Positions 1-64,000 of a stretch of DNA of 64,000 bases are shown here, piece after piece. Source of the DNA: Chthoniobacterales bacterium (GTDB lineage: Bacteria > Verrucomicrobiota > Verrucomicrobiia > Chthoniobacterales > Chthoniobacteraceae); assembly GCA_038207335.1 (NCBI GenBank), contig JBBQZX010000007.1, positions 138,651-202,650 on the forward strand, read 5' to 3'. The position numbers and the translations under genes were made by a program. How positions within the stretch are numbered: the first letter of the stretch is position 1; every line of letters starts with the position of its first letter. The notes under the pieces are model-generated. The model did not search any database, was not told where the DNA came from, and saw only the letters and a program-made list of their open reading frames with translations.

Positions 1-1
1 C

Positions 2-562
2 GCACGGATGCGGACGACGTTCCGCGAATACTCCGACCTAGTGCAGGAGATCGACAAGCGCGAGGTGGCTTACACTTCCACGCACGAAGACCCGGCGGCA
101 GCACGTGACCTCCTCCACCGCCAGACGGCGCGCATGGAGCGCAAGGACAGCGAGCGCACGGACCTGATCCTCGACAGCATCTTCCGCGAAGCCGACCTCG
201 CCGTGAAATCCGGCGACACGCAGGGCGCCGCGCGCATCTATCGCGACGCGCTGAATGACAAAGGCACGGAGGTCGTCGCTTTCAAAAAAATCTCGGGCCG
301 CTACTACGACTGGGCAAAGGCGAACTCCGCCGGGCCGGATACCGTGCGCAAGCTGGTGAGCTTTTTCGACCGCAAGCACCCTGAGCCCACCAGCGATGTA
401 TTTGCAATCGGCGCGTATCGCGGCGTGCTGGCATCGCTCTCCGGCATGGCGAAAGAGCAAGGTCTCGAGTCGCAGCAGCGTCAGCTCGACCGGCGCGAGG
501 AGAAGTTAAAAGAGCTCCAAGACAAGCTCGGCAAAGCCGCGAGCAAAGGCGCGGGGCGCTAA
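2..562 (+). CDS. Hypothetical helical protein, C-terminal part (frame open at window edge)
   Basis: Open frame from position 2 to TAA at 560-562; helical, TPR-like stretch (ADLAVKSGDTQGAARIYRDAL) and coiled-coil end. Confidence 0.7.
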   Translation, partial: ARMRTTFREYSDLVQEIDKREVAYTSTHEDPAAARDLLHRQTARMERKDSERTDLILDSIFREADLAVKSGDTQGAARIYRDALNDKGTEVVAFKKISGRYYDWAKANSAGPDTVRKLVSFFDRKHPEPTSDVFAIGAYRGVLASLSGMAKEQGLESQQRQLDRREEKLKELQDKLGKAASKGAGR

Positions 563-579
563 GTCGGGAAACGTGCTAG

Positions 580-1929
580 CTAGCTGCGCCGCCGACGGCG
601 GAGCAGGGCGGGAATGCCGAAGGCGAGCAGGCCGAACATCGAGGGCTCAGGAACGAGCTGGATGCCACCGTTTGCGGTGTCCCCGATGAGGTGCAAGTTG
701 GCGTCCGCTCGGTCGGTGATGACGCCTTGTCCCGCGTAGAGTTCCGTGAAGGCGCCGCCTGCACGCTCGAAGAAGATATACTGAAGCTGGTAGTCGCCCG
801 GCAGAAGGTGCGTCACGCCGAGCGTGTTGGAATCGCCGGTCGGCGTTTCGAACTGCAGCGTGTCGCCCGCCGCGGAGCCGTTGGTCTTGGAGATGAAATT
901 CGCGCCGAGGATTCGGAGGGATGAGCCATCGTCGCCGGAGAAGCCGAACGTGTAATCGGACTCCAGCGTGATGCGGATGGTGGCGGTGGCGAGCAGCGAG
1001 AAATCGTCGTCGGCTCCAGCGGTATCGCCGGGAAAAACATTCCGGCCGGCAGAGCCGAATTTTCCTTCTCCACCGGCATCCTGCGGGTCTTTGAAATTGA
1101 TCGTCGAGAACGAACCCGAATTGCGCGTTCCGCCGCTGCCGCGCAGAACGGCTTGGGCGTCGCGAACATTGTTCAGCGTGCCTGCGCCCCGCACCACCGT
1201 CACGTCGAAGAGCCCGGTGCTCCCCGGCCCCGTGCCGCCGAGAAACGATGGCTTCGACGGCAAGTTAAGGTTGTATTCGACGAGATATTGATGAGTCAGA
1301 GTCGAGTTGCTCGGCCCGCCGTTGTCATTCCACGAACCGCTGTTGGTGAGTTCCACCGCGTTCTCACCCGTCGAAAAGTTATTCGGCTCACCGCCACCCC
1401 AATTTTGATAGGTGAAAGGATCGCCGGACTGCCACTTGAAACCAAAACCGCGTTGACCCGCGACGGGCTCCTGTCCGGCTGCCGGGAGCGGATTGCCGCT
1501 TGTATTTCCAGCCTCGCTTGCACCAGGAACTAGTGCCGGGTCGTCCGTGAGACCGAGCCACGCGGCGTTTCCCCCGAAGTTCACGCCGCGGGCGGTGTTG
1601 AGAATCGCATTCTGCTCCCCGCTGCGAATCGTCATCACATGACCCGTGACCCCCGCATTTGCGCCTACGGATTCAGCGCCGGGAAAAGTGCGTCCCGCAG
1701 CGGTCGAAAACGCCACGTCCTGCGTCACCGCGCCGGTTTCGATTTCGTACGCGTTGTAGCCGCCGAGGCCATTCGGAAGAAAAAAGATCGGTCCCGCGAC
1801 TGCGGAAGCGGTACACATGCCCGCGAGCGCCAGCGCCCCGAAACTGAGCTTTTGCGCCGCAGACCACGCATGCTTGGCGACGATCGGAGATTTACGTACT
1901 GAACGATCGAGTGGGGGAAGGATGTCCAT
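580..1929 (-). CDS. PEP-CTERM surface protein with C-type lectin and PA14-like domains
   Basis: N-terminal signal region; AWLGLTD...FKWQSGDPFTYQNWGGGEPNN...GENAV...WND (CTLD); YTFGFSGDDGSSLRI...YQLQYIFFERAGG (PA14-like); C-terminal VPEPS-TM-RRRRRS. Confidence 0.9.
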   Translation of the reverse strand: MDILPPLDRSVRKSPIVAKHAWSAAQKLSFGALALAGMCTASAVAGPIFFLPNGLGGYNAYEIETGAVTQDVAFSTAAGRTFPGAESVGANAGVTGHVMTIRSGEQNAILNTARGVNFGGNAAWLGLTDDPALVPGASEAGNTSGNPLPAAGQEPVAGQRGFGFKWQSGDPFTYQNWGGGEPNNFSTGENAVELTNSGSWNDNGGPSNSTLTHQYLVEYNLNLPSKPSFLGGTGPGSTGLFDVTVVRGAGTLNNVRDAQAVLRGSGGTRNSGSFSTINFKDPQDAGGEGKFGSAGRNVFPGDTAGADDDFSLLATATIRITLESDYTFGFSGDDGSSLRILGANFISKTNGSAAGDTLQFETPTGDSNTLGVTHLLPGDYQLQYIFFERAGGAFTELYAGQGVITDRADANLHLIGDTANGGIQLVPEPSMFGLLAFGIPALLRRRRRS

Positions 1930-2056
1930 GGGAGCGACCGTTAGCGAAAAAGAATGTGGCCTTCAAGCGCGTTGCGCGTTTTTCTATCCCGCAAATCCAC
2001 AAGTTCACCGCTGCCGGCTGGCGCGTGCTGCGACGCTGCGATACGCTCGCCCGCAA

Positions 2057-2362
2057 ATGCGACGAAAGCTGAAGCTCTGGGTGCGCGCCTGCGCGCTGGC
2101 GATCCTGCGCCGGTGCGGTACGGAGGTGGTGGACCGGCGAACGGGAGAACGGGCGGGAAGAGCGTTTTTTATCGGCTGGGGCGGGCGCGTGCTGGCGATC
2201 GGCTTGGAAAATGAGCCGCCGCTTCAGCCGATATTTCTGCCTCAGGAGAGGCTGACTTTTTGGAAACAAGAGATCGGATTCGAAAGCCCGCCGCCTCCCG
2301 ATTTTCCTCATATCGCGCCGCATGACGCTGAATCTTCTCCTGACGCATCAGAATCCCGCTGA
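2057..2362 (+). CDS. Hypothetical protein (~101 aa)
   Basis: ATG 2057 within ORF 1817..2362, preceded by TACGCT at 2042-2047; overlaps the next gene by 41 nt. Confidence 0.6.
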   Translation: MRRKLKLWVRACALAILRRCGTEVVDRRTGERAGRAFFIGWGGRVLAIGLENEPPLQPIFLPQERLTFWKQEIGFESPPPPDFPHIAPHDAESSPDASESR

Positions 2363-3050
2363 AGTCGCGGCGATGCTCGCGGCATGGGCGGAGTGCGTGC
2401 CGATCGATTCGCTTTTCGTCGCGTACGGCGGGAGGCGCGAGGCGTTTGAAAAGATCGCGCATCCGCACAAGGCGCTCATCGATTCACCGCGACTGAGGAC
2501 GCGGGATCATCAGCGAGAGAAGCAGAGTTACGCGGAAGTCTTCGCGACGGCGTGCGAGTGGATGCGCGGTCGGACGTTCGCTCACGTCCACTTCGCGGAA
2601 TACGACCACGTGCCGCTCGTGCCGGATTTGAATGCGCGACAGGCGGCTTTTCTGGCGGAGGAAAACGCGGATGTGCTCGGCTTTCGGCTTCGCCGCGTGG
2701 ATGGGACGAACTACCCAAATTATCTCTACCACGCCGCGGACCCCAGGTTTCATCGGCATTGGGAGGCGATAAGCTGCCGCGAGGATCGCCGCGCGGTGCT
2801 GCGGTTCACGGGCACGGGTTCGTTTTGGACGCGCGCGGCTTTCGATATGGTGGCGTCACGCGCCGAGCCTTTTCCGATCTATGTGGAGCTACTGCTGCCT
2901 ACGCTCGCGCATCATCTCGGCTACCGCGTGCGGGATTGGGGCGCGCAGAATCGCTGGGTGCATCACCTCGGGGATTTCACCGCCGAGATGGATGCGGCGC
3001 GGCGCGATGGAGCGTGGACGCTGCATCCGGTGAAGGGGCTTTGGGCCTAA
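2322..3050 (+). CDS. Hypothetical protein, possibly glycosyltransferase-like
   Basis: 242-aa ORF with HVHFAEYDH (DxD-like) and a terminal LHPVK motif. Confidence 0.65.
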   Translation: MTLNLLLTHQNPAEVAAMLAAWAECVPIDSLFVAYGGRREAFEKIAHPHKALIDSPRLRTRDHQREKQSYAEVFATACEWMRGRTFAHVHFAEYDHVPLVPDLNARQAAFLAEENADVLGFRLRRVDGTNYPNYLYHAADPRFHRHWEAISCREDRRAVLRFTGTGSFWTRAAFDMVASRAEPFPIYVELLLPTLAHHLGYRVRDWGAQNRWVHHLGDFTAEMDAARRDGAWTLHPVKGLWA

Positions 3051-3169
3051 AAGTCTGGAGCCAAGAGGTCGTCGTCCTCGCTCGCGCGCGAATCTCACTC
3101 ACTGCCGCCTTGACGCTTCGCTAGTCACACTCTTAATTCCCGCGCCTTTTGCCCACCCCGTCAATTCCA

Positions 3170-3772
3170 ATGCTAAAACTCGGACCCATTTTCATCCTGC
3201 TCGCCGCGCTGTTCGCAGCGGGTTGTGCATCGCGCGATCCGCGATTCAGCGACGAGACGGTTTATCTCGGTGGCTTCAAGAGCCGCAATCAACCCGAGAA
3301 GCGCGCGAATTACGACGACGTGTCTTATTGGGACGGCGATCACGTCGCGGGCTCGCCCTCGGTCCGCATCAGCATAGGCGAGCAGCGCGCTTACTTTTAC
3401 AAAGGTGGCGAACTCGTCGGCATCTCCGTGCTCTCGACCGGACGCGAGGGGCACGACACGCCGCTCGGCAACTACAAGTTCCAGCAAAAAGACATCAACC
3501 ACGTCTCTTCGCTCTACGGCGATTACATCGATCGGCAGGGGAACGTGATTCAAAAAGACATAGATACAAGCAAGGACCCGCGCCCGCCCGGCGCGATCTA
3601 CGACGGGGCAAGGATGCCTTTCTTCATGCGCATCACCGGCGGAGTCGGGATGCACGAGGGCTTCCTGCCGGGCTATCCCGCCTCGCACGGCTGCATTCGG
3701 ATGCCAGGCTTCATGGCGAAGAAGTTTTTTGAGAACGTCTCCGTCGGCACTCCGGTGGCGATCGTTCCGTAA
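3170..3772 (+). CDS. L,D-transpeptidase (YkuD family) lipoprotein
   Basis: Lipobox FAAGC; VGMHEG...ASHGCIRM catalytic motif; ends VGTPVAI. Confidence 0.92.
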   Translation: MLKLGPIFILLAALFAAGCASRDPRFSDETVYLGGFKSRNQPEKRANYDDVSYWDGDHVAGSPSVRISIGEQRAYFYKGGELVGISVLSTGREGHDTPLGNYKFQQKDINHVSSLYGDYIDRQGNVIQKDIDTSKDPRPPGAIYDGARMPFFMRITGGVGMHEGFLPGYPASHGCIRMPGFMAKKFFENVSVGTPVAIVP

Positions 3773-3815
3773 TCTCTACCGCTTCCTCCAAGCGGAGCCC
3801 CAGCCACACCGCTCC

Positions 3816-4145
3816 GTGCCAGTCCCCGAAATCTCCGTCCAAGCCGCCAGCGAGCTTTTGAAAAGTGCCGCACCTCCGCGGCTCATCGATGTGCGGGAGC
3901 CAGACGAATGGCAACTCTGCCGAATCGCCGGCGCGGAGCTGCTGCCGCTCTCGCAGTGGCCGGCTGTGGCGGGTGAAAAGCTCACTGACCCGGCGCAACC
4001 GATCATCGTCCATTGCCACCACGGTGGGCGCTCGGCGCGTGCGGCGGACTTCCTGATCCAGAGCGGTTTTGCAGACGTGAAAAATCTCACTGGCGGGATC
4101 GACGCGTGGTCCGCGGAAATCGATCCGGCAGTGCCGCGATATTGA
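3816..4145 (+). CDS. Rhodanese-like domain protein
   Basis: LIDVREPDEW, HCHHGGRS, NLTGGIDAWS, DPAVPRY; GTG start inferred. Confidence 0.9.
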   Translation: MPVPEISVQAASELLKSAAPPRLIDVREPDEWQLCRIAGAELLPLSQWPAVAGEKLTDPAQPIIVHCHHGGRSARAADFLIQSGFADVKNLTGGIDAWSAEIDPAVPRY

Positions 4146-4167
4146 TCCCAAGACCGCTCCGGCTCGA

Positions 4168-4893
4168 TCACACCTGCGCCGTGTAGAGCGAGACGATGCC
4201 GCCGGTGAGCGGCTCTGAGGTCGCGGAAGAAAACCCAGCCTGCTCCAAAAGCGCGCACATTTCCGCACCATGCGGGAAACTCTCGATCGAATCGCCGAGA
4301 TAATCGTAGGCCGATTTCTCGCCCGTGAGCAGCGCAGCGAGCCGCGGCAGGAGGTGGTGCAGGTAGGGCCGGTAGAGCCAGCGCAGCGGCGGCGACGGGA
4401 CCGAAAAATCAAGCACGAGCAGGTGCCCTCCCGGCGCCAGGACACGTCGCATTTCGCCGAGCGCGATTGGCCACGAGGCCATGTTGCGCAGCCCAAAGGC
4501 TACCGTGACGACATCGAACGCTTCGTCCAAAAACGGCAGCGCGAGCGCGTCGGCCACCACGAGATCGCGCACGCCTTTGCGCTGCGCCTCACGCAGCATC
4601 GGCTCGCAGAAATCGGCACCAATCACGCGCGCTTTGAGACATGCCGCGGTGAGCGTGAGCGCTAGATCGCCACTGCCGGTCGCGAGATCGAGGATGCGAG
4701 CGGGTCGCCAGTCGCGCACGATGCGGGCCGCGCGGCGCCTCCAGAAAAAGTCGAGTCCACCGCTCAGCAGATGATTCGCGAGGTCGTAGCGTTGTGCGAT
4801 CGTCACGAACATCCGCTGGACGCGGCGCGCTTTGTCCCCGAATGGAGAATCTGTTGGAGCCGATTGGGCCTCTTTGGACACTGAAATAGGCAT
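4168..4893 (-). CDS. ubiE: UbiE/MenG family quinone C-methyltransferase
   Basis: MFVTIAQRYDLANHLLSGG, ILDLATGSGD, VTVAFGLRN, AYDYLGDSI; start uncertain. Confidence 0.9.
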   Translation of the reverse strand: MPISVSKEAQSAPTDSPFGDKARRVQRMFVTIAQRYDLANHLLSGGLDFFWRRRAARIVRDWRPARILDLATGSGDLALTLTAACLKARVIGADFCEPMLREAQRKGVRDLVVADALALPFLDEAFDVVTVAFGLRNMASWPIALGEMRRVLAPGGHLLVLDFSVPSPPLRWLYRPYLHHLLPRLAALLTGEKSAYDYLGDSIESFPHGAEMCALLEQAGFSSATSEPLTGGIVSLYTAQV

Positions 4894-4949
4894 ACCATTT
4901 GCTCTTGTCCTCTGTCCAATTTTCTCCTAGAGAATCGGACCCGTCTCGC

Positions 4950-6575
4950 ATGTTCCAAGACCTTTTCAGCCGCGCGAAAATCCTGATCGTCGATGATGAA
5001 CCGTCGAACGTGCGCCTGCTTGAGCGCATCCTGGAGATGCACGGGGCGACGCATCTCCACGCCACGACCGACGCGCGCCAGGCGCTCCCGCTTTTCCTCG
5101 AATATGAGCCAGACCTCGTGCTGCTCGACCTGCACATGCCGCACGTCAGCGGGTTTGAAGTGATCGAGCAGCTCCGCCGCGCGCGGCCCGATGGCGACCA
5201 TCCACCCATTCTCGTCCTCACCGCCGACATCACCGTTGAGACGAAGCGAAAGGCCCTGTCCTGCGGCGCACAGGATTTCGTCATCAAGCCGCTCGACCAT
5301 CTCGAGGTTGTCCTGCGGATTAAGAATCTCATCGAGAACCGCTTTCTGCGGGTGGAGTTGCAGAAGCAAAATTGCTCGCTCGAGCAACAAGTCGCCGAGC
5401 GCACAGCCCAGCTCGGCGACACGCTCGAGCAGCTCCGCGCCACGCAGGAAAACATCGTGCGGCAGGAGCGCCTGAGCGCACTTGGGATGATGGCCGGCGG
5501 CATCGCGCACGATTTCAACAACGCTCTCACCATGATGCTCGGATACGGCGAACTGCTCCTCCCATTCATGGAGGAAAGTGCACCGCCTCGAGAGATCGGC
5601 TTCCTGCGAAATGTCATCAATGCCGCCAATGATGCGGCGCACGTCGTGAGCCGATTGCGCGATTTTTACCGACCCGCCGGCGGCGACGAAATCCGGCTCG
5701 CCGTGGACCTCAACGCGCTCGTGAACGAGATCGTCTCGCTCACCATACCGAAGTGGAAAGGCCGCAGCCGTGCCGATGGCGTCCAAATCACCGTCGACAC
5801 CGACCTGGGCTCAGTGCCGGAAATCGCGGGAAACGCCGCGGAGCTGCGCGAGGTGATGACGAATTTGATTTTCAACGCCGTCGATGCAATGCCCGGCGGA
5901 GGCGGGATTCGGATCGGCACCGCGCGACGGGGCGACGGTGTCGCGGTTTCCGTAAGCGACACGGGCATCGGAATGTCCGAGGCCGAAAAGGAGCGCTGCC
6001 TGGAGCCATTTTTCACCACCAAAGGAGAGCGCGGCACCGGGCTCGGGCTGTCGGTCGTTTATGGCATCGTCCAGCGGCACGGAGGAGGGATCGAGATCGA
6101 GACTGAGGAGGGGCGCGGCACGACTTTCATCATCTCCCTTCCCATCGAGACACCCCGCGCGGCGGAGGAACCACCGTCTTTTGCGGAATTCGATCGGCAG
6201 CTGAAAATCCTCGTCGTCGATGACCAGGAAATCATTTGCGAGTTGATCACAGAGCATTTGAAAGTGGACGGCCACGATCTCGCCGTGGCGTTCGACGGAA
6301 ACTCCGCGCTCGAAGCCTTTCGCACATCGCATTTTGACCTCGTCATCACGGACCAATCGATGCCCGGCATGAACGGCGAGCAACTCGCCGCCGCGATCGG
6401 CATCCTGGCACCAGACACCGCGATCATCCTGCTCACCGGGTTCGCCGAAGAAATGCACGCGGCTGGAAATCTTCCGCCCGACATCGATCTGGTTGTCGGC
6501 AAACCGATCAGTGCTGCTGCGCTGCGAAGTGCGATCCGCGAGGTGATGACCGGCAGCCCGCTGATGACCTGCTGA
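4950..6575 (+). CDS. Hybrid histidine kinase (REC-HisKA-HATPase-REC)
   Basis: ILIVDD/LLDLHMP; GIAHDFNN; NLIFNAVDA, DTGIG, FFTTK, GTGLGL; second REC ITDQSMP. Confidence 0.93.
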   Translation: MFQDLFSRAKILIVDDEPSNVRLLERILEMHGATHLHATTDARQALPLFLEYEPDLVLLDLHMPHVSGFEVIEQLRRARPDGDHPPILVLTADITVETKRKALSCGAQDFVIKPLDHLEVVLRIKNLIENRFLRVELQKQNCSLEQQVAERTAQLGDTLEQLRATQENIVRQERLSALGMMAGGIAHDFNNALTMMLGYGELLLPFMEESAPPREIGFLRNVINAANDAAHVVSRLRDFYRPAGGDEIRLAVDLNALVNEIVSLTIPKWKGRSRADGVQITVDTDLGSVPEIAGNAAELREVMTNLIFNAVDAMPGGGGIRIGTARRGDGVAVSVSDTGIGMSEAEKERCLEPFFTTKGERGTGLGLSVVYGIVQRHGGGIEIETEEGRGTTFIISLPIETPRAAEEPPSFAEFDRQLKILVVDDQEIICELITEHLKVDGHDLAVAFDGNSALEAFRTSHFDLVITDQSMPGMNGEQLAAAIGILAPDTAIILLTGFAEEMHAAGNLPPDIDLVVGKPISAAALRSAIREVMTGSPLMTC

Positions 6576-6656
6576 GTCCGGGCACCACGGTTCTCGGTCC
6601 GGCGAATATTCTTCCACTTCGGTCCTTCGCGCCTTCGTGGAAAATTCCCGCCCGGT

Positions 6657-9600
6657 TCAGGAAGCCCCCGCCGTTGCCAACTCGCGCAGTGCGTACTCGA
6701 GCTGGTGGAAATCCACCGGCTTCACCAGATGCAGTGCGAAGCCCGCTTCGCGCGAACGCGCGAGATCCTCTTCCATTCCGTATCCGCTAAGCGCGATCCC
6801 TCGCAGGCCGTAGCGGCTGTGCAACTCGCGCATTAGGTCGGTGCCTGTGCCGTCCGGCAGACCGAGGTCCGAGATGACAGCGTCGAATTTCGCACCCGCC
6901 GCAACTTTCAATGCGTCACCCACCGTGCTCGCAGTGAGCACTCTGTGGCCCGCGCGCACAAGCAACCGCGAGAGGACTTGCAGCGTCGGCTCGTGATCCT
7001 CGACCAGCAGCAGACGCAGCGGTGCCACCTGCACGCGAGCCTGCCGAGGAGCCCCCGGAAGCTGCGGCTGAGAGGAAAGCTCCGTCGCTGGCGTCACACC
7101 CGAGGGCGGTGCGACCGCGCCGGGCAGCTCCACCACGAAAGTTGCACCGTGCCCCGAGCCCTCACTTCTTGCGGCGATCGTCCCCCCATGCAGATCGACG
7201 ATCGCACGGGCGATGGCGAGCCCGAGCCCCATCCCGCCGAAGCGATGATCGTTCACCAAACCGGCCTGCTCAAACGGAAGAAAGATCGCGTTGAGCGCCT
7301 CAGGGGCGATCCCGATCCCACTGTCGCGCACCTCGATATGCAGCGCCGCCGAGCCGTCCGCAGAGAGCGCATCTGTCGTGCGGATCGCGATTTCCCCGCC
7401 TCGCGGCGTGAATTTCACAGCGTTGCGCAAAAGGTTCCAAATCACCTGCTGAAAACGCGCGGGGTCGGCCATGAGCCCACTCCGCTCCGCGGTAAATTCG
7501 CGCTTCAGCTCGATCCCCTTCCCCTGCGCGTCGTCCCGCACGATCTCCACCGCGAGGCCGATGAGCGAGTGCGCGTCGCACGCCTGCAGCCGCAGGTCGA
7601 GTTTGCCCTTTGCGATGCGCGTGAGGTCGAGGAGGTCGTCGATCAGCCGCGCCTCGAGAGCGATATTCCGCTCCATCATTCCAAGCTGCTCGCGCGCGTC
7701 TGCGGGCAGGCGCTCATCCTCGCGCAGCGTCGCGGCAATCATCAGCACGGGGGTCAGCGGCGTCCGCAGCTCGTGCGAGAGCGCGGCGAGAAAATCGTCC
7801 TTTGCCTTCGACGCGCTCTCCGCGACGACGCGCGCGCGTTCAGCTTCATCCCGGCTGTCCTTTGCAGCAGCTTCCGCATGGACGAAATCCTCAATGTCCG
7901 TGCACGTGCCGAACCACCGGATAATTGCCCCACTTTCATCCCGCACCGGGAGACCACGCCCAAGAAACCAGCGGTAGCTTCCGTCCGACTGGTCGCGGAA
8001 TCGGTATCGGATTTCGTAGTCCTCGCCCGTGCGCACGCTCGAGTACCAGCGCTCAACGCTTCGCTCCGCATCGTCCGGATGAAGGACTCTGATCCACGCA
8101 TCGTCCAGCGACTCGCCTTCACCCCGTCCTGTGAATTCGTACCAACGGCGGTTAAAATACTCCGCGTCCCCATTCGGGCTCGCCATCCATACGATTTGCG
8201 GCATCGCATCCGCAAGCTGCCGCAGACGCGCCGCGCTCGCTGTCAGATCCGCCGCCGCCCTTTGCCGCTCCGTGATATCCCGCACGAATCCGCCAAAAAG
8301 CGGCGGCTCGGTTCCAGGGATGTGATTGATGGAAAGCTCGCACGGGAATTCGCTCCCATCGCCACGGATTGCCGGCAACTCGTAGCGCTGCCCGAGGATC
8401 CGCGCTTCACGCGTCGCCACATAACGCGCGATCCCTTGCGCGTGCCGCTCCCGCAGCCGCTCGGGAACAACGACTTCCCCGAGGGATTTACCAAGCACGT
8501 CCTCCTTTTTCGCGGAGAAGATCTCCTCGGCCGCCGAGTTCCAATCCGCGATTCGCCCCTCGTGGTCCATTAAAATGAAACCGTCCAACGACGTGTTAAT
8601 AATCGCGGTTTTCAGCACCTCGCTCGCGCCGAGTGCCGCCTCCGACGCGCGCCTCTCCAGCCATTGCGCGATCGTCCCGGCAATCGGCTCCAGGTCGCCC
8701 AACACGGTCAGAGAAAGAGGATGCCGTGCAAAAAGCGCAATCACCCCGAGCATGCGCGACTCGACCAAAAGCGGGTAGCCCGCGAACGCCACCATTCCCT
8801 CACGCTTTGCCCACTCGGGGTCGCCGATATTCGGGTCGTGCGCCACGTCATTCGTGAGGTGAGCAGTGCGCCGCTGCGCGATGCGCCCGATTTTAAACTC
8901 ACCCACAGGCACCCGGCCATGCGGCCCATTCAGATGCGTGTACATCCCTGCGCTCGCTCGCATCTCGAGCATTTGCTCCCGCGCGTTCAGCGTCCACACG
9001 CGCGCAAATGCCCCGTCGAGATGCCGCACAAGCGCCTCGCACACGCCCTTCAGAATCGCATCGACCGGATCGGGTTTTGTAAGCAGCGCGGCTATTTGCA
9101 ATCGCAACTCCGAGAGCCGCGCACGCTCCTGCACCTCCGCCTCCGCCCGTGCCCGCGCAATGATCGCCCAGCACCGCTCCGCCACTTCCTCCACGAGCGC
9201 CACCTCGTTCGCCGTCCAGTTTCGCGAACGTGTCTGATGCACGGCCATCATCGCCCGCAGCGTCCCGTCTTTGACCAGCGGGCAGCAGACGATCGCCTTG
9301 ATATCGATCGCGCTGAAAGTCGACGCGCCCTCCCCCGGCTTCAGTTCCACATCCACATCGCGGAGGACCAAGGTCCGCCCCGCGCGCATGTCCGCAGCCG
9401 CGCGCGTACCGAAAAGATCGAGGTGATACCGCCCCACCGTGCTGGCACACCCGTCCGCGTAATCGTGCTGAATCGTGAACCCTTCGCCATCGTCCGCCAC
9501 ATCGGCGTATGCGCATCGCGAGACATTCAGGTGTTTCCCTAAAAGCTCCGCGATCACCTCGAGAATTGCATTCGCCTCTGTCAGCGAACGCGTTGCTTCC

Positions 9601-10736
9601 CCGAGCTGATTTAGAAAACGAAACCGCGCCTCGCTAGCCAAAAGCGCCAACTCCGCGATGCGTTTTTCGCCTACGTCATGAAAGACGAGGATCACGCCGC
9701 GCACCTCGCCCTCGTCATCCAAAATCGGCGCTGCACTGTCCTCAATCGCCGTCTCGCGCCCGTCACGGTTCCGCAGCACCGTGTGATTTGCGAGTCCTAC
9801 GACAACTCGCTCCCGCAACACCCGTGTCACCGGATTTTCCGCAATCCCACCCGTTTGCTCATTGAAAATCTCAAACACCTCCGCCAGATCGCGCCCATGC
9901 GCCTCGGCGCTGGTCCAGCCCATGAGTTTCTCGGCCACCGGATTCAGAAACACCACCTCGCCCTTCGCATTTGTTGCCGCGACCGCGTCGCCGATCGAGC
10001 GCAATGTCACACGCAACTCCGCCTCGCGCCGCTCCGAGGCCGCGAGGCTCTCGGAGTAGGTGGCACTCAGGTCCCGCATCCGACGCCGCTGCCAGAGTAT
10101 GCCAAAAGGCATCGCCACAAGCCCCAATAGAGCGATGCCAGAAATCACCGTCACACGCAGCAGATGCGCGCGCTGCCTGCGCTCGATTCGCACCGAATAT
10201 TCATGCCTCAACAGCGCATCGAACCGCGCCCGCACCGCATCCATCAGCGCCTTCCCGCGGAGGTTCGTCTCCACGGACGCGGACTTATCCGGCGCGGACC
10301 GGCGCATGGCGACAGCCTCCTTGCCAAAGGCCAGCCACGCGGAAAGCTCTCGTTTCAAAGCCGCGCTGCTCGCGACCTGAGCAGGATTATCCGCGACGCG
10401 ATCTGCGAGGGTTTCCAAGCCACTCGCAAGCGGCTCGCGCGCCGCTTCAAATGGCTCCAGAAACCGTTCATCGCCGCTTATCTGAAATCCCCGCACGCCC
10501 ACCTCCATGTCCAACGCGAGCTTCTCGAGTTCGTGAACCTCGGTAATCACATCGCTCGAGTGGCTGGCCAATTCCGCAGAGCGGAATAGGTAAAGCGTCA
10601 GTCCCAGGAGGATCAGCGCCGGGATGCCAAAGATCAACGCAGTGGCGACCGTCCCGCGGCGCAGGAGCTGGCGGAAAACTGAGCGATCCGGCAGCGCCAC
10701 CGTCGGGCGGGCGGGAATGGCGAAAAGTTCGGGCAT
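6657..10736 (-). CDS. Membrane hybrid sensor kinase (CHASE3-PAS-GAF-GAF-PAS-PAS-HisKA-HATPase-REC)
   Basis: Two TM segments around DMEVGVRGF...FLEPF; PAS/GAF motifs; LSHELRTPL; NLLRNAVKFT; GMGLGL; ISDLGLPDG. Confidence 0.93.
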   Translation of the reverse strand: MPELFAIPARPTVALPDRSVFRQLLRRGTVATALIFGIPALILLGLTLYLFRSAELASHSSDVITEVHELEKLALDMEVGVRGFQISGDERFLEPFEAAREPLASGLETLADRVADNPAQVASSAALKRELSAWLAFGKEAVAMRRSAPDKSASVETNLRGKALMDAVRARFDALLRHEYSVRIERRQRAHLLRVTVISGIALLGLVAMPFGILWQRRRMRDLSATYSESLAASERREAELRVTLRSIGDAVAATNAKGEVVFLNPVAEKLMGWTSAEAHGRDLAEVFEIFNEQTGGIAENPVTRVLRERVVVGLANHTVLRNRDGRETAIEDSAAPILDDEGEVRGVILVFHDVGEKRIAELALLASEARFRFLNQLGEATRSLTEANAILEVIAELLGKHLNVSRCAYADVADDGEGFTIQHDYADGCASTVGRYHLDLFGTRAAADMRAGRTLVLRDVDVELKPGEGASTFSAIDIKAIVCCPLVKDGTLRAMMAVHQTRSRNWTANEVALVEEVAERCWAIIARARAEAEVQERARLSELRLQIAALLTKPDPVDAILKGVCEALVRHLDGAFARVWTLNAREQMLEMRASAGMYTHLNGPHGRVPVGEFKIGRIAQRRTAHLTNDVAHDPNIGDPEWAKREGMVAFAGYPLLVESRMLGVIALFARHPLSLTVLGDLEPIAGTIAQWLERRASEAALGASEVLKTAIINTSLDGFILMDHEGRIADWNSAAEEIFSAKKEDVLGKSLGEVVVPERLRERHAQGIARYVATREARILGQRYELPAIRGDGSEFPCELSINHIPGTEPPLFGGFVRDITERQRAAADLTASAARLRQLADAMPQIVWMASPNGDAEYFNRRWYEFTGRGEGESLDDAWIRVLHPDDAERSVERWYSSVRTGEDYEIRYRFRDQSDGSYRWFLGRGLPVRDESGAIIRWFGTCTDIEDFVHAEAAAKDSRDEAERARVVAESASKAKDDFLAALSHELRTPLTPVLMIAATLREDERLPADAREQLGMMERNIALEARLIDDLLDLTRIAKGKLDLRLQACDAHSLIGLAVEIVRDDAQGKGIELKREFTAERSGLMADPARFQQVIWNLLRNAVKFTPRGGEIAIRTTDALSADGSAALHIEVRDSGIGIAPEALNAIFLPFEQAGLVNDHRFGGMGLGLAIARAIVDLHGGTIAARSEGSGHGATFVVELPGAVAPPSGVTPATELSSQPQLPGAPRQARVQVAPLRLLLVEDHEPTLQVLSRLLVRAGHRVLTASTVGDALKVAAGAKFDAVISDLGLPDGTGTDLMRELHSRYGLRGIALSGYGMEEDLARSREAGFALHLVKPVDFHQLEYALRELATAGAS

Positions 10737-10938
10737 GGAATGAGCGGCGAATCGCGCTGGGCAGCTTTGTCAGTGCATCGGGGCGGCCCGGCGCGAAGCC
10801 GGGAAAAGTCGGTGACTCCCACTGAAAATCCAATCTAGATTATCAGGCACGCCGTTCATTTTTCCAAAATCGTGAACCACTTTACCCCCGGCTGTGTGCG
10901 GCTTGCTTTCCAAGCCGCATGCGGTCAGCCATTGGAAG

Positions 10939-13900
10939 ATGAAGGTCCTCACCGCAGCCGCCGCGATCCTCCTCGCGATCACATTCTCCACCCGCGCGGA
11001 GGAAGGTGCTCCCGTCCGAATCAATGCGCGGCTCATGCAAATGCCGAGCGTCTCAGCAACCCAAATTGCCTTCGTCTATGCCGGCGACATCTGGATCGCG
11101 CCGCGCGAAGGCGGCGCTGCCGTGCGTCTCAGTTCTCCACGAGGGCTCGAGACTTTTCCGCGTTTTTCACCCGATGGGTCACAGATTGCATTCAGCGGAA
11201 ATTACGAAGGGAACACCGACATCTATGTGATGCCCGTGAATGGCGGCGAGCCCCTCCGAGTTACCCACCACGGCTCGCCAGACCGCATGCTTGCTTGGTT
11301 CCCGGACGGTCGCTCCATTTTATACGCATCGGAAATGGCGAGCTTCACCTCGCGCGTTGGGCAGCTCTACCAAGTCCCCGCGACCGGTGGTTTGCCACAA
11401 AAGCTGCCCGTGCCGTACGGCGAATTCGGCGCGGTCTCGCCAGACGGGAAACTGCTCGCATACACCACGGTCTCCACCGATTTCGCGACATGGAAACGCT
11501 ACCGCGGCGGCATGACGCCGGATATCTGGCTCTTCAATCTCGCCAACGGCACCGCTGAAAACATCACGCACAGCGACTCGAACGATTCGCAACCGATGTG
11601 GCACGGCTCCACGCTCTACTTTCTCTCCGACCGCGATGAGAGCAGCCGCCAAAACATCTGGGCGTACGACATCGAGAAAAAGGAGACGCGGCAGGTCACC
11701 CACTTCACCGATTTCGACGTGCATTTTCCGAGCATCGGGCCGGACGCCATCGTTTTTGAGCACGGCGGCGGGCTGCAACTCCTCGACCTTGCCAGCGGGA
11801 AGGCGCATGGCGTCGATATCACCGTCGTAACCGACCGGGCCACGCTCCGTCCGCGGGTCGAAAATGTGGGCGGCCTCATCCACAACGGCACGATCTCGCC
11901 CACTGGAAAGCGCGCGCTTTTCGAGGCGCGCGGCGAGGTTTTCAGCGTCCCCGCGGAGCACGGCGTGGAACGAAATCTCACCGAGTCAAGCGGCTTCGCC
12001 GAGCGCTACCCCGCTTGGTCGCCGGATGGAAAATGGATCGCTTATTTCAGCGACCGCACCGGCGAATACGAGTTGACCATCCGGCCTGTTGACCTCACCG
12101 CTCCGCGCGCCGGCGACCCCGAGCAGACGCTCACGAAACTCGGCCCTGGCTGGCGCTACCAGCCCACCTGGTCGCCCGACAGCGGCAAGCTCGTCTTCAT
12201 CGACAGCGCGATGCAAATCCACCTCCACGACATCGCGAAAAAAACCACCGAGATCATCGACAAAGAGCTCTGGCTTTACCACGGCGAGCTCGAGCGATTC
12301 CACATCGCGTGGTCCGCCGACAGCCGCTGGATCACCTACGCCGGCGACATGGAGAATCGCCAGAGCGCGATCATTCTTTACGACACGCTCGAGAAAAAAA
12401 GGCACGTCGCCACCACTGGATTTTTTGACGACGATCTCCCTGTTTTCGACCCGGACGGGAAGTATCTTTTCTACCGCACGAAGCGCTGGTTCAACGCGAT
12501 CTACAGCGAGTTCGAGCCGACCTGGATCTACGCAAACGGACAGGCTCTCGTCGCCATCCCACTCCGCCGCGACATCCCATCCCCGCTCGCCCCGCGCGAC
12601 GACGAAGAGTCCAGCGCCAAACCCGCCGAGCCGAGGAAAGCCCCCGATAAAGACGAGCCGAAACCCGAAACCGGAGTGGATTTAGCTGTCCCGAAAATCG
12701 CCCAGACAAATCTCAAGGAAGGAGAGCCTGTCGAGCCGGGAAAGCCCGTCCCGCCTAAGCCTCCAGGCGAGGCACCGAAAAAGCCGGAGGACAAAAAGCC
12801 GAAGCCGGTGGTCATCGACTTCGACGATTTCGAGTCCCGCGCGGTCGTGCTGCCGCCCGGCGGCGGGCAGTTCCGAGACCTCGTCGCAATCCCCGGAAAG
12901 CTGCTTTTCACCCGCGCCCCGCGCGCCGGCTCCGACACGAAGACGCACCCGCTTTCCGCTTACGATCTCGCAAAGCGCGACGAGAAGCTGCTGCTCGACG
13001 ACGCCGATTCCATCGAGCTTTCCGCCGATGGGAAGAAGCTGCTCGTCTCGCGTCAAAAAGCGTGGGGTATCATCAATCCCTTCGTCACCGAGCCGCAGCG
13101 GATCGACAAGCCGCTCGCGACCGGCGGGCTCGAGGCCGTCATCGATCCGGCACAGGAATGGCGGCAGATTTTCAACGACGCGTGGCGCATCGAGCGCGAC
13201 TTTTTCTACGACCCAAACATGCACGGCGTGGACTGGTCCGCGATGCGCGAGCGATACGGCGCGCTCATCGGCGACGCCGTCACGCGCTGGGATGTGAACT
13301 ACATCCTCGGCGAGCTGCTCGGCGAAATGAACGTGTCGCACGCTTACCGCGCGGGCGGTGATCTCGAGGGCTCGGCAACGCGTTCGGTCGGTTACCTCGG
13401 GTGCGATTTTTCACTCGATCAGGGCGCGTATCGCATCGCAAAAATCCTGCAGGTCGCGCCGTGGGAATACACGATTCGCTCGCCGCTCAGCGACCCGGCT
13501 TTGAAAATCAAAGAGGGCGACTGGCTGCTCGCCGTAAATGGCCGCGCGATCGATACGAGCAAGGATCCGTGGGCCGCGTTTCAGGGCCTCGGCGACAAGC
13601 CGGTTTACATCACGGTGAACTCCAAACCTTCACTGGAAGGGGCTCGCGAGGTGCTCGTGCAAACCACTTCCAATGAAACGTGGCTGCGCCAATACGCATG
13701 GCGCGAGGCGAATCGCCGACGCGTCGAGCAGGCCAGCGGCGGGCGCATTGGCTACATTTACGTGCCGAATACAGCAGTGGACGGGCAGAACGAATTGTTC
13801 CGCCAATTTCGCGCGCAGTTCACGAAGCCCGGGCTCATCATCGACGAGCGCTGGAATTCCGGCGGTCAGATTCCCGACCGCTTCGTCGAGTTGCTCGGGC

Positions 13901-14349
13901 GAAAAGCGACGGTCTTTTGGGGCGTGCGCGACGGGCACGATTGGCAGACGCCGCAGATCGCGCACAACGGCCCAAAAGCCATCCTCGCAAACGGCTGGAG
14001 CGGCTCCGGCGGCGACTGCTTCGCGTGGCTTTTCAAAAACAGCGGGCTCGGCCCGTTCATCGGCCAGCGCACATGGGGCGGGCTCATCGGCATGACCGGC
14101 GCGCCGCAGTTCGTCGATGGCGGTCACGTCACCGTACCGACCTTCAGCATCTACGACCCGACCGGCAATTGGATCATCGAAGGGCACGGCGTTGACCCGG
14201 ACATCCCCGTCGTCGATGACCCCGCGCAGCTTGCAAAAGGCATCGACCCGCAACTCGAGCGCGCCATCCAGGAAGTCGTAAAGCAACTCGACGCGCACCC
14301 GCCCGTTTCGCCAAAACGCCCCGGATACCCCAACCGCTCAGGGCACTGA
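10939..14349 (+). CDS. Tricorn protease homolog (peptidase S41, beta-propellers plus PDZ), secreted
   Basis: Signal peptide; repeated SPDG/WSPD propeller motifs; WKRYRGG; IDERWNSGG; SGSGGD serine motif; GQRTWGG; IEGHGVDPDI. Confidence 0.95.
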   Translation: MKVLTAAAAILLAITFSTRAEEGAPVRINARLMQMPSVSATQIAFVYAGDIWIAPREGGAAVRLSSPRGLETFPRFSPDGSQIAFSGNYEGNTDIYVMPVNGGEPLRVTHHGSPDRMLAWFPDGRSILYASEMASFTSRVGQLYQVPATGGLPQKLPVPYGEFGAVSPDGKLLAYTTVSTDFATWKRYRGGMTPDIWLFNLANGTAENITHSDSNDSQPMWHGSTLYFLSDRDESSRQNIWAYDIEKKETRQVTHFTDFDVHFPSIGPDAIVFEHGGGLQLLDLASGKAHGVDITVVTDRATLRPRVENVGGLIHNGTISPTGKRALFEARGEVFSVPAEHGVERNLTESSGFAERYPAWSPDGKWIAYFSDRTGEYELTIRPVDLTAPRAGDPEQTLTKLGPGWRYQPTWSPDSGKLVFIDSAMQIHLHDIAKKTTEIIDKELWLYHGELERFHIAWSADSRWITYAGDMENRQSAIILYDTLEKKRHVATTGFFDDDLPVFDPDGKYLFYRTKRWFNAIYSEFEPTWIYANGQALVAIPLRRDIPSPLAPRDDEESSAKPAEPRKAPDKDEPKPETGVDLAVPKIAQTNLKEGEPVEPGKPVPPKPPGEAPKKPEDKKPKPVVIDFDDFESRAVVLPPGGGQFRDLVAIPGKLLFTRAPRAGSDTKTHPLSAYDLAKRDEKLLLDDADSIELSADGKKLLVSRQKAWGIINPFVTEPQRIDKPLATGGLEAVIDPAQEWRQIFNDAWRIERDFFYDPNMHGVDWSAMRERYGALIGDAVTRWDVNYILGELLGEMNVSHAYRAGGDLEGSATRSVGYLGCDFSLDQGAYRIAKILQVAPWEYTIRSPLSDPALKIKEGDWLLAVNGRAIDTSKDPWAAFQGLGDKPVYITVNSKPSLEGAREVLVQTTSNETWLRQYAWREANRRRVEQASGGRIGYIYVPNTAVDGQNELFRQFRAQFTKPGLIIDERWNSGGQIPDRFVELLGRKATVFWGVRDGHDWQTPQIAHNGPKAILANGWSGSGGDCFAWLFKNSGLGPFIGQRTWGGLIGMTGAPQFVDGGHVTVPTFSIYDPTGNWIIEGHGVDPDIPVVDDPAQLAKGIDPQLERAIQEVVKQLDAHPPVSPKRPGYPNRSGH

Positions 14350-14387
14350 GACGGAGTCGTCGATCTCGTAGCGGGCTGTCAGGGAAA

Positions 14388-15686
14388 TCAGATCGGCTCG
14401 ATCGTCATCGCGCCGGTAGTGATGGTCCACGCGTCGGCAGCGGACATGCGCTTCAACTCGTGTCCCGCGCCCCAGGAATCGGAAAACAGAATCTCCTGTG
14501 TCTTCGTGTTGTAGCCGATGATGAGCCGCATATGCCCGCCGCCGCTCTGCGGCACACCGGGCTCAGGGCTGAGTCCGAGTTGCACGCACCATAGCACCGG
14601 AATGCCGACGTCGATGTGCGACTGCACTTCGCGCTGGAATCGCGCGAGGTCGGACTTGTTCTTCGTCTTCGCGTCCTTCAGCACGTCGTATTTCATCGCG
14701 GCAAAAATCGTGCCGACATTCAACATGTGCCCCTGGTCGGGAATCTCGCTCTCGTGCGCGCGCTTCGCTGCGCGGTTGTAGTCCTTCATCAGGTCGGTGA
14801 TGGCCTTCACGTCCTGCTCTTCGACTGCGCGCACGCGCACCCGGAGTCGAGAGCCGAGCTTCTTGAGCGAGCTCATCATCGCGCCCACGCTTGTGCCTCC
14901 TGCGGCGTCGGAATTCGCGATTTGCGCGAGTTCGTTTTCATCGACCGCGTTGCCGTAGTAGCGCATCACGCGCTCCGTCGAGGCGACCACGCAATAGCCC
15001 TTTTGCCCCTGGTCCACCATCGGCACGTCGCCGAGCCAGACATCGCCCGAAGCCGCGTCGCGCTTCACATGCATCGCCCCCGTGAACTTCGCCCGCGCCG
15101 TATTCGACGCGCTCTCGAGCAGGCTCGTCTTGCGCTCTGGCGGTGAGATTTCCAGTCGTACAAATTCCGCGCGAAAGTCGATGCCGCGCGTCTTTACCTC
15201 TTTCGTCGCGCTGTATTCCAGCAGGTATCGCGACTTCGCGGTCTGCCACTCGCGCCCGTCCGCGCGCACAGCGCTCGTCGCATCTTTTCCGCGCTCGGAA
15301 AATTTCGCTCCCGTGGCTTTCGAGATCGCCTCGGACGATTTCGCGATGAGGGCTTCGTACGCGTCTTTCGTCAGCGTGCCTGCATCGCCGCGCGCGTAGA
15401 AAGTGGCGGTGATTTCTTTCAACGCATCCCCCTCGAAACGCGCGACGACTTCATAAACCGGCAGGTCAAAAAGCGTCATCCCCTGGTTCGCCGCGCGCGC
15501 GGAATCCTTCGTGCTCGAGGTCCACCGAAACGGCAGCGATTTCGTCGCCGCCTGAAATTCATCCTGCTTCAGCGACCACAGTTTGTCCGTGGAAAGCAGA
15601 GGGACAAAACTTTGAGCGAATGCGCCGCTCACCGTGGAAAAAATGGCGGCGACTGCGAGCGTGAAACGAAGCGGGGAGATGGACAT
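14388..15686 (-). CDS. Secreted C39-like papain-fold cysteine peptidase
   Basis: Signal peptide MSISPLRF...AFAQ; VPMVDQGQKGYC, GGHMRLIIGY, FSDSWG (Cys-His-Asp). Confidence 0.8.
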   Translation of the reverse strand: MSISPLRFTLAVAAIFSTVSGAFAQSFVPLLSTDKLWSLKQDEFQAATKSLPFRWTSSTKDSARAANQGMTLFDLPVYEVVARFEGDALKEITATFYARGDAGTLTKDAYEALIAKSSEAISKATGAKFSERGKDATSAVRADGREWQTAKSRYLLEYSATKEVKTRGIDFRAEFVRLEISPPERKTSLLESASNTARAKFTGAMHVKRDAASGDVWLGDVPMVDQGQKGYCVVASTERVMRYYGNAVDENELAQIANSDAAGGTSVGAMMSSLKKLGSRLRVRVRAVEEQDVKAITDLMKDYNRAAKRAHESEIPDQGHMLNVGTIFAAMKYDVLKDAKTKNKSDLARFQREVQSHIDVGIPVLWCVQLGLSPEPGVPQSGGGHMRLIIGYNTKTQEILFSDSWGAGHELKRMSAADAWTITTGAMTIEPI

Positions 15687-15759
15687 GGCGCGGTGGGAAA
15701 CTGGCGCAGCATTCCACGAAACGCGCCCGCCAGCAATCGCGCGCGATTTTCCAAACGCG

Positions 15760-16842
15760 CTACGGGACGCGCGGCTGCTGTTGCGTGAGGCAGTGGAATG
15801 CGCCGAGGCCCCAGATGAGTTCGCGGCAGTCGATCGGGACGACTTTGCGCGTGGGGAAGGCTTTTTGCAGGACGGCGAGGGCCCAGCGGTCGTGCGTGTC
15901 GGCGAATGTCGGGAGCAGCACGACTTTGTTCGCGATGTAGAAATTCGCGTAGCTCGCGGGGAGGCGCTGGCCGTCGCGCACCATCTTCGCGGGCATCGGG
16001 AGCGTGAGGACTTCGAGTGGCGTGCCGTCCTCGGCGTCCATCGCGCGGAGCAGCTCTGCGTTCTCGTGGAGCGGCTCGAAGTTCGCGCAATTCGTATCCT
16101 CCTCCATCGCGGTGACCACCGTCGCCGGGCCGACGAAACGCGTGAGGTCATCGACATGACCGTCGGTGTCGTCGCCCTCGATCCCGTCGCCGAGCCAGAG
16201 GATGTTTTTCACTCCGAGAAAATCGCGGAGTCGCTGCTCAATGTCGGCCTGCTTGAGATCGGGGTTGCGATTGGGATTGAGCAGGCACGAGCGGGTCGTG
16301 AGCAAAGTGCCGGTGCCATTCACATCAATCGCGCCCCCTTCGAGCACCATGTGCGGAGAGAACACAGGCACGCCCAATTGCTCGCCGACGAGCGCCGGAA
16401 CAACGTCGTCGTCATCGAACGGTGGATACTTCCAACCCCAAGCGTTGTAGTCCCAATCAACGATCGCGAGCGATGGCTCTTCTTTTCTCGTGAGGAACAT
16501 CGGGCCGTGATCGCGGCACCACGGCTCGTTTGTCGCGATGTGGAAAAAGGTGACGTGGCTGGTTTTGTGGTGCCCGCGCGCGAGGATTTTGCGCACGTCA
16601 GCTTCGTGCTCAGCGTCGCAGACGTTGATATTCACGCGCTCCGAATCGCCGAGCACGTGGACCATTTTTGCGAGCGTCGGCATCACTTTGTCATAGCTGC
16701 CGGGGAAGCTGATGCCGTCGCGGCGCGGCCACGAGAGCCAAGTCGCGGAGTGCGGCTCCCACTCCGCAGGCATGCGGTATCCGAGCGACGCGGGCGTCGA
16801 GGCGGGTGCGGGTTCAGGAATCGTCGGCGCGGGTTCTTGCAT
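15760..16842 (-). CDS. aguA: Agmatine deiminase
   Basis: YRMPAEWEPH, WCRDHGP, LEGGAIDVNG, DTDGHVD, ASYANF, GAFHCLTQQQP. Confidence 0.95.
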   Translation of the reverse strand: MQEPAPTIPEPAPASTPASLGYRMPAEWEPHSATWLSWPRRDGISFPGSYDKVMPTLAKMVHVLGDSERVNINVCDAEHEADVRKILARGHHKTSHVTFFHIATNEPWCRDHGPMFLTRKEEPSLAIVDWDYNAWGWKYPPFDDDDVVPALVGEQLGVPVFSPHMVLEGGAIDVNGTGTLLTTRSCLLNPNRNPDLKQADIEQRLRDFLGVKNILWLGDGIEGDDTDGHVDDLTRFVGPATVVTAMEEDTNCANFEPLHENAELLRAMDAEDGTPLEVLTLPMPAKMVRDGQRLPASYANFYIANKVVLLPTFADTHDRWALAVLQKAFPTRKVVPIDCRELIWGLGAFHCLTQQQPRVP

Positions 16843-16844
16843 GC

Positions 16845-17735
16845 TCAGTCGATGAATCGTCTCTCGATGCCGTCGTAAGCGTCAATGCGCCGGTCCCGGA
16901 AGAACGGCCAATGCGTGCGCTGCTGGTCCAGTGCGGCGAGATCGACCTCGACGATGAGCGTCTCATCCTCGCTGGCGGAGGCTTTGGCCATGATCTGCCC
17001 GGATGGATCGACGACGAAACTCTGCCCCCAAAACTCGATGCCCGGGCCACCATCGGGCGCTTCATGTCCGACTCTGTTTGGCACTGCGACAAAACAGCCA
17101 TTCGCGATGGCGTGGCTCCGCTGGATCGTCTCCCACGAAGAGTGCTGGCGCACGCCATACTCCGCCTTTTCGCCCGGATGCCAGCCGATGGCGGTCGGGT
17201 AAAATAGAATCTGCGCGCCTCGCAGTGCGGTGAGCCGTGCGGCTTCGGGATACCACTGATCCCAGCAAACGCAGACACCGATTTTGCCGTGCTTCGTGTC
17301 CCACGCGCGGAAGCCCAGGTCGCCGGGCGTGAAGTAGAATTTCTCGTAAAATGCCGGGTCGTCCGGGATGTGCATTTTGCGATATTTGCCGAGATAAGCA
17401 CCGTCGGCGTCGATGATCGCAGCGGTGTTATGATAGATGCCAGCGCTGCGTTTTTCGAAAAGCGAGGCGACGATGACGACGCCGCGTTCGCGCGCAACTT
17501 TTCCGAGCGCGTCGGTGCTTGGGCCGGGGATCGCCTCGGCGAGGTCGAAGTACTTGTGGTCCTCGATCTGGCAGAAGTACTGCGAGGTAAAAAGCTCCTG
17601 GAGGCAGACGATCTGCGCGCCGCGATCGGCGGCGGCGTTCACTCGGTCGATGGCGTGCGCGAGATTCGCCGCGGGGTCGGCGGAGCAGCGCATCTGGATG
17701 AGGCCGAGGATGACTTTGCGGGATGCGGAAGGCAT
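16845..17735 (-). CDS. aguB: N-carbamoylputrescine amidase (carbon-nitrogen hydrolase)
   Basis: LQELF, YRKMHIPDDP, YEKFYF, VCWDQWYPE, YPTAIGW; 2 nt from aguA. Confidence 0.93.
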   Translation of the reverse strand: MPSASRKVILGLIQMRCSADPAANLAHAIDRVNAAADRGAQIVCLQELFTSQYFCQIEDHKYFDLAEAIPGPSTDALGKVARERGVVIVASLFEKRSAGIYHNTAAIIDADGAYLGKYRKMHIPDDPAFYEKFYFTPGDLGFRAWDTKHGKIGVCVCWDQWYPEAARLTALRGAQILFYPTAIGWHPGEKAEYGVRQHSSWETIQRSHAIANGCFVAVPNRVGHEAPDGGPGIEFWGQSFVVDPSGQIMAKASASEDETLIVEVDLAALDQQRTHWPFFRDRRIDAYDGIERRFID

Positions 17736-17769
17736 GTGGGATAAGGTGATCTTTTAGCGGAAACGCGAG

Positions 17770-17884
17770 GTGCCTGCGACGCTGAACATCGAACATCGAA
17801 CGCAGCGCCTGCGTCACGCGCCGTAGCGCGTGCCAAACTCCAAACTTCGATTTTCGACGCGATGCTCAGCTGGCCGCAGGCGCC
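17770..17884. repeat. Long imperfect intergenic hairpin with GAACATC heptamers
   Basis: GCTGAACATCG (17781-17791) pairs with CGATGCTCAGC (17860-17870); outer CCTGCG/CGCAGG; tandem GAACATC GAACATC GAACGCA. Confidence 0.55.
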
Positions 17885-17921
17885 CGCTCGGACTCGCGGG
17901 ACGTGTGAAAACCCGACGCGA

Positions 17922-18515
17922 TTACTTCGCCGGCTCGGCCTTCACAGAATCCGCCGGCACGATCCGAATGCTCTCGATCGTCACCTTTTCATTCGGCCGA
18001 TCATTCTCTCCAGTCGGCGTCGTCGCGATTTTCTCGAGGACATCGTCGCCTTTGAGCAGCTTGCCGAATGCGGTGTATTTGTGGTCGAGGAAAGTCGGGG
18101 CGCCGTGGCAGATGAAGAATTGCGAGCCGGCTGAATTTGGATCGCCACCGCGCGCCATCGAGAGCACGCCGCGGGTATGCGACTTGTCGCTGAATTCCGC
18201 GTCGATCTTGTACCCGGGATCTCCAGTGCCCCAGCGCGCCATCTTCGAGTCGTCCTTCGTCAGTGGGTCGCCGCCCTGGATCATGAAGCCTTTGATGACG
18301 CGGTGAAACGCGGTGCCATCGTAAAATTTCTCATTCGCGAGCTTCTTGAAGTTGACCACGGTTTTCGGCGCCACATCGGACCAGAATTCGGCGACCATCT
18401 CGCCCATTGAGGTCTTGATGACAGCGACTTCTTTCGCATCTTCGGCGCGTGAGACGGGGGCGAGCACGAGACCGAGCGCGCCGGTGAGCAGCAGGGAGAA
18501 AATCAGCTTTTTCAT
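17922..18515 (-). CDS. Cyclophilin-type peptidyl-prolyl isomerase, secreted
   Basis: Signal MKKLIFSLLL...SRA; FYDGTAFHRVIKGFMIQGGD; LSMAR; SAGSQFFI. Confidence 0.95.
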   Translation of the reverse strand: MKKLIFSLLLTGALGLVLAPVSRAEDAKEVAVIKTSMGEMVAEFWSDVAPKTVVNFKKLANEKFYDGTAFHRVIKGFMIQGGDPLTKDDSKMARWGTGDPGYKIDAEFSDKSHTRGVLSMARGGDPNSAGSQFFICHGAPTFLDHKYTAFGKLLKGDDVLEKIATTPTGENDRPNEKVTIESIRIVPADSVKAEPAK

Positions 18516-18642
18516 AGAACCGCAGAGATGCCACGCCCTCGCCGGAGTGTCACGCGGAGAAAATGCGTCTGGATGCCGGAAGACAAGCGAGCACGGCAAT
18601 CGCGCTTGCCATCGACGCGCCGCAGCGCGATGGCTTTTCCCC

Positions 18643-18837
18643 ATGAGCCACCTGCATCCGGCGCAACGCGAGAGCCTCCGCGCGATGACTCCGGCGCGCC
18701 GGCTCGAACTCGGGATGCAGATGATCGCTTCGGCGCGCGCGCTGCAGGCGGCGGCGATTCGCGCGCAACATTCCGACTGGACGCCGGAGCAAGTCTCCGC
18801 CGAGGTGCGCCGCCGCTGGCTGTATGCCCGATCTTAG
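18643..18837 (+). CDS. Small putative antitoxin (Rv0078B/MenA1-like, 64 aa)
   Basis: LRAMTPARRLELGMQM...IRAQHSDWTPEQV pattern; overlaps the downstream nucleotidyltransferase by 14 nt. Confidence 0.75.
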   Translation: MSHLHPAQRESLRAMTPARRLELGMQMIASARALQAAAIRAQHSDWTPEQVSAEVRRRWLYARS

Positions 18838-19372
18838 TCCGGTGCTGCTTTTTGCGCGGCCGCTGAACCGGCTTGGCGCTGCCTACATGATCGTCGGCTC
18901 GGTCGCGTCGATTGCTTACGGGGAAATTCGCACGACGAACGATGTCGATCTCGTGCTCGAGTTTCAACCCCGCGACGCAGTGCGGATCGCGACGGAATAT
19001 CCAGCCGCCGAGTTCTATTGCCCGCCCGAAGAAGTGCTGCGAATCGAGTCGGCGAGGGCGCACCGCGGGCACTTCAATGTGATCCATCACGCAACTGGAT
19101 TTAAGGCTGACTTTTATCTCAAAAACGCGGACGCGCTGAGCGACTGGGCGATGCGGAATCGGCGGCGGATCGTTTTCGAGGGGGAGGAGTTGAGCTTCGC
19201 GCCGCCGGAATATGTGATCCTCGGGAAGCTGCAATTTTTCCGAGAAGGCGGGAGCGAAAAACACCTGCGCGACATCGCGTCGATGCTAGAAATCACCGAG
19301 GTGGATCGCGAATTTGTGAGCGATCACGCGGCGCGGCTGGGCGTGGTCGAGGAGTGGCGACGCTGCGGATGA
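18824..19372 (+). CDS. Nucleotidyltransferase, MenT/AbiEii-like putative toxin
   Basis: YMIVGSVAS...RTTNDVDLV (GS plus DxD), KADFY, PEYVILGKL...KHLRDI. Confidence 0.8.
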   Translation: MPDLSPVLLFARPLNRLGAAYMIVGSVASIAYGEIRTTNDVDLVLEFQPRDAVRIATEYPAAEFYCPPEEVLRIESARAHRGHFNVIHHATGFKADFYLKNADALSDWAMRNRRRIVFEGEELSFAPPEYVILGKLQFFREGGSEKHLRDIASMLEITEVDREFVSDHAARLGVVEEWRRCG

Positions 19373-19426
19373 CGCGGCACTCGCGGCTTGCCATGCGGGA
19401 GGGCGGGCACTGAAGATTGGCGGTCT

Positions 19427-19924
19427 ATGCAAGACATCCGTATCATTCTCAAGACCGGCAAGGGCGACATCGAGGCGACACTTTTCGCCAGCAAAGTGCC
19501 GATGACCGCCGCCAGTTTCCTGAGCCTCGCGAAGAGCGGCTTTTATAATGGCATCACGTTTCACCGCGTGATCCCGAATTTCATGATCCAAGGCGGCGAC
19601 CCGACGGGGACGGGCTCGGGCGGGCCGGGTTACAAATTTGCCGACGAGATCGACCGCTCACTGAAGCACAGCAAGGCGGGCATTTTCTCGATGGCGAATG
19701 CGGGGCCGGCGACGAATGGCAGCCAGTTTTTTGTCACGCACGGGCCGACGCCGCATCTCGATGGGAAGCACGCGGTCTTCGGCGAAGTGACGAAGGGACA
19801 GGACGTGGTCGATGCGATCCGACAGGGCGACAAGATCAAGGAGATCGAGGTGCTCGACTCGACGGATGAGCTTTTCGCCGCGCAAAAGGCGAACATCGAC
19901 AAGTGGGCCTCGGCGCGGCGCTGA
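19427..19924 (+). CDS. Cyclophilin-type peptidyl-prolyl isomerase, cytoplasmic
   Basis: [53 protein letters not shown]. Confidence 0.95.
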
Positions 19925-19939
19925 GCGCGCCCGGCATTT

Positions 19940-20129
19940 TTTTACCGCAGCGGATGCGGCGCGAGCCGCGAGTTTTAAACCACAAAAGCAAGAAGAACGG
20001 ACTTTTGGCAGGAATCCAGCATAGCAGAAGAGACGAGCGAAACGGATGAGACGTCGCCTCCCTCACGTTCCTCCACACTTTGTGCCTCCGTGCCTTTGCG
20101 GCTCAAATTTCTCTCCGCTGCGGTCAAAA
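19940..20129. repeat. ~190-nt intergenic element bounded by inverted repeats, containing a triple octamer
   Basis: ACCGCAGCGGA (19944-19954) / TCCGCTGCGGT (20114-20124), perfect 11 bp; GAGCCGC/GCGGCTC inside; octamers at 20078-20101. Confidence 0.6.
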
Positions 20130-20137
20130 CCCCGCTC

Positions 20138-21109
20138 CTAAAAGACGCCGGGCATCCCCTCAGTCATCACTGAGATGCGATCCTCGATGCCGTGCGCGCG
20201 GGCGCAGGCAAGCAGGCGCTCGGGCGGCTCGTGGAGCGGTTCGTAGCTGAGGCGGAATGTGCCGTAGTGCATCGGCACCATGCGCTTTGCGCCGAGGTCG
20301 AGGAATGCGCGCACGGCCTCCTCGGGGTTCATGTGGACTTCGCGTCCGCTCGGCGGGTCGTAGGCGCCGATGGGCATGAGCGCGATGTCGATCGGGTGCC
20401 GCTCGCCGATTTCGCGGAAGCCCTCGAAGTAAGCCGTGTCGCCGCAGTGAAAGATCGAGCGTCCGCCGACCTCGATCACGAAGCCGCCGAATCCGCGGTG
20501 CGAATCGTGAAGCATCCGCGCGCCCCAATGATGGCACGGCGTCAGCGTGATCTTCAGCGGCCCGTGCTCGTAACTTTCCCAATAATGCAGCTCATGCACG
20601 CTGCGAAAGCCGAGATCGTGCACGAGATTTCCGACCTCGAACGGTACGACGATCGGCTGATCGGCGGCGACTTCGCGCAGCGTGCGGCGGTCGAGATGAT
20701 CGAAGTGCGCGTGCGTCACGAGCACGACGTCGATGTCCGGCAAATCGTGCAAATGCAACCCCGGATGCCGCACACGCTTCACGACTTTGAGCCACTTCGC
20801 CCAGTTCGGATCGATGAGCACGGACTGCCCGGCGGCTTGGATCAGGAACGACGCGTGGCCGATCCATGTGATGCCAAATTCGCTCTCCTTCAGCTCGGGA
20901 AAAACCGGTGGCGCCTGCGCCCCCGCGCGCTTCGTGAACAGCGATGGGATGAAGACCTGCGTTAGAAAGTTGCGCTTGTGCCAGTCGCCCTTCGGCTTGA
21001 GCCCGACCTTGCGCGTGGCGGGCTGCGTCGGCGCGGGCGAATTGCCATTCGTGTGCGCCGATTTCTTGATCTCGGCCTTCGCTAGGTTGCGCTGGAGGGG
21101 CTTTGGCAC
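20138..21109 (-). CDS. MBL-fold metallo-hydrolase (NAPE-PLD/RomA-like)
   Basis: ITWIGHASFLI, THAHFDHLD, HCGDT, PIGAY, HMNPEEA, PMHYGTF; GTG start supported by promoter spacing. Confidence 0.9.
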   Translation of the reverse strand: MPKPLQRNLAKAEIKKSAHTNGNSPAPTQPATRKVGLKPKGDWHKRNFLTQVFIPSLFTKRAGAQAPPVFPELKESEFGITWIGHASFLIQAAGQSVLIDPNWAKWLKVVKRVRHPGLHLHDLPDIDVVLVTHAHFDHLDRRTLREVAADQPIVVPFEVGNLVHDLGFRSVHELHYWESYEHGPLKITLTPCHHWGARMLHDSHRGFGGFVIEVGGRSIFHCGDTAYFEGFREIGERHPIDIALMPIGAYDPPSGREVHMNPEEAVRAFLDLGAKRMVPMHYGTFRLSYEPLHEPPERLLACARAHGIEDRISVMTEGMPGVF

Positions 21110-21116
21110 GGCGGAA

Positions 21117-21146
21117 AGAATACCTCTTCGCTTCGTGCGCGCGCAA
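21117..21146 (-). promoter_or_regulatory. Sigma70-like promoter, leaderless arrangement
   Basis: TTGCGC-18 nt-TATTCT-7 nt-GTG(21109) on the minus strand. Confidence 0.6.
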
Positions 21147-21157
21147 ACTTTCACGCG

Positions 21158-21166
21158 TGCTACGCT
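21158..21166 (+). promoter_or_regulatory. Extended -10 promoter, leaderless arrangement
   Basis: TGC-TACGCT, then 6 nt, then ATG 21173. Confidence 0.55.
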
Positions 21167-21172
21167 CACGGC

Positions 21173-21712
21173 ATGAAGAGCAAAGCCGAAGTCCGCCACG
21201 CGATCCGCGAGGCGCTGCACTTTTCGTCGGAGGAGCATGGGGAGAAATCGGCGCTCATCCGCGCAGCCATCATCCGCGAAACCGCATGGCAGCAGGCGCG
21301 GACGGTCGCCGTCTTCGCACCGCACGGCAGCGAGCCGGATGTCGAATCGCTCCACACAATCGCCGGAGAGCGTGTCTTCTGCTACCCGCGCCTCCGCGAT
21401 GACGCCCTCGATTTTTTCCGCATCGCAGCCGTCTCGGAACTCGTCGTGTCTCGGTGGAATCTTCGCGAGCCGACCGGCGACGAGACGCACCGCATCGCCC
21501 TGCCTGAGATCGATCTCATCCTCGTCCCCGGCGTCGCTTTCACGCGCGACGGCCGCCGCCTCGGCCGCGGCGGCGGATACTACGACCGCCTCCTCGCGCG
21601 ACCCGAGATGCGCGCGGTGAAAATCGGCGTCTGCTTTTCCACCCAGCTCCTCGATGACCTCCCCGACGAACCGCACGACAAGCGAGTCGATCGTGTGCTG
21701 TGCGACGCCTAG
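21173..21712 (+). CDS. ygfA: 5-formyltetrahydrofolate cyclo-ligase
   Basis: MKSKAEVRH, EPD, YPR, IDLILVPGVAFTRDGRRLGRGGGYYDRLL, PDEPHD. Confidence 0.93.
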   Translation: MKSKAEVRHAIREALHFSSEEHGEKSALIRAAIIRETAWQQARTVAVFAPHGSEPDVESLHTIAGERVFCYPRLRDDALDFFRIAAVSELVVSRWNLREPTGDETHRIALPEIDLILVPGVAFTRDGRRLGRGGGYYDRLLARPEMRAVKIGVCFSTQLLDDLPDEPHDKRVDRVLCDA

Positions 21713-22089
21713 CTCTGGGGCACTTCCAACTCAAACGCCGGGATGCGCGTGAACACAGGCGCGCCAGACTCCGTCACGCCAAAGAACGCGCCCTCGGCCA
21801 CGCACCGGCCCGCCGCGACATGGTAGCTATTGTAGCTGAATCGCTCGCCCGGCTCCAACCGCGGCGTCTTCCCCACTACCCCGTCACCCTCCACCACCAC
21901 GCGGCTCCCGTCGGTCTCCGTCACCACCCATTTCCGCCCGCGGATCGTCACCGTTTCCTCCGAGTCATTGTGGATCGAGATGAAATAAACGAACGGGTGC
22001 GGCTTCTCCGGCGGCGCCTCCAGATGTGGCGCATAGATCACGCGATCGATCGTCGCACGCAGGCCCGGCAGCTCCTGCGGATTCAGCAT
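21709..22089 (-). CDS. apaG: ApaG domain protein
   Basis: FVYFISIHN, RKWVVT, VEGDGVVGKTPRLEPGERFSYNS, IPAFEL; alternative start 22110. Confidence 0.88.
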   Translation of the reverse strand: MLNPQELPGLRATIDRVIYAPHLEAPPEKPHPFVYFISIHNDSEETVTIRGRKWVVTETDGSRVVVEGDGVVGKTPRLEPGERFSYNSYHVAAGRCVAEGAFFGVTESGAPVFTRIPAFELEVPQS

Positions 22090-22187
22090 TTGGGATTTAG
22101 CATTGAGCATTTGAAGAAACCCTGCGGAGACATGACGCCCGCCGACTACGCTTTCGCAAATCTTAAATGCTAAATCCCAAATCCAAG
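22081..22187. repeat. Heptamer arrays forming a perfect 17-bp inverted repeat
   Basis: ATTTGGGATTTAGCATT (22088-22104) is the reverse complement of AATGCTAAATCCCAAAT (22166-22182). Confidence 0.8.
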
Positions 22188-22991
22188 ATGCCCCCCGTCC
22201 TCACCATCGCCGGCTCCGACTGCTCCGCGGGCGCGGGCGCGCAGGCCGACCTGAAAACATTTAGCGCCCTCGGCACCTACGGCCTCACCGCGATCACTTG
22301 CGTTGTGTCGGAAGTCCCCGGCTGCGTCAGCGAAATTCAGCCCGTTTCGACCCGCATCGTGCTCGATCAAATCCGCCTGCTCTTCGATTGCTTTCCGATC
22401 GGCGCATTCAAAACCGGAATGCTCCATTCCCGTGAGATCATTGAAGCAATCAGCGGCATTCTCGGAGCCCAGTTTCCCGATTGGAAAAACGCGCCGCCGC
22501 TCGTCGTCGATCCCGTCATGATCGCCACCAGCGGCGATCCGCTCCTCGAACCCGACGCGATTGAAGCCTACAAAAACCGCCTCTTTCCGCTCGCCACGCT
22601 CATCACGCCGAATCTCGATGAAGTTCAAGCCCTCCTCAGACAGCCCGTCACTTCCCTCGAAGAAATGCGCGCCGCCGGCACCGAGCTCGTCGCGCGGTTT
22701 GGCACCGCTTTCCTTTTAAAAGGCGGACATCTCCGCGGCACGGATGCCACCGATTTACTGTTCGCCGATGGCGAGATCGTCGAGTTCAGCGCGCCCTTCG
22801 TTCCCGGCGTTTCCACGCACGGCACCGGCTGCACCTACTCCGCAGCTATCGTCGCCGGGCTCGGCCGCGGCCTCCCGCTGCGCGAAGCCGTAGGCGAAGC
22901 AAAGCGCTACGTCTCCCGCGCCATCGGCGGCTACCTCCGCTGGGAAAAAGGCGACCACACCATCGACGCGCTAAACCACTTCGCGCCGTAG
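22188..22991 (+). CDS. thiD: Hydroxymethylpyrimidine/phosphomethylpyrimidine kinase
   Basis: VLTIAGSDCSAGAGAQADLKTF, KTGML, VVDPVM, ITPNLDE, LKGGHL, HGTGCTYS; alternative start 22167. Confidence 0.95.
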   Translation: MPPVLTIAGSDCSAGAGAQADLKTFSALGTYGLTAITCVVSEVPGCVSEIQPVSTRIVLDQIRLLFDCFPIGAFKTGMLHSREIIEAISGILGAQFPDWKNAPPLVVDPVMIATSGDPLLEPDAIEAYKNRLFPLATLITPNLDEVQALLRQPVTSLEEMRAAGTELVARFGTAFLLKGGHLRGTDATDLLFADGEIVEFSAPFVPGVSTHGTGCTYSAAIVAGLGRGLPLREAVGEAKRYVSRAIGGYLRWEKGDHTIDALNHFAP

Positions 22992-23122
22992 CTCGCGAAT
23001 GGCCCACCCGCGCTTCTGCCAAACGCTTTGCAGCACCCGATCCTCACCGCGCCTGCCGCGCTTGCCAACCCGCACGCCGTCACCGATTCTCCCGCGCCAA
23101 TTTCCGCCCGCGTGACTCGCAA

Positions 23123-24022
23123 ATGACCGACAAAAAGCTCGTCTTCCTCCGCCGCCTCGGCAGCTCCGTGGCGCTCTGGGCGGTCGCGCTTTACATCATC
23201 CTGTCGGGCCACGAAATCGGCTTCATGTTCCTCATCGGCGGGCTCGGGCTGCTCGGCCTTTGGGAATATTACACGATGCTCGATGCAAAGGGCCTGCCGA
23301 ACTTCAAGATCATCGGAATGCTCTGCGGCATCCTGCTGAATGCGGGCAGCTTCTACTACTTCAGCAAAGTCGGCCCGGCGCGCAGCTACGACTTCGAGAT
23401 CGCCACGCTGCTCTTCTTTCTCCTGATCGTTTTCTCGCGCCAGATGTTCCAGAAAACGCGCGACATCTCGCCGCTCGAGACGATGGCCTACACTGTCTTC
23501 GGCCTGCTCTACGTGCCGTGGCTTTTCACCTTCGTCACGAAGATCGTCTATCTCCTCCCGCGTGACCCGGCCACCGGGCACGTCACCGGCCACCTCTACG
23601 TCCTCTGGCTCGTCCTCGTTACAAAGTTCAGCGACATGGGCGCGTACGTCACCGGCTCACTTTTTGGCAAGCACCCGCTCGTCCCGCACATCTCGCCCAA
23701 GAAAACGTGGGAGGGCTTTTTCGGCGCCCTGCTTTTCTCCACCGGCGGCGCGTGCGGACTGCTCGCGCTCATGCCTGAGCGGCTCGCTTTTTTGAAGATG
23801 AACGGCCCGTTTGTGTTCGGGCACGCCATCATTCTCGGGATCGGCCTCGGCTTCGCCGCCATCATAGGCGACCTCGGCGAATCGATCGTCAAGCGCAGCA
23901 CCGGCGTCAAAGATTCCGGCAACTTCCTTCCTGGCATTGGCGGCGCTCTCGACCTCATCGACTCCATCCTCTTCACCGCGCCGCTCCTCTTCTTCTACCT
24001 GCGCTTCGTCGTCGGCGTATGA
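23123..24022 (+). CDS. cdsA: Phosphatidate cytidylyltransferase
   Basis: Multi-TM; SDMGAY, ISPKKTWEG, GDLGESIVKR, VKDSG..LPGIGGALDLIDS. Confidence 0.95.
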   Translation: MTDKKLVFLRRLGSSVALWAVALYIILSGHEIGFMFLIGGLGLLGLWEYYTMLDAKGLPNFKIIGMLCGILLNAGSFYYFSKVGPARSYDFEIATLLFFLLIVFSRQMFQKTRDISPLETMAYTVFGLLYVPWLFTFVTKIVYLLPRDPATGHVTGHLYVLWLVLVTKFSDMGAYVTGSLFGKHPLVPHISPKKTWEGFFGALLFSTGGACGLLALMPERLAFLKMNGPFVFGHAIILGIGLGFAAIIGDLGESIVKRSTGVKDSGNFLPGIGGALDLIDSILFTAPLLFFYLRFVVGV

Positions 24023-25122
24023 AAAAGCGCCGCGTCGTCATCCTCGGAGCCACGGGCAGCATCGGCGAGAGCGCGAGGAAAGTGGCTCACGACCTCCCGG
24101 AACGGATGGAGATCGTCGGCATGTCCGCGCATTCCAACCGCGAAAAGCTGGACGCCGCTGGACGCGAATTTCCCGGCGCAAAGCTGTGCCTCTCCGGGGA
24201 CGGCAACGACGCCGCACTCGTCGAACTCGCGACCATGCCCGAGACCGACATGGTGCTCATTGCCATCGTCGGGACCGGTGGCCTCGCACCCGCGCTCGCG
24301 GCGATCGAGGCGGGCAAGGACCTCGCCATCGCGAGCAAAGAAATCCTCGTGATGGCCGGTGAAGCGGTGATGACTGCCGCGCGCCAGCGCGGCGTGAAAG
24401 TCCTGCCCGTGGACTCCGAGCACAACGCGATTTTCCAGTGCCTCGAAGCGCGTCCCGCCTCCGATGTCCGCCGTGTCATCCTCACTGCCAGCGGTGGTCC
24501 TTTTCGCAAACTCCCGGCTGAGCAGCTCCCGCACGTCACGCTCGAGCAGGCGCTCAAACACCCGACCTGGGAAATGGGCCGAAAGATCACCATCGACTCC
24601 GCGACCCTCTTCAACAAAGGCCTCGAAATGATCGAGGCGCGCTGGCTCTTCGATGTCGAAATGCCGCGTGTCGATGTCATCGTCCACCCGCAATCGATCA
24701 TCCACTCGATGGTCGAGTTCATCGACCACAGCATACTGGCGCAGCTCTCCGCGACCGACATGTGCTTTCCCATCCAATACGCCGTCACATGGCCAGACCG
24801 CGTCCCGAGTTCCCTGCCGCCGCTCGATTTCGCCGCGCTTGCAAAGCTCGAATTCGAGGCCCCGCGCCGCGCCGATTTTCCCGCGCTCGACCTCGCCCGC
24901 TGGGCTGGCGAGTCCGGCGGCACGCTCCCCGCTGTGCTGAACGCCGCGAATGAAATCGCCGTCGCCGCATTCCTCGAAAAGCGCATCCCCTTCCCCGCCA
25001 TCTGGCAGACCGTGGAGAAAACGATGCGTGCCCACGAGTCCATTGCCCACGCCGGGCTCGATGCTATCCTAGCCGCCGACACATGGGCCCGCGCCCGCGC
25101 CCGAGAACTGCTCGGCAATTGA
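24019..25122 (+). CDS. dxr: 1-deoxy-D-xylulose-5-phosphate reductoisomerase
   Basis: LGATGSIG, LPVDSEHNAIFQ, LTASGGPF, HPTWEMGRKITIDSATLFNKGLE. Confidence 0.96.
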   Translation: MKKRRVVILGATGSIGESARKVAHDLPERMEIVGMSAHSNREKLDAAGREFPGAKLCLSGDGNDAALVELATMPETDMVLIAIVGTGGLAPALAAIEAGKDLAIASKEILVMAGEAVMTAARQRGVKVLPVDSEHNAIFQCLEARPASDVRRVILTASGGPFRKLPAEQLPHVTLEQALKHPTWEMGRKITIDSATLFNKGLEMIEARWLFDVEMPRVDVIVHPQSIIHSMVEFIDHSILAQLSATDMCFPIQYAVTWPDRVPSSLPPLDFAALAKLEFEAPRRADFPALDLARWAGESGGTLPAVLNAANEIAVAAFLEKRIPFPAIWQTVEKTMRAHESIAHAGLDAILAADTWARARARELLGN

Positions 25123-25157
25123 ACTTCGCGGCAACGCCCGCGTCTCACTTCACCCAC

Positions 25158-26816
25158 ATGGCCATCCTGAAAATCATCGGCATCCTCCTCGAGGTCGTCC
25201 TGCTCTTTAACCTTCTCATCGTCGTCCACGAGCTTGGACATTTTCTCGCCGCGAAATGGCGCGGTCTCGTGATCGAGGGCTTCGGCATCTGGTTTGGAAA
25301 ACCCATCTGGCAAAAGAAAATCGGCGGCGTCCTCTACAGCCTCGGCAGCATCCCGGCTGGCGGCTTCGTGAAGCTCCCGCAGCTCATGGATTCCGCGATC
25401 GAGGGCGACAGCGAATACGCCGGCAAAGAGCTTCCGAAGCTCAAGCCCGTGGACAAAATCATCGTCGCCATCGCCGGGCCAGTCTTCAGCTTCGGACTCG
25501 CGTGCTTTTTCGCCATCCTCGTCTGGCAGGTCGGCCGTCCGGTGAGTGAAGGTGAGCGCACTACGACCATCGGATACGTCGTCCCCGGCTCACCCGGTGA
25601 AGAGGCCGGCCTCCAGCCCGGCGACGAACTCCTCTCCATCGACGGCCACAAAGTCGCGCGCTGGGGTGGCCAGAGCGAGGACAGCGTGACGTGGCTCATC
25701 GCCGGCTCCGAGAATCCCAAAATCCATCTCGCCTACAAACGTGACGGCATCATGCACGAAGTGGATGCCACGCCGAAAGTCGCGCAGACCAAATGGTTCG
25801 AGCGCCGTGGTCTGCGCCAGCTCGGCCTCGGCTCCATGAGCCGCCCGATGGTCGCGAAAACCATGCCCGGCAGTCCCGCCGACAAAGCCGGCTTCCAGCC
25901 CAGCGACCTCCTCACGCGCGTCGGCGGCGAGCCCATCTACGACGACTCCACTCTCGACCTCTGGGCGCGCGCGCATCCCGGCGAGCCGCTCGTCATCGGC
26001 GTCGAGCGCAAAGGCGAGCCGGACCTAGTCCAGCTAACCCTCGAGCCGCGCGGATTCATCGCGGGGGACGTTTTCCCCGCGAGCCCCGCCGCCCGCGCAG
26101 GACTGAAAGCAGGAGACCGCATCCTCGCCGTCGATGGCACGCCGACCTCGTTCGGCGAAAATTTCGTGCGCTACATATGGGCCCACAACGGCCAGGCCGT
26201 GACCCTCAGCGTCGAGAGCGGCGCGGAGAAAAAAGAGATCACCGTCACGCCCGAAATCCCGCTGGAAGGCAGCGAAAAGCCCAGCATCGGCATCTCGCTC
26301 ATGCGCGGCGACGGCTTCATCTTCGACGAACGCGGCAAGATGTGGCCGATCCACCCATCGCCCGGCGAGCAAATCGGCGAGGCGACCGGCACGATGTATC
26401 AGACCTTCAAAAAGCTGAGCCCGACCTCCCACAGCAACATCAGCGTCCAGCACATGGGCGGCCCGGTGATGATGATGCGCATCTACTATTTACTCTTCGA
26501 GAGCCCGCAAGGCTGGCGGCTCGTCCTCTGGTTCAGCGTCATCATCAACGTCAACCTCGCGCTCATGAACATGCTGCCCATACCGCCGCTCGATGGCAGC
26601 CACATCACGCTTGCCATCGTCGAACTCGTCCGCGGCCGCCCGCCCGGCCCGCGCACCGCGCGCGTCGTCGAATACGTCCAGACTGCGGGCACCCTGCTCG
26701 TCATCGGCTTCATGCTTTTCGTCACGCTCTTCGACGTGCAGGACCTCTTTGGCGGGGGTAAAAAGAGCGGCGGCATGAAATTCAAACCCCAGCCGGCGGC
26801 ACAGGCGTCTGCGTAA
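25158..26816 (+). CDS. rseP: RseP-like site-2 intramembrane zinc protease with multiple PDZ domains
   Basis: HELGH, GGFVKL, AGP, three SP(A/G)..AG PDZ motifs, NMLPIPPLDG. Confidence 0.93.
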   Translation: MAILKIIGILLEVVLLFNLLIVVHELGHFLAAKWRGLVIEGFGIWFGKPIWQKKIGGVLYSLGSIPAGGFVKLPQLMDSAIEGDSEYAGKELPKLKPVDKIIVAIAGPVFSFGLACFFAILVWQVGRPVSEGERTTTIGYVVPGSPGEEAGLQPGDELLSIDGHKVARWGGQSEDSVTWLIAGSENPKIHLAYKRDGIMHEVDATPKVAQTKWFERRGLRQLGLGSMSRPMVAKTMPGSPADKAGFQPSDLLTRVGGEPIYDDSTLDLWARAHPGEPLVIGVERKGEPDLVQLTLEPRGFIAGDVFPASPAARAGLKAGDRILAVDGTPTSFGENFVRYIWAHNGQAVTLSVESGAEKKEITVTPEIPLEGSEKPSIGISLMRGDGFIFDERGKMWPIHPSPGEQIGEATGTMYQTFKKLSPTSHSNISVQHMGGPVMMMRIYYLLFESPQGWRLVLWFSVIINVNLALMNMLPIPPLDGSHITLAIVELVRGRPPGPRTARVVEYVQTAGTLLVIGFMLFVTLFDVQDLFGGGKKSGGMKFKPQPAAQASA

Positions 26817-26842
26817 TCCGCGCCCGGCGTGACATTGCGCCC

Positions 26843-28678
26843 GTGCGCGAAACTTCTACACTCGCGCTTCCGAAAAAAGTCTGTGAACCAAGCCACGTTT
26901 TGAACGCCTACTGCGCCTCGCCTTTCACGTACCAGCGCCGCCCGACGCGCGCAGTCCATGTCGGCAAAGTCGCAGTCGGCGGCGACAATCCGATCCGCGT
27001 CCAGTCGATGATCACCTGCGACACGATGGACACCGCGGCCAGCATCCAGCAGACGCTCGACCTCGTCGCTGTCGGCTGCGAGATCGTCCGCATCACTGCG
27101 CCGACGGTGAAAGACGCCGCGAATCTCCAGCACATCGTCTCCGGGCTTCGGGAGCGCGGATGCGATGTGCCGATCGTCGCCGACATCCATTTTAAGCCCG
27201 AAGCGGCGATGGAGGCTGCGAAGTGGGTCGAGAAAGTGCGGATCAATCCCGGTAACTACGCCGACTCGAAAAAGTTCAAAATCGTCGAATACACCGACGA
27301 CCAATATGCCGCCGAGCTTGAGAGAATCCGCGAGCGCTTCACGCCGCTCGTCGAGCTGTGCAAAGCCCGCGGCGTAGCCATGCGGATCGGCACGAACCAC
27401 GGCTCGCTCAGCGACCGCATCATGAATCGCTATGGCGACACGCCGCTCGGCATGGTCGAGAGCGCGCTCGAGTTCGCCCGCATCGCCCGCGACCTCGACT
27501 ACCACGAGTTCGTCTTTTCGATGAAATCCTCGAATCCAAAAGTGATGATCGAGGCCTACCGCCTCCTCGCCGCGCGGCTCGCGGAGGAAGGCAGTGACTG
27601 GAACTACCCCATTCACCTCGGTGTCACCGAAGCCGGCGACGGCGAAGACGCCCGCATCAAAAGCGCCATCGGCATCGGCAGCCTCCTTGCCGACGGCATC
27701 GGCGACACCATCCGCGTCTCACTGACCGAGGACAGCGTCCACGAAATCCCCGTCGCGCGCGCCCTCGCTGAACGCGCTCCGGGCGAAGCGCAATCGAACG
27801 CCGATTTCACACCTCCCATTTCCCACACCGCGTGGGATCCCTTTGTTTATGAGCGTCGCGCGTCGCATACCATCGAGCGTGGCGGCGTGAAAATCGGCGG
27901 CGAAGAACTCGTTCGAGTCGTCGTCAAGCAGCGCATCTTCGACGCCGTCGCGCACAAACTCCCGCAGATGGGCGACTACCAGCCGGAGATCGTTTCCGAG
28001 ACCGCCAAAATCATCGAACTCGACCCGCGCGACGCCGCGCAAATCGCGGTGCTCAACGCGGACGCCAACGACCGTTTCGTCACCGTCCGCGACGATTGCC
28101 CGCTGCCCGTCATCGCCGCTTTCCGTTTGCTCGCCGCGCAACTCGATCCGCGTCATCCGATTCTACTGAAAGACGTGCTCTCGGCACTGCCTGACCAACC
28201 ATTTCTCCACACACTCCTGACCGCCGCGACGAACATCGGCTCACTGCTATGCGACGGCATCGGCGACGCCATCCTCGTACAAGGGGAAAATGCCCCCGGC
28301 CAATCCCTCCGCCTCAGCTACAACATCCTGCAAGCCGCCGGCGCTCGCATTTTCAAGACCGACTACGTGGCCTGCCCGAGCTGTGGACGCACGCTTTTCA
28401 ACCTCCAGACCACCACCGCGAAAATCAAAGCCGCGACCGTCCATTTGAAAGGCGTGAAAATCGCCATCATGGGCTGCATCGTGAACGGCCCGGGCGAAAT
28501 GGCCGACGCCGATTTCGGCTACGTCGGCGGCGCCCCCGGCAAAATCAATCTCTACGTCGGCAAGACCCCCGTGAAATTCAACATTCCCGAGTCCGAGGCC
28601 GTCGATCGGCTCCAGGACTTGATCCGCGAGCATGGCAAGTGGGTAGAACCTACATCCGAAGTCCTCGTTCCAACATGA
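26843..28678 (+). CDS. ispG: HMBPP synthase, long form
   Basis: PIRVQSM, VADIHF, RINPGN, RIGTNHGSLS, HLGVTEAG, CPSCGRT, MGCIVNGPGE. Confidence 0.96.
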   Translation: MRETSTLALPKKVCEPSHVLNAYCASPFTYQRRPTRAVHVGKVAVGGDNPIRVQSMITCDTMDTAASIQQTLDLVAVGCEIVRITAPTVKDAANLQHIVSGLRERGCDVPIVADIHFKPEAAMEAAKWVEKVRINPGNYADSKKFKIVEYTDDQYAAELERIRERFTPLVELCKARGVAMRIGTNHGSLSDRIMNRYGDTPLGMVESALEFARIARDLDYHEFVFSMKSSNPKVMIEAYRLLAARLAEEGSDWNYPIHLGVTEAGDGEDARIKSAIGIGSLLADGIGDTIRVSLTEDSVHEIPVARALAERAPGEAQSNADFTPPISHTAWDPFVYERRASHTIERGGVKIGGEELVRVVVKQRIFDAVAHKLPQMGDYQPEIVSETAKIIELDPRDAAQIAVLNADANDRFVTVRDDCPLPVIAAFRLLAAQLDPRHPILLKDVLSALPDQPFLHTLLTAATNIGSLLCDGIGDAILVQGENAPGQSLRLSYNILQAAGARIFKTDYVACPSCGRTLFNLQTTTAKIKAATVHLKGVKIAIMGCIVNGPGEMADADFGYVGGAPGKINLYVGKTPVKFNIPESEAVDRLQDLIREHGKWVEPTSEVLVPT

Positions 28679-29499
28679 AAACACTCAAAGGCTCGACCGT
28701 TTTAATCACCGGCGCATCCTCCGGCTTCGGCGCGGAATTCGCGCGCCAGCTCGCCCCGCACGCGCACTGCCTCCTCCTCGTCGCCCGCCGCCGCGAGCGA
28801 CTCGACGCACTCGCCTCCGAGATCGCGCGCCCGGGCCTCACCGTCCACTGCTTCGCCGCCGATCTCTCGGATGAAAATGCGATCCAAAGCCTGCTCCGCG
28901 ACATCGTCGTAAATGGCGAACAAGTCACCTTTCTCATCAACAACGCCGGCGTCGGCGACCACGGCTTTTTCGAGGACGCCGAATGGCCGCGCGTCCAGTC
29001 GATGCTCGATGTGAACATCCTCGCACTCACCCGCCTCACGCACGGCATCGTGCCGCAGCTCGTCCGCTCCGGCCGCGGCGCAATCCTGAATGTCAGCTCC
29101 ATCGCGGGCTACCTCCCTATGCCGAAAATGGCCGTCTATGCCGCGACGAAATCATACGTCACGAGCTTCACCGAAGCCCTCCGCGCCGAGCTGCGCGGCA
29201 GCGGTGTCACCGTCTCCGCCGTCTGCCCCGGCCCCGTCGATACCGAGTTCTTCGACACCGCCGAGCGCGAGGGCAGCGACGACGAAATGACCATGCCGGA
29301 CTTTTTCAAAGTCACCCCCGCGCAAGTCGTCCGCGACGCCCTCCACGCCGTGATCCACGACCGCGCCCGCGTAGTCCCCGGCCTCCCCGTCTGCATCGCC
29401 ATCGGGCTCGTCGCGCTCATCCCTATCTTCCTCCTCCGCCTCCTCCTCCCGCCCGGTCGTCCCACCAAGCCCGCTCGACAAGCCCCCGCCACCACCTAA
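28675..29499 (+). CDS. Short-chain dehydrogenase/reductase
   Basis: TGASSGFG, NNAG, NVSS, YAATK, CPGPV; ATGA overlap with ispG. Confidence 0.93.
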   Translation: MKTLKGSTVLITGASSGFGAEFARQLAPHAHCLLLVARRRERLDALASEIARPGLTVHCFAADLSDENAIQSLLRDIVVNGEQVTFLINNAGVGDHGFFEDAEWPRVQSMLDVNILALTRLTHGIVPQLVRSGRGAILNVSSIAGYLPMPKMAVYAATKSYVTSFTEALRAELRGSGVTVSAVCPGPVDTEFFDTAEREGSDDEMTMPDFFKVTPAQVVRDALHAVIHDRARVVPGLPVCIAIGLVALIPIFLLRLLLPPGRPTKPARQAPATT

Positions 29500-29511
29500 C
29501 CTCCCCGCGCC

Positions 29512-29832
29512 ATGATCCCCATCGTCAAACTCTACTACTTCATCTTCGGAGCGCTCACGATCCTCGGCGGGCTCATGGGCTTCCTGAAAAAGCACAGCGT
29601 CGCGTCTCTCATTGCCGGCGGGCTCTGCGGCATCCTGCTCATCATCGCCGGCGTGCTTTTGAAAGACAAAGTTCCGCCCGCTCTCATCCTCGGCGGCGTC
29701 GTCTCACTCGCCCTGCTCGGAAAATTTCTCCCCGCATTCCTCCACAAGCACACGTGGATGCCTGGCGGCATCATGTGCATCCTCGCGCTGATCGGCATCA
29801 TCGTCTCGGTGCTCGGCTTCGCCAAAAACTAG
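29512..29832 (+). CDS. TMEM14-family small membrane protein
   Basis: GGLMGFLKKHSVASLIAG; four hydrophobic segments; MPGG. Confidence 0.85.
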   Translation: MIPIVKLYYFIFGALTILGGLMGFLKKHSVASLIAGGLCGILLIIAGVLLKDKVPPALILGGVVSLALLGKFLPAFLHKHTWMPGGIMCILALIGIIVSVLGFAKN

Positions 29833-29861
29833 CGCCCACCGCTATTAGTTCCCGCCCGCAG

Positions 29862-31157
29862 ATGCGCTGGCCCATCGCCGTCCCAGCCGCTCTGGCGCTT
29901 GCTTTTGCGCTCACCGCCTGCCCGCGGCCGCAGCCGCCGCGCCCGCCCGTCGAGCCCACGCCGCAGCCCGCCACCCCGCCGCCGCTGCCTACGCCTCCGC
30001 CGATACCGCCGCCTCCATACGTCCCGAACAAACGGCTCGAAACCGGCCGCATCTTCAACGGCATGCAATACCGCGTGACCCTCGAAACCGAAGTCGGCAG
30101 CACCGCCACCACCGAGCGCAACGAGCCCGGCAGCTACGTCGCCGACCTCCGCGTGAAAGTCCGCGTCCCTCAGCCCCACAAAAGCCTCGCCGAAATCACC
30201 AAGCTCAACGCCCAACTCCCCGCTCTCCTCCCAGGACTCCCGGCGCTACTTGATTCCGCACACGTCTCCCACTTTTACGACGACCTCTACCGCCTCAAAG
30301 TCGCCAGCCTCCAGTCCAGCCTCAACCGCCTCGACAACCTCCTCTCGCGCCACAACTTCTTCGACACCGAGACCATCCTCGAACTCGAAGACACCAAAAC
30401 CAAACGCCGCGCCCTCTTCATCCAGAGCGACATGGACGTCGATGAAGACGGCTCCGACAGCGACCGCGTCCCCGAGGTCGATGGGTCCTCCGTCACCTTC
30501 CAGCCCTTCACCAGCTATAAGTGGCCGAAGAAAACCGCCACCCCGAATTCCTTCATCCTCCCGCGCGAGGCGAAAATGCGCGCCTTGGAGCTCGAGCTCA
30601 CGCAGCCCGGAGTCTCCGCCGCGAAAATCCGCGACTCCAAGCAAACCATCACCCGCCTGAAAGCCGAGATTTCCGACCTCAAAAAATTCAGCTACCTCGT
30701 CGCATCCACCGACCCCTACGTCGTCCTCCCCGGTGCCATGTTTGGAAAATCGAAAGGCCCATTCGCCCCCGCTGTCGGCGACTACTGCGTTATCGCCTAC
30801 GACTCGACCCTTTACCCCGCCATCATCGGCGACGTCGGCCCCAGCGCCATCGCCGGCGAAGCCTCCCTCCGTATCTGCAAGCAACTCAACGCCCGCGCCG
30901 ACACCAACAACCGTCCCGTCAACGACCTCAAAGTGACCTACCTCATCTTCCCCGGCACTGCGGAAAAGCCGACTACCGCCCCCGATTTTTCAAAGTGGAG
31001 TTCTCGCTGCGCTCAATTCCTCGATGAACTCGGCGGCCACACAGGGGAGTTACTTTTGTGGGAAGATCTGACCAAACCCAAACCACCACCGGAAATCCCA
31101 CCTGCCGCTCCGCAACCCGCACCGGCTTCAACTCCCGCCCCGAAGCCCGCAGGATAA
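29862..31157 (+). CDS. GH75 (chitosanase-like) lipoprotein
   Basis: Lipobox LTAC; Pro-rich linkers; DMDVDEDG, PYVVLP, GDYCV, AIIGDVGP, GEAS, VTYLIFPG. Confidence 0.8.
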   Translation: MRWPIAVPAALALAFALTACPRPQPPRPPVEPTPQPATPPPLPTPPPIPPPPYVPNKRLETGRIFNGMQYRVTLETEVGSTATTERNEPGSYVADLRVKVRVPQPHKSLAEITKLNAQLPALLPGLPALLDSAHVSHFYDDLYRLKVASLQSSLNRLDNLLSRHNFFDTETILELEDTKTKRRALFIQSDMDVDEDGSDSDRVPEVDGSSVTFQPFTSYKWPKKTATPNSFILPREAKMRALELELTQPGVSAAKIRDSKQTITRLKAEISDLKKFSYLVASTDPYVVLPGAMFGKSKGPFAPAVGDYCVIAYDSTLYPAIIGDVGPSAIAGEASLRICKQLNARADTNNRPVNDLKVTYLIFPGTAEKPTTAPDFSKWSSRCAQFLDELGGHTGELLLWEDLTKPKPPPEIPPAAPQPAPASTPAPKPAG

Positions 31158-31168
31158 AATCCGGACAC

Positions 31169-32188
31169 TCAATTTTCCGCATACCAGCGGACTGTTTCGG
31201 CGAGGCCGGTGACGACGGAGACCGTGGGGGCGAAGCCGATGGCTTGGGTGATTTTTGCGATGTCGGCGGAGGAGTGGGTGATGTCGCCGGGGCGCGGAGA
31301 GCTGTAGATGACAGGCTTTGCGGGCGATCCTGTGAGCGTGGCGAGTTCTGTCGCAATGAGGTTGTAGAGTTCGTCGAGGGTGTTGCTGACACCGAGGGCG
31401 ACGTTGAAGACAGCACCGAACGCGTCGGCGTTTTCGGCCGTGGCGGCGAGGAGGTTGGCTTGGACGACATTTGCAACGTGGCAGAAATCGCGAGTGATCG
31501 AGCCCTCGCCGTTGATCGCGCAGGTGCCCCCCGCGAGGAGTTTCGCCACCCACAGCGGGATCACCGCCGCGTATCCACCGGCAGGATTTTGGCGCGGGCC
31601 GAAAATGTTGAAATACCGCAGGCCGATGGTTTGCAGACCGTAGTGCCGGCCAAATTGCTCGGCATAAATCTCGCACATCCGCTTCGACGCGGCGTACGGC
31701 GAAAGCGCCGCGCCGATGTGCTCCTCGACTTTCGGCATCCGAGCATCGTCGCCATAGACGGCGCTGCTGCTCGCATAGACAAAGCGCCGCACACCGCAAT
31801 CGCGCGCCGCCGCGAGGAGATTCAGCGTTCCCGTGACATTCGTCGTGTGGCAGCCGAGCGGGCCTTCGATCGACTGCGGGACCGACACAAAGCCAGCCTG
31901 ATGGAGCACGAAATCGACGCCTTCGCACGCCGCGCGGCAGGCGGGGAGATCGCTCACGCTTCCCTCCGAAAATATGAAACGCGCCCACTGCTCCGGCGAG
32001 ACGCGGCGTTGCACGTCGCCGAGATTTTCTCGCGAGCCGGTGGACAGATCGTCGAGCCCGATCACCCGCTGATCCAGCAACAGTAAGGCTTCGAGCAGAT
32101 GCGAGCCGATGAACCCGGCGACGCCTGTGATGAGCCAGCCGCGCGGCTGCGCGCGGAGTTCAGCGGATATCTTTTCGTAAGCGGACAT
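31169..32188 (-). CDS. NAD-dependent UDP-sugar 4-epimerase (WbpP/TviC-like)
   Basis: WLITGVAGFIGS, LHQA, YASSS, SPYAASK, LRYFNIFGPRQ, YAAVIP, GDITHS. Confidence 0.92.
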   Translation of the reverse strand: MSAYEKISAELRAQPRGWLITGVAGFIGSHLLEALLLLDQRVIGLDDLSTGSRENLGDVQRRVSPEQWARFIFSEGSVSDLPACRAACEGVDFVLHQAGFVSVPQSIEGPLGCHTTNVTGTLNLLAAARDCGVRRFVYASSSAVYGDDARMPKVEEHIGAALSPYAASKRMCEIYAEQFGRHYGLQTIGLRYFNIFGPRQNPAGGYAAVIPLWVAKLLAGGTCAINGEGSITRDFCHVANVVQANLLAATAENADAFGAVFNVALGVSNTLDELYNLIATELATLTGSPAKPVIYSSPRPGDITHSSADIAKITQAIGFAPTVSVVTGLAETVRWYAEN

Positions 32189-32199
32189 GCGTGGGTCGT

Positions 32200-33381
32200 T
32201 CAGTGCACCTGCGCGCTGCGTGCGTCTTTTTCCGAATCGCTGCGTCCGCCGCGGTAAAAATCCGCGGCCGATTGCAGGACGGATTCGTATTGCGAGGTGA
32301 TGGCGGCGAGGTCGAAGTCGCGCGCTTTTTCGTGACTCGCGGCTTTCATCGCGGTAAAGCGCGCGGGATCGCCGATGAGCGCGCGAAGGCCGCTGGCAAA
32401 GGCTTTGACATCGCCAACGGGCAGCAGCAGCGCATTCTCCGGCGACGCGACGTCCCGCAGGCCAGGGATTGCGCTACCAACGATCGCGAGTCCGAATTTC
32501 AGCGCCTCTACCGCTGCAACCGGCATGCCCTCGACGCTCGACGGCATCACAAGCGCATCCGCTTCGCGCAAGATCGCGTGAACTTCCGGCGTCTTGAGCC
32601 AGCCGGTGACGCGCGCGCGTTCCTGTAATCCGGTCTCCGCGAGACGCTCGCGGACGGCGAGCATCTGCGGGCCGTCGCCGATGACCGTGATCGTCCAATC
32701 GAGGTCGCGGAGCCGCGCGAGTGCGTCGATGAGAAAGAGCAGATTTTTCTGCGGATTGAACCGACCGATGAACAACAGATGCGGCGGCGATCCAGCAGGG
32801 ACGGGCTTTTCCGGGCGGTCCGCGAGGTCGATGCCGTTGAGGATTTTCTCGACCGGGCGGTCGTAGGCGGCGACCGCGAGTTCGCTCACAAACTCGCTGA
32901 CGGCGGTGACCGCCGCCGCCTGCTGCCAAACGCGCCGGGCGATCGGGTCGATCATTTTGAAAAGCGTATCGGTGTCCTGCGGCAGCGCGCCGGGCACATC
33001 GCCGAGATGCGCGGTGAGCACATACGGCACGCCCGTGACCCAATGCGCGACCCAGGCGAGGAGGCCGGTCGGCATGGCGAAATGCGCGTGGATGACATCC
33101 GGCTGCCAGCGCGCGATGTGGCGAAGCGTCGGCAGAAAACTGGTCGCAACGAAAAGCCCCATTTCATGCACCGCGCAGGTGTCTTCGCGTCGGCGGAAGC
33201 TCGGCGTGCGGAAAATCTCGACGCCGCGAATCGTCTCGCGCGCGGGCAGGTGCGACATGCCCGCCGTCTGCACGCGAACCTCGTGCCCGCGGGCCTCTAG
33301 CGCCTCCGCAATGCTCTGCGCCGCGCGCCCGCCGCCGCCGCCGATGGGCGGATATTCGTAGCAGAGGACGAGGATTTTCAT
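32200..33381 (-). CDS. GT4 glycosyltransferase
   Basis: YEYPPIGGGG, IHAHF, NGID, GRFNPQKN, EGMPVAAVEA. Confidence 0.93.
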   Translation of the reverse strand: MKILVLCYEYPPIGGGGGRAAQSIAEALEARGHEVRVQTAGMSHLPARETIRGVEIFRTPSFRRREDTCAVHEMGLFVATSFLPTLRHIARWQPDVIHAHFAMPTGLLAWVAHWVTGVPYVLTAHLGDVPGALPQDTDTLFKMIDPIARRVWQQAAAVTAVSEFVSELAVAAYDRPVEKILNGIDLADRPEKPVPAGSPPHLLFIGRFNPQKNLLFLIDALARLRDLDWTITVIGDGPQMLAVRERLAETGLQERARVTGWLKTPEVHAILREADALVMPSSVEGMPVAAVEALKFGLAIVGSAIPGLRDVASPENALLLPVGDVKAFASGLRALIGDPARFTAMKAASHEKARDFDLAAITSQYESVLQSAADFYRGGRSDSEKDARSAQVH

Positions 33382-33391
33382 GCATCCGAAA

Positions 33392-35242
33392 TCATTTCCG
33401 CAGCCATCGCGTGAGCAGCCACTCGCTCCACAAAAACAGCCGCTCGTCGGATTTTCCGGCGCGGTGGGAGGCGAGTTTTTTAGCGATGAAATCGGGGTTT
33501 AGCGGCGCGGGCGACGGGGCGCTGCAATCGAAGCGGCTTTCGCGCAGCCAGCGGCCGATGGGCATCCCAAATCCTTTCTTCGGACGCTCGACGATCTCGC
33601 GCGGAAGCAAAGGGGCGAGGGCGCGTTTGAGGATCCATTTCGTCTCGCCGTTGTGGAGCTTGAGCTGGTGCGGGATGCGACGAGCGAGATCTACAAATTC
33701 GATGTCGAGGAAGGGCGAGCGCGCTTCGAGGGACGACATCATCGAGGCGCGATCGACTTTCGCGAGGATGCCGTCCTGGAGGTAGAGGTTCGTCCAGAAT
33801 TGGAGCGAGCGGTCGATGAGGTTTGGCTGCGCACAGCGGTCCCATGCGGTGATCGCTTCGCTGTAAATCTCGTCGATGTCGGTGGGCTCTCGGAAAAGTT
33901 CGGACAGCTCGGACGGCTCGGCAGCGCCCATCCAGACAGGGTTCCAGAGCTTCGGCGGGTAGCTGAGGCCCATCAGGGTACGCTTGATTTTGAAGTCGAA
34001 GCTGATGTTGGCGTGGCTGACGGGGAGGCGTCCGGCGAGGAGCCGGATCGCGGTGTGGAGTGGGCGCGGGACGAAGCGCGAATACGCGTCGGCGGAGCGG
34101 AGCGCGCGCATCGGATCGTAGCCGGCGAAGAGTTCGTCGCCGCCATCGCCGCCGAGCGCGACGGTGACGTGCTGGCGGGTAAATCGCGCGAGCAGGCAGG
34201 TCGGGAGGAGCGAGCCGTCGCCGAGCGGTTCGTCGAGATGCGCGATGATTTCGGGAAGGAGCGCGACGGATTTGTCGAGGTCGAGAATCTCCTCGCGATG
34301 CCACGTGCCGAGTCGCTCGGCGACGAACCGGGCGTGCGCGGATTCGTCGAAGCTCGGCTCGTTGAAACCGATGGAAAAGGTGTTGAGCTGTCCGGCGGGA
34401 ACGTGCTTCGCGGCGAGCGCGGCGATGGCGGAGGAGTCGAGGCCGCCGCTGAGGAAAACGCCGAGCGGCACGTCGGACATGAGCCGTCTATTCACCGAAC
34501 GCTCCAGCGTGTCGCGGAGGTTTTCGCAGAGGGCGGGAACGTCGCGGCCGAGCGCTTCGTCGGGCTCCATTTTGAACTCCCAGAAACGCGTGATTTTCAA
34601 CTCGCGACTCGTGAGGTCGAAAGCGAACGAGTGCCCGCCGGGCAGCTTCCAGACCCGCTCGTAGATTGAGCGCGGGGCGGGGATGTAGCAGTAGGCGAAG
34701 TATTTTTTGAGCGAGAGCGTGGAGAGATTTCGCGGGCAGCTCGGATGCGCAAGGAGCGCGGGAAGCTCGCTAGCGAAGCCGAAGTTTTCCCCCTCGTGAA
34801 AGTAGTAGAGCGGCTTTTTCCCGAAGCGGTCACGGCTGCCGAAAAGACGCTGCCTTTCGCGATCGAAAATGACGAACGCCCACATGCCATTGAGTCGCTC
34901 GACGAAGCCGTCGCCCCACTCGCGATAGGCGTGGAGCAGCACCTCGGTGTCGGAGTGGTCGGTGAGGAAAACGCAGCGGCGCGCCTTCAGCTCCGTGCGG
35001 AGTTCGGCGTGGTTGTAAATCTCGCCATTGAAGACGACGCCGAGCGCGCGGTCGGCGGTCCACATCGGCTGCGCGCCGCCGCTGAGATCGACAATGGAGA
35101 GGCGTCTGTGGCCGAGGAAAACGCCCGCGCTTTCATCCTGCCAAAGTCCCTCCGCATCGGGCCCGCGATGGCGGATGGCATCGGTCATCCGGCGCAGAGT
35201 CGAGCGGTCGCCCGCACCCACGAAGCCAGCGATCCCGCACAT
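33392..35242 (-). CDS. asnB: Asparagine synthase-like glutamine amidotransferase (probably glycan amidation)
   Basis: MCGIAG, HRGPD, HRRLSI, NGEIYN, RDRFGKKPL, LSGGLDSS, GDGGDELFAGY, KKGF. Confidence 0.93.
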   Translation of the reverse strand: MCGIAGFVGAGDRSTLRRMTDAIRHRGPDAEGLWQDESAGVFLGHRRLSIVDLSGGAQPMWTADRALGVVFNGEIYNHAELRTELKARRCVFLTDHSDTEVLLHAYREWGDGFVERLNGMWAFVIFDRERQRLFGSRDRFGKKPLYYFHEGENFGFASELPALLAHPSCPRNLSTLSLKKYFAYCYIPAPRSIYERVWKLPGGHSFAFDLTSRELKITRFWEFKMEPDEALGRDVPALCENLRDTLERSVNRRLMSDVPLGVFLSGGLDSSAIAALAAKHVPAGQLNTFSIGFNEPSFDESAHARFVAERLGTWHREEILDLDKSVALLPEIIAHLDEPLGDGSLLPTCLLARFTRQHVTVALGGDGGDELFAGYDPMRALRSADAYSRFVPRPLHTAIRLLAGRLPVSHANISFDFKIKRTLMGLSYPPKLWNPVWMGAAEPSELSELFREPTDIDEIYSEAITAWDRCAQPNLIDRSLQFWTNLYLQDGILAKVDRASMMSSLEARSPFLDIEFVDLARRIPHQLKLHNGETKWILKRALAPLLPREIVERPKKGFGMPIGRWLRESRFDCSAPSPAPLNPDFIAKKLASHRAGKSDERLFLWSEWLLTRWLRK

Positions 35243-35245
35243 CGA

Positions 35246-36217
35246 TCAAGAGACGCCGGGCGGCACCGCAGGCTCCAGATTCCGCGTCTCGCGGATGAGA
35301 TAGACGCGCTTTCCCTGGCTCTCGAAAAAGGTGCGCATGATGACTTCCGCGAGCAGGCCGAGGAGCACGCAGATCACTCCGACACCGGCGGTCATTACGG
35401 CCACGAGCGGCATCGGCGTCTCGATGAATGAGCGCGGCACGCTGGCGAAATATTTCAAAAAAACAGCGAACGCCGCGCTGAGAAAGCTGAGCGAAAACGC
35501 GGAGAGCCCAACCGCACCGAAGACGTACATCGGCTTCTGTTGGAAGCGGTCGAGGAACTTCACGACGATGAGGTCGGCGAGCACTTTGAGCACGCGCTCG
35601 AGGCCGTATTTCGAGTTGCCGCTGGTGCGCGCGTAGTGGCGCACGGGCACCTCCGCGATGCGCGCGCCGTGCCACGAAACGTAGATCGGCAGGAAGCGGT
35701 GCATCTCGCCGTAGAGCCGCACGCCCTCGATCACGTCGCGCCGATACGCCTTCAGCGAGCAGCCGAAATCATGGAGCTTCACGCCGCTGACGAATGAGAT
35801 GAGCCGGTTCGCCATGATGCTCGGGAGGTTGCGTTTCACCGCATTGTCCTTGCGATCTTTCCGCCAGCCGGAGCACACGTCGTAGCCCTCCTCGAGCTTC
35901 GCGAGCATGAGTGGGATGTCGGCGGGATCGTTCTGCAGGTCCCCGTCGATCGGGATGATGATGTCGCCGCGCGCGTGGTCGAAACCGGCCATCATCGCGG
36001 CGGTCTGGCCGAAGTTCCGGCGAAAGTGGATCACCTTCACCGCGGGGTCACGCGCGGCGATTTCGTCGAGCAATTCCTCGCTGCCGTCGGTCGATCCGTC
36101 ATTCACCAGGATGAGCTCCCACGGCTGGCCGATCTCGCGCATCGTGGAGCTGATGCGCTCGTAAAGCGGCACGATATTCCCCACTTCATTGCAGATAGGG
36201 ACGGTGACAGAGAGCAT
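35246..36217 (-). CDS. GT2 polyprenol-phosphate glycosyltransferase (ArnC/GtrB-like)
   Basis: VNDGSTD, RNFGQTAA, DGDLQNDP, DFGCSLKAY, MHRFLP; two C-terminal TMs. Confidence 0.93.
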   Translation of the reverse strand: MLSVTVPICNEVGNIVPLYERISSTMREIGQPWELILVNDGSTDGSEELLDEIAARDPAVKVIHFRRNFGQTAAMMAGFDHARGDIIIPIDGDLQNDPADIPLMLAKLEEGYDVCSGWRKDRKDNAVKRNLPSIMANRLISFVSGVKLHDFGCSLKAYRRDVIEGVRLYGEMHRFLPIYVSWHGARIAEVPVRHYARTSGNSKYGLERVLKVLADLIVVKFLDRFQQKPMYVFGAVGLSAFSLSFLSAAFAVFLKYFASVPRSFIETPMPLVAVMTAGVGVICVLLGLLAEVIMRTFFESQGKRVYLIRETRNLEPAVPPGVS

Positions 36218-36224
36218 CGCGGCG

Positions 36225-36253
36225 ACCGTATCGGCGGCGGAAAGATCGTGCAA
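36225..36253 (-). promoter_or_regulatory. Sigma70-like promoter, leaderless arrangement
   Basis: TTGCAC-17 nt-TACGGT-7 nt-ATG(36217) on the minus strand. Confidence 0.65.
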
Positions 36254-36337
36254 AATTAAAACCGGTCTGCGGGCAGATATCGCCGTTGGCATCGGAGGTG
36301 TCTCCGGGATGACAGAGCGAGCGTAGGTGCCGAATGA

Positions 36338-36883
36338 GGCGTCGATGCCGTCGCGCTGGGGCTCACCACCCACTTGGCGGATCTCACCGATGCCAGCCAC
36401 ACCGCCACCGATGCCCTCGAAGAGAGCATCACCACGGCCACCACCCAAGCAATCGAAGCCGTCAACGCCACCGCCGCCAAAGACGACCTCCGCGCCAGTG
36501 GCATCGCCCTGTTGAACGCCGCCGCCAGTTGGGCCGAAGACAACGTCAAAGTCCCGCTCAAGCTTAGCAAGGTTTACACCCTGCAAGCCACAGCCACCCC
36601 CACCACCAGCATCGCGCAATTCACCGACCTTGCCATCAGCTTCGGCGACGGCCCCGGCGAACTCGACACCATGTGGAAGTCCGTGGACCGCGCCATGTCC
36701 TACGAACTCCAATGGCGCCTCGCCGCCGCCGGCACCTGGACCCTCGCCAAAACCGCCAACAAAAGCCGCACCCGCCTAATCGACCTCCCCAGCGCCCCGT
36801 GCATCCAAATCCGCGCCCGCGCCCTCGGCCCCAACGACATCCAAGGCCCCTGGAGCGACCCCGGCGAGCACCTAGTCCCCTAA
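36338..36883 (+). pseudogene. Helical plus fibronectin-III-like protein, apparently 5'-truncated
   Basis: Coding-like frame runs from just after TGA 36335; the first possible start is TTG 36374; C-terminal W..V..A.SYELQW...IRARALG...GPWSD is FN3-like. Confidence 0.5.
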
Positions 36884-37190
36884 ACCAAAGCCCCTATACA
36901 ACACTCCGCGGCGCGCCCAGAAAACGGCGGCGCGCAGAGGAATTTTTTCCGTAACTTTCGTCAACCCCTCGTTACCAAGCTGACGTGCGAATTGCTCCCG
37001 CTCTAAACGTCACGCCTGTATTTTTGTGTGTTTCGCGAGTGGACTTCGGGGAGGCAGAACAACCTCGTAGTTTCGTGAAGGACTTATACCAGACCAATGC
37101 GACAACGTTTGGCTCGTAGCCTCCTTCAATGGGCATTTTGTCTTGAGGTAAAGATATGCCGCTGTCACTATTGACGCTGGCGTTGACTAA

Positions 37191-37457
37191 TCAACCGTCC
37201 AGAAGCTCCAGAGTGGGGACTCGTCCTTCAGCTGTGGTGCGGGCACGGTCTTTGAATCGACAGACGCTCGCGGCGATGGGGACAAGGTGTTCGGCACGGA
37301 AGACTGTGCCGACTTTGCCGTCGAACTCGGTGGAATGAGCTTCGCGCACGGCTTCCTCGGTGAGCCCGTGAGTGGCGAGCCACTGCACCGGGAAGCCACG
37401 GATGAGGAACTGTGCGCGGTCGATGGAATAGCCGAGCCGCTGGAGGTGCTCATCAAT
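37191..37457 (-). pseudogene. Remnant of a nucleotidyltransferase-like gene
   Basis: IDEHLQRLGY...IRGFPVQWL...LTEEAVREA...VFRAEHLV...RFKDRAR; lacks the N-terminal GS/DxD part and a start. Confidence 0.5.
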
Positions 37458-37638
37458 TGCAGGGATGGCGGCGCTGTGCCCGCGGTCCGCTGGACTGGAC
37501 GGTGGGGCTCGCGCGGGGATGGATGGTTTTGGGAGACTCGGCTTCGGGGCTTGCCGCGGAGGGGCTTTGCGGGCGAGATCGCGAGTGCCGGAAAAAATGC
37601 GCGCGATCCTTCACTCCACTCAGCCGCAGTGGTGCCGC

Positions 37639-38655
37639 ATGGCCGGGACTCTGGCGTCGCGGGTGATTGCGGTCGCGGGGTTTTGCGCGGGCTTTGCGTT
37701 GACGGCGGCCGTGCTGCGACCTTTCGCTGAGCGCCTCCATGTGCCGCAGGTGACAGAGGGGCTTGATTTTCTCGCGGCGGATCGGGACGAGTTCGACACG
37801 CTTTTTGTCGGCTCCAGTCGGATCCGGCGGCAGGTGTCGCCCCGCGTTTTCGATGCGCGAATGCGCGCTCTCGGCCACCCGACGCACTCGCTGAATCTCG
37901 GGATCGATGCGATGACATTCCCCGAGTTATCGTATTTTTTCGATCAAATCCTCGCGGCTCGTCCGAGCGGCATCTCGCGGGTGATTTTCGACGTGAATCC
38001 GATCCGGCGAAAGATCGATCCCGGCAACGACGAGCACTCGCTGCGCGCGATCTACTGGCACGACTGGGAGCACACCGCACAGGCGTGCGAAGCGCTCTGG
38101 CACGACTACGGTGTCGCGCCGCTGGCGGTGGCGGAGCGGATGCGGGTCTTCGGGCTGCACCTGCGGATGTTCGCCGTCCGGGGGAGTCTCATCGGTCGCG
38201 GGACGCCGGGTCTGCAGAGGCGGTTGTATGCTGCGCCGGCGGAGGCATCGGCCGCGGACATGGGGCCCGAAGGGGATGGATTTTTTCCTGTTGCCGGCTC
38301 GATGGACGGCCCGGCGGCCGCGGAATATCTCCGCTTCCAGCGATCCTTGCCACCGCCGGATGCGCGCCCGGTTCATCGCGATCCGCTTCATGACCGGGCG
38401 CTCCGCGAGCTTGCAGCGAAAGTGCGACGTGCGGGTGCCCGTCCGATCTTTCTCATCTCGCCGACACCCGCGAAAACGCGCCCGTCGGTGCCTCGCGGTG
38501 TGACTGTGCTGGAATTCGACGATCCGGCCGCAGTGCCCACGCTCTTTGCCGCGGAGAACCGCTACGACGCAAATCACCTGAATACCGCCGGCGCGCTCCG
38601 GTATTCCGCGATGGTCGCCGAGGCGCTCGTCACCGCTCCTGAAAGCGCGGAGTGA
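37639..38655 (+). CDS. Membrane-anchored SGNH-hydrolase-like protein (possible glycan O-acyl modifier)
   Basis: N-terminal TM; FVGSSR, LNLG, DANHLN..GA. Confidence 0.72.
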   Translation: MAGTLASRVIAVAGFCAGFALTAAVLRPFAERLHVPQVTEGLDFLAADRDEFDTLFVGSSRIRRQVSPRVFDARMRALGHPTHSLNLGIDAMTFPELSYFFDQILAARPSGISRVIFDVNPIRRKIDPGNDEHSLRAIYWHDWEHTAQACEALWHDYGVAPLAVAERMRVFGLHLRMFAVRGSLIGRGTPGLQRRLYAAPAEASAADMGPEGDGFFPVAGSMDGPAAAEYLRFQRSLPPPDARPVHRDPLHDRALRELAAKVRRAGARPIFLISPTPAKTRPSVPRGVTVLEFDDPAAVPTLFAAENRYDANHLNTAGALRYSAMVAEALVTAPESAE

Positions 38656-38704
38656 AGCCAGCCTTGCCAAGGCCGCTCGCGATCCGCAAAAACTTGCCTG
38701 TCTC

Positions 38705-39316
38705 ATGAGCAGCGACCGCAAAAATCTTTTCGTCAGCGAGGGTCTCGTCACGCCGCCGCAGCGCTGGCAGCAGGCGGGGCAAAAGGGATGCGTCGTGTGG
38801 TTCACGGGGTTGTCGGGCTCGGGGAAATCGACGCTTTCGCGCGAGGTGGAGCGCGAGCTTTTCGCACGCGGGCTGCGCGCGTTTCTGCTCGATGGCGATA
38901 ATCTCCGCCGCGCGCTGAATGCCGATCTCGGCTTCTCGCACGCGGATCGCACGGAAAATATCCGTCGCACCGCCGAGGTCGCGCGCCTGCTGGCGATGGC
39001 GGGGGAGGCGACGATCACGGCGTTCATCTCGCCGTACCGCGAGGATCGTGAAAAGGCCCGCGGCATCGCGGCGGCGAGCGGGTGCGACTTTTACGAGGTC
39101 TTCATCGATGCGCCGCTGGCGGTCTGCGAGTCACGCGACCCGAAGCACCTCTACGCCCGTGCGCGCGCCGGGGAGATTGCGGAATTCACCGGCATTAGCG
39201 CTCCATACGAAGCGCCCGAACGGCCCGATATCCACGTCCGCACCGCGGAATCGGGCGTGCCGGAATGCGTCGCCCAGATCGTCGATTTTCTCCTCCCCCG
39301 GCTGCGTATCGACTGA
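38705..39316 (+). CDS. cysC: Adenylyl-sulfate kinase
   Basis: [45 protein letters not shown]. Confidence 0.96.
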   Translation: MSSDRKNLFVSEGLVTPPQRWQQAGQKGCVVWFTGLSGSGKSTLSREVERELFARGLRAFLLDGDNLRRALNADLGFSHADRTENIRRTAEVARLLAMAGEATITAFISPYREDREKARGIAAASGCDFYEVFIDAPLAVCESRDPKHLYARARAGEIAEFTGISAPYEAPERPDIHVRTAESGVPECVAQIVDFLLPRLRID

Positions 39317-39458
39317 TCCCGCACAGCCCGAGCAGGGCAAAACGGCTTGCCTTTCCCCCCGTCCTGCCAAAGCGTTGCCGCCCTCGCGCTGCGGCAACCG
39401 AGCCCGCCGAGAAACCGCACCCGGCCGCTCAGCACCGAACTCCGCCACACCCGCACGA

Positions 39459-40322
39459 ATGCCCGACTCGCCCAGCGCGCCACCTATCACATGGACGAAA
39501 ATCATCGTCCCGGCGCGCAACGCCTTCGACATCTCTTGGCGCGAACTCTGGGCCTACCGCGACCTCATCCGCCTGCTCGCAAAGCGCGACATTTCCGCCG
39601 GCTACATGCAGACCGTGCTCGGCCCGTTCTGGTTCATCCTCCAGCCCATCCTCACGACTGCCGTCTTCAGCTTTCTCTTTGGCCGCATGGCGAAGATGGG
39701 CACCGAAAACATCCCGCATTTCCTCTTCTACATGAGCGGTCTCATGGCATGGGGCTACTTCGCCGAATGCGTGAATAAGACCTCGATGACCTTCCTTCGC
39801 AACGCCCCGATCTTCTCCAAGGTCTATTTCCCGCGCCTCGCCGTTCCCTTCTCCATCATCCTCACAAACCTTCTCGGTTTTCTCATCCAGCTCGGCATCT
39901 TTCTTGTCGCGCTCGCCTTTTACATGTGGAAAGGCGCGCCCGTGCATCCAAACTGGCGCATCGTCCTACTGCCTGCGCTGCTCATCCAGATGGCTATGCT
40001 AGGCATTGGCACCGGCTGCATCGTCGCCTCGCTCACCACGCGCTACCGCGACCTATCGCTAGGTGTCGGCTTCGGCGTGCAACTCTGGATGTATGCCAGT
40101 TCCATCGTCTTTCCCATCTCGCGCATCGCGCCGGATGACCGCTGGATTTTCTACCTCAATCCCATGGTGCCAGTGGTCGAATCCTTTCGCTTTGCCTTCC
40201 TCGGCACGGGCCTTGTCGAGCCCATCCATCTCATCGTCAGCTTCGGCGTCAGCCTTTGCATCATGCTGCTGGGTCTCTCCATGTTCCATCGCACCGAGCA
40301 GACGGCCATGGATGCCGTCTGA
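39459..40322 (+). CDS. wzm: ABC-2 polysaccharide export permease
   Basis: ELWAYRDL...KRD...YMQTVLG..W..LQP, KVYFPR, YRD, LNPM. Confidence 0.93.
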   Translation: MPDSPSAPPITWTKIIVPARNAFDISWRELWAYRDLIRLLAKRDISAGYMQTVLGPFWFILQPILTTAVFSFLFGRMAKMGTENIPHFLFYMSGLMAWGYFAECVNKTSMTFLRNAPIFSKVYFPRLAVPFSIILTNLLGFLIQLGIFLVALAFYMWKGAPVHPNWRIVLLPALLIQMAMLGIGTGCIVASLTTRYRDLSLGVGFGVQLWMYASSIVFPISRIAPDDRWIFYLNPMVPVVESFRFAFLGTGLVEPIHLIVSFGVSLCIMLLGLSMFHRTEQTAMDAV

Positions 40323-40340
40323 CCTAGCCTCGCGCCTGCC

Positions 40341-41591
40341 ATGTCCGTTGTTGTCAAAGTAGAAAATCTCTCCAAGCAATTCCGTCTCGGGATGCTCAAT
40401 CGCCGCACGTTCTTCGCCGGCCTCCGCGAGCGTTTTGGAGCGAAAAAGACCGACTCCTCCGCTCCTGCGACTGATGACTTCTGGGCGCTCCGGGATGTCT
40501 CCTTTGAAGTCAACGAAGGTGACGTGCTGGGCATCCTCGGTCGCAACGGCGCAGGTAAATCGACGCTCCTGAAAATTCTTTCGCAGATCACCGCGCCTAC
40601 CTCCGGGCGCGTCTTTTTGAAAGGTCGCGTCGCCAGTCTTCTAGAAGTCGGCACCGGCTTTCATCCCGACCTCACAGGCCGAGACAATGTCTTTCTCAAC
40701 GGCGCGATCCTCGGCATGACGCGCCGCGAAATTGCCGCAAAGTTCGACGAAATCGCTGAGTTCTCCGGCGTCGAGCGCTTTCTCGACACGCCTGTGAAGC
40801 GCTACTCCAGCGGCATGAAAGTGCGCCTCGCCTTCGCCGTCGCCGCGCACCTCGAGCCTGAGATACTCATCATCGATGAAGTGCTGGCCGTCGGCGACGT
40901 CGCCTTTCAGCAAAAGTGCATCGGCAAAATCGGCGACGTCGCGCGCAATGGGCGCACCGTTCTCTTTGTCAGTCACAATGCCGCAGCCGTCGAAAGCCTT
41001 TGCACGCGCGGCATCGTGCTGGAGGGGGGAAAGGTGAGTTTTGAAGGAACACAATCCCAAGCTATCACCGCCTACTCCACGAGCTACGGAGCCGCCGCCC
41101 AATCGCTCGCCGACCGCCCCGATCGCACAGGCAACGGCGACGCGCGCATCACCTCGATCGAACTGCGCGACGAAGAAGGGCGCACCCTGCACCACGCGCT
41201 TTCCGGCAAGACCCTCGACCTATGGTTTCACTACGAGCGCCACAGCGAGCGGAGCTATCCAAATCTCAACATGCGGATCAACGTGACGACACAGCTAGGC
41301 GCACCGGTCTTCACACAGTCCAATCATCTCACCGGTCATAGCTTTTCCACCTTGCCCGAGCGCGGCGCATTCGTCTGCCGCATCCCGCGCCTGCCGCTCC
41401 CCGAATCGACCTACCGCGTCGATTACGCCCTCAACTCGGATTACAAGCACTTCGATAGTCTCGACCGCCTACTCAACGCCCTGGAACTCCACGTCGAGCG
41501 AGGCGATTACTTCAAGACCGGACAAGTCGCAGGCATCAAAACCGGTGTCTGCCTCGTCGATGCCCAGTGGCGTCTGGAACTCATCCCATGA
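40341..41591 (+). CDS. wzt: Polysaccharide export ATPase with C-terminal extension
   Basis: FWALRDVSF, GRNGAGKST, PVKRYSSGM, IIDEVLAVGD, VSH; long C-terminal domain. Confidence 0.95.
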   Translation: MSVVVKVENLSKQFRLGMLNRRTFFAGLRERFGAKKTDSSAPATDDFWALRDVSFEVNEGDVLGILGRNGAGKSTLLKILSQITAPTSGRVFLKGRVASLLEVGTGFHPDLTGRDNVFLNGAILGMTRREIAAKFDEIAEFSGVERFLDTPVKRYSSGMKVRLAFAVAAHLEPEILIIDEVLAVGDVAFQQKCIGKIGDVARNGRTVLFVSHNAAAVESLCTRGIVLEGGKVSFEGTQSQAITAYSTSYGAAAQSLADRPDRTGNGDARITSIELRDEEGRTLHHALSGKTLDLWFHYERHSERSYPNLNMRINVTTQLGAPVFTQSNHLTGHSFSTLPERGAFVCRIPRLPLPESTYRVDYALNSDYKHFDSLDRLLNALELHVERGDYFKTGQVAGIKTGVCLVDAQWRLELIP

Positions 41592-42496
41592 ATCGCCGCG
41601 CACCATTCGAGTTCCTCTGCATCGGCGCGCAAAAGGCGGGCACGACATGGCTTTGGGAAATGCTGCGGCATCATCCGCAGGTCTGGATGCCGCCCTACAA
41701 GGAGCTGCACTACTTTGACCGCGCCACCACCTATCCCTCGAATAGCTTCCTCGCTGACAACAACCCACTCACCCGCCTGCTAGGCCGCGAGCCGCGCCAC
41801 CGCGAGCTCCGCGGCATCGAAAAACAGCTACTCCAGCAAGCATGGAAGCAGCGCGACCTCAAAGCGCTCCGCTGGGCGCTCAACTTCACCTTCGGAACGT
41901 ATGGCGACGCGTGGTATGCTTCTCTCTTTGCCGGAAGCACAGCCCGGATGCGCGGCGAAATCACGCCCTCCTATTCCATCCTGGACGTCGAAGACATCGC
42001 GCGCATCCATCGCCTCGCCCCCGATCTCAAAGTCATCTTCCTCATGCGCAACCCCATCGAGCGTGCATGGTCGCAGATTCGCTTTGACTGGACACGCGGC
42101 GCATTCGACGCGATCGACGACATGGAAAGCGTCCGCGCTTTCATCCAAAGCCCACGCCAGGAACTCCGTAGCAACTATCTCCGCACCCTCGACCTCTGGG
42201 AAAGCGTGTTCCCCAAAGCGCAAATCCACTGCGGCTTCTACGACGACATCTCCACGCAGCCCAAAGTCATGCTCACCACAGTCCTCGAGTTCCTGGGGAT
42301 CGACGCCAGCGCGGAGTTTGTCTCGGGCATCCTCGGCCGCAAATTCCACGTCTCAAAGGAAAAGGAAATCCCCGCTGAAATCCGCGCATTCCTAGCCGAA
42401 AAATACCACCCGGAGATCGTGAAGCTCAGCGACCGCTTCGGAGGAGTTGCCCTGAAATGGCGGGAGGATGTCGCCGCGATGAAGAGCCAATCCTGA
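41588..42496 (+). CDS. Sulfotransferase
   Basis: CIGAQKAGTTWL (5'-PSB), KELHYFD, GEITPSY, MRNPIERAWS (3'-PB). Confidence 0.9.
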   Translation: MNRRAPFEFLCIGAQKAGTTWLWEMLRHHPQVWMPPYKELHYFDRATTYPSNSFLADNNPLTRLLGREPRHRELRGIEKQLLQQAWKQRDLKALRWALNFTFGTYGDAWYASLFAGSTARMRGEITPSYSILDVEDIARIHRLAPDLKVIFLMRNPIERAWSQIRFDWTRGAFDAIDDMESVRAFIQSPRQELRSNYLRTLDLWESVFPKAQIHCGFYDDISTQPKVMLTTVLEFLGIDASAEFVSGILGRKFHVSKEKEIPAEIRAFLAEKYHPEIVKLSDRFGGVALKWREDVAAMKSQS

Positions 42497-43371
42497 TGCG
42501 CCTCTCCGCATACTTCGGCAAAGAACATCTAATCCGCGATGCGGAAGTGAGCTTCGGTTTTCCACCTTCGACCAGACGCGCTGGCTCTTTCAGTTATGTG
42601 ACTAGCCACACCGCGCTCGAAACTGCAAACGCAAACGAGAATGTCTCCGCAATCTTCACGACCCCAGAAATGGCCGGAGGTGTCATTGCCAGCAAAGGCT
42701 GCATCGCAGTCGAGCTACCCCAGTTTTCATTCTACCAGTTTCACAACGCGCTTTGCCGTTCCGGCACCTTCCGCGACAACAAGATCGCTCCCTCGGCGAC
42801 GATCCACCCGACTGCAGTTCTAGGACGAAACGTGCAAGTCGCACCGGGCGTTTGCATCGGGGCTCATGCTGTCATCGAAGACGACACGATCATCGGCAAT
42901 GACAGCCTGATCGGGCCAAATACCGTCATCGGCGGACGCGGGTTGCAGGACACATTCGTCGATGGGAGAAATGTGCTGGTAGAATTCGCGGGCGGGGTCC
43001 GCATCGGCGCGCGGTGTGAAATACTCAGCGGCGTGCTCATACAACGTCCTTACCTTTCTGAATATACCGAGATATCCGACGACACGAAGCTGGGACCGGG
43101 AGCAAGCATTGGACACTCGTGCTACGTAGGACGCGCCGCGCTCATCGGCGCGCGCAGTGTCGTCGCTGGAAATTGCCGCATCGGCGAAGGCGTCTGGCTC
43201 GGTGCCGGCGCGATCGTTTCCGATGCCATTGCGATCGGCGACCGCGCGCGCATCCAGCTCGGCAGCGTTGTTGTCCGCGATGTCGCAGCCGACGAAGTAG
43301 TCTCGGGGAACTTTGCGCTGCCACACGCCCAACACCTTCGCATCCACACCCGGCAGCTCTATGCCCACTGA
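42496..43371 (+). CDS. LpxD-like hexapeptide-repeat acyltransferase
   Basis: Left-handed beta-helix repeats (IHPTAVLG, IGAHAVIE, GGVRIG, IGHSCYVG) after an LpxD-like N-terminal region; TGATG coupling. Confidence 0.82.
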   Translation: MRLSAYFGKEHLIRDAEVSFGFPPSTRRAGSFSYVTSHTALETANANENVSAIFTTPEMAGGVIASKGCIAVELPQFSFYQFHNALCRSGTFRDNKIAPSATIHPTAVLGRNVQVAPGVCIGAHAVIEDDTIIGNDSLIGPNTVIGGRGLQDTFVDGRNVLVEFAGGVRIGARCEILSGVLIQRPYLSEYTEISDDTKLGPGASIGHSCYVGRAALIGARSVVAGNCRIGEGVWLGAGAIVSDAIAIGDRARIQLGSVVVRDVAADEVVSGNFALPHAQHLRIHTRQLYAH

Positions 43372-43975
43372 GTTCCCGCTTTCGCTGAATTTCAAAGGCT
43401 CGCGCACCTACCTGCAAGGGCCGGACATCCACGATGCCGTCTGCGATTTGCTCGCCGCCGAGGGCTACAGCGCCATTTGCAAAGTAGATTTGATTTTTCG
43501 CAAACTCGCGGAGACACAACTCAAAGCAACTGTCTATTTGGATGAGGCAATCCCTGAATCGTCGGCGAACGCCGTCTTCCGCTGCACTTTTAAAGACAAC
43601 CAAGTCACCGTCTTCTTGAACGAGACGGGGGACGAGGTTCTCGGTCGTGTGAGCTACGATGAAGAGTCGATGATCGAGAAAGCCACACTCGATGCAGGGC
43701 AACGAACAATCTCCGTCGAGCCCCAGGCCGGCTTCTCAAACATCGAAACCGTCGTCTCGCTCAACAAAACCCTGCTCCGCGCCTTGTTTCCGGAAGCCAC
43801 GGGACGCTGGATATTCACCCGGCTCCAACTACCATCGTCGATTCGCCACACCACTTGGCGGCGGTTGGAAGTTCGGTTCCTCGACCATTCGAATTTCCGC
43901 ATCACTCGTTCCAAACTGTTCGGCGATGGTGTGCCACTTGGCACTCTTTATTTTTCGCTGCTTCCGTCGCCATGA
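43361..43975 (+). CDS. Hypothetical protein, possibly hotdog-fold
   Basis: FKGSRTYLQGPDI motif, beta-rich; overlaps both neighbours. Confidence 0.65.
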   Translation: MPTEFPLSLNFKGSRTYLQGPDIHDAVCDLLAAEGYSAICKVDLIFRKLAETQLKATVYLDEAIPESSANAVFRCTFKDNQVTVFLNETGDEVLGRVSYDEESMIEKATLDAGQRTISVEPQAGFSNIETVVSLNKTLLRALFPEATGRWIFTRLQLPSSIRHTTWRRLEVRFLDHSNFRITRSKLFGDGVPLGTLYFSLLPSP

Positions 43976-44922
43976 GCACTATCGGGATCAAAGGCATCGG
44001 ATGCTACATTCCGGAAGCTCGCGCAAACAACGCCGAGCGGCTTTCGGACTTCGAAATCGAAGAGTCATTCCTCATCGACAAGCTAGGCGTTCGGCAGCGA
44101 GCAATCAAAGCTCCCGGCGAAGACACACTCGCGCTCTGCCTCAACGCCTTTGAAAATCTTCAATCCCATGCACCGCTCGCAATAGATCAAATCGACTGCC
44201 TAGTCGTAGTCACTCAAAATCCCGGCATCAGAATCCCGCATGTCTCTGCCCGCCTGCACGGCGCACTCGGTGTGGGAGAAACATGCGCCTGCTTCGACAT
44301 TTCGCTCGGTTGCTCCGGCTACGTCTATAGCCTCTCCGCCATTGAGTCATTCATGTCCGCCAACGACCTCCGCAACGGTCTCCTTTTTACCGCCGATCCT
44401 TACTCCCCGATCATCGACGCCGCCGACAAAAACACCGCCCTCCTTTTCGGTGACGCCGCGACCTGCACCCATCTCGGCTCTGACCCGGTCTTCGAAACCG
44501 GCAAGTTCACCTTCGGCACCATCGGCACCGAATCCGCCGAACTCACCTGCCCCGGCAGTGGCAGCCTCTCGATGAATGGCCGCGCTGTCTTCAACTTCGC
44601 AGCCAAGACAATCCCCGGCGACATCCGCAACCTCCTCGAACGCAACCAAACAGACCTCGCCGCCATCGATCGATTCATCTTTCACCAAGGCAGCAAATAC
44701 ATCGTCGATACCTTGACCAAGCTGATGCGGCTCGATCCGTCGAAGGTCGCGCTGGACATCCTGGACTACGGCAACACCGTCTCCTCCTCGATCCCGTTAA
44801 TCCTTGCCCAGGAGCTGGAGCGCCCTCACATTCGCCGCGTCGTGCTGAGCGGATTCGGCGCGGGCCTCTCATGGGCCAGCGCGCTGCTGACTCGCACCGA
44901 TCCTCATGCCAGTCACCATTGA
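43972..44922 (+). CDS. FabH-like 3-oxoacyl-ACP synthase III
   Basis: FDISLGCSGY (Cys), LFGDAA, MNGRAVF, FHQGS (His), YGNTVSSSIP (Asn), GFGAGLSW. Confidence 0.93.
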   Translation: MSTIGIKGIGCYIPEARANNAERLSDFEIEESFLIDKLGVRQRAIKAPGEDTLALCLNAFENLQSHAPLAIDQIDCLVVVTQNPGIRIPHVSARLHGALGVGETCACFDISLGCSGYVYSLSAIESFMSANDLRNGLLFTADPYSPIIDAADKNTALLFGDAATCTHLGSDPVFETGKFTFGTIGTESAELTCPGSGSLSMNGRAVFNFAAKTIPGDIRNLLERNQTDLAAIDRFIFHQGSKYIVDTLTKLMRLDPSKVALDILDYGNTVSSSIPLILAQELERPHIRRVVLSGFGAGLSWASALLTRTDPHASHH

Positions 44923-45163
44923 ACAACTCCGCGAAATCATCGCGAAAGCGGAAATCACCGAAAAAGCCCCAGCCGTCTTCGATCCCGCTATTCCCCTGAG
45001 ACAGCAAGGGATCGACTCGCTGGACATGGCCACATTCGTCTTCTTCATCGAGACCGAACTCGACCTCTCCATCCCTCACAAAGAATACAAACGGCTCACC
45101 ACGCTGGATGAAATCGCCACTGCGCTGACCGAAAATCGCGCAGAGTGGGCCAGCAAAAAATGA
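44906..45163 (+). CDS. Acyl carrier protein
   Basis: 85 aa, acidic, GIDSLD phosphopantetheine site. Confidence 0.9.
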   Translation: MPVTIEQLREIIAKAEITEKAPAVFDPAIPLRQQGIDSLDMATFVFFIETELDLSIPHKEYKRLTTLDEIATALTENRAEWASKK

Positions 45164-45179
45164 GCCGACTCCAGGCGTG

Positions 45180-45866
45180 ATGTCGAAGATCGCGGCGAGA
45201 CTGATCGATGCCTTGGAGCGCCTTCAGCCAGCGCCGGAGAGGAAGATATTCTGCATCGGTCGCAACAAGACGGGCACGACTTCGCTGAAGAAGGCATTGG
45301 AGGACTTTGGATACACAGTCGGCTGTCAGCACACTGCCGAGAAGCTCTTCCGGCACTACAAGGACCGCGACTTCCGTCCGCTCATCGACTACTGCGCGTC
45401 GGCTACCGCATTCCAAGACATTCCTTTCAGCCTTCCCTACACCTTCGGCGCGCTCGATCAGGCCTTTCCCGGCAGCAAGTTCATCCTCACGATTCGCGAT
45501 GAGGCTGAGTGGTTCGACTCACTCGTGCGCTTTCAGGCGAAAATGCACGGCGATGGGAAAACTCCCACTCTCGAGCAACTCCAAAACGATCCCTACTGCT
45601 ACAAGGGCTTCGCCTACGAGACGAAGAAGTATGCCTACAACCTCCGGGACGATGACCTCTACAATCGCGACGTCTGGATCGAGCACTACCGCCGCCACAA
45701 TGCAATGGTTGCGGACTACTTCCGCTTTCGCCCGGATGACCTGCTGACCATCGACGTCAGCGAGCCCGAGTCTTATGGAAAGCTCTGCCTCTTCCTAGGC
45801 CAGGAGCCGCGCTTCGAGACCTTTCCCTGGGAGAATCAGAACGTCTCCGCGCCTTCCGGCGGGTAA
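45180..45866 (+). CDS. Sulfotransferase family protein (second type)
   Basis: KIFCIGRNKTGTTSL, FQDIPF, FPGSKFILTIRD..WFDS, LCLFLG, FPWEN. Confidence 0.85.
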   Translation: MSKIAARLIDALERLQPAPERKIFCIGRNKTGTTSLKKALEDFGYTVGCQHTAEKLFRHYKDRDFRPLIDYCASATAFQDIPFSLPYTFGALDQAFPGSKFILTIRDEAEWFDSLVRFQAKMHGDGKTPTLEQLQNDPYCYKGFAYETKKYAYNLRDDDLYNRDVWIEHYRRHNAMVADYFRFRPDDLLTIDVSEPESYGKLCLFLGQEPRFETFPWENQNVSAPSGG

Positions 45867-47014
45867 TGAGTTCGCTGCTGCCGCAGTCCCCACTTCCCCC
45901 GCATCCGGGAGGCCGCGCCGAAAAGCTGCACGCGCTAACCGGCCTGCGCTTCGCAGCGGCGGCGATGATCGACGTTCACCACTCGCGCCGCGTCCTCTGG
46001 CTATCGCCCGCTTTTCTCCGAGCCGTCTCGCTGCAATGCGGCGTGTCGTTCTTCTTTGTCCTGAGCGGCTTCATCCTGACTCACGTCTATCCGACCCTCA
46101 GCGCGCCGGGCGCGACACGGCGTTTCCTCATCGCCCGGTTCGCGCGCGTTTGGCCCGCGCACGCCTTCACATTTCTCCTCACGATCGCGCTAGGCCTGCA
46201 CGCGGCTGCGTCGCCACTCATCACCGCCGCAAATGCCCTCATGCTTCACGCATGGGTACCTGTCACGGCTTGGTTCTTCTCCTATAACTCCGTCAGTTGG
46301 AGCATCTCCACGGAACTTTTCTTCTACTTCGCCTTCCCGCTGCTCATCCTCCGCCTTCCGCAAACATGGTGGTGGAAAGCTGCGGCCGTGGTCATCGTCG
46401 TAGCTCTTCTCGTTTCATTCTGCGACCGGGCAAACATCCCCGGCTTCGAGTCCAGCGGTCCTTTCGAGATCAACCTCGCCGGCATCCTCTACATCAGCCC
46501 GCTCGCGCGCCTTGCCGAGTTCTTCCTAGGCATGGTCGCGGCCATGCTTTGGAAACGTCACTCGCCACGCTTTCACCTCCGCACCCTCAGCGCGACCGCG
46601 CTGGAATGCGCCGCCCTGGCTCTGTGTGCGGTCGCCATCGTCGCCGCCTCCAGCAAAGCCACGCTGCAAGCCCATCTCGGCGACGCATGGGCCACGTACA
46701 TCCGGCACGGCGGCGCGGCACCCGCGTTCGCCATCCTCATCGTTCTATTCGCCTCACAAATGGCACTCATCTCGCGCGCGTTTGGCTCGGGTACCATGAT
46801 CCTCCTCGGTGAAATCAGCTTTTCCATTTACCTCCTCCACCAGATTTTCCTCCGCTGGATCGTCACCCATCGCCCACTCCTTCCCATGAGCGACGGCCTG
46901 CTCTACGCCCTTTTTTGCGCCGCGCTCGTCATCTCATCGTCGCTGGTGTGGCGACTCGTCGAGCGGCCAGCTCGCGGCTTTTTGTTGAAGTTCGCACTCC
47001 CTCCGCAAGCATGA
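45866..47014 (+). CDS. Acyltransferase-3 (OafA-like) membrane O-acyltransferase
   Basis: LTGLRFAAA, VSFFFVLSGFIL, RFARVWP, WSISTELFFY, LGEISFSIYLLH, VERP. Confidence 0.9.
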   Translation: MSSLLPQSPLPPHPGGRAEKLHALTGLRFAAAAMIDVHHSRRVLWLSPAFLRAVSLQCGVSFFFVLSGFILTHVYPTLSAPGATRRFLIARFARVWPAHAFTFLLTIALGLHAAASPLITAANALMLHAWVPVTAWFFSYNSVSWSISTELFFYFAFPLLILRLPQTWWWKAAAVVIVVALLVSFCDRANIPGFESSGPFEINLAGILYISPLARLAEFFLGMVAAMLWKRHSPRFHLRTLSATALECAALALCAVAIVAASSKATLQAHLGDAWATYIRHGGAAPAFAILIVLFASQMALISRAFGSGTMILLGEISFSIYLLHQIFLRWIVTHRPLLPMSDGLLYALFCAALVISSSLVWRLVERPARGFLLKFALPPQA

Positions 47015-47985
47015 CTCCACCGAAAGTCAGCGTCTCCATTACCGCTTACAATCACGCGCCTTTCATCCGCCAGGCTCTCGACGGCGTGCTCGCGCAGCGC
47101 ACCGATTTCCCCGTCGAAATCCTCGTCGGGGAGGACGCCTCCACCGACGGCACGCCCGACATCGTCCGCGACTACGCCGCCCGTTTCCCCGACCGCATCA
47201 CCTCGTTTTTCCACACGCCCGAGAGCAAACTCCGCATCCGCGGGCGCCTCACCGGTCGCAACAACCTCGCCCACAATCTCACCGTTGCGCAGGGCGAATT
47301 CATCGCCCTGCTCGACGGCGACGACTGCTGGACCGACGACACGAAACTCTCCCGCCAAGTCGCCCAACTCGAAGCCGACCCGACACTCGCCACCTCCTTC
47401 CACCAAGCCGCGATCATCGACGAATCCGGCGCACCGCTCGACCGCCCCTCCACGATCCGCGAGCTGAAAACCCGCTACACGCTAGAGGAAATGATCGCCG
47501 GGAAATTTGAGGCGCAAACCTGCACCGTCCTCTTCCGCCGCGCCGCGATCCAGCCGCTGCCCGCGTGGTTTTTTGAAGCACCCGTCGGCGACTTCGTGCT
47601 CCACACCATCAATGGCCACCGCGGCGACTTCGGCTTCATCGACCGCCCGATGGCCGCGTATCGCATCCACAGCGGCGGCATCTGGTCCGGTGGAAATGCA
47701 GGTGGCCAGCGCGGCCAGACGCCCGAGCAGCTACGCCGCGAGTGCCAGCGCTACGAGCTCATGGTCGATCTCTTCACATCGGTCGCCCGACACTCCACGG
47801 CCCCGCACCGCCGCGCTGCCCTCGCCCGGCTCGCGATGTTCGCCGCCCTCGCCGCGAAACGCCGCGCGTGGCTCCGCGACAAACCCGAACTCCGCCGCGA
47901 CCTCGCCGCCCTCTTGCACGCGCGCCACCTCCCACCCGAGCTGACTTTCACTGAGCTCGCCCGCCTCCTCGTCCGCGCCGTCTGA
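47011..47985 (+). CDS. GT2 glycosyltransferase
   Basis: VSVSITAYNH, EDASTDGT, ALLDGDDCW..KLSRQV, YRIHSGG. Confidence 0.92.
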   Translation: MTPPKVSVSITAYNHAPFIRQALDGVLAQRTDFPVEILVGEDASTDGTPDIVRDYAARFPDRITSFFHTPESKLRIRGRLTGRNNLAHNLTVAQGEFIALLDGDDCWTDDTKLSRQVAQLEADPTLATSFHQAAIIDESGAPLDRPSTIRELKTRYTLEEMIAGKFEAQTCTVLFRRAAIQPLPAWFFEAPVGDFVLHTINGHRGDFGFIDRPMAAYRIHSGGIWSGGNAGGQRGQTPEQLRRECQRYELMVDLFTSVARHSTAPHRRAALARLAMFAALAAKRRAWLRDKPELRRDLAALLHARHLPPELTFTELARLLVRAV

Positions 47986-48043
47986 GCCAAAACTTGCGAG
48001 TTGAGCGCCAGCCAAAAACCGCCCTCACTTGCTTCTTCGTGAG

Positions 48044-49228
48044 ATGAACACCGCACCCCTCGCCATCCTCGGCGCGCCGCCCGCCTTCGCCGAAAAACTC
48101 CACGTCGGGCGGCCGAATGTCGGCAGCCGCGACCGCTTCCTCCAGCTCGTCGGCGAAATCTTCGACCGCCGCTGGTTCACCAACAACGGCGAGTGCGTCC
48201 GCGAATTCGAGCGCCGCCTCTGCGCCCACCTCGGCGTGCGCCACTGCATCCCAGTCTGCAACGCCACCGTCGGCCTCGAAGTCGCCATCCGCGCCCTCGG
48301 CCTTCACGGCGAAGTCATCCTCCCATCGTTCACCTTCATCGCCACCGCCCACGCGCTCCAGTGGCAGGAAATCACGCCCGTCTTCGCCGACATCGACCCC
48401 GCCACGCACAATCTCGACCCCGCCGCCATCGAGCCGCTCATCACCGAGCGAACCACCGGCATCATCGGCGTCCATCTCTGGGGCCGTGCGTGCGACACCG
48501 CCGCGCTCGAGGAAATCGCACACCGCCGCGGCCTCCGCCTCCTCTTCGATGCCGCACACGCCTTCGGCTCCTCGCATCTTGGAAAAATGATCGGGCGCTT
48601 TGGCGACGCCGAAGTCTTCAGCTTTCACGCCACGAAATTCCTCAACACCTTTGAGGGCGGCGCCATCGCCACCGACAACGACGAACTCGCCGCGCGCATC
48701 CGGCTCATGATCAATTTCGGCTTCAACGGCCTGGACCGCGTCGTCCACATCGGCACCAACGCCAAAATGAGCGAAATCAGCGCCGCGATGGGCATCACCG
48801 GCCTCGAGCAAATCGACACCTTCATCGGTGCGAATCTCGCGCACCACCGCACCTGCGCGCGCGAGCTCGCCGGCATCCCCGGCCTCGCGCTCATCCCGCT
48901 CCCCTACGCGCCCGACCGCACAAACGCCCAATACATCATCCTCGAAATCGACGCCCCTGCATTCGGCCTCACCCGCGACCAGCTCCTCGCCGTCCTCCAC
49001 GCCGACCACGTCCTCGCGCGCCGCTACTTCTTCCCCGGCTGCCACCGCTCCGAACCCTACGCCACACTCTACCCCGGCACCGCCGCACGCCTCCCCGCTA
49101 CTGAACGCCTCAGCGAGCGCATCCTAGCCCTCCCCACCGGCACCGGCGTCACCGAGTCGGACGTCGTCCTCATGTGTAAAATCATCCGCACGGCCTGCGA
49201 GCGCGCCCCGGAAATCCGCGCGCTCTGA
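48044..49228 (+). CDS. DegT/DnrJ/VioA-type NDP-4-amino-6-deoxyhexose aminotransferase
   Basis: CNAT, FTFIAT, FDAAHAFG, SFHATKFLNTFEGG (PLP lysine), GTNAKMSE, RRYF. Confidence 0.92.
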   Translation: MNTAPLAILGAPPAFAEKLHVGRPNVGSRDRFLQLVGEIFDRRWFTNNGECVREFERRLCAHLGVRHCIPVCNATVGLEVAIRALGLHGEVILPSFTFIATAHALQWQEITPVFADIDPATHNLDPAAIEPLITERTTGIIGVHLWGRACDTAALEEIAHRRGLRLLFDAAHAFGSSHLGKMIGRFGDAEVFSFHATKFLNTFEGGAIATDNDELAARIRLMINFGFNGLDRVVHIGTNAKMSEISAAMGITGLEQIDTFIGANLAHHRTCARELAGIPGLALIPLPYAPDRTNAQYIILEIDAPAFGLTRDQLLAVLHADHVLARRYFFPGCHRSEPYATLYPGTAARLPATERLSERILALPTGTGVTESDVVLMCKIIRTACERAPEIRAL

Positions 49229-49238
49229 CGCCTTCCGC

Positions 49239-49260
49239 CGGGATTAACGATCCCGCCTAC
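49239..49260 (-). repeat. GTAG-type REP-like palindrome
   Basis: Minus strand GTAGG-CGGGAT-CGTTA-ATCCCG, nested in an outer TCCGCCG/CGGCGGA stem. Confidence 0.45.
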
Positions 49261-49357
49261 AAAATGCGGCGGATAGCGCGTTGAAGACGGATTGGCCACA
49301 CGCCGTCGCGATTTCTTCTTCTTCGCTGCTTCGCTGCTTCGCAGTAAAAGAACACCG

Positions 49358-51247
49358 ATGGGTACCAAACAAATCTCACGCAAGGACATCGCGAAGATGT
49401 CTTTCGGCGAGTTCCTGCGCGCGAGCCGAGAACCGTATCGCCGGCTTTTTTCGTACCTGAAGCCGTATCGCTTTCGCTTCGGGCTCGGGATTCTTTTTGG
49501 GGCGCTTTTCGGCGCGGTGCAGGCGCTGCTCATTTTCGATGTGCGGTTCGTGGCGGGCGCGGTTTTCTCAGAGGGAAAAGTGAAGGTGAGCGAGAAGGTG
49601 CTGCGCTGGTTTCCGCAGCTCGCGGACTTGAATATCGGCAACGGCTTTTGGGCGCTGGTGCTGATTTGCGCGAGCATCCCGGCGATCATGCTGCTGCGCG
49701 GTTTGTGCAGTTACTTGAACAGCTATTTCATGCTCTGGGTGAGCGTGCGCGTGCTGGACGACATCCGCACGCAGGCCTTTCGCCACGCGCTGAATCAGTC
49801 GATGGAGTTCTTCAATAAATCGAAGGCGGGCGAGCTGGTGCAGACGGTTTTCAATCAGACGCGGATGGCGCAGCAGGCGCTGACGACCGTGTCGGGCGAT
49901 CTCGTGAAGCAGCCGATTTCGATCCTCACGGCTCTCGGGACTTTGTTCTACCTCGACTGGCGTTTCACGCTGATGTCGTTCGTGATTTTCCCGCTGTGCA
50001 TCGTGCCGGTGGTGATCGTGAGCAAAAAAGTGCGCAAGGCCGGGACGCGCGAGGAGGAGGAGGCGGGGATGCTGATGGTCATCATGCACGAGGCCTTTGC
50101 CGGCGTGCGGGTGGTGAAAACGCACGCGCGCGAGGATTACGAATCGGCGCGGTTCAATGTGGCGAATCGGCAGATCATGCAGTTCATCATGCGCTGGCGG
50201 AAGGCGATGGAAATGAGCGGGCCGCTGGTGGAGACGATCGCGTCGCTCGGGGTCGCGGCGGCGCTTTTGTGGGCTTGGTATTACAAGCTGGGGTTCGAGA
50301 ATTTCATCGCGCTGACCGGCGGGCTGATGCTGCTTTACCCGGCCTTCAAGGCGCTGAGCCGCATCTATCTCACGATGCAAAAGTGCCTCGCCTCGACGAC
50401 GAAAGTCTTCGAGTTGCTCGACCGGAAACCGGCGATCGAGGACGCGCTGGGAGCGCCGGATTTGCGCGAGGTGAAAGGGGAGATCGTGTTTGAAAATGTG
50501 ACCTTTGGGTACGGCGGGGATCGCGTGGCGGTGAGCGGGATCGAGTTGAAAATCCCGGCTGGCGGGACATGCGCGCTGGTGGGTGCGAGCGGGGCGGGGA
50601 AGAGCACGCTGCTGGCGCTGCTGCAGCGGCTGTATGAGCCGCAGAAGGGCGCGATTTTCATCGATGGGCAGGATATCCGCGCGGTGACGCAGGCGTCGCT
50701 GCGGGAGCATGTGGCGACGGTGAGCCAGGACATTTTTCTTTTCCACGACACGATCGAAAACAACATCCGATACGGGCGGCTGGATGCGACGCTAGCCGAG
50801 GTGCAGGAGGCCGCACGGCAGGCTTACGCGCACGATTTTATCCTGGAGCAGCCGAATGGATACGGGACGGTGATCGGCGACAAAGGTTGCCTGCTGAGCG
50901 GCGGGCAGCAGCAGCGGATTTCGATCGCGCGGGCGCTACTGAAAAATGCGCCGATCCTGCTGCTGGATGAGGCGACGAGTGCGCTGGACAGCGAGAGCGA
51001 AAAGCAAATTCAGGCGGCGCTGGAGACGCTGTCGAGCGGACGCACGGTGATCGCGATCGCGCATCGGCTCTCCACGATTTTGAAGGCGGATCAGATCGTG
51101 GTGATGGAGGGTGGGGCGATCAAGGAGGTGGGGACGCATCAGGCGCTTTTCGAGCAGAGCGGGTATTACCGGCGGCTGTATGATTTGCAGTTCAACCGGC
51201 ATCCGGGCGAAGAAGTGCCGATGGCTGAAATGGCGGCTGTCGGATGA
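49358..51247 (+). CDS. msbA: MsbA-like ABC exporter (TMD plus NBD)
   Basis: TMD followed by [51 protein letters not shown]. Confidence 0.85.
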   Translation: MGTKQISRKDIAKMSFGEFLRASREPYRRLFSYLKPYRFRFGLGILFGALFGAVQALLIFDVRFVAGAVFSEGKVKVSEKVLRWFPQLADLNIGNGFWALVLICASIPAIMLLRGLCSYLNSYFMLWVSVRVLDDIRTQAFRHALNQSMEFFNKSKAGELVQTVFNQTRMAQQALTTVSGDLVKQPISILTALGTLFYLDWRFTLMSFVIFPLCIVPVVIVSKKVRKAGTREEEEAGMLMVIMHEAFAGVRVVKTHAREDYESARFNVANRQIMQFIMRWRKAMEMSGPLVETIASLGVAAALLWAWYYKLGFENFIALTGGLMLLYPAFKALSRIYLTMQKCLASTTKVFELLDRKPAIEDALGAPDLREVKGEIVFENVTFGYGGDRVAVSGIELKIPAGGTCALVGASGAGKSTLLALLQRLYEPQKGAIFIDGQDIRAVTQASLREHVATVSQDIFLFHDTIENNIRYGRLDATLAEVQEAARQAYAHDFILEQPNGYGTVIGDKGCLLSGGQQQRISIARALLKNAPILLLDEATSALDSESEKQIQAALETLSSGRTVIAIAHRLSTILKADQIVVMEGGAIKEVGTHQALFEQSGYYRRLYDLQFNRHPGEEVPMAEMAAVG

Positions 51248-51300
51248 GGCGTGCCTTTTTCGTGGATAAATCGCGCGATTCAGGCGTTGATTTTGGTGCT

Positions 51301-51789
51301 GTGAAAAAACTCCTCGCGCTCCTCATTGCCGTCCCTGTCATTGCCTCCGCGCAGGAGGCTGCGAACACGATCAAGGTCACGACGAAGCTACGGCCCGATG
51401 GCTCAACGGCGTCGCGGATCGTGGACCCGGATAAGCACACAATCGAGGAGTCGATCAAGGATCAGTCGGGGAGGATCCTGTCGAAGACGGTCTTCACGAC
51501 GGACGAGCGCGGGATTTCGGTGGGGGCGACGCACTTCGACGCGAAGGGGAACGTGCGATACAAGGAGGTGTATCAACTCGATCTCGGCGACCGGATTGCG
51601 TCGTCTTCGCTACTGTCGGCGACGGGTCAGCCGCTGGGAAAGCGGGTGTTCAATTACGACTCGAAAGGCAACGCGCGAGTCGAAGACTACGACGCGAGTG
51701 GGAATCTGATCTCGCGGCCGACGGCGGCGAATCAGAGCCGCGGACGCCCGGACAAGCCCACGATACGCCGGGCGATCCCGGTGCGCTGA
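51301..51789 (+). CDS. Secreted protein with YD-like beta-hairpin repeats
   Basis: GTG start, signal KKLLALLIAVPVIASA; repeats DERG, FDAKGN, YDSKGN, YDASGN. Confidence 0.7.
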   Translation: MKKLLALLIAVPVIASAQEAANTIKVTTKLRPDGSTASRIVDPDKHTIEESIKDQSGRILSKTVFTTDERGISVGATHFDAKGNVRYKEVYQLDLGDRIASSSLLSATGQPLGKRVFNYDSKGNARVEDYDASGNLISRPTAANQSRGRPDKPTIRRAIPVR

Positions 51790-52381
51790 AGCACTTCGGC
51801 TCTCACTAATTCGCGGGCGGCGACTGGCGGAGCGCCTCGCGGAATTGCGAGTAGAGCGCGTTGAGAAATTTGCGCAATTCCGCGCTGCGAGCCGCACACT
51901 CGACCTTCGGGCGCGCCTTGAGAATTTGCGCGCTGCTCGTCGCCTGGCTCTTGAGTTCCGCGCGCTGGGATTCTTCGCGAGCAAACTGCGGCCTGCTCAT
52001 CTAGTAGTTGCGCCGGGCTTCGAGCGCCTGACTGCTCACACCCGTTCGCGCATCCGCCTCCACCGTGCGCAAGCCGTAACGGACGAGCGTCTGGTTTCGC
52101 TCTTCAATCCTGACGAGCATCTCGAACTTCGCTTTTCAAAAGCAGCCCCCGGAGAGCACCGCGCTGTCGGTGCCGACATTGGAGGCGACAGCGCACGCCT
52201 CATTTCGAGGCTGACCGTGATCGGACGGCCCACGGCGTGGGTGCTGGACATTAACTCCAACGTCAACCCGGCTTGCGGAGCGACTATGACGGTTTGCCTC
52301 CACTGCGGCAGCCTGCCCTTAGCATTCGCCTAAATACGAATAGGCGAGGCGCGGAAAGTGCATGATTATTTCCCCGGCCCA

Positions 52382-54964
52382 ATGAACTGCTTGCGACTCC
52401 CCGCCTTGATCTGTTTCGCAGCGCTTATGTTTCCCGCCAGCCGCGCGCTGGCGCTCGACGCGAATGGCAACGGTCTCAACGACGTTTGGGAGCTCATCTT
52501 CAATGCGGGTGCGCTTTCCGCCAATGGCGATGCTGATGGCGACGGTGCGACCAATGCCGCGGAGAGTCTCGCCGGGACGAACCCTTTCGACGCGACTTCG
52601 CGACCGCTGCTGCGCGTAGCTCCGTGGTCGGCGGCGCAGTTGCAGCTCAGCTATGACAGCGTCGCGGGGAAGCGGTATCGGGTCGAGGCGAAGACCGATC
52701 TCACTCTGCCGCAGTGGACGCCGGAATTTGTGAAAGTCGCGCCGGGTTCCGAAAATGTGAGCCTGCTTTTTGCGGCGGCGGGCGGCGCAAAATTTTGGCG
52801 ACTGGCGATCGACGATGTGGACAGCGACGGCGACGGCCTGCTCGATGCGGAGGAGCGCTGGCTCGCTCTGGACCCGGCGACGCCGCGCACCGACCGCAGC
52901 GACTCGACCGATCTCGCCCGCGTGACCGCAGGGCTCAACGCTGCCAGCACCGTGACGCTCGGCGTGCTCGATCCACGCATGAGCGAGCGCTGGCCCGACC
53001 CGGCGATGCTCGTGGTGCGACGCAGCGGGGGACTGAAGCCGCTCACGGTGAATGTGACTTTCGCCGGCACGGCGACGCGCGGAATCGACTACGCCGCGAG
53101 CATTCCCGGAAGCGCGGTTTTCATCCCAGCCGGAGTGCGTGAGGTGCCGCTCCTGCTCGCACCGATCGCCGATACGGACGACGCCGAGCCTGCGGAAACC
53201 ATCATCGTTTCACTTCAAAATGGCGCGGGCTATACGCTCGGCGCGACGACTTCGGGAACCGTGACGTTGGAGAATGAAACGGCCACGAGCCCGCCGTCTG
53301 CCAAAGCGGCGGCGCGGTTTCTCATCCAGGCGGCGTTCGGGCCGGATCAAGATTCCGACGGGGACGGCATTCCGCAGAATATCGGTGATTTGATGACGAC
53401 GAGCTTCGCGGTGTGGATCGACGATCAGTTCACGCGTCCCGCCGGGCTCATTCAGCCGTGGGTCGATTGGGCTGCGGTGAATGCGCAGAGTGCCCAGCTC
53501 TACGGAAACTGGAAGGAGTTCGCATGGTGGAGCCGCGCGATGGGTGCTCCGAAGCTCCGTCCCGACGCCCCGACGACCGTCGAGCCCGATCCGCTCCGGC
53601 AGCGCGTCGCCTTTGCTCTCAGCGAGGTCATCGTCGTCTCCGACCGGCCCGAAGCCATCGCGGTGGAGCAGCGTGGGATGGCAAATTTCTACGACTTGTT
53701 CGAAACGCACGCGTTTGGGAACTACCGCGATCTTTTGCAAGCCGTCGCGCGGCATCCGGTGATGGGCATTTACCTCAGCCATCTCGGTAACCAAAAGGCG
53801 AACCCGGCGGCGAACGTCTTCCCCGACGAGAATTTCGCCCGTGAGATCATGCAGCTCTTCAGCATCGGCCTGTGGATGCTGAATCCCGACGGCACCCGCC
53901 AGCTCAACGCGCAGGGCCAGCCGATTCCGACTTACAACAACGGCGACATCACCGAACTCGCACGTGTTTTCACCGGCCTCTCGTTTGGCAACAACGTGAA
54001 CTTCGACCTGTATCCGCGCGACTTCACCGTGCCGATGAAGGGCTGGGACGCGTACCACGATCTCGGCGCGAAGACGCTGCTCGGCGGCCTCGCGCTGCCC
54101 GCGCGCACTGCGAGCCCCGGCAACACGGGCACCGCGACGATGGCCGACGTGACCGCCGCCGTGGACAATCTTTTCAATCACCAAAACGTCGGCCCGTTCC
54201 TCGCGCTGCGGCTCATCCAGCGGTTCGTCACGTCGAATCCCAGCCCGGCTTACATCGGGCGCGTCGCGGCTAAATTTTCGGACAACGGCAGCGGCGTGCG
54301 CGGCGACATGCAGGCAGTCGTGAAGGCCGTGCTGCTCGATCCCGAGGCGCGCGATCCGGCGATGATGTCGCAGCCGACGTGGGGAAAACTGCGCGAGCCA
54401 TTTCTGCGCTGCGTAAATTTCGCTCGGGCCTTCAACGCGTCGTCCACCTCCGGTCATTACGCGCTCGATCAATTCTCACTCGCACACGCGCAGGACCCGA
54501 TGAATGCGCCCAGCGTCTTCAACTTTTTCCTGCCCACGCACAGCCCCGCCGGGCCGGTCACTCAGATGGGCCTCGTCGCGCCGGAGTTCCAAATCGTCAA
54601 CGCCTCCACCGCGATTTCGGGTGCCAACTACTTTTGGAATCACACGTTGAGCGACCTGCATTTCTACGGCACCGGCACGCCAGCCTACGCCGTGCGGCTG
54701 AATCTCGACGCCGAACTCGCGCTCATCGTCCCCGCGGCGCAAATCGCGCAAAACGTGCCCGCCGGCCCCGCGCTCGATCCCGACCCGCTGCTGCGCCGCC
54801 TCGACCTCGCGCTCACCGGCGGCACGCTCACGCCGGCAAATTTCCAGATCATCCGCGAGGCCATGCTCCGCATCAACGCACCGACCTGGCAGTGGCACCG
54901 CGAACGCCTGCGCCTCGCCATCTATCTCATCACCACCTCCGCCGACTTCAACGTGCTCCGCTGA
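52382..54964 (+). CDS. DUF1800 family protein with Asp-rich repeats and a Calx-beta-like domain
   Basis: Signal peptide; DANGNG/DADGDG/DSDGDG; AARFLIQAAFG, LRQRVAFALSE, MGIYL, DENFAREIMQLFSIGL, KLREP, APSVFNFF. Confidence 0.9.
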   Translation: MNCLRLPALICFAALMFPASRALALDANGNGLNDVWELIFNAGALSANGDADGDGATNAAESLAGTNPFDATSRPLLRVAPWSAAQLQLSYDSVAGKRYRVEAKTDLTLPQWTPEFVKVAPGSENVSLLFAAAGGAKFWRLAIDDVDSDGDGLLDAEERWLALDPATPRTDRSDSTDLARVTAGLNAASTVTLGVLDPRMSERWPDPAMLVVRRSGGLKPLTVNVTFAGTATRGIDYAASIPGSAVFIPAGVREVPLLLAPIADTDDAEPAETIIVSLQNGAGYTLGATTSGTVTLENETATSPPSAKAAARFLIQAAFGPDQDSDGDGIPQNIGDLMTTSFAVWIDDQFTRPAGLIQPWVDWAAVNAQSAQLYGNWKEFAWWSRAMGAPKLRPDAPTTVEPDPLRQRVAFALSEVIVVSDRPEAIAVEQRGMANFYDLFETHAFGNYRDLLQAVARHPVMGIYLSHLGNQKANPAANVFPDENFAREIMQLFSIGLWMLNPDGTRQLNAQGQPIPTYNNGDITELARVFTGLSFGNNVNFDLYPRDFTVPMKGWDAYHDLGAKTLLGGLALPARTASPGNTGTATMADVTAAVDNLFNHQNVGPFLALRLIQRFVTSNPSPAYIGRVAAKFSDNGSGVRGDMQAVVKAVLLDPEARDPAMMSQPTWGKLREPFLRCVNFARAFNASSTSGHYALDQFSLAHAQDPMNAPSVFNFFLPTHSPAGPVTQMGLVAPEFQIVNASTAISGANYFWNHTLSDLHFYGTGTPAYAVRLNLDAELALIVPAAQIAQNVPAGPALDPDPLLRRLDLALTGGTLTPANFQIIREAMLRINAPTWQWHRERLRLAIYLITTSADFNVLR

Positions 54965-54965
54965 T

Positions 54966-56381
54966 ATGAATTCACCCCTCTCTCGCCGCCGCTTTCTCGG
55001 CCAGGCCAGTTGCGCCGCGGTCAGCTCCATCCCGATCCTCAGCACGCTGCTGAATCTCCGGCTCGCGCAGGATGTCGCCGCCGTCACCGTCCCCGCAACG
55101 AGCGAATATCGCGCGCTGGTGTGCCTCTTTCTCTCCGGCGGAAACGACTCGTTCAACATGCTCGTGCCGCGCGATCCCGCGGCCTACGCGACCTACCAGA
55201 CCAGCCGCTCGAACCTCGCGCTCACGCCGGCGCAACTCATCGACATCCATCCCATCGGGCTGCCCGACTACGCCGTGCATGGCGGGATGCCGGAGATCGC
55301 CGCTCTTTTTGAAAATGGAAAAGCCGCCTTCGTCGCGAACGTCGGCACGCTCATCGAGCCGGTGCAAAATCGCGCGCAGGTCGCGCAGAATCTCAAGCGG
55401 CTGCCGCTTGGCCTGTATTCGCACAGCGACCAGATCGAGCAGTGGCAGACCAGCGTGCCGCATGCGCGGAGTGGCATCGGATGGGGCGGGCGCATGGTTG
55501 ATCTCATCAAGGATCTCAACGCGAGCCAGATCGTACCGATGCAGATTTCGCTCGATGGCAGCAACGTCTGGCAGACCGGAAACACCGTCGCCGAATACGC
55601 GATCACGCCCGCCGGGGCGACCGCGCTCGCGGGCTACGGCGCGGATTGGGTGCAATATCAGGATGTGCAAAATGCAATGAGCGCCGCCGTGGACAGCCAG
55701 CTCACGCAGCAATACACGAACGTGCTCGCGCAGACCTTCAACACGCGGAAGAAGCAGGCGCTCGATGCGTATCAATCCTTCGCCGCCGCGAGCGCGCCGC
55801 CGCTGCCGGCGGGCGTCACTTTTCCAAACAGCTACGTCGGCTCGCGCCTCGCGATGATCGCCCGCGCGATCCAAGGCCGGGCCGCGCTCGGAGCCGTGCG
55901 GCAGACGTTCTTCGTGCAATGGGGCGGCTGGGATCATCACGACGACGTGCTGAATAATCAGGCCGCGATGCTCCCGCAGATCAGCGCGGCCATCGGCGCT
56001 TTTCAAGACGCGCTGACGGCGCTAGGCGTGGCGGACAAAGTCACGCTTTTCACCGCTTCCGACTTTGGCCGCACGCTCACCAGCAACAGCCGCGGGTCCG
56101 ATCACGCATGGGGCAGCAACCAGCTCGTCGTCGGCGGCGCGGTGCAGGGCAAGCGCATCTTCGGCCAGTATCCGTCGCTCGCGATCAATCCCGCCAGCGG
56201 CCCCGAGGTGAACCCGCTCGATACCGGCCGCGGGCGTTTCATCCCGACAACGAGCTGCGACGAGTTCTTCGCCGAACTAGCGCTCTGGCTCGGCGTGAGC
56301 CAGAGCGATCTCCCGCTCGTGCTGCCGAATATCGGCAACTTTCACACCGGCAGCGGTGCACCGATCGGCTTCATGGCATGA
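54966..56381 (+). CDS. DUF1501 family Tat-exported protein
   Basis: SRRRFLG; YRALVCLFLSGGNDSFN, LYSHSDQ, GGWDHH, SDFGRT, GSDHAWG, GRFIPT. Confidence 0.92.
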   Translation: MNSPLSRRRFLGQASCAAVSSIPILSTLLNLRLAQDVAAVTVPATSEYRALVCLFLSGGNDSFNMLVPRDPAAYATYQTSRSNLALTPAQLIDIHPIGLPDYAVHGGMPEIAALFENGKAAFVANVGTLIEPVQNRAQVAQNLKRLPLGLYSHSDQIEQWQTSVPHARSGIGWGGRMVDLIKDLNASQIVPMQISLDGSNVWQTGNTVAEYAITPAGATALAGYGADWVQYQDVQNAMSAAVDSQLTQQYTNVLAQTFNTRKKQALDAYQSFAAASAPPLPAGVTFPNSYVGSRLAMIARAIQGRAALGAVRQTFFVQWGGWDHHDDVLNNQAAMLPQISAAIGAFQDALTALGVADKVTLFTASDFGRTLTSNSRGSDHAWGSNQLVVGGAVQGKRIFGQYPSLAINPASGPEVNPLDTGRGRFIPTTSCDEFFAELALWLGVSQSDLPLVLPNIGNFHTGSGAPIGFMA

Positions 56382-56400
56382 CCAGTCCGCGCCTGGCATA

Positions 56401-56493
56401 CAAGGAGCTGCGTGCGTACCGCCGCCGACCCACTGGCATCGCGGAATCCGCCGCCATATGTTCGGTAGGCGCCGAGACGCACGTCGCTCCTTG
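56401..56493. repeat. 93-nt irregular intergenic hairpin
   Basis: CAAGGAGCTGCGTGCGT (56401-56417) pairs with ACGCACGTCGCTCCTTG (56477-56493), 15/17; inner stems CGCCGACC/GGTAGGCG and GCGGA/TCCGC. Confidence 0.6.
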
Positions 56494-56603
56494 GCAGACC
56501 CGTTTTCGGCGACAGCGTAACTTTAAACCGCTCTAATCATCGAAGACGAACACCCGACAAACGGGAAGACAGCTCGGCATGCCTTCGCCTTGCCGAAAAG
56601 ACC

Positions 56604-57320
56604 CTACTTTTTTCCGAAGAGATTCCAGCCCGTTCCTTTGTCCTGCTTGTTTTGCTGGACTTTGAGCTGGCCGAGGAGGCTTTGCAGGCCGAGGTAAATT
56701 TTATGCCACTGGGCCTCGACGTTGTGGACGGCGTCGGGCATGTCGCTGAGGTATCGCAGCGAGGGAGCGTTGCCAAAGAGCGCGTTGACTTCTTCTTTCT
56801 TCGGCCCCTGCTTGTCGGCGCTCGCGAGGATGGCTTCGAGGCCTTGAGCAATGATGCTTTTGATCTCGAGAAACTGGTTCTCATCCTCTCGCGAAAATTT
56901 CTTGTCGCGCGCGAGATTGACGTAGCTGTTGAACTGCTTCCAGCACTCGATGTAGTTCTCCAGATGCAGTGTGAATTCCTCGAGGTTTTTGTAGTGCATG
57001 GCGGGTGAGGTGTAGGCGCGGGCGAGGTTGAGGGTCGCGGGATTCAGGAAAATGAGGGCGCCGCCGCGGAGTTCGCGCGCGGTGATGGTGAGGCCGCTGT
57101 AGTGGATGTAGAGGTCATTGAGCGGAAGATTAGTATCGGCGGCGCGCTGGAAGGCATCGATGACGACGCGGCCAATTTCGAGGACGACAGTGGTGGAAAA
57201 CGTGCTTGGCAACGTAGAGCCGACGATGCCGCCGCCGCGATGGACGGTGAAGCAGCCGGATGGAAGGCGTTCGGGCCAGAGCGGCTTTTGGGAGCGGGAG
57301 AAAGGTTTTAGCAGAGCCAT
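56604..57320 (-). CDS. Hypothetical two-part protein: roadblock-like N-terminal half plus helical C-terminal half
   Basis: GCFTVHRGGGIVGSTLP...helix...LYIHYSGLTITAREL.GGALIFL pattern; internal Met at 56999; overlaps the upstream regulator by 13 nt. Confidence 0.75.
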   Translation of the reverse strand: MALLKPFSRSQKPLWPERLPSGCFTVHRGGGIVGSTLPSTFSTTVVLEIGRVVIDAFQRAADTNLPLNDLYIHYSGLTITARELRGGALIFLNPATLNLARAYTSPAMHYKNLEEFTLHLENYIECWKQFNSYVNLARDKKFSREDENQFLEIKSIIAQGLEAILASADKQGPKKEEVNALFGNAPSLRYLSDMPDAVHNVEAQWHKIYLGLQSLLGQLKVQQNKQDKGTGWNLFGKK

Positions 57321-58357
57321 TTTGCCTCGATTTGTTTCATGGTCTCGCGGATGTGGGGGAGCACGGCGGAGCGAGTGAAGCCGACGCCGAGCGCTTCGTC
57401 GTCGCCGATGAGGACGGCGATGTGACGCTGCGCGCCGAGTCCCTCGACTTCCTGGAGCTGCCCGGCTTCGAGCTGGTCGCCGAGGCCGCGGAGCGCGCGA
57501 GACGTTTCATGGATCCACGCGGCCATCTCCTCGGGATTTTCCATGCCCCATTGGTCGAATTTCGCCTTGTCCGAACTCTCAACCGCAACCGCGAATTGCA
57601 CGCCTTTGTATCGCGCGAATGCGGCGAGCCCGCTGTCCTCCACCAGCGCGGGCGCGGCCGCGGCGGCTTCATCGAGCGACTGCGCAGTTTCCATAAGCAG
57701 ACTCTCGTACGAGCTGAAAATCGTGCGCGGGCGGGGCATGTCGGACGGGAGAATCTCGAAGTTGCCGGTCTTCCAACGAAGCATTTCGAGGAAGGCATCT
57801 CGACCGGAATGCTCGCCAGTCGCGGCGTCGATGATCTCGCCGCGCTGCACCCAGATGCGGCCCTCGCCAGTCGCGGTCGTCACCTTCAAAATGGCAGAAC
57901 TCTGCGTGAGACACTCGAGCTGCACGATATCGACGAGCGTTTTGCTCTGCACTCCGCGGAAGCCGCCCGCCTCCTCACGCTCGAGTAGCGACTCGATGCA
58001 ATCGACGAAATTGATGATTTCTTTGCCGGTCTTCGGCTTCTCCATGTAGAGGTCGATGCCCATCGCGTAGGCACGCGCGCGGAACTGCTCATCCTCCGCC
58101 GCGGTCATCACGACGACACGCAGCGCGGGGAATTTTCGCCGCACGATCGCGAGGACTTGGAAGCCGTCCATCTGCGGCATTCGGAGATCGACGAGGAGAA
58201 GATTGAACGCCTCGCTCTCGAGAAGCGCTATGGCTCGTGGACCATTATCCGCCGTGTGGATCTCGGGTTGGCTCGGGAGCCGGGCGAGGATTTCCTGGTA
58301 AATTTCGAGGATGTCGTGCTCGTCGTCGAGGATGAGAATTTTTTGCCGGGAGGCCAT
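57308..58357 (-). CDS. Response regulator REC plus DUF4388 (PATAN-like) plus C-terminal roadblock-like domain
   Basis: ILILDD, LVDLRMP, EKP; GFRGV...LVDIVQL...GRIWVQRGEIIDA...GRDAFLEMLRWKTGNF...LLME...DE. Confidence 0.85.
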   Translation of the reverse strand: MASRQKILILDDEHDILEIYQEILARLPSQPEIHTADNGPRAIALLESEAFNLLLVDLRMPQMDGFQVLAIVRRKFPALRVVVMTAAEDEQFRARAYAMGIDLYMEKPKTGKEIINFVDCIESLLEREEAGGFRGVQSKTLVDIVQLECLTQSSAILKVTTATGEGRIWVQRGEIIDAATGEHSGRDAFLEMLRWKTGNFEILPSDMPRPRTIFSSYESLLMETAQSLDEAAAAAPALVEDSGLAAFARYKGVQFAVAVESSDKAKFDQWGMENPEEMAAWIHETSRALRGLGDQLEAGQLQEVEGLGAQRHIAVLIGDDEALGVGFTRSAVLPHIRETMKQIEAKWLC

Positions 58358-58408
58358 GAGACGTGAGGGAAGGGATGCGCGATTGGAACAGGTTGCGCGG
58401 CGAATGAA

Positions 58409-58424
58409 AGCACGAGGCAGGCCA
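58409..58424 (-). promoter_or_regulatory. Sigma54-like -24/-12 element for the leftward operon
   Basis: Minus strand TGGCCTGCCTCGTGCT, i.e. GG-N10-GC. Confidence 0.55.
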
Positions 58425-58466
58425 TTTCAAAATCATCGATGAGAAAAACATGCGCTGCTGTGCAAT

Positions 58467-58482
58467 TGGCACTTCGCGTGCT
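58467..58482 (+). promoter_or_regulatory. Sigma54-like -24/-12 element for the rightward operon
   Basis: TGGCACTTCGCGTGCT, i.e. TGGCAC with GG-N10-GC, 30 nt before ATG 58513. Confidence 0.62.
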
Positions 58483-58512
58483 TAGGGTGAGCGTCGCCAA
58501 CCCCACGCTTGC

Positions 58513-60111
58513 ATGATCAAGTTCCTCAAAAACCTTTTTCAGAAACCTCCGGCTCCCGTGAAATCGGTGACCCGTGTCCTCCACGATGGGCCATCGGTCC
58601 CGGTCGTAAAAGTGGAAACCGCATCGCTCTCGCTTGCGGCTATTATCGCGCGCTTCCCGGCAGACTTGAAATCAACGATAGCCGCCGCGCCGGATCCGAA
58701 TGTGATGGTGGCACTGCCGCTTTCCACGATCCTGAAACAGCTACCCGGCGGCTCCGTGAAAATGTCGTTGGCGAGCATTTACCGGCAAGCACCTGCGGGA
58801 ACATTTTCTTCCCGCGTGGAGGAAAAGCGGATGGTCGAGATTCCGCTCGGTGAGATTTTCAAACGCGTAAAACCGGAACTACTGAAGCGCCGCGACGACC
58901 AGCGGATGCACGAGCTCGCGGAGGAAGAGGGCTTCGACGTTTTCGGCGATCCCGAAAATCCATACGCGGTCGCGCCGACCGTTCCGAAGGCGCCGGAGCC
59001 CGCGCCCACGCCCGCGCCGATCGCACCGCCGCCGTCGCTGCGACTCGCCTCGGCAAAAGCGCCGATCGCTGTGGAGGAAGAAGAACTGCGAATCGAAACG
59101 CTTCCGGTCGCTCCAGCTAAGCCGCTCAAGGTAGAACCGCCTCGTGAGACAAAGCCAATCGCCGCTGCTTTAAAAAGTGACGCGGGTCCAGTCGTGCTGC
59201 CGTTGCCGGACATCTCGACAGGCTGGCCAGCGGATATTCTCGCGGAAATCGGATCGCTGACGGGCTCGACGGTGACGCTTCCTGCGGCCGGGGTCACGGC
59301 CGGACTCGCGAAGGGCAAAGTGGCATTCACATGGGGTGAAATTCGGAGCTGGATCACGCCCACGCTCACCGAGCCTTCCGCGGCCCGCGACGCGATCGAG
59401 CTGCAGATCCCGCTGCGAATCGTCGCTCCGGCATTTCTGAAATCTTCGAAGGATGGAGGCAGCCGTAAGCGCCTGACGGTGGACGACTCGATCCCAACAC
59501 TTTTTGCCGGTGGGCCGCCGAAACCTGAGCCCGTACAGAAAGCCGTGACGCCTCCCGAGCCCGAGCCTGAAGCTGCCGCCGAGCCCGAAACCCAGCCAAT
59601 CCCATCCCCGGTCATTCCCGAATCGATCGCTCCTCCTCAGCCTGACGATGCCGAGCCCGCTAGCGAGCCCGAGCACGTCTTGGCCGCGCCCGCCCACGAG
59701 CACGAGCCCGCGCATATCTCCGGAAATGTCGGAAATATTTTCGGCCAGCCGGACAAAACCGACTGGACCCCGGCGGACATCGTGAAGGCCGTGGTCAAGC
59801 TGCCGCAAGTCGCGGGAGCCGTCGTCGCATTGCAGGAGGGTCTCGTCGTCGCGCACTCGCTTCCTGAAAACATGAAAGGCGATGTCGTCGCGGCGTTTCT
59901 CCCGCAGATATTCGGGCGGTTGAATCAATACTCCGGTGAGATGAAGCTCGGCGAGATCGACGATGTCCTCATGTGCACTCACGGCGCTTACTTTCAGATC
60001 TTCCGGCTCGGATACGTCTTCTTTGCAGTACTCGGAAAGCCCGGGGAATCGCTTCCCTGGCAGGAACTCCGAGTTCTCGCCGAAGAACTCACCCGCCAAA
60101 CTCAAAAGTAA
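58513..60111 (+). CDS. Pro/Glu-rich protein with a duplicated unrecognised domain and a C-terminal roadblock/LC7 domain
   Basis: C-terminal LPQVAGAVVALQEGLVVAHSLP...VAAFLPQIF...MKLGEI; two ~80-aa internal repeats; PEP-rich linkers. Confidence 0.85.
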   Translation: MIKFLKNLFQKPPAPVKSVTRVLHDGPSVPVVKVETASLSLAAIIARFPADLKSTIAAAPDPNVMVALPLSTILKQLPGGSVKMSLASIYRQAPAGTFSSRVEEKRMVEIPLGEIFKRVKPELLKRRDDQRMHELAEEEGFDVFGDPENPYAVAPTVPKAPEPAPTPAPIAPPPSLRLASAKAPIAVEEEELRIETLPVAPAKPLKVEPPRETKPIAAALKSDAGPVVLPLPDISTGWPADILAEIGSLTGSTVTLPAAGVTAGLAKGKVAFTWGEIRSWITPTLTEPSAARDAIELQIPLRIVAPAFLKSSKDGGSRKRLTVDDSIPTLFAGGPPKPEPVQKAVTPPEPEPEAAAEPETQPIPSPVIPESIAPPQPDDAEPASEPEHVLAAPAHEHEPAHISGNVGNIFGQPDKTDWTPADIVKAVVKLPQVAGAVVALQEGLVVAHSLPENMKGDVVAAFLPQIFGRLNQYSGEMKLGEIDDVLMCTHGAYFQIFRLGYVFFAVLGKPGESLPWQELRVLAEELTRQTQK

Positions 60112-60117
60112 CTTTTC

Positions 60118-60732
60118 ATGGCTATCATCAACCAGGCAACCAAGGAGCTGCAGGTAAAGATCGTTTACTACGGCCCGGCCAAGAGCGGAAAGACGACCAA
60201 TCTCGAGCAAGTCCACAGCAACGTGCAGGTACCGAATCCCGAGGCAAAAGGAAAGATGACTTCCCTCGCGACCAGCAGCGATCGGACATTGTTTTTCGAC
60301 TTCTTTCCGCTCGAAGCGGTCGCGATCAAAGGCTTCAAGACCAAGTTCGCACTCTTCACCGTACCCGGCCAGGTCATCTACAATGCGACGCGCCAAATTG
60401 TGCTCCGCGGCGTGGATGGCATCGTCTTTGTCGCTGACTCTCAGTATGACAAGATGGAGGAGAACATCGAAACCTTCCGGCACCTGGAAGAGAATCTCAA
60501 GACGCTCAACCTGAGCCTCGATGACATTCCCTACGTAATGCAATACAACAAGCGCGACCTGCCGGACGTCGCGCCGGTGGAGTACCTCGACTTCCTCTTG
60601 AACAACCGCGAAGTTCAAGTGCCATCCTTCGAAGCCTCCGCTTCAAAGTGCGAGGGGGTCTTCGATACTTTGAACATGATCACCAGGATGCTTCTTCACA
60701 AGTTTCTCAACGAAGGCGGACGCCGTCGCTAA
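60118..60732 (+). CDS. mglA: MglA-type small GTPase
   Basis: KIVYYGPAKSGKTTNL, DRTLFFDF, FTVPGQV.Y, LRGVDGIVFVADSQ, QYNKRDL, ASA. Confidence 0.95.
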   Translation: MAIINQATKELQVKIVYYGPAKSGKTTNLEQVHSNVQVPNPEAKGKMTSLATSSDRTLFFDFFPLEAVAIKGFKTKFALFTVPGQVIYNATRQIVLRGVDGIVFVADSQYDKMEENIETFRHLEENLKTLNLSLDDIPYVMQYNKRDLPDVAPVEYLDFLLNNREVQVPSFEASASKCEGVFDTLNMITRMLLHKFLNEGGRRR

Positions 60733-60745
60733 CCCACCTAGACCT

Positions 60746-61225
60746 ATGAGTCAGTTCCCTTCGCTCAACCAGGAAGACATCGATCACATCGACGCAGCGT
60801 TGCGAGAATTGCTTCGCAAAAGCGAGGCTAACATCGCCTTGCTCGTCGAGAAGGCGGGTTACCTGATTCACCAGTGCGGAAACCCCGAGCAGATCGATAC
60901 AACGACCTTCGCAACTCTCGGTTCGAATGCCTACAACGCCGTCCAGTTCATGGCGAGCCTGGTTAATGAGAGCAACTTCACAAGCATGTATCAGCAAGGG
61001 GAGAACTACAGCACCCTCATGCTCAACATTGATGAGAACTCGCTTCTGGTGATCGTATTTCCAACTCACCTAACAGTCGGCTCGATGAAGTATTTTGCGG
61101 GTCCCACGGTGAAGTTGATCGCTGACCGCATCCAGGTCAGTTCCGATCGCGGCGACACAGGACTGGACCTTAGCGACCTGAATCCCGACGACGTGCAGGC
61201 GCTCTTCCAACAAAAGAAGAAGTAG
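60746..61225 (+). CDS. mglB: MglB-type roadblock protein
   Basis: ALLVEKAGYLI, FATLGS, MASLVNESNF..MYQQGE; C-terminal DLNPDDVQALF; 13 nt after mglA. Confidence 0.88.
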   Translation: MSQFPSLNQEDIDHIDAALRELLRKSEANIALLVEKAGYLIHQCGNPEQIDTTTFATLGSNAYNAVQFMASLVNESNFTSMYQQGENYSTLMLNIDENSLLVIVFPTHLTVGSMKYFAGPTVKLIADRIQVSSDRGDTGLDLSDLNPDDVQALFQQKKK

Positions 61226-61448
61226 CATTTGAAGTGCGGCGGTAGAACGATTCGCCGACGCCGCTTTGGTATGCGCCGAAGGCGCACGGGGAGTTAGAAC
61301 CACAAACGCGCAAACAAGAGAAAAGCGTTCGGGCAGGCTTATTGCATCCCATACCCGTGGCCGCTGCGGTAGAATCTCGTGATGCTGCGTAGAGGCGATT
61401 GGCAGAAACGCGGGTGCGGCGTTGATGGAACGAGTGAGAGATGTGCGC

Positions 61449-62042
61449 TTACTCGCGCGCGGCGAACATTCGTTCGACGTATTTGGCCAGGAGGTCGAAC
61501 TCGAGGTTCACAAACTCTCCCGGGTTTTTAGTGCGAAGATTGGTGACTGCCAGGGTGTGCGGGATGATCCAGACGACGAGACTTGTGGGCGATAGCTCGG
61601 CGACGGTGAGGCTGATGCCGTCGATGGCGATGGAGCCTTTTGCCACAACGTAATGAGCGAAGTCAGAAGGCAGCGCGATCTCCAAACGCCAATCGGTGCC
61701 GTGCTGGGTGAAGCTCAGGACGCGAGTCGTGCAGTCGATGTGTCCTTGGACGAAGTGTCCTCCGAGCCTGCCGCTGGCGGGCAGGGCGGGTTCCAGATTC
61801 ACGGCCGAGCCGGTTGCGAGTTGGCCGATGTTGGTTTTCGAGAGCGTCTCGTTGAGCAGGTCGAAGGTGAGTTGCTGCTCGTTTTGCGAAGTCACTGTAA
61901 GACAGCAACCGTTCACCGCGATGCTCTCGCCGAGCTTGGTTCCAGCGGCGAGGTTTTCGGATCGGATGGTGAGCCGCGCTCCATTCCTCGTTTGTTCGAA
62001 GGCGAGCACTTCACCGAGTTCTTCAACGAGTCCTGTGAACAT
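61449..62042 (-). CDS. ribE: Riboflavin synthase (alpha chain)
   Basis: [55 protein letters not shown]. Confidence 0.96.
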
Positions 62043-62048
62043 GATTTT

Positions 62049-62810
62049 CTACCAAGCGAGCGTGCGGACGGGCTGGCGTTTTGCATTCTCGCGGATGTCA
62101 ATGATGTGCCCGTCGGAGAGGTGGATGACGCGGTCGGCCATGTCGGCGAGCGTCGAGTTGTGGGTGATGATGACGGTCAGCGTGCCGAGTTCGAGATTCA
62201 CGTGCTCGATGGCTTCGAGAACTTTAATGCCTGTCTTCACGTCGAGCGCGCCGGTCGGCTCGTCGCAGAGGAGGACTTCGGGGCGCTTTGCGATGGCTCG
62301 CGCGATGGCGACGCGCTGCTGCTGGCCGCCGGAGAGCTGCGACGGAAAGTGGTCCATACGGTCGGTGAGTTCGACGAGCGCGAGCGCTTCTTCGGGCGTC
62401 ATCGGGTCGCGCGCGATCTCGGTGATGAGCGCGACATTCTCCCGCGCGGTGAGGCTTGGGATGAGATTGTAAAATTGAAACACGAAGCCGACGGAATCGC
62501 GGCGGAAGCGCGTGAGTTCGTTTTCATCGGCGTCGCCGAGGTCGCGTCCGCGGTAGGTGAGCGTGCCGGCGGTGGGGACGTCGAGGCCGCCGAGGTTGTT
62601 GAGCAGTGTCGATTTTCCACTGCCGGAGGCACCGAGGAGGACGATGAGTTCGCCGGGAAAAAGATCGAGGTCGATGCCGTCGAGCGCGCGCGTTTCCACC
62701 TCGCCGGTCGTATAGATTTTCGACAGTCCGCGTGCGGAAAAAAGCGGCTCGCGTGCGGGCTCGTTAGGCTCGCGGATCAAGTGCGGACGGTCAGGCGCGA
62801 GCGTTCCCAT
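62049..62810 (-). CDS. LolD/MacB-type ABC ATP-binding protein
   Basis: [46 protein letters not shown]. Confidence 0.93.
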
Positions 62811-62817
62811 CGCGGCG

Positions 62818-63999
62818 TCAGGCTGCGGTCGTTTCGAGTTTCGCCTGCAAATCCTTCGCCTTTTGCGCTGCGTCGTGGGCGACGTTTTTGTAGGCGTCGA
62901 AGTCGTTGAACCAATATTTTTTCGCCCAGCGATACATCCAGTGCTGCTCGGGGATTTCCTCGCCGGGCAGCCATTGGGAAAAGCGTGGCTCCATCGCGTC
63001 GAGCTCGGCCATCGCGGTGCCGCGCATCGTCGTGTCGCGCGCACCGTGTTTGATCACGAGTTCTTTCACCAGATCGGGCCGCTCCAGCACCACACAGCCG
63101 CGGGTGTGCTGCGCGCTGAGTTCGCGGAAGTCCTTCAGGAACGTGCTGTCGCGCATCGTGGCGAAGACGCCGCGCGGGTCGCGGATGTTTTCCGTGGCAA
63201 ATTGAATGATCGGACACGGCTCGATGTCGCCGCGTGGGTTGACGTGATGCGAGATGCCGTTGCTCATCGGGCAGAGCGCCTTGCCCTCGCCGTCGTAGTA
63301 GGCGTCGATGATCGCGATCGGCACCTTGGCGCGCATCTCGACCACAAACCGCCGCACCCGCACGAGCTGCTCCGGCGTGAGCGCGAGCTGCGCGTTCATC
63401 TTCGGCCCGACCGGCCGGTAGGTGTGAAACCAGCAGTAATGCACGCCGCGCGCGATCAGCTCGCGCAGCCACGATTCCGTGCAGAGATCATCGATATTCG
63501 TCTGGCAAACACTCGTCGCCACTCCGGTCAAAATCTTCTCCCGCAGGCACGCGTCCAGCCCGCGTAAGGTCCGCGCGAAGACTTCCTTTTTTCCCCGCCG
63601 CTCATCGCTCACGATCTCGCGCCCCTCGATGGAAATCAGCGGCGTCGCGTTACCCACCTTCCTCAACTGCTTCGCGATCTTGTCGGTGATGAACTGCCCA
63701 TTCGTGAACACTTGAAAGTAAGCGTCCGGGTGCGCCGCGAGCAGGTCGAGCAGCTCCGGGTGCATGAACGGCTCGCCGCCGAGGATGCCGAAGAACGCGT
63801 TCCCATGCGCCTTCGCGTCGTTGATCGTGCGGTTCAGCGTCTCCAGATCGATCTGCGTGCGCTCCGCCTCCACATCCACCCAGCAGCCCTGGCAGCGCAG
63901 GTTGCACGAGTTGAGGATCGAGAGATAAAGGAACGGCGGAAAGTATTCCCCGCGCTTGATTCGCGACTTGAAGCGCTCCACCGAGAGCATCCCCTTCAC
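62818..63999 (-). CDS. Radical SAM protein (5' end probably outside the window)
   Basis: [23 protein letters not shown]; later CPM...EPCP...GC suggests a SPASM/twitch-like region. Confidence 0.9.
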
Positions 64000-64000
64000 C

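Follow-up and report, generated by a model that had tools for sequence, protein, structure and literature searches.

In Myxococcus, the GTPase MglA and its GAP MglB, encoded in the order mglB-mglA, form a polarity switch with the partners RomR and RomX. Most of what is understood about Group 1 MglA/MglB comes from myxobacteria; the question addressed here is how lineages with other partners anchor the switch and feed signals to it. The modules of Myxococcus xanthus and Thermus thermophilus include RomR, RomX, RomY and MglC, and their effector SgmX leads to PilB. According to the accessible text of the survey by Wuichet and Sogaard-Andersen (PMC4316618), PATAN genes and two MglB paralogues occur in the neighborhoods of Group 1 and Group 5 MglA; Verrucomicrobia are placed in Group 5 only, and neither a repeat-domain hub nor a roadblock-bundle fusion nor a four-roadblock cluster is described in that text. 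Cyanobacterial PatA-type (PATAN-REC) regulators unite REC and PATAN in one protein, and output to PilB/PilC is a known mechanism there; for Synechocystis, the accessible part of a preprint reports binding of PATAN domains to PilB1 and PilC (bioRxiv 2021.06.11.447907).

The cluster analyzed here resides in a 64,000-nt stretch of DNA (the window), and relatives are labeled Chthoniobacteraceae or Chthoniobacter, in agreement with the verrucomicrobial host proposed by a sequence-only reading. Like the M. xanthus and T. thermophilus modules, it combines an MglA of Group 1 type, which has the Arg finger and the TVPGQ motif, an MglB with a C-terminal helix, extra roadblock proteins and a receiver-domain regulator, and in its relatives a TPR protein and PilB are the likely output. 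In contrast to these modules, the gene order is mglA-mglB and a single cluster encodes every part. Here a scaffold, a REC-PATAN protein and a helical bundle each carry one of the extra roadblocks as a fusion, and the scaffold further has an unnamed repeat and an amphipathic helix predicted to anchor it. The location of MglA beside PATAN-domain genes and the presence of more than one roadblock per GTPase are shared with the neighborhoods in the accessible text of PMC4316618. Extra MglB paralogues and PATAN neighbors of Group 1 MglA are thus already in print.

Organization and conservation of the gene cluster

Five open reading frames were confirmed at positions 56604..61225. The leftward genes for P1 (56604-57320, minus strand, 238 aa) and P2 (57308-58357, minus strand, 349 aa) overlap by 13 nt. 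The rightward genes encode P3, the hub or scaffold (58513-60111, plus strand, 532 aa), MglA (60118-60732, plus strand) and an MglB-like protein (60746-61225, plus strand), with gaps of 6 nt between hub and mglA and 13 nt between mglA and mglB. The divergent intergenic region of 155 nt (58358..58512) is presumed to be a shared promoter region; no sigma-70-like site was found in it, and nothing exceeded shuffles in a promoter and terminator scan.

All five genes were found together at 62 of 80 GTDB loci, and at 52 of the 54 loci whose upstream sequence extends over 5.5 kb or more, so that the arrangement is not due to chance. The synteny survey thus confirmed that the five genes are real, clustered and co-conserved, as had been claimed. 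The leftward pair was separated from the core at 2 of the 54 well-flanked loci. The cultured Chthoniobacter flavus has the cluster as well. Among 37 family genomes, P1, full-length P2 and intact MglA were present in one identical set of 26, and the intact module was missing in the other 11. In other families hub-mglA-mglB was present, and no P1 and no full-length P2 were detected. In summary, the cluster is a conserved MglA/MglB switch of soil and freshwater Chthoniobacteraceae.

MglA and MglB

MglA has 204 aa, within the 150-240 aa of small, single-domain, MglA-like GTPases, and matched the MglA proteins of T. thermophilus and M. xanthus with E values of about 1e-60 (5e-61 for T. thermophilus). 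Group 1 MglA is defined in the accessible text of PMC4316618 by an intrinsic Arg next to the G2 Thr, TVPGQ and NKxD; the protein carries Arg56 beside the G2 Thr, TVPGQ at G3 and NKRD at G4, and R56-T57, T81-V-P-G-Q85 and N144-K-x-D147 were invariant in 43 of 43 aligned rows, all of them sequences chosen as intact. The gene adjoins mglB, well within the four genes that define Group 1 coupling. The order of the two genes had been regarded as a special reversal, but mglA preceded mglB at every examined locus of the phylum that had both genes, and therefore the order is not special.

The MglB-like protein, a roadblock protein with a C-terminal helix, matched M. xanthus MglB (E 2.6e-13, C-terminal helix covered) and NCBIfam MglB (E 7.6e-14, under the equivalog cut-off). 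The mglB profile had no match in G042, G056, G179, G016 and G029 in a run without a positive control; in a further search 3 of 17 matched, and these were the three known positives. In this MglA, Ala replaces Gly21 of M. xanthus, as in 35 of the 43 aligned rows, and MglB has N64/F68 in place of the GAP-critical A64/G68 of M. xanthus. Judged from these residues, the GAP behavior may differ from that in M. xanthus. A complex prediction with two hub roadblocks, MglA, GTP and Mg scored 0.01 against a mark of 0.32, which counts neither way.

The hub and its repeat domain

The hub had been read as a Pro-rich roadblock protein, and its N-terminal amphipathic helix and two copies of an unnamed domain of about 110 residues had been overlooked. 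It consists of the amphipathic helix, repeat 1, a Pro-rich linker, repeat 2, a Pro/acid-rich linker and a roadblock, all on the plus strand. The conserved cationic helix (58513..58545) is a predicted membrane-targeting sequence with a hydrophobic moment of 0.72. Of 118 hub ORFs, 87 reached a value of at least 0.6 at the N-terminus; among 3,754 control ORFs the share was 2.3%. Proteins that lack the amphipathic end can carry transmembrane helices in its place, three in P0131 and one in the G064 bundle protein.

Copy 1 of the repeat (58606..58953; HMM E 5e-36) comprises four strand-helix units and was modeled confidently by AF2 (pLDDT 86, pTM 0.71); copy 2 (59176..59514) had an HMM E value of 1e-27. 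Copy 1 had no match in Pfam, 75 repeat members gave Pfam matches at chance level only, and the domain had no match in the PDB. The family comprises at least 2,209 clusters. A hub-type roadblock formed the C-terminal end in 134 of the best 150 repeat proteins, and in a sample of the phylum the domain was present in 12 of 12 MglA-positive versus 3 of 189 MglA-negative genomes. In the family it also heads coiled-coil-rich proteins of 700-2,700 aa. Literature searches, in which subscription journals were thinly covered, retrieved no paper describing the cluster, the hub or the repeat, and no experiments on any member of the module were found in print. The repeat domain is the novel part of an otherwise known kind of system.

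The leftward proteins and the roadblock domains

P2 consists of REC, DUF4388/PATAN and a C-terminal roadblock. REC and DUF4388 passed the Pfam cut-offs (PF00072, PF14332), and D11, D12, D57, T85 and K107 of the receiver did not vary across the 15 aligned rows. With REC, PATAN and a conserved phospho-acceptor P2 is a PatA-type response regulator, and the proposed receiver regulator with DUF4388 was thus verified. It differs from the cyanobacterial regulators in the order REC-PATAN, in the added roadblock and in its link to MglA instead of a Che-like system. The cluster contains no RomR homologue; P2 carries PATAN and roadblock outputs instead. SopA was considered as a REC-DUF4388 protein and rejected, as its paper gives no characterized domains.

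P1 is a fusion, overlooked before, of a minimal roadblock (57030..57272, minus strand, about residues 17-97) and a four-helix bundle (56637..56993, minus strand, about residues 110-228), which is highly conserved and belongs to no named family. It ends in a W-x-L-F-G-K-K-type tail. The two halves are encoded by separate genes in G017, G023 and G027 and also at 3 of the 80 loci, and a search with the bundle protein of G064 retrieved only four close relatives. An HPt role of the C-terminal domain was considered because H206 is invariant. RomX (PDB 8ZNA according to a preprint) was absent among the 50 matches listed for P1 and among its sequence matches; its bundle might nevertheless be RomX-like and bind REC and MglA-GTP.

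A roadblock fold was found in four domains, and it was thereby established, in a check set beforehand, for both leftward proteins; up to four roadblock-type domains had been claimed. MglB and the hub C-terminus (59746..60102, plus strand; PF03259, 26.6 bits versus a cut-off of 23) passed the Pfam Robl_LC7 cut-off. The P2 C-terminus was assigned by comparison with the hub roadblock profile (hhalign 91%, E 1e-6); it did not match the MglB profile (0.3%), and its sole match in a PDB sequence search at E of at most 10 was a weak one to a Robl_LC7 protein (E 0.68). The P1 N-terminus was assigned by fold to an Asgard roadblock (Foldseek probability 1.00, E 3e-4), with the first helix absent from the model; it reached only 51.5% against the hub roadblock profile, and P1 and P2 profiles showed no similarity. 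The best fold matches of P1 were Asgard roadblocks and Ragulator subunits, a likeness at fold level only (10-17% identity). As in such platforms, several divergent roadblocks would surround a small GTPase with a predicted membrane tether, but unlike in Ragulator the GTPase is MglA, not Rag, and the roadblocks would pair in heterodimers that we infer here.

Link to type IV pili

In other families of the order, genes for a TPR-MshEN protein, PilB, hub, MglA and MglB lie on one strand in 8 of the 11 MglA-positive genomes, and in a ninth pilB and the repeat are together on another contig. This operon context had escaped the sequence-only reading. In G064, from another class, REC-PATAN, PATAN, TPR-MshEN, pilB, hub, mglA and mglB form one run, and G120 has mglA-mglB-pilB. 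The runs of hub and mglA behind TPR-MshEN and pilB point to type IV pili. Of the genomes of the order outside the family, 9 of 11 with MglA and 0 of 13 without it had the pilB orthologue; these are related genomes that are not independent. The genome of the window has a pilB orthologue behind a TPR-MshEN gene, eight PilT-family genes above the cut-off, PilC, PilM and secretins, and no match to flagellin.

No pilus genes adjoin the five-gene loci, where a PilB-like match occurred at only 1 of 80, as a fragment of 133 aa. The pilB orthologue was also present in 6 of the 11 family genomes without intact MglA, showing that pili do not need the switch. The C25 PilB scored close to GspE and fell slightly short of the TIGR02538 cut-off (654 versus 676), and may thus have a role in secretion. 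Many family members have a separate hub paralogue behind pilB, so that the five-gene module could be free for another job; the genome of the window has the five-gene hub only. In the hub tree the five-gene hubs (100/98) stood apart from the pilB-linked hubs (97/82), and a single within-family clade was not rejected by the AU test (p 0.215). The mglA of the pilB operon is degenerate or missing in Chthoniobacteraceae, and the five-gene module has likely replaced the switch of this operon, a history that rests on a tree of 122 columns.

Discussion

In the reading that we favor, the cluster comprises an MglA/MglB switch together with scaffold and regulator genes of its own, and the switch probably sets the pole or the timing of type IV pilus assembly. 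The intrinsic Arg finger would let MglA cycle between GTP and GDP, and MglB would be the GAP. The amphipathic helix would tether the hub to the inner membrane, the hub roadblock would hold MglB or MglA, and the hub repeats would gather partners, either the PilB/TPR-MshEN motor unit or the repeat-bearing coiled-coil proteins of the genome; the hub would thus fill the role of RomR and MglC in Myxococcus. A kinase encoded elsewhere would phosphorylate P2, which would pair with the P1 roadblock to feed the signal in, and its PATAN domain would contact PilB, as in cyanobacteria. Of the polarity-type, phosphorylation-controlled system proposed earlier, the intact receiver and a plausible polarity function stood, whereas the special gene order was overstated.

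The lack of adjoining pilus genes, the separation of the hub tree and the coiled-coil-rich repeat proteins would also fit a polarity system uncoupled from pili, which marks the pole for the division site, budding, polar secretion or the giant coiled-coil proteins and leaves the pili to the pilB-linked paralogue. We consider this rather unlikely, as the genome of the window keeps its pilB orthologue with the five-gene hub only and as studies of PATAN and MglA, where there are any, link them to pilus motors; division cannot need a module that is missing in 11 of 37 family genomes. Somewhat less probable still is an on/off gate instead of a front-rear compass, in which phosphorylation of P2 switches pilus or type II-like secretion activity, for attachment to polysaccharide particles or DNA uptake, without relocation from pole to pole. 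This would agree with the similarity of PilB to GspE, with the MglA Ala21 and the altered MglB helix, which may change hydrolysis, with the fact that no motility report was found for the hosts, and with the prediction, in the accessible text of PMC11596606, that type 4 pili serve one family member for twitching or to attach to insoluble substrate. Yet the scaffold, with its predicted membrane targeting and its long disordered linkers, is similar to RomR in its role in spatial feedback (accessible text of PMC10329633), and the eight PilT-family genes suggest pili that are dynamic and can retract.

That the leftward genes are unrelated regulators merely sharing a promoter region with hub-mglA-mglB is very improbable. 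That no P1 and no full-length P2 were detected in other families and that the pair is separated from the core at two loci would be expected in this case, but their presence and absence is identical with that of MglA across the 37 family genomes, their two roadblocks are related to that of the hub, and PATAN genes flank mglA or hub in G064, G120, G214 and G108.

The switch for type IV pili that we favor might be part of a wider, more speculative picture. The repeat could be a polarity-scaffold domain with a new fold, the membrane-tethered hubs and giant coiled-coil proteins that share it could form a polar landmark, and on this landmark the four different roadblocks could stack as a Ragulator-like MglA platform. 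Soil Verrucomicrobia, which are abundant, would then have a front-rear polarity that is controlled by phosphorylation and independent of RomR, and a hidden pilus-driven surface motility.

Taken together, an unnamed domain family was defined whose occurrence in the phylum sample follows that of MglA, and the cluster is a compact candidate answer to how MglA/MglB is anchored and receives signals with other partners. It is testable because C. flavus Ellin428 (L144), a strain in culture, encodes it. For a major soil lineage, the cluster predicts type IV pili that are regulated and perhaps polar, a behavior that the literature searches did not find described.

The five-gene cluster and its conservation

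The five-gene cluster is real and highly conserved, and all five open reading frames of the sequence-only reading were found in place. P1 (56604-57320, minus strand) and P2 (57308-58357, minus strand) overlap by 13 nt, and a divergent gap of 155 nt separates them from P3 (58513-60111, plus strand), which is followed after 6 nt by mglA (60118-60732, plus strand) and after another 13 nt by mglB (60746-61225, plus strand). Upstream of the cluster, the region 52358-56381 (plus strand) encodes two proteins, a secreted-looking one of 868 aa and one of 471 aa whose leader is twin-arginine-like, which we take to resemble a DUF1800/DUF1501 pair.

Co-conservation was confirmed when GTDB was scanned using the alignment of P1 as query. 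From 458 confirmed stretches 80 loci were returned; the full set was present in 62 of the 80, and the five genes were together in 52 of the 54 loci with at least 5.5 kb upstream. The source names of the homologues were Chthoniobacteraceae or Chthoniobacter, and the genes are arranged in this way in the cultured strain C. flavus Ellin428 (L144) too. In a set of 37 Chthoniobacteraceae genomes, which includes non-independent kin and several incomplete assemblies, intact-type MglA, P1 and full-length P2 occurred in the same 26; three contained only a degenerate MglA, and eight lacked MglA.

The switch and the four roadblock domains

MglA is of the Group 1 type, as defined in PMC4316618, and matched the solved Thermus and Myxococcus proteins with E values of about 1e-60. 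The Arg finger R56, TVPGQ and NKxD were invariant across 43 aligned intact sequences, and Ala replaced the equivalent of M. xanthus Gly21 in 35 of these rows; in studied MglA proteins G21V is described as blocking GAP-stimulated hydrolysis (PMC3199381). MglB aligned with M. xanthus MglB over the whole length, with N64 and F68, whereas the M. xanthus protein has A64 and G68 at these positions, which are described as mattering for GAP activity. At L058, L060 and L079, a hub (P3 homologue) and a catalytically intact mglA occur in genomes in which mglB was undetected, raising the question of which protein serves as GAP there.

P2 consists of a receiver (REC) domain with invariant D11, D12, D57, T85 and K107, a DUF4388 (PATAN) domain and a C-terminus of 107 residues that matched the P3 roadblock profile (91%). 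The predicted fold of P1 (pLDDT 74) comprises a roadblock core, with Asgard roadblocks and Ragulator subunits as best Foldseek matches, and a four-helix bundle with generic fold matches only. Thus, the proposal of four roadblock domains, in MglB, P3, P2 and P1, is supported throughout. A Ragulator analogy for MglB is drawn in PMC13408092. P1 is split into two genes in three genomes (G017, G023, G027), and G064 encodes the bundle alone, with a transmembrane tail. P1 residues L219, K220 and W232 were invariant. RomX is described as a helical bundle placed between a REC domain and MglA-GTP, with L75, R76 and W87 as key residues (bioRxiv 2024.02.20.581209), and by this resemblance only, the P1 bundle could be a RomX-like adaptor. 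Elsewhere in the window's own genome, a second gene pair mirrors the P2-P1 arrangement: a DUF4388 protein whose tail looks roadblock-like (C17:90282-91438, minus strand; L081:6283-7439), and after it a separate gene with a weak roadblock match (PF03259, E 0.09).

The hub and its repeat domain

The sequence-only reading had recognized the P3 roadblock but overlooked a repeat domain and an N-terminal amphipathic helix. A single domain occurs twice in P3, at residues 32-147 and 222-334, and for it a confident model (75-row alignment, pLDDT 86, pTM 0.71) predicts four strand-helix units and a loosely predicted tail. No match was found in Pfam, or in the PDB by sequence or by fold; the domain is therefore unnamed, though not thereby proven new. 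Its profile retrieved 2,209 clusters at 50% identity; the best 150 contained two to seven copies per protein, and 134 of them ended in a hub-type roadblock. Across 201 genomes sampled from the phylum, all 12 that are MglA-positive contained the domain, versus 3 of 189 that are MglA-negative.

Hub residues 1-11 are predicted to form a cationic amphipathic helix, similar to the membrane-targeting helices of MinD and MreB. A hydrophobic moment of at least 0.6 was found in 87 of 118 hub ORFs, a set including duplicates and kin, versus 2.3% of the 3,754 control ORFs that were processed in the same way. The distant member P0131 has three N-terminal transmembrane segments instead. The window's genome encodes two further repeat proteins, of 1,562 aa (C14:41416-46104, plus strand) and 701 aa (C10:20222-22327, minus strand), each with an amphipathic N-terminal helix, a single copy of the repeat domain and a long tail that is charged and helical. 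By a crude heptad score, coiled coil makes up 45% and 14% of the two proteins, respectively. They are candidate cytoskeletal or polar landmark proteins; relatives reach 2,200-2,700 aa (L096, L106, L107). Two hubs (L108:1628-3370, L109:3913-5748) have an intact roadblock and a barely recognisable repeat, and MglA, MglB and a pilB orthologue were undetected in their genomes.

Linkage to pilB

The survey of synteny and type IV pili that had been suggested showed pilB linkage in other families, but the five-gene loci of the window's own family lie away from pilB (one fragmentary match in 80 loci). MglA was present in 11 of 24 genomes from other families of the order. Fetched DNA of eight of these 11 contained, on one strand, TPR-MshEN, pilB, hub, mglA and mglB; in a ninth, pilB and the repeat were together on a separate contig, and in G042 and G056 hub and mglA were present, with pilB orthologue and mglB undetected. 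The pilB orthologue occurred in 9 of the 11 MglA-positive versus none of the 13 MglA-negative genomes. At the phylum level, G064 has a single run of REC-PATAN, PATAN, TPR-MshEN, pilB, hub, mglA and mglB, and G120 has mglA-mglB-pilB; adjacent pilB was absent from the fetched DNA of the other seven of nine genomes.

In the window's family, a second hub is often kept behind TPR-MshEN/pilB. In seven genomes (G035, G020, G028, G015, G019, G032, G014), and in G033, where this site has repeats only, mglA was undetected in the fetched DNA, and in G016, G022 and G029 the accompanying mglA lacked the catalytic motifs. In the mglA genes behind pilB and hub at L061:7040-7678, L064:7992-8717 and L066:6969-7541, both Arg finger and TVPGQ are gone and no mglB lies close by; these genes are apparently decay stages or else pseudo-GTPases. 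The pilB-operon switch appears to have decayed in this family. In three assemblies (L064:5492-7201, L100:7261-8861, L102:3874-5875), pilB is split into several frames, by assembly error or as a pseudogene, and was therefore missed in whole-length searches. A tree built with IQ-TREE from 48 roadblocks of hubs, with 10 close-relative handles omitted, placed the five-gene hubs (100/98) apart from the pilB-linked hubs of all families (97/82); a single grouping of all family hubs was not rejected (p-AU 0.215).

The window's genome has its pilB orthologue on C25, behind TPR-MshEN, and its pilus genes include eight PilT-family genes, PilC, a prepilin, PilM and secretins; flagellin matches and a second hub were not found in it. 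The TPR-MshEN gene (C25:27297-30031, minus strand; L080:5298-8032) overlaps pilB, and the same pair leads the hub-mglA-mglB run in other families; its product is possibly an SgmX-like, c-di-GMP-linked pilus activator. With eight PilT/PilU-family genes that score above the curated cut-off, and with several paralogues of PilB/GspE (C3, C5, C6, C23, C34), the pilus-ATPase set is unusually large.

Proposed function

The likeliest reading, which we favor with some reserve, is a switch for pilus positioning or timing. Genes, domains and conservation were observed, and the pairing of the domains is what we infer. A membrane-attached hub would take the place of the RomR/MglC scaffold described in Myxococcus (PMC10329633), the phosphorylatable P2 together with P1 would transmit the signal, and the P2 PATAN domain would reach PilB, as described for Synechocystis (bioRxiv 2021.06.11.447907).

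C. flavus is described as non-motile. A family member is predicted to have type 4 pili and no flagella (PMC11596606). Of the 11 family genomes that lack intact MglA, six still have the pilB orthologue, which counts against a strict pilB-MglA link. A polarity role unrelated to pili is rather unlikely, and a gate without spatial function slightly more so. That the left gene pair (P1, P2) is unrelated to hub-mglA-mglB seems very improbable.

Earlier work describes Group 1 and 5 MglA beside PATAN genes and two MglB proteins in some Group 1 systems (PMC4316618), as well as an uncharacterised MglA-roadblock pair in Methylacidiphilum (PMC4476040). Excerpts of PMC9481161, PMC11580455 and PMC11135422 contained nothing bearing on the cluster, and the literature search found no account of the five-gene cluster, the hub or the repeat domain. 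Taken together, the cluster rests on a known switch, MglA/MglB, and is apparently unstudied; its novelty for specialists lies in the unnamed repeat domain, in a hub with a predicted membrane tether and in a pilB-operon switch that appears to have decayed in the family.
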